Shown here: positions 1 through 6,727 of the stretch, piece by piece
Numbering within the stretch: the first letter of the stretch is position 1
How the letters are laid out: every line of letters begins with the position of its first letter
Virus record (IMG/VR): IMGVR_UViG_3300026877_000059
Span: 1-6,727 of that record
Strand: one strand, 5' to 3'
Length of the DNA: 6,727 nucleotides
Made by a program: the position numbers and the translations under genes
The notes under the pieces: model-generated
Seen by the model: only the letters and a program-made list of their open reading frames with translations
Told to the model about the DNA's origin: nothing
The model's database searches: none

Positions 1-3000
1 TGAGATATGATTTGAGATATGTTAGGCAGATTCTTTCCTTCTATTACATTAGTTGTTTTTATTTCGTTGGGGTTTATCTCAGTCTTAGACGTGAACGTTG
101 TCTCATTTCCTAACACGTCTTTAAGTTTCAGGTACTCATTTCTTACAACGTTGCCTGTAAGCTTATTTGCTAACTCGTACTCGATACTCTGCAAGTTTTC
201 GTTATTCTTCAATAGTTGCTCTATCACGTTTTTATTCAGCGTAACGAAGTTACCTACACTGTCCTCTGCAAATTTTTCCAGTTTAGCTAATGCCACAGGG
301 TCTTCTATCGCTTCCATCTTCGCAATATTGCCGTCTTTGTAAAACACATCGTAGAATTTACCACCGACATATGCTATGCCCTCATCTGGGGATATTTTCA
401 CTATGTTGCCGTCTGCCGTTTTGAGATCATCAAACAGCTGTTTGGCGACAGTCGACGATAGGTTAAGCTTGATAGTGTCCAGAGCTGTGGCTAAATCGTT
501 TGAAGAAAGAGCGTTCTTTATAGTTTCTTCGCTAACCGTTGTGAGCTTGACTTTGCCATTTTCAAATGATGCAACAACATCGTCAATAAGTTTTGGCGTA
601 ACATCCACTTTTATATCATCAGCAAGGTCTTTGCTTAACTTTACTGCAATCTTACTGGCTCCGTCAAACGCTTTTATTTTTACATCTTTGAAAATGTCAT
701 AAGTCTCTATCGTAATCTTTGTATCTGATATGTGACTTCTGACGAATTCGTATGCGTCTCCTTCAATCTTTACTATCTTGTTACCTACCCCCTTCAGTGC
801 CTTAATATCCAGCTTGTCTAGCTTTACCTCTTTTACCAAGTCATTGATTTTTGAGAAGTCTGGTGATTCAGTTACATCGCTCTTAACAGTATCGGTGACA
901 TTATTGCTTATTTTTGATATGTCGACCTTGTCCTTTATAGTATTCTCAATTTTTGACAGAACTGACTTTACGCTGTCCGTAGTCTTAAGTAAATCAATAT
1001 TGTCTATGTTGGCTGGTTCTATCAACCTTGTTGCAATTACATTAACTATAAGTGTCACTATCATTGCTATTGACGTTGGGTTTGTAAACATCTGTTTGAA
1101 AGAATTAACGGTTTCGTTGAATGACGCAGAACCGGCTAACAAATCAAATATTGTACTAGAAACAAAAGATATCGTCGCCATTACATCGAAGACTTGTCCA
1201 ACAATAGGAATAGCAGAGATTGCTATAAATATTGCACCGTCGACGATCCCTGCTAAGATTTCAGTGAAAATGTTCTTACCTAAATGCGAATAAATAAAGT
1301 TGTTAATATCATTCATCATATTGTTTAAACCGGTATTGAAGGTGTTAGCAAAACCTTCAAACACGTTAAGGAACGGATTACTTTCGGCACTCTGTATCTG
1401 TTCCTCAATTGCGTTATATTGCTGTTGGATCTGTGATACGACTTGAGAAAGGTTCTGTTGTAGCTGAGGGGAAACATATTGTGCTAAGTTCTCAGCATCT
1501 TGGGCGTACTGAAGTGCGTTCTGCAAATTAGTAGCTACTGGTTGCATTTGTTGGACGAAATTGAACGTTTCGGACAATGCTTGCCCCCAGGAAGACGCTT
1601 GTAAATGAGCCTGTTGTAATGAGGAATTCATCAGAGGCAAGTAATACGTATTGATACCTATGGTAGCTATAAGGCTATTCAAGAACTGTTTTTGTTGTGA
1701 TTGAAGGGACGGGTTATTATTAACGTCCTGTATCGCTTTGAAGTAATTATTGTTCAATACGTCGTTATACACATCATTTATATTAGTACCCTGTGTAGCT
1801 TTCAATAATTCATTATAATAATATAAAGCAGAAACCCAGTCCCCGTTACTTAACGCATTCTTTATTTGTTGCTCTAAAGATTGTGCATTCTGCAACACAC
1901 TTACTGCTTTGTTAATATTTGATATCTCATTCTGAATGTTTTGGTATGCCTGCGAATTTGACGACGGAATATACTGAAGTGCTTGTTGGAGATACCCCTT
2001 TGCCTGTTCCATCGAAGAAATTTTAGCATCAACAGATGAGGAATTCTGTGCTTGCTGAAGAAGATCATTAGCCTGTGCAATTAGGGAGTAGAATTCGCCC
2101 ATATTTGCGAATTGTTGTGCAATAGGTTGGAGTGCTTGATACTGAGAAAGGTATTGTGACGCTTCCTTGTAAGCTTGAGCTAAGGCTTGTGCCGAATTTC
2201 CACCCATGCTATGTCCATATTGTATATGTCTTTCAGTTTCAGTAGTTGCAGAAGCTATTATGTTAAAGGCATGGAATAGAGCTGAGTAGTTAGTCTCGTT
2301 TTCCTGTAATGATTGGATTATTTGATGTCTTACTTTATCAACATCGTTATCAGTAATGTTGAGTGAATTTATCTTCTGCATTGCCTTCTGTATTGTAGAA
2401 ACTACATTCTGGTAATATTTCACATAATCCGAGGGGGTACTTAAGTTACTTTGATTGTTTAATGAACTTTCAATAGAGGAATATGCACTTGCAGTAGTTC
2501 CGAATAATTGAGAAAACTGTTCTAATGCAGTATTCTCTTTTTCAAATTGATTCATATCAAATGGCGGTGTGGCGTTTATTTGCTCAAAGAGGGAGTTAGT
2601 TTGTATAGCTGAAGACATTGCGTTCTTTAACACCCTAAGAGCTTCCGTATAGTTGTTCATTAAAGCCAAGAAATATGCTGATGGGGAATTAGCATTTACT
2701 TTCTGAGTTGTGAGTGTGTTTACAGTCTTCAAGGCATCTAACGTTTGTTGGGTCTTCTCAAGCCCTGACAGATAAGTTTGAACTTGGGTCTGGTAGTTTT
2801 GTGCGATTTCAAACAGCTGTTTGGCGGAACTTTGCATATCATAGCTCTCGCTCTCACTCAACAACTGCAGAGCTTGCGAAATATCGCTTAGAATCTTATC
2901 TTTATTCGCTAGGATTGTTTTAGTGTTGGTGGACGGCGATGTGTTGTTTTGCGATGGCGTAAGCAATTGCTGAGCCTCTGCTAACAACTGCAGAGCTTGC

Positions 3001-4304
3001 GAAATGTTCTTTGCGTCTTGGATATCACCTTGGACTGACTGTAAATTTATTTGAAGATATTTAGAAGCCTTTTCCAAAACTTGATAGTTCTGCTGAAGAA
3101 TTTGATACACGCTGTCGAAATATTGAGAAAGAGAAAGAAATGTTTGCGTTGAAGGTGGTTGGGGTAATTGCTGTAAGCCCTCTAAAATCGTGAAACCTTG
3201 AATATATAAAGTTAAATTTATGTTAATATCGTTCTGTTGTGCTATTTGCGAAGCTTCTTGCAGATATTGGACAGCATCAGAATAATTTCCACTTTCTGCT
3301 TCTTGTTGCCCTTTTTTTATATCTTCAAGTATTTGCAGGTAGGCAGTGTATTTAGTATACATTTCCTGGACAGTGTCGGATAACGAACTTGCTAAACCTG
3401 ATAATGGTGTATTGTCAGCGTTAACGTTCTGTAGTTGATTCTGAGCCTGTTTTATAAGGTTTATTGCACTCTGTATTGCAGACATTGAATTATTGTTCTG
3501 TTCTGCAATATTCTGTGCATTAACTAATAGATTGACTATATTCAGAAGCTGAGAACTGACCTGTTCAGACTGTTGGTAATCGTTTGCAAGAGATGAAAAA
3601 TTGTTGTAATAACGTGATGCTTCTGTAGCGTACTGTGATGCAGTGGCGAAGAACGATTTTAATGATTGTAGATATTGTTGTAACTTCTGTAATGTTATTT
3701 CTCCCTGTGGTGGTTGCGGGAACGCAGGTATCTTCGCTAAGTAAGAAACAGCTGTTGTGACGTTTTCAAGCCCCTTGTTACTGATGTTATGTTGTTGTGC
3801 TAATTGCAGTGCCTGCTGGAGGTACTGATAAGCTTCTGCGAAGTTTGCTTTTTCCAATTCACTGTTAGCGTTATTGATGTACTGTTGTATCTGTTGTAGT
3901 GCCTGCACTGTCTGTATTTGTTGCTGTATTTGCGTTACATTAATTACGTTTGGATATTGTTGGGCTATTTGCAGAGCCTGGTTTAGGTCACTCAAAGCGG
4001 TGTTATAATCATCGTTCTTCAATGCCTCGTTTGCAGAATTGAAAAGTTGGATAACGTTAATGTAAGCGAAATAAGGCTGTAAGTTAATGTTCGGGTTTAG
4101 TTTTTGTGCGTTTTGTAAATCTGTTAATGCCTGGTTGATGTTGCCGTTCTCTGCGTCATTAATTGCCTGTTGTACATATATTAACGCTTGGATTTTTTGG
4201 GCAGTTTGAGTCAAACCGTTCTGTTGGGCTAACTGTAAGGCTTGTTGGTATTTACCCTCGGAAATTAACTGGTTTATCTGCTGTGAGATAGGATTAGCAC
4301 TCAT
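1..4304 (-). CDS. Giant (>=1434 aa, 3'-truncated) TPR-like/coiled-coil membrane-associated protein; probable bicaudavirus large virion protein (ATV ORF1940-like class)
   Basis: Manual translation from ATG at 4304 (MSANPISQQINQLISEGKYQQALQLAQQNG...) finds no stop down to position 1 (...KNLPNISQIIS). It is presumably absent from the ORF track because the stop lies outside the window. It has repeated TPR-like helices (YQQALQLAQQ, LNQALQIAQQ, LQQALQLAQQ, LQEASQIAQQ), a hydrophobic block at about aa 1016-1092 and a charged C-terminal region. The ORF itself is secure; the family label is inferred from context. Confidence 0.9.
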   Translation of the reverse strand, partial: MSANPISQQINQLISEGKYQQALQLAQQNGLTQTAQKIQALIYVQQAINDAENGNINQALTDLQNAQKLNPNINLQPYFAYINVIQLFNSANEALKNDDYNTALSDLNQALQIAQQYPNVINVTQIQQQIQTVQALQQIQQYINNANSELEKANFAEAYQYLQQALQLAQQHNISNKGLENVTTAVSYLAKIPAFPQPPQGEITLQKLQQYLQSLKSFFATASQYATEASRYYNNFSSLANDYQQSEQVSSQLLNIVNLLVNAQNIAEQNNNSMSAIQSAINLIKQAQNQLQNVNADNTPLSGLASSLSDTVQEMYTKYTAYLQILEDIKKGQQEAESGNYSDAVQYLQEASQIAQQNDININLTLYIQGFTILEGLQQLPQPPSTQTFLSLSQYFDSVYQILQQNYQVLEKASKYLQINLQSVQGDIQDAKNISQALQLLAEAQQLLTPSQNNTSPSTNTKTILANKDKILSDISQALQLLSESESYDMQSSAKQLFEIAQNYQTQVQTYLSGLEKTQQTLDALKTVNTLTTQKVNANSPSAYFLALMNNYTEALRVLKNAMSSAIQTNSLFEQINATPPFDMNQFEKENTALEQFSQLFGTTASAYSSIESSLNNQSNLSTPSDYVKYYQNVVSTIQKAMQKINSLNITDNDVDKVRHQIIQSLQENETNYSALFHAFNIIASATTETERHIQYGHSMGGNSAQALAQAYKEASQYLSQYQALQPIAQQFANMGEFYSLIAQANDLLQQAQNSSSVDAKISSMEQAKGYLQQALQYIPSSNSQAYQNIQNEISNINKAVSVLQNAQSLEQQIKNALSNGDWVSALYYYNELLKATQGTNINDVYNDVLNNNYFKAIQDVNNNPSLQSQQKQFLNSLIATIGINTYYLPLMNSSLQQAHLQASSWGQALSETFNFVQQMQPVATNLQNALQYAQDAENLAQYVSPQLQQNLSQVVSQIQQQYNAIEEQIQSAESNPFLNVFEGFANTFNTGLNNMMNDINNFIYSHLGKNIFTEILAGIVDGAIFIAISAIPIVGQVFDVMATISFVSSTIFDLLAGSASFNETVNSFKQMFTNPTSIAMIVTLIVNVIATRLIEPANIDNIDLLKTTDSVKSVLSKIENTIKDKVDISKISNNVTDTVKSDVTESPDFSKINDLVKEVKLDKLDIKALKGVGNKIVKIEGDAYEFVRSHISDTKITIETYDIFKDVKIKAFDGASKIAVKLSKDLADDIKVDVTPKLIDDVVASFENGKVKLTTVSEETIKNALSSNDLATALDTIKLNLSSTVAKQLFDDLKTADGNIVKISPDEGIAYVGGKFYDVFYKDGNIAKMEAIEDPVALAKLEKFAEDSVGNFVTLNKNVIEQLLKNNENLQSIEYELANKLTGNVVRNEYLKLKDVLGNETTFTSKTEINPNEIKTTNVIEGKNLPNISQIIS
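430..447. repeat. Dispersed palindrome copy 1: TCAAACAGCTGTTTGGCG (perfect 14-bp palindrome at 431-444)
   Basis: Read directly; identical over 18 bp to 2809-2826. Confidence 0.85.
1086..1099. repeat. Dispersed palindrome copy 2: TCAAACAGATGTTT on the minus strand
   Basis: Plus strand AAACATCTGTTTGA; one central mismatch to the main form. Confidence 0.7.
2809..2826. repeat. Dispersed palindrome copy 3: TCAAACAGCTGTTTGGCG (perfect 14-bp palindrome at 2810-2823)
   Basis: Read directly; identical over 18 bp to 430-447. Confidence 0.85.
2860..3005. repeat. Exact 23-bp direct repeat AACAACTGCAGAGCTTGCGAAAT (2860-2882 and 2983-3005)
   Basis: Both copies encode ISQALQLL in frame, 123 bp (41 codons) apart. 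Confidence 0.85.
3746..3757. repeat. Dispersed palindrome near copy: AAACAGCTGTTG (10-bp perfect core at 3747-3756)
   Basis: 11/12 match to AAACAGCTGTTT, in a different codon phase from the other intragenic copies. Confidence 0.6.
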
Positions 4305-4316
4305 TATATATATCTC

Positions 4317-4330
4317 TCAAACAGCTGTTT
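4317..4330. repeat. Dispersed palindrome copy 4 (intergenic): TCAAACAGCTGTTT
   Basis: Read directly; the 12-bp core lies 15-26 nt upstream of the giant gene's ATG. Confidence 0.85.
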
Positions 4331-4337
4331 AAAAAAA
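4331..4337 (-). terminator. Possible oligo-T terminator (T7) for the upstream three-gene unit
   Basis: T7 run 33-39 nt after the stop at 4370; archaeal intrinsic terminators are U-tracts. The same bases also form the putative TATA box. Confidence 0.35.
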
Positions 4338-4369
4338 TTATTAGATTTTTCTCTTCTCCTCCCGCTCTG

Positions 4370-4696
4370 CTATCTTTCCCTTAAAAACCAGTAGATAAAC
4401 GCCAGACCAATAATCATTATGAACACTACAATATCAAAAAACGGGTATGCAATAATGCTGTATAACATTAGCAATACATTGTATTGTTGGGAATAATACT
4501 GCGGTTGGTTTAGGGTAAATGTAGAATTAGCTATCTGTATCGATTCTTTTGTGCTATTTGTATATATTATAGAAGAGTTAGAGATGATGAGAGTTTGTTT
4601 GGTTACAAGGTTGAAGAACGGGAAAGCTACGAATACTAACATTGTAGCTAACGCAAAAAATATTACTGCCGTAGTTATGGACGGTTTCAATTGCAT
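4370..4696 (-). CDS. Small 108-aa membrane/hydrophobic hairpin protein (two hydrophobic helices, N/S/T/Q-rich loop); candidate minor virion protein
   Basis: GGTGA SD inside the end of the upstream gene (GAAGGTGATTAAGA-ATG). Hydrophobic N-terminal segment (ITTAVIFFALATMLVFVAFPFF) and C-terminal segment (IIAYPFFDIVVFIMIIGLAFIYWFL); loop sequons NSS, NST, NST. Confidence 0.85.
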   Translation of the reverse strand: MQLKPSITTAVIFFALATMLVFVAFPFFNLVTKQTLIISNSSIIYTNSTKESIQIANSTFTLNQPQYYSQQYNVLLMLYSIIAYPFFDIVVFIMIIGLAFIYWFLRER

Positions 4697-4698
4697 TC

Positions 4699-4953
4699 TT
4701 AATCACCTTCTTCCCTTATTGATAATGCTATAATAAAAATGAGAGCTACAACTATGCCTATTCCAAGTCCATACATCCAGTAGTTTATATACGGGACAAA
4801 ACTAGTGTAAGCAGTATGTATATCTGCGGAGACTACATGTGAAATATTGTTGGTAGGCTGAACAGTTTTAGACACGTTAGACTGTACAACGTTAAAAATA
4901 TTGAAAATATACACAAGAAGACCGAAAACTACAACGAATATTATCGTAAACAT
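4699..4953 (-). CDS. Small hydrophobic hairpin membrane protein (84 aa as called; probably 105 aa from ATG 5015 via a -1 shift or indel)
   Basis: Two hydrophobic helices flank a polar loop with an NIS sequon. The frame stays open upstream to 5016, and the ATG at 4953 has no SD motif. Confidence 0.8.
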   Translation of the reverse strand: MFTIIFVVVFGLLVYIFNIFNVVQSNVSKTVQPTNNISHVVSADIHTAYTSFVPYINYWMYGLGIGIVVALIFIIALSIREEGD

Positions 4954-5016
4954 AGCAATAACTATGAAAGAAATAGATGAACGTAACGCTGTTGCTAGAT
5001 CAGAAAAAAACCCATT

Positions 5017-5382
5017 TTAGTCACCCATGTTCAGAATTTGAGATTCTTCATAGCCGTTAGCCCACTCTTCTAATGTTTGTAATATTCCGCGTTTTTTAGC
5101 TTCCTTAAGTATTTCTTTCCTAACATATTCTGGTACAGGTGTGCCGTCTGGTACACCGTTCTCTTTTATTACATGTCTTATTAGAAGGACTAACCCGTGT
5201 AACGCTTTCTTCAGGGGTGGGAAGGCGTCAGACCAAGCCTCGTCCCCTGCGAGTTTTAGTGATATTTCTGGATAGTCTATTTCACCTTTTATAAATAATA
5301 GAAAGTCATGTAGTGCGTCTCTTGCATACTTCTCTGGATGTAAGTCGTCGAACTCAGATCTAACCCAATTTGACCAATTCAT
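5017..5382 (-). CDS. Bicaudavirus ATV p131-like four-helix-bundle structural protein (historically 'major coat protein' family), about 121 aa
   Basis: KYARDALHDFLLFIKGEIDYPEISLKLAGDEA...KKALHGLVLLI matches, from memory, the ATV p131 segment DYAGGAVKILDMFENGQLGYPEVTLKLAGEEA...KEAIHAIVKMI. I prefer ATG 5382 over the track's TTG 5394 because GGGTGG (SD-like) lies at 5392-5387. Confidence 0.8.
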   Translation of the reverse strand: MNWSNWVRSEFDDLHPEKYARDALHDFLLFIKGEIDYPEISLKLAGDEAWSDAFPPLKKALHGLVLLIRHVIKENGVPDGTPVPEYVRKEILKEAKKRGILQTLEEWANGYEESQILNMGD

Positions 5383-5393
5383 TTTTCCACCCA

Positions 5394-5407
5394 AAACATA
5401 TGTTTGA
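5394..5407. repeat. Dispersed palindrome copy 5 (intergenic): TCAAACATATGTTT on the minus strand
   Basis: Perfect 12-bp palindrome AAACATATGTTT; both central bases differ (GC to TA) while symmetry is retained. Confidence 0.75.
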
Positions 5408-5422
5408 GTAATGGTTAAAAAA
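5394..5422 (-). promoter_or_regulatory. Putative TATA box (TTTTTTAA, 5422-5415) followed by the palindrome AAACATATGTTT (5394-5405), upstream of the p131-like gene
   Basis: Minus strand reads TAA-TATTTTTTAACCATTACTCAAACATATGTTTTGGGTGGAAAA-ATG. The T6 run could also terminate the upstream gene. Confidence 0.55.
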
Positions 5423-5424
5423 TA

Positions 5425-6727
5425 TTATGAGATCTTGAAGCCCTGCTTTACCATCTCAAGGATCTTCTTAGCTTTTTCCTCTTCACTCTGCGTTAATTTA
5501 CTAATACCGTAGTTCATCAGTTCTTCTTTCTTTAATTCAGACAGATAGTTGTAATAGTTAACAAGTGCGAACAGTGTACCGAATAAATTAATTAATTGTA
5601 TTCTGTACTTTGGATTCCTTCCAGTTTCCTTTGCAACATTATCTATGAACGTGTCCTTAAGTGTCTCAGGGAATGCTGATAACTCTTGCCTCGCCTTGTA
5701 CAAACAGATTTCATCCTCTTCCGAGCATATTCCTAGTAATTTTGTTATAGTTTTGAACACCTGCATGTCGAGGGTTGAGGGGCTTACAGTAGTTTTAACA
5801 ATTAACGCACCATATTGATCGTCAAAAGCTTTCTTTGCAAAATTCAAGAGCGATTTTAATTCCTTCAATTGCCCTTCATTAGTTTTATTGAGGTCGAGGT
5901 CATTTATCCTTAGTACAGAATACTTGCCGTTTGGCAACAAATCATTAGGCGACCCGACCAACAACGTATTATTAGCATCTACGATTAAGGGTAACGAGAA
6001 ACCTGCAGACTGTAGATTTGTAAAAGCGTCCACAAGGTCTTGAAGGTATTTAAGCTTCTCAGGGTTGGCTTCCTTAAGGTTCATTGTATCGTTTACCTCT
6101 TGGTAACTCTTATTCTTAAATAAATTTACGAACGAGAAGATCAAATACGCATACTTGTATAATTGTACTATGTTACTCAATTGATTTTGATACCTTTCGA
6201 ACTCGTCTGGACTCAGCGGTCTGAGGACTCTTAAGTCTAACACTTGGTCTGGAGCGAAAGAGTCTAACAGTGGTATAAGATAATTTTGTCTAAGTTCTGC
6301 GAATATATTAGATAGAACACTTCTAGTAGTTTCTTCTATTACATTTCCAGACTGGTATGTAACTTTCTTGCTTGAAGATTTGTATTCAGATGGGAATTTA
6401 GTAACTAACGCCAAGACGGTGGTAGGGAGAATGCTGGCGTTGTTAGTATCTAACAATTCTAGGATCCTATTCCAATTCTTTTGTAACTCGTTCCAGACCT
6501 TTTCAGCAAACTCTTCACGCTCTTTTCTGCTTAAAGACTCCCCTTGTTTTACGCCGTATCTGTTTAAGTATGGTCTTAGCCAATCTGGAATGTATAGTGA
6601 AAGTTCCATATTGAGTACTTTTTCTAATTCTACTTTATTTTGCTCAATATTACTATTTTCTACCGCGTTCTGTTCTACGTTCTGTTGTTCAGGAGCAGGG
6701 ATTTGTTGTTGAGGAGTACCTAAAACT
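5425..6727 (-). CDS. Uncharacterised alpha-helical viral protein, 5'-truncated (>=433 aa)
   Basis: The track's 394-aa ORF (ATG 6609) stays open in frame to the window edge (VLGTPQQQIPAPEQQNVEQNAVENSNIEQNKVELEKVLN-M...), and ATG 6609 has no SD. No catalytic motif recognised. Confidence 0.85.
   Translation of the reverse strand, partial: VLGTPQQQIPAPEQQNVEQNAVENSNIEQNKVELEKVLNMELSLYIPDWLRPYLNRYGVKQGESLSRKEREEFAEKVWNELQKNWNRILELLDTNNASILPTTVLALVTKFPSEYKSSSKKVTYQSGNVIEETTRSVLSNIFAELRQNYLIPLLDSFAPDQVLDLRVLRPLSPDEFERYQNQLSNIVQLYKYAYLIFSFVNLFKNKSYQEVNDTMNLKEANPEKLKYLQDLVDAFTNLQSAGFSLPLIVDANNTLLVGSPNDLLPNGKYSVLRINDLDLNKTNEGQLKELKSLLNFAKKAFDDQYGALIVKTTVSPSTLDMQVFKTITKLLGICSEEDEICLYKARQELSAFPETLKDTFIDNVAKETGRNPKYRIQLINLFGTLFALVNYYNYLSELKKEELMNYGISKLTQSEEEKAKKILEMVKQGFKIS

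Follow-up and report, generated by a model that had tools for sequence, protein, structure and literature searches.

A 12-base palindrome, AAACA(G/T)(C/A)TGTTT, recurs about 30 times per genome in SMV1-like archaeal viruses, where it lies at about half of the candidate promoters and is also written into genes by codon choice. We believe that this palindrome is most likely the many-copy binding site of a viral regulator, although this function is inferred from sequence and position alone. We found no published description of the element, and a literature search with the literal sequence returned only unrelated primer and E-box hits. The starting point was a window of 6,727 nucleotides, comprising the whole of IMG/VR contig IMGVR_UViG_3300026877_000059, which is 90.5% identical to Sulfolobus monocaudavirus SMV1.

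Results

The recurrence of the palindrome that was initially noticed by a sequence-only reading of the window is real. The window carries five copies of AAACANNTGTTT (Table 1) against 0.03 expected, and none of 200 dinucleotide shuffles reached five. A further copy matching at 11 of 12 positions is also present, three copies are the exact 12-mer AAACAGCTGTTT, and all four CAGCTG hexamers in the window lie inside AACAGCTGTT. Two of the five full copies are non-coding, whereas the remaining three and the 11/12 copy lie inside the gp09 open reading frame. However, some details required correction. The GC content is 37.5% rather than the 35% used for the initial estimate. The three full coding copies share one codon phase and encode K-Q-(L/M)-F, such that only the 11/12 copy is in another phase. 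Furthermore, the TC dinucleotide present on one flank of all five window copies had been taken to give the element an orientation, but this claim is not supported. Genome-wide, TC is part of a symmetric extension of the palindrome, CTC...GAG, which is found on both flanks in 4, on one flank in 17 and on neither flank in 7 of the 28 SMV1 copies. The full consensus is CTC-AAACA(G/T)(C/A)TGTTT-GAG.

Table 1. Palindrome copies, TATA-like boxes and genes in the window.
Coordinates	Strand	Feature	Sequence	Context	Conservation or basis
5394..5405	.	Motif copy, gp06 promoter	AAACATATGTTT	In gene sense (minus strand), 9 nt downstream of the TATA-like box and 11 nt upstream of the gp06 ATG	Identical in SMV1, SMV1a, SMV4 and SMV3 while the flanks carry substitutions and an indel; SMV2 has a one-mismatch copy, GAACATATGTTT
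5415..5425	-	TATA-like box of gp06	ATATTTTTTAA	Abuts the gp05 stop codon (5425-5427)	Read from the sequence; same arrangement in SMV1, SMV3 and SMV4
5017..5382	-	gp06, 121 aa, RIP/P131 family		Gene served by the 5394 copy	SMV1 orthologue matches PF22238 and ATV ORF145
4319..4330	.	Motif copy, gp09 promoter	AAACAGCTGTTT	First three bases, in gene sense, form the end of the TATA-like box; ATG follows 14 nt after the motif	Invariant in the window, SMV1, SMV1a, SMV4 and SMV3 next to an indel-rich flank; lost in SMV2
4328..4337	-	TATA-like box of gp09	TTTTTTTAAA	Overlaps the motif; predicted transcription start at or just before the ATG, giving a leaderless or near-leaderless mRNA	Sequence and strict TATA scan of the relatives; start inferred from the usual spacing of about 26 nt between TATA box and start in Sulfolobales
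1..4304	-	gp09, giant Q/N-rich virion structural protein		First 1434 codons, running off the window; carries the four internal copies	
3746..3757	.	11/12 copy inside gp09	CAACAGCTGTTT in gene sense	Different codon phase (T-A-V)	Conserved in SMV1, SMV1a and SMV4
2811..2822	.	Intragenic copy	AAACAGCTGTTT	gp09 codons 495-498 (K-Q-L-F)	SMV2 keeps it exactly; SMV3 and SMV4 have CAACAGCTGTTT
1086..1097	.	Intragenic copy	AAACAGATGTTT in gene sense	gp09 codons 1070-1073 (K-Q-M-F); an in-frame ATG follows 21 nt later	Conserved in SMV1, SMV1a, SMV3 and SMV4; decayed in SMV2
432..443	.	Intragenic copy	AAACAGCTGTTT	gp09 codons 1288-1291 (K-Q-L-F); the surrounding 18-mer is identical to that at 2809-2826	Conserved in SMV1, SMV1a and SMV4; changed in SMV3 and SMV2

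The same enrichment is evident in complete genomes. SMV1, SMV4 and SMV3 carry 28, 30 and 31 copies, respectively, against about 0.2 expected, and in an unbiased scan the motif is by far their most over-represented palindrome. All SMV1-like environmental contigs have about one copy per kb. One-mismatch copies are also enriched fourfold in SMV1, with 19 observed against 4.8 expected. The centre of the palindrome tolerates GC, TA, GA and TC, while the outer AAACA/TGTTT is invariant. ATV/ATV2 and ATSV share the core ACAKMTGT but with different, lineage-specific flanks, even though SMV1 and ATV2 are both recorded on S. solfataricus. In contrast, SMV2 has largely lost the motif, and it is absent from STSV2, SSV1 and SIRV2. 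A scan of genome contigs with TCAAACANNTGTTTGA returned random bacterial matches that were uninformative about Sulfolobales, but 49 kb of Sulfolobales chromosome and integrated-plasmid DNA served as a small control and showed only background counts.

The copies are strongly biased in their location. Of the 28 SMV1 copies, 17 (about 60%) lie in the 12% of DNA that is non-coding, and 20 of 38 candidate transcription-unit starts have a site within 80 nt upstream. In a strict TATA-box scan of motif-ATG pairings in SMV1, SMV3 and SMV4, the TATA box lies upstream of the motif in 18 pairings and downstream in 25, whereas 36 pairings had no strict TATA match. Where the TATA box is upstream, the gap from motif to ATG is 10-16 nt, and where the TATA box is 6-10 nt upstream the A/T-rich centre CATATG or CAGATG is used. 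In the other group, the site sits 0-40 nt upstream of the TATA box. A tendency for sites to favour promoters of the structural gene block (13 of 19 against 7 of 19 promoters) was not significant (P = 0.10). Likewise, there is no simple link to expression timing, because promoters where the motif sits between TATA box and ATG include genes reported in SMV1a as early (gp05, gp06, gp09) and as late or full-time (gp03, gp11) (PMC12199143). The spacing of copies is more even than random (CV 0.54-0.71 against 0.95) in SMV1, SMV4 and ATV, and in SMV3 when one-mismatch copies are counted. Some copies lie at convergent gene ends, both in ATV and at SMV1 44070-44091.

Intergenic copies show a phylogenetic footprint, being 0.99 (SMV4) and 0.96 (SMV3) identical to SMV1, against 0.75-0.87 for their flanks. 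Copies inside genes are held by codon choice, and the enrichment survives the codon-aware null that had been proposed in advance as a possible refutation. Synonymous-codon shuffles of the window's genes give 0.38 copies against 3 observed (P = 0.0014), and SMV1 has 11 coding copies against 1.4 under synonymous shuffles and 0.09 under codon-order shuffles. All five K-Q-(L/M)-F peptides use exactly the motif codons, although CTG represents only 11% of Leu codons in the window's genes. ATV has 28 coding copies against 2.2 expected, with none in the reading frame that would require cysteine. One copy is conserved at the same codons of the integrase gene in SMV, ATV and ATSV.

We also sought candidates for the predicted binding protein. 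SMV1 encodes at least three ribbon-helix-helix proteins, with gp50, gp37 and an unannotated open reading frame at 41757-41960 on the minus strand as candidates, but no candidate has a distribution across genomes that matches the motif, and the tandem ribbon-helix-helix protein gp50 is also present in motif-poor SMV2. The gp43 gene (ATV ORF98a) has a motif copy at its 3′ end in both lineages, and its product is 56% identical between them. However, its homologues sit in integrated conjugative plasmids with no motif nearby and it has no recognizable DNA-binding domain, and therefore it was rejected. Similarly, gp01/gp02 and gp44 are present in SMV1, SMV3, SMV4 and ATSV and absent from SMV2 and STSV2, but were not detected in ATV. 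These were dropped because gp01/gp02 have no recognized domain (PHROG family of unknown function) and gp44 is a published antitoxin-like protein. Searches with gp28 and gp38 gave no structural or family match. The palindrome is also not found in the text or examined supplements of the study on anti-defence promoter motifs (PMC11065993), leaving aside the logos in its figures.

Discussion

The proposal of the sequence-only reading, that a high-density binding site for a dimeric protein is present and cannot be explained by a protein motif, is only partly supported, in that its core fits all the indirect evidence while several of the functions it listed fare less well. Of these functions, the operator of a global viral regulator is best supported, because the copies sit on or beside TATA boxes at about half of the transcription-unit starts. 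We therefore favour, with moderate confidence, a DNA-level site for a symmetric, dimeric, sequence-specific protein, most likely encoded by the virus, that would be used as a many-copy operator in a manner resembling mycobacteriophage stoperators or phiC31 intergenic inverted repeats. The enrichment, the conservation, the positions and the codon-level selection are established by our analysis, whereas the binding of a protein, its viral origin and the direction of regulation are inferred, and a host factor conserved across Sulfolobales is not excluded. In this view, a protein bound at promoters where the TATA box lies upstream of the motif, which include those of gp06 and gp09, would keep TFB and RNA polymerase off the DNA and repress transcription. 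At the second group, where the site abuts or lies up to about 40 nt upstream of the BRE/TATA elements, including at divergent promoter pairs, it could block TBP/TFB or help recruit them. Copies kept inside long genes would act as auxiliary sites, for example as roadblocks to elongation, as loop anchors, or to raise local occupancy.

Gene regulation in the large spindle-shaped archaeal viruses (SMV1-4, ATV, ATSV) is almost unknown, and the recent SMV1a transcriptome study calls its pattern 'complicated' (PMC12199143). A single 12-bp palindrome at about half of all promoters, and additionally kept inside genes, offers a concrete handle that can be used as bait for the regulator. It predicts which genes are co-controlled, including the major capsid protein gene and the homologue of the RNA-polymerase inhibitor RIP, and offers a way to examine whether these viruses silence their genomes globally, as temperate mycobacteriophages do. 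The conserved core with lineage-specific flanks suggests a regulator and its sites evolving together, which could underlie immunity between related viruses. As far as we know, codon-level embedding of a viral operator in genes has not been reported for archaeal viruses.

A promoter operator does not by itself explain the copies kept inside genes, the even spacing, or the copies at convergent gene ends. These features, together with the enrichment of one-mismatch copies, are compatible with genome-architecture or self-marking sites, where a viral protein would nucleate on evenly dispersed copies to bridge, condense, segregate or shield the circular genome, and where the promoter association would reflect only the availability of free sequence space. 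This alternative is not excluded but seems unlikely given the tight positions before start codons and on or beside TATA boxes. A simple packaging mark in particular is weakened, because STSV2 shares the capsid family and lacks the motif, and SMV2 shares the whole structural module at 58-94% identity yet has largely lost it, so virion assembly does not depend on it. A parS-like site is not supported. The roughly 30 sites are dispersed rather than being a few sites clustered near a parAB operon or the origin, and tblastn with the SMV1 proteins at E <= 0.05 matched nothing at the annotated ATV ParB-like gene gp70, although sensitivity is limited because the Pfam scans covered only the small SMV1 proteins. 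Even less likely than genome-architecture sites, but still conceivable, is a more far-reaching reading, in which the dispersed, evenly spaced copies, including those written into genes, are nucleation points for a virus-encoded protein that coats or bridges the whole episome, silencing it in the carrier or lysogenic state and marking it as self. Such a protein might also shield the genome from host surveillance, and so bear on the published but unexplained resistance of SMV1 to CRISPR spacer acquisition and interference (PMC3839810). This would be an archaeal-virus counterpart of spreading systems such as ParB/parS or of silencing by stoperators.

The remaining alternatives are less probable still. 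A core promoter or terminator element read by the host basal machinery without a dedicated regulator, such as a promoter-proximal or initiator-like element or a bidirectional terminator, is doubtful. The motif does lie in the region expected to melt at several promoters, and in ATV many copies lie 1-11 nt after a stop codon and are followed by T-rich runs, but its position relative to the TATA box varies (upstream, overlapping and downstream), it is absent from other viruses transcribed by the same machinery, its flanks are lineage-specific, and intragenic copies would be harmful as terminators. The target of a methyltransferase, a nicking or restriction-like nuclease, a recombinase or a transposase is slightly less likely again. 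The hexamer centre CAGCTG/CATATG of this compact palindrome looks like a type II restriction site, one copy lies inside the terminal region of the IS200/605 insertion in SMV1, an IS-end-like 24-mer sits 16 nt from another copy, and the integrase gene carries the conserved copy noted above. However, SMV1 has no annotated methyltransferase, restriction sites are normally avoided by viruses rather than enriched 150-fold, the centre is tolerant whereas the outer bases are not, and the positional tie to TATA boxes is not expected for such an enzyme. An RNA hairpin for processing, translation control or coat-protein binding is very unlikely. Although the 18-mer can form a 7-bp stem with a tetraloop at 37 °C (-6.5 kcal/mol), the folding energy of the 12- and 18-mers is 0 kcal/mol at 78 °C, the sequence is invariant with no compensatory changes, there is no Rfam match, and at most promoters the site is predicted to lie upstream of the transcription start and outside the transcript. 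Finally, a by-product of a repeated K-Q-L-F peptide, of chance or of duplication might be suggested by the shared phase and peptide of the three full coding copies in the window, but this is refuted by the synonymous-shuffle results. In addition, non-coding copies are the majority in SMV1, flanking protein sequences are not homologous between copies, and other coding copies use other phases.

Among known systems, the closest are the stoperators and operators of the mycobacteriophage L5 / Cluster A immunity repressor, where more than twenty copies of one short site are spread over a genome of about 50 kb, in promoters and in short intergenic spaces, giving genome-wide silencing by a single repressor (PMC9283540) that blocks initiation and elongation. 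The copy numbers and locations found here agree with this arrangement. The Cluster A motif reportedly varies between lineages together with the repressor (PMC6550527), much as the flank variants differ between SMV, ATV and ATSV. However, L5 sites are asymmetric 13-mers bound by a monomer, with an orientation that follows the direction of transcription, whereas the present site is a palindrome with no orientation, the host is an archaeon with TBP/TFB promoters, many copies lie inside genes, and no repressor is known. The conserved inverted repeats of actinophage phiC31, which are palindromic, and the dispersed C1 operators of phage P1 are likewise repressor operators repeated many times in intergenic regions throughout a temperate phage genome. 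These are bacterial systems with 17-bp sites and known repressor genes, and they are not known to have copies embedded in genes by codon choice.

Archaeal repressor sites between TATA box and start codon provide another parallel, as exemplified by the aCcr1-box of the ribbon-helix-helix factor aCcr1 and its ATV gp29 / SMV3 gp63 homologues. The promoters where the TATA box lies upstream of the motif, including both window promoters, share this placement. However, the published 9-bp box, A(T/G)G(A)TA(G)A(T/G)TACN, differs from AAACAKMTGTTT and is found in host cell-division promoters, SMV1 is reported to lack an identified aCcr1-type regulator, and the copy number per genome is far lower. Bacterial matS/MatP, SlmA and Noc binding sites and parS/ParB are 12-16 bp palindromes bound by dimers at many chromosomal positions for genome organization, and MatP is a ribbon-helix-helix protein, but their densities are tens of kb per site, they have no promoter geometry, and parS sites cluster near the origin. 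The DNA uptake sequences of Neisseria (DUS) and Haemophilus (USS) serve natural transformation in bacteria, are not palindromic and are not tied to TATA boxes or start codons, although they also occur at about one copy per kb and include copies inside genes that are accommodated by the reading frame.

Sequence context and occurrence of the palindrome

The window corresponds to a complete IMG/VR contig (UViG_3300026877_000059) that is 90.5% identical over its whole length of 6727 bases to positions 3369-10091 of Sulfolobus monocaudavirus SMV1, in reverse orientation. All of its genes lie on the minus strand, and these include two small membrane proteins, gp07 and gp08, in addition to gp05, gp06 and gp09. 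The SMV1 orthologue of gp06 belongs to the RIP/P131 family (PF22238) and is homologous to ATV ORF145, the RNA-polymerase inhibitor RIP. The coordinates of the features discussed here and in the following sections are collected below.

Coordinates of the genes, motif copies and other features considered in this study
Sequence	Position	Strand	Feature
Window	5425-6727	-	3' part of gp05
Window	5017-5382	-	gp06; its promoter carries a motif copy
Window		-	gp07 and gp08, small membrane proteins
Window	1-4304	-	gp09, giant virion protein, first 1434 codons
Window	432		AAACANNTGTTT copy inside gp09
Window	1086		AAACANNTGTTT copy inside gp09
Window	2811		AAACANNTGTTT copy inside gp09
Window	3746		11/12 copy inside gp09
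Window	4319		AAACANNTGTTT copy, intergenic
Window	5394		AAACANNTGTTT copy, intergenic
Window	2860-2882 and 2983-3005		Exact 23-nt direct repeat inside gp09
Window	3235, 3793, 3958 and 4222		Looser 23-nt repeat family, N-terminal part of gp09
SMV1	16772-17233		Annotated start of gp11, running across its own TATA box and motif
SMV1	22431-22454		24-mer arm near the gp16-promoter copy
SMV1	27038-27140		IS200/605 insertion region with its own motif copy
SMV1	37656		Motif core in the integrase gene
ATV	62273 (12273 in ATV stretch L008)		Motif core in the integrase gene
ATSV	60986 (10986 in ATSV stretch L151)		Motif core in the integrase gene
SMV1	41757-41960	-	Unannotated ribbon-helix-helix ORF
SMV1	44070-44091		Perfect 22-bp palindrome at the gp43/gp44 junction
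ATV (stretch L006)	7458-7543		Two copies (7458/7536) between convergent gene ends
ATV (stretch L006)	18166/19790		Copies between convergent gene ends
ATSV (stretch L148)	5885, 22421 and 42456		Extended palindrome, third flank variant
ATSV (stretch L151)	1882 and 4058		Extended palindrome, third flank variant

The observation made in the sequence-only reading, that a short palindrome recurs throughout this DNA, was confirmed. Five copies of AAACANNTGTTT are present when only 0.03 are expected, and no shuffled sequence reached five. All four CAGCTG hexamers lie within AACAGCTGTT. The three full copies located in coding sequence share phase 0 and encode K-Q-(L/M)-F, whereas the 11/12 copy is in phase 1 and encodes T-A-V. 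The TC flank that had been proposed to give the element an orientation is real, being present in 5 of 5 copies in the window. However, genome-wide it proves to be the symmetric extension CTC...GAG of the palindrome, and it gives no orientation. Repeats of 23 nt also lie within gp09, with the two exact copies located 123 nt (41 codons) apart.

Distribution among SMV genomes

The palindrome is far more abundant than expected in each of the four SMV genomes tabulated here, and in an unbiased scan of all 5-gap-5 palindromes it is by far the top element in SMV1, SMV3 and SMV4. Copies with one mismatch are also enriched fourfold in SMV1 (19 against 4.8), and all SMV1-like metagenomic contigs carry about one copy per kb.

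Observed and expected copies of AAACANNTGTTT in SMV genomes
Genome	Observed	Expected
SMV1	28	0.18
SMV1a	27	0.18
SMV4	30	0.19
SMV3	31	0.22

Although SMV1 is 88% coding, 17 of its 28 copies are non-coding, and an eighteenth precedes the better-supported start of gp11. Specifically, the annotated start of SMV1 gp11 runs across its own TATA box and motif, and the SMV1a annotation, with the ATG located 10 nt after the motif, fits the promoter better. Of 38 candidate transcription-unit starts, 20 have an exact or one-mismatch copy within 80 nt upstream. These include the major capsid gene gp03 and gp05, gp06, gp09, gp10, gp11, gp13, gp14, gp16 and gp24/25. Promoters that lack a copy include those of the integrase, the DnaA-like gene and the ribbon-helix-helix genes gp37 and gp50.

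The IS200/605 insertion of SMV1 carries its own copy, GTC-AAACATATGTTT-GAG, between inverted arms. The same 24-mer arm lies 16 nt from the copy in the gp16 promoter, and SMV1a lacks both the insertion and the copy within it.

Promoter architecture

When copies are oriented by the downstream gene, two arrangements become apparent. In one, the motif follows the TATA box, such that a purine-rich stretch and a TATA-like box (TTTTTTAA, TTTATTAA and similar) lie 0-10 nt upstream of the motif and the ATG follows 10-16 nt after it. Both intergenic copies in the window belong to this group. For the copy at 4319, the AAA of the motif completes the box TTTTTTTAAA and the ATG is 14 nt downstream, and so the mRNA is predicted to be leaderless. 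For the copy at 5394, the box ends 9 nt upstream and the ATG is 11 nt downstream, behind a GGTGG Shine-Dalgarno-like stretch. In the other arrangement, the motif lies 0-40 nt upstream of a TATA box that is itself about 22-25 nt before the ATG, and this includes divergent promoter pairs that share one central copy, such as gp24/gp25.

With a strict TATA pattern, 18 motif-ATG pairings in SMV1, SMV3 and SMV4 have the motif after the box and 25 have it before, whereas 36 had no strict TATA match. Where the box is 6-10 nt upstream of the motif, the centre is almost always CATATG or CAGATG, and where the box overlaps the motif the centre is CAGCTG. The transcript positions described here are predictions that rest on the usual spacing between TATA box and start in Sulfolobales, rather than on mapped transcription starts.

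Evidence for selection at the DNA level

Intergenic copies form a phylogenetic footprint. Identity to SMV1 over the motif is 0.99 in SMV4 and 0.96 in SMV3, compared with 0.75-0.87 in the 40 nt on each side, and both window promoters show the motif to be invariant next to indels. Copies within genes are less conserved between species (0.88-0.93 against 0.79-0.88 for their flanks), but they are nevertheless clearly selected as DNA. Synonymous-codon shuffles give 0.38 copies in the window against 3 observed (P = 0.0014), and the same shuffles give 1.4 copies in SMV1 against 11 observed, whereas shuffling of codon order gives 0.09. Furthermore, all five K-Q-(L/M)-F peptides of the SMV1 proteome are spelled with exactly the motif codons, even though CTG makes up only 11% of leucine codons in the window's genes. 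A protein motif is therefore not the cause, and it is the protein that accommodates the DNA element.

Related elements in other viruses

ATV has no 12-mer but carries 44 copies of the core ACAGCTGT, against about 1 expected. Sixteen of these are in its 8% non-coding DNA, and 28 are in genes, against 2.2 under synonymous shuffles and never in the reading frame that would require cysteine. ATV2 is the same, with 38 copies in 50 kb. The flanks are lineage-specific, with cTC-AA-ACAK in SMVs, T.AARA-ACAG in ATV and ATV2, and GAAAyC-ACAK in ATSV, where CACAGCTGTG occurs 7 times against 0.03 expected. The ATSV version is an extended palindrome of roughly TGAAAyC-ACAKMTGT-GwTTTCA, located mostly in short intergenic gaps. 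In SMV1, ATV and ATSV the motif core lies at the same codons (A-Y-K-Q-L-F/Y-D) of the integrase gene, and in SMV3 and SMV4 it sits 12 nt before an ATG that opens a 141-aa C-terminal integrase ORF, annotated as a separate gene in SMV4.

In contrast, STSV2, SSV1, SIRV2 and 49 kb of Sulfolobales chromosome and integrated-plasmid DNA show only background counts. SMV2 shares nearly all structural genes with SMV1, at 58-94% identity, but has a higher GC content (43.6%) and keeps only 2 exact and 10 core copies, some of which are decayed remnants at the homologous promoters.

Proposed function

The strict palindrome, the invariant outer bases and the tolerated G/T centre fit a symmetric dimer contacting two abutting half-sites. 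An RNA role is unlikely, because the hairpin is unfolded at 78 C, there is no covariation, no Rfam match was found, and at most promoters the site is predicted to lie outside the transcript. Sites on or just upstream of the BRE/TATA elements could block TBP/TFB or recruit them. We therefore interpret the element as a many-copy operator of a global regulator, which would work like the operator and stoperator network of mycobacteriophage L5 (PMC9283540). The intergenic inverted repeats of phiC31 provide another parallel. Given that SMV1 and ATV2 are both recorded on S. solfataricus and yet use different flanks, a virus-encoded binder that evolves with its sites is favoured. Candidates for this binder in SMV1 are the tandem ribbon-helix-helix protein gp50 (phrog_876 ‘transcriptional repressor’), which is conserved in SMV1-4, the unannotated ribbon-helix-helix ORF on the minus strand, and gp37, although on present evidence none can be assigned. 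The enrichment of the sites and the strong selection acting on them are established by sequence analysis, whereas protein binding, the viral origin of the binder and the operator function are inferred.

Some characteristics of the element are not explained by this model. Copies inside genes are under selection, and the spacing of copies is more even than random (CV 0.54-0.71 against 0.95, P <= 0.015), both for exact copies in SMV1, SMV4 and ATV and, only when one-mismatch copies are counted, for SMV3. In addition, some copies sit at convergent gene ends where no annotated promoter is present, including two copies located 78 nt apart in ATV and the perfect palindrome at the SMV1 gp43/gp44 junction. 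These features keep a genome-wide architectural or self-marking role alive as the main rival. However, a simple packaging signal is disfavoured by STSV2, which lacks the motif, and by SMV2, which has largely lost it, although both share the capsid family or the structural module. The temporal classes reported for SMV1a do not sort by promoter arrangement, as gp05, gp06 and gp09 are early, and gp03 and gp11 are late or full-time (PMC12199143). The interpretation offered in the sequence-only reading is supported in part: an operator for a global viral regulator, one of the several functions it listed, is the one we favour, but its suggestion of a parS-like site is not borne out.

Comparison with known elements

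The element is not a member of the stoperator family in the strict sense, because it is symmetric rather than asymmetric and oriented. It is not parS-like, because the sites are dispersed and the SMV1 proteins matched nothing at the ATV ParB-like gene in tblastn at E <= 0.05, and it is not the aCcr1-box, because the sequence differs. Full-text searches of open-access PubMed Central and bioRxiv, made by virus name with motif terms and by the literal sequences, found no description of the element, although an earlier mention cannot be excluded in the original genome papers, which appeared in subscription journals beyond the reach of these searches. It is likewise not mentioned in the papers we examined on the SMV1a transcriptome, anti-defence promoter motifs, aCcr1 and SMV1 CRISPR. 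Many-copy operators of global viral regulators are already known, and we believe that the real, strongly selected and family-wide element described here is best regarded as a new, palindromic form of such an operator in archaeal viruses, with its presumed regulator yet to be identified. The conserved small protein gp43 (ATV ORF98a) is widespread in integrated conjugative plasmids of Sulfolobales chromosomes, where it is located next to TraG/VirB4-like genes.

Follow-up and report, generated by a model that had tools for sequence, protein, structure and literature searches.

Does a small membrane-protein gene of a Sulfolobus virus, whose only conventional start signal lies in the wrong reading frame, depend on a −1 slip of the reading frame for its expression, or is the apparent frame conflict an artefact? 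The question was raised by an earlier note on a stretch of 6,727 nucleotides (the window, IMG/VR record IMGVR_UViG_3300026877_000059), which is a fragment of an SMV1-like bicaudavirus. To answer it, we inspected the minus strand of the window and compared 38 distinct related junctions from 5 isolate genomes, IMG/VR and JGI, ENA and Logan metagenomes. The observation made in the note proved to be correct in every detail of the sequence. Its central interpretation, that the SD+ATG at 5015 reaches the membrane-protein ORF only through a −1 shift on GGGTTTTTTT, is supported by the comparative evidence given below.

Architecture of the junction

The features of the locus are collected in Table 1. 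On the minus strand the Shine-Dalgarno motif is separated from the ATG by the spacer CTAAA (5020-5016), and the codons GGT TTT TTT CTG ATC are then followed by TAG. The gp06 homologue ends GGT GAC TAA, whereas the hairpin gene itself ends GGT GAT TAA (4707-4699), so that each upstream gene supplies the GGTGA of the following one. A −1 shift on the run joins ATG 5015 to the ORF ending at 4699 and gives 105 aa. In the ORF frame only AAT lies between the TAA of gp06 and GGG and, consequently, the window has no in-frame start upstream of ATG 4953.

Table 1. Features of the junction in the window, with supporting observations
Coordinates	Strand	Feature	Observations
5017..5382	-	Upstream gene, homologue of SMV1 gp06; ATV P131/RIP-family protein, reported as an abundant virion protein	Pfam PF22238, E 2.7e-11; phrog_10676; labelled 'major head protein' in RefSeq, but the true SMV1 MCP is gp03 (PMC12199143)
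5021..5025	-	Shine-Dalgarno motif GGTGA, 5 nt upstream of ATG 5015	GGTG(A/G) in all 38 junctions; only 9 of 49 SMV1 CDS have GGTG within 20 nt upstream, with spacing of 3-7 nt in 8 and 11 nt in one
5013..5015	-	Start codon ATG of the 0 frame	ATG in 36, GTG in 1 and TTG in 1 of 38 junctions (35, 1 and 1 of the 37 T7 junctions); always 2 nt before the T7
5004..5013	-	Putative shift site G GGT TTT TTT (T7 = 5004-5010)	Contains G_GGU_UUU and U_UUU_UUU in the ATG frame; T7 starts 6 nt after the gp06 stop codon; invariant in 37 of 38 junctions
4995..4997	-	Frame-0 stop TAG, ending the 6-codon unshifted product MGFFLI	Of the 37 T7 junctions, frame-0 stop at codon 7 in 31, codon 8 in 1 and codon 18 in 5
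4699..5013	-	−1-frame ORF (GFFSDLATALRSS... to the TAA stop); with Met from 5015, the predicted 105-aa helical-hairpin membrane protein, homologue of SMV1 gp07	phrog_22665 covers only residues 21-104, the usually annotated 84-aa form; pN/pS of the extension 0.24-0.25, as in the rest of the ORF
4951..4953	-	Internal in-frame ATG (Met21 of the −1-frame ORF, Met22 of the 105-aa product), the start usually annotated for the 84-aa form	No SD upstream; invariant in the alignment
4370..4696	-	Downstream 108-aa membrane-protein gene, gp08 homologue	GGTGA 4707-4703, 6-nt spacer and ATG; phrog_21133, E 3.7e-65

The similar size of the hairpin protein and of its 108-aa neighbour does not reflect detectable paralogy, since no sequence similarity was found between the two. 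Homologues of the hairpin protein were not found beyond the SMV group by tblastn, and a Pfam search gave nothing significant. In the AlphaFold model (mean pLDDT 73) two helices are predicted, 2-50 and 56-103; helix 2-50 is continuous, in agreement with the longer first hydrophobic helix suggested by the note. That the product is a minor virion protein remains only a suggestion of the note.

Conservation of the junction

Of the 38 junctions, 37 keep NTG-GG-T7-CTGA with the ORF in the −1 frame. The spacer between SD and start is 4, 5, 6, 7 or 8 nt long and, therefore, the frame relation to gp06 and to the GTG inside GGTGA changes, while the relation of ATG to T7 to ORF never does. The SD motif is maintained whatever the reading frame, or even the presence, of gp06, being provided by Gly-Asp-stop, by Gly-stop or, in junction L052, by the SD of gp06 itself. 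All three canonical start codons occur at the 0-frame start position, whereas the overlapping ORF-frame codon varies (AAT, GAT, TAT, CGT, ATT, encoding N, D, Y, R or I).

The arrangement is more than chance would give. SMV1 has only 3 sense-strand runs of T7 or longer in 43 kb of coding DNA, against 9 runs of A7 or longer. In addition, all four synonymous third positions inside GGG TTT TTT TCT are invariant, while 15 of the 17 third positions just downstream vary; from these counts we calculated a hypergeometric P of about 0.0025.

In the single exception, two independent contigs, L020 (ENA) and L046 (JGI), which differ at 2 nt downstream, carry ATG GGT TTT TTC TCT (T6-C-T) and encode exactly MGFFSDL... 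in frame. This lineage hard-codes the shift and represents a natural in-frame allele encoding the product predicted for the shifted frame.

These data bear directly on the possibilities, both listed in the note, that the true sequence is T8 and T7 a homopolymer sequencing or assembly error, or that genomes alternate between T7 (off) and T8 (on) by phase variation. Homopolymers are prone to both, and SMV3 has an N inside the run. However, T7 was found in 37 distinct sequences from independent isolates, assemblers and sequencing centres, with no T8, T6 or T9 allele; a DNA run with a contig depth of ~5400 showed T7 only; the only in-frame allele is not a length variant of the run; and the synonymous sites of the run are under selection. 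Both explanations are thus rejected, and we regard them as very unlikely.

An exact-pattern scan of IMG/VR for the same cassette in other viral genes gave only SMV-family hits with an SD, the other 26 hits being chance matches in unrelated contigs.

Coding status of the N-terminal extension

We then asked whether the protein could simply start in frame, without recoding, either at the internal ATG 4953 (84 aa) or at a GTG or TTG overlapping the SD, as in the GenBank annotation of SMV1 gp07, in which case the SD, the ATG and the 6-codon mini-ORF would only deliver ribosomes for reinitiation. Some observations favour this view: the internal ATG is invariant, most database entries annotate the 84-aa form, 10 of 38 junctions, including SMV1, SMV1a and SMV4, have an in-frame GTG or TTG overlapping the SD, and a frame-0 stop lies 42 nt upstream of ATG 4953, a distance at which reinitiation is conceivable.

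By contrast, the 17 codons between the slip site and ATG 4953 evolve as coding sequence in the −1 frame only. Allele changes by codon position are 10:3:28 (chi-square P = 5e-6), and pN/pS is 0.25 in the ORF frame against 1.09 and 6.17 in the other two frames, to be compared with 0.24 for the undisputed part of the gene. The extension also holds the most conserved residues of the protein, the N-terminal G F F S D L. T.. R. S.. F being invariant; on these grounds it is inferred to be translated. Nevertheless, 28 of 38 junctions, including that of the window, have no in-frame ATG, GTG or TTG for it, and in several only one codon separates the in-frame stop from GGG. Where a GTG exists, it lies inside the SD with no SD of its own, and the T6-C-T lineage encodes MGFFSDL directly from the ATG. 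That the gene starts at 4953 is therefore rejected, and expression without recoding is unlikely, although the invariance of the internal Met means that a second, shorter product of 84 aa cannot be excluded.

Stop-codon readthrough from gp06 was also considered and rejected, because gp06 is in the ORF frame only for some spacer lengths, and it is truncated or absent in junctions L011-13, L020/46 and L052, where the cassette persists.

The two outcomes set beforehand as contradicting the −1 shift, a T8 run and a lack of conservation of the 21 codons upstream of 4953, were looked for in the sequences compared. Neither was found, since orthologues conserve both the shift and these codons, and T7, not T8, appears in the isolate genomes, in the metagenome contigs and in the contigs of the DNA and RNA runs.

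Ribosomal or transcriptional slippage

Of the explanations offered in the note, ribosomal frameshifting and transcriptional slippage both remain, and they cannot be separated by the present data, as the product and all the comparative evidence are identical under the two models.

We favour an obligatory programmed −1 ribosomal shift at codons 2-4. In this view, ribosomes would be placed by the GGTGA on AUG 5015 and read GGU UUU UUU; a fraction would slip back one base on the run (U_UUU_UUU and/or G_GGU_UUU, where tRNA-Phe re-pairs perfectly) and continue as UCU GAU ..., producing the 105-aa protein MGFFSDLATALRSS..., whereas ribosomes that do not slip would stop after six codons at UAG. Slippery heptamers of the X_XXY_YYZ type are in register with the 0 frame, and this register is invariant in 37 of 38 junctions. 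Moreover, −1 PRF by Sulfolobus ribosomes is experimentally established for fucA1.

The search for stimulatory elements gave mixed results. No conserved or stable downstream structure was found, the RNAalifold energy being about 0 and the single-sequence fold having z = −1.1, and there was no Rfam match; this feature is not universal, since an upstream SD or other stimulators can substitute. GGTG(A/G) ends 9-13 nt before U_UUU_UUU in all junctions (a spacer of 4-8 nt plus 5), the distance at which an SD stimulates −1 shifting in E. coli dnaX and, in the absence of conserved downstream structure, the SD is the likely stimulator here, even though such stimulation is, as far as is known, established only in bacteria. 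A 'hungry' codon pause is not supported, since the frame-0 codon after the run, CUG, is not rare in SMV1 (10% of Leu codons). The frame-0 stop was also considered as a stimulator but, being at codon 7 or 8 in 32 of 37 T7 junctions and at codon 18 in 5, it is not essential. In addition, programmed shifts this close to the start codon appear to be hardly documented.

Alternatively, the archaeal RNA polymerase could pause on the T7 (A7 template) and add one extra U in a fraction of transcripts, so that U8 mRNAs would read ATG GGT TTT TTT TCT in frame and give the same protein. A pure homopolymer conserved to the base, including its synonymous sites, suits this mechanism equally well; the rU:dA hybrid is weak, the host grows at high temperature, archaeal RNAP pauses and terminates on oligo-T, and no RNA stimulator for ribosomal shifting was found. 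Slippage-based expression is known in bacteria and has been proposed for IS elements in genomes that include S. solfataricus. On the other hand, the run has exactly 7 bases in 37 of 38 junctions, while documented programmed cases use 8-9 or more (A9 in Thermus dnaX, 8-9 A in IS elements), and 7 nt do not fill the 8-9 bp hybrid, although at 75-80 °C a shorter run might suffice. SMV1 also tolerates 9 in-frame sense-strand A7-A8 runs in ordinary genes. Contigs from two RNA-seq runs of SMV1a-infected cells, and from one further run that may be RNA or DNA, carry only T7, and in one of these runs variants at about 0.5% elsewhere were kept as separate contigs; this is suggestive only, because Logan contigs drop rare variants and a minor U8 mRNA is not excluded. 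Polymerase slippage thus remains a possible, but less favoured, explanation.

The T7 may have a further role. T6-T7 runs lie 2-28 nt after the stops of gp03, 04, 05, 06, 11, 13, 15, 23 and 33 in SMV1, which include the abundant virion genes gp03, gp05, gp06, gp11 and gp23 (abundance from PMC12199143), and runs of T5 or longer terminate archaeal RNAP in vitro (PMC2253867). The T7 has the sequence and position expected of an oligo-T terminator and probably also acts as a terminator or attenuator of the abundantly expressed gp06 gene; transcription and translation of the membrane protein would then both be throttled relative to gp06.

The analysis itself establishes the conserved architecture, the coding status of the extension in the −1 frame, the lack of any in-frame start in most lineages and the existence of a natural in-frame allele encoding the predicted product. 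Instead, that the slip is made by the ribosome rather than by RNA polymerase, the role of the SD, the terminator role of the T7 and a low efficiency of the event are inferred, as is the synthesis of the trans-frame protein from an mRNA identical to the DNA, for which there is no protein or ribosome-profiling evidence. We are fairly confident that some −1 (or +1 nt) recoding event makes the 105-aa protein, whereas our confidence that it is ribosomal is no better than even.

A more speculative reading, which we consider doubtful but not excluded, is that one 20-nt cassette (GGTGA, spacer, AUG, GG, U7) integrates three processes: the U7 would terminate or attenuate transcription of the abundant gp06 mRNA, the SD would place ribosomes on AUG, and the still-engaged SD:anti-SD duplex, 9-13 nt upstream, would pull the ribosome back one base on U_UUU_UUU during the first translocations. 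This would be an initiation-coupled −1 frameshift setting a fixed low gp07:gp06 ratio, a mode of recoding that has not been described in any domain.

Comparison with known systems

One of the closest known systems is the −1 PRF of Saccharolobus solfataricus fucA1 (α-L-fucosidase), which shares the host group and the ribosome. There too the shift is obligatory for a single functional product, the heptamer is homopolymer-rich (A_AAA_AAU, compared with U_UUU_UUU here), the unshifted product is short, and in-frame relatives in other lineages encode the residues predicted for the shifted product, as L020/L046 do here. However, fucA1 is experimentally proven, shifts mid-gene between two long ORFs and has rare codons and a putative stem-loop downstream, whereas the site described here is viral, lies at codons 2-4, has a frame-0 product of only 6 residues, lacks a conserved downstream structure and is predicted from sequence.

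In E. coli dnaX (A_AAA_AAG) an SD lies about 10 nt upstream of a homopolymeric heptamer, but it is internal and separate from initiation, a strong downstream hairpin is also needed, and the shift yields a second, shorter product; here the SD is the initiation SD itself and the shift is needed for the only long product. In programmed transcriptional slippage (Thermus thermophilus dnaX A9, Shigella mxiE, A8-A9 in IS elements) an A/T homopolymer likewise lies at the junction of two frames, one extra base in the mRNA restores the frame and, as in mxiE, the longer product requires the event; here the run is shorter, no heterogeneous RNA was seen in the contigs, and the run sits at the very start of the gene, overlapping a terminator-like position.

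The −1 frameshifts in the tail-assembly-chaperone genes of haloarchaeal tailed viruses (HVTV-1, HCTV-1, -2 and -5) are also predicted recoding events in archaeal virus structural-gene modules, but they are conserved G/GT-type shifts giving two products with a long shared N-terminus, in viruses of euryarchaea, while this site is in a spindle-shaped crenarchaeal virus and would make a single small membrane protein. Finally, archaeal intrinsic oligo-T terminators share the sense-strand run of T5 or longer shortly after a stop codon, but here the run lies inside the first codons of the next gene and is also the frame junction.

Implications

According to a 2021 review, experimentally supported −1 frameshifting in Archaea is limited to fucA1, plus the predictions in haloarchaeal tailed viruses, and none has been described for crenarchaeal viruses, in which this would be the first recoding site. 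The site is short, is kept in 37 of 38 distinct junctions of SMV-like viruses, and lies in a genetically tractable virus-host pair, SMV1a (PQ221053, run at position 4817-4823) and S. islandicus REY15A, for which RNA-seq data (PRJNA1170361) and matching DNA libraries (PRJNA1169678) exist. Together with the natural in-frame allele as a control, this makes archaeal recoding, and the choice between ribosomal and polymerase slippage at high temperature, directly testable. The finding also corrects the annotation of the family: database entries give the protein as 84/85 aa from the internal ATG, or as 108 aa from a GTG inside the SD, and the most conserved part of the protein is missing from most of them, whereas on this evidence the conserved product is 105 aa and starts MGFFSDL.

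Gene Content of the Window

The 6.7-kb window is a fragment of an SMV1-like spindle-shaped virus of Sulfolobus/Saccharolobus (Bicaudaviridae) and, over positions 4300-5500, it is 91% identical to SMV1 and SMV1a, 90% to SMV4, 83% to SMV3 and 74% to SMV2. All the genes lie on the minus strand and match SMV1 gp05 to gp09. The gp06 product belongs to the ATV P131/RIP family (PF22238) and is reported as an abundant virion protein; however, the true major capsid protein (MCP) of SMV1 is gp03 and, therefore, the RefSeq label 'major head protein' for gp06 is loose.

Coordinates of the genes, signals and side features (L020 and L046, independent ENA and JGI contigs, respectively; L055, SMV1; other L handles, related sequences of the comparison)
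Sequence	Strand	Coordinates	Feature	Remarks
Window	-	6726-5425	gp05	partial
Window	-	5422-5417	T6 run	2 nt after the gp05 stop, just upstream of the gp06 promoter region
Window	-	5408-5393	motif CTCAAACATATGTTTT	precedes the gp06 SD
Window	-	5382-5017	gp06	stop codon TAA
Window	-	5025-5021	GGTGA (SD)	followed by CTAAA
Window	-	5015-5013	ATG	frame-0 start
Window	-	5015/4953-4699	gp07
Window	-	5013-4699	long ORF, GGG to TAA	-1 frame
Window	-	5010-5004	T7	within GGT TTT TTT
Window	-	4997-4995	TAG	frame-0 stop
Window	-	4953	internal ATG	in frame with the long ORF
Window	-	4880-4840	loop of the predicted hairpin protein	conserved N-x-S sequons
Window	-	4696-4370	gp08	GGTGA, 6 nt, ATG at 4696
Window	-	4304-3	gp09	giant virion protein, partial
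L011 (example of L011-L013)		1346-1498	gp06	truncated to 50 aa, new C-terminus
L020 (also in L046)		275-358	gp06	27-codon remnant
L052		150-210	gp06	deleted
L055		33216-33222	T7 run in gp27	64 nt after an annotated start that overlaps gp26
L055		37057-37063	T7 run in gp33
L018		2194	gp08-gp09 intergenic region	SMV1 about 5774

Organisation of the gp06-gp07 Junction

The earlier note had claimed that a Shine-Dalgarno motif and an ATG at 5015 reach the gene of the hairpin protein only through a -1 shift, and the sequence is exactly as it was described there. After the ATG, GGT TTT TTT is followed by CTG ATC and the stop codon, so that frame 0 encodes MGFFLI, while the long ORF is in the -1 frame. 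In the window, only AAT separates the TAA of gp06 from GGG in the frame of the ORF and, hence, there is no in-frame start before ATG 4953. The next gene, gp08, shows the same layout without a frame break.

Comparison of the Junction among Related Viruses

To evaluate the conservation of this arrangement, the junction was collected from 5 isolate genomes, 13 IMG/VR loci, 6 contigs encoding database homologues and 29 metagenome loci; after removal of duplicates, 38 distinct junctions were obtained, SMV3 being left out of the count because of an N in the run. NTG-GG-T7-CTGA with the ORF in the -1 frame was found in 37 of the 38. In these 37, the 0-frame start codon is ATG in 35, GTG in one (SMV2) and TTG in one (the related sequence L053), whereas the overlapping codon in the ORF frame is AAT, GAT, TAT, CGT or ATT; therefore, what is conserved is the start codon and not an amino acid. 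GGTG(A/G) is always present, whether it is read as Gly-Asp-stop or Gly-stop of gp06, belongs to a truncated gp06 (L011-L013), or is the SD of gp06 itself after deletion of the gene (L052). The spacer between SD and start is 4 nt in 14 junctions, 5 in 2, 6 in 14, 7 in 8, and 8 in SMV3. These indels change the frame of everything upstream relative to the ORF, but never the relation of ATG to T7 to ORF. As a result, 28 of 38 junctions have no in-frame ATG, GTG or TTG and, in the window, SMV2, L016 and L043-L051, a stop lies two codons before GGG. The 10 junctions with an in-frame candidate use a GTG inside GGTGA or a TTG abutting it.

The annotation of gp07 in the databases is inconsistent. In GenBank, SMV1 gp07 (YP_009008074) is 108 aa long and starts from the GTG inside the SD, while the other homologues (SMV1a, SMV2, SMV3, SMV4 and the database proteins P0010, P0017, P0018, P0020 and P0023) are 84-85 aa long and start from the internal ATG. 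Moreover, several JGI entries name the 84-92-aa protein 'glucan phosphoethanolaminetransferase', which looks spurious for a two-helix protein.

The comparison also revealed that gp06 is dispensable or variable in natural SMV-like genomes, being truncated in L011-L013, reduced to a remnant in L020 and L046, and deleted in L052, in which the promoter and SD of gp06 are fused directly to ATG-GG-T7. The SD-ATG-T7 cassette survives all three rearrangements. A further difference was observed between gp08 and gp09, where all four sequencing runs, of SMV1a-type material, lack 9 nt that are present in the SMV1 reference.

Coding Status of the Extension

For the 17 codons between the run and ATG 4953, allele changes were counted by codon position, and they are distributed 10:3:28 in the frame of the ORF (chi-square P = 5e-6). 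In this frame the pN/pS of the extension is 0.24-0.25, against 1.09 and 6.17 in the other two frames, and 0.24 in the remaining 83 codons of the gene. The residues G F F S D L. T.. R. S.. F are invariant, making the extension the most conserved part of the protein. On these grounds, we concluded that the extension is translated, which excludes that initiation occurs only at ATG 4953, since this would leave the selected extension untranslated. Inside the site, the four synonymous positions of GGG TTT TTT TCT never vary, whereas 15 of the next 17 third positions do; the run is therefore selected beyond its coding role.

A Natural In-Frame Allele

The two independent contigs L020 and L046, which differ at 2 nt downstream, carry ATG GGT TTT TTC TCT GAC, that is, T6-C-T instead of T7-C-T, and encode MGFFSDL... 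directly from the ATG. Their closest T7 relative (L021) differs at the site by that single base. This is the product predicted for the -1 shift, started from the predicted ATG.

Two of the explanations offered in the earlier note, namely a homopolymer sequencing error and phase variation, could be excluded, because T7 occurs in 37 of the 38 distinct junctions, no T8, T6 or T9 allele exists among them, and the DNA and RNA run contigs of SMV1/SMV1a show T7 only. Similarly, readthrough of the gp06 stop was ruled out, as its frame relation to the ORF is not conserved and gp06 can be absent. Thus, the interpretation given in the note, that the long ORF is reached from the ATG by a -1 shift, is supported, with ribosomal frameshifting and transcriptional slippage, both proposed there, as the surviving mechanisms.

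Possible Mechanism of the Shift

A ribosomal -1 shift and the insertion of one U by RNA polymerase would give the same protein. In favour of the ribosome, the heptamers G_GGU_UUU and U_UUU_UUU are in register, and the SD lies 9-13 nt upstream of U_UUU_UUU, which is the dnaX-type distance. Moreover, Sulfolobus ribosomes are proven to shift -1 on A_AAA_AAU, at about 10% in vitro, and the run of 7 is shorter than those of known slippage sites, which have 8-9 or more. The RNA-seq contigs contain only T7, although variants at about 0.5% elsewhere were retained in one run, but this evidence is weak since contigs drop rare variants. Against the ribosome, no conserved downstream structure and no Rfam family were found, and CUG is not a rare codon. 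We consider ribosomal frameshifting about as likely as not, and transcriptional slippage possible but less likely; the two could also act together. The conserved arrangement, the coding status of the extension and the in-frame allele are results of the sequence comparison, while the mechanism of the shift, a terminator role of the run and the topology of the protein are inferred.

A 2021 review lists fucA1 as the only demonstrated archaeal -1 frameshift, together with predicted shifts in haloarchaeal tailed viruses, and our literature searches found no report of recoding in SMV or in any crenarchaeal virus. The unusual features of the present site are its position at codons 2-4, the initiation SD as the only visible stimulator, and the overlap with a terminator-like tract.

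The Predicted gp07 Protein

For the 105-aa protein, AlphaFold2 with 19 sequences predicted a helical hairpin, with helices 2-50 and 56-103 and a mean pLDDT of 73, in which the extension continues into the first hydrophobic helix. As inferred from the sequence, Arg11 at the N-terminus and the REEGD tail suggest that both ends are cytoplasmic, while the connecting region of roughly 40 residues, which carries N-x-S sequons (NVS and NIS, the latter within NNIS), would face outward and is possibly N-glycosylated. No Pfam family was found, phrog_22665 covers only residues 21-104, corresponding to the truncated annotated form, and no homologues were found outside SMV-like viruses.

A Possible Second Role for the Run

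In SMV1, T6-T7 runs lie 2-28 nt after the stops of gp03 (the MCP), gp04, gp05, gp06, gp11, gp13, gp15, gp23 and gp33, and the T6 run after gp05 in the window, another candidate oligo-T terminator, is in line with this pattern. Instead, inside SMV1 coding regions sense-strand runs of T7 or longer are rare, 3 against 9 runs of A7 or longer, and the only two T7 runs other than that of gp07 are those in gp27 and gp33. The motif CTCAAACATATGTTTT, which in SMV1 recurs after gp03 (there followed by a T7 and CTG), after gp05 and after gp14, may be a shared promoter or regulatory element of virion genes.

Archaeal RNA polymerase terminates in vitro on runs of T5 or longer. The T7, 6 nt after the gp06 stop, therefore fits the position of a terminator or attenuator of gp06, as inferred from sequence alone. 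However, a terminator alone does not explain the frame break, since T8 or T6-C would be in frame. Therefore, the shift itself appears to be selected, most simply to keep the membrane protein scarce relative to gp06.
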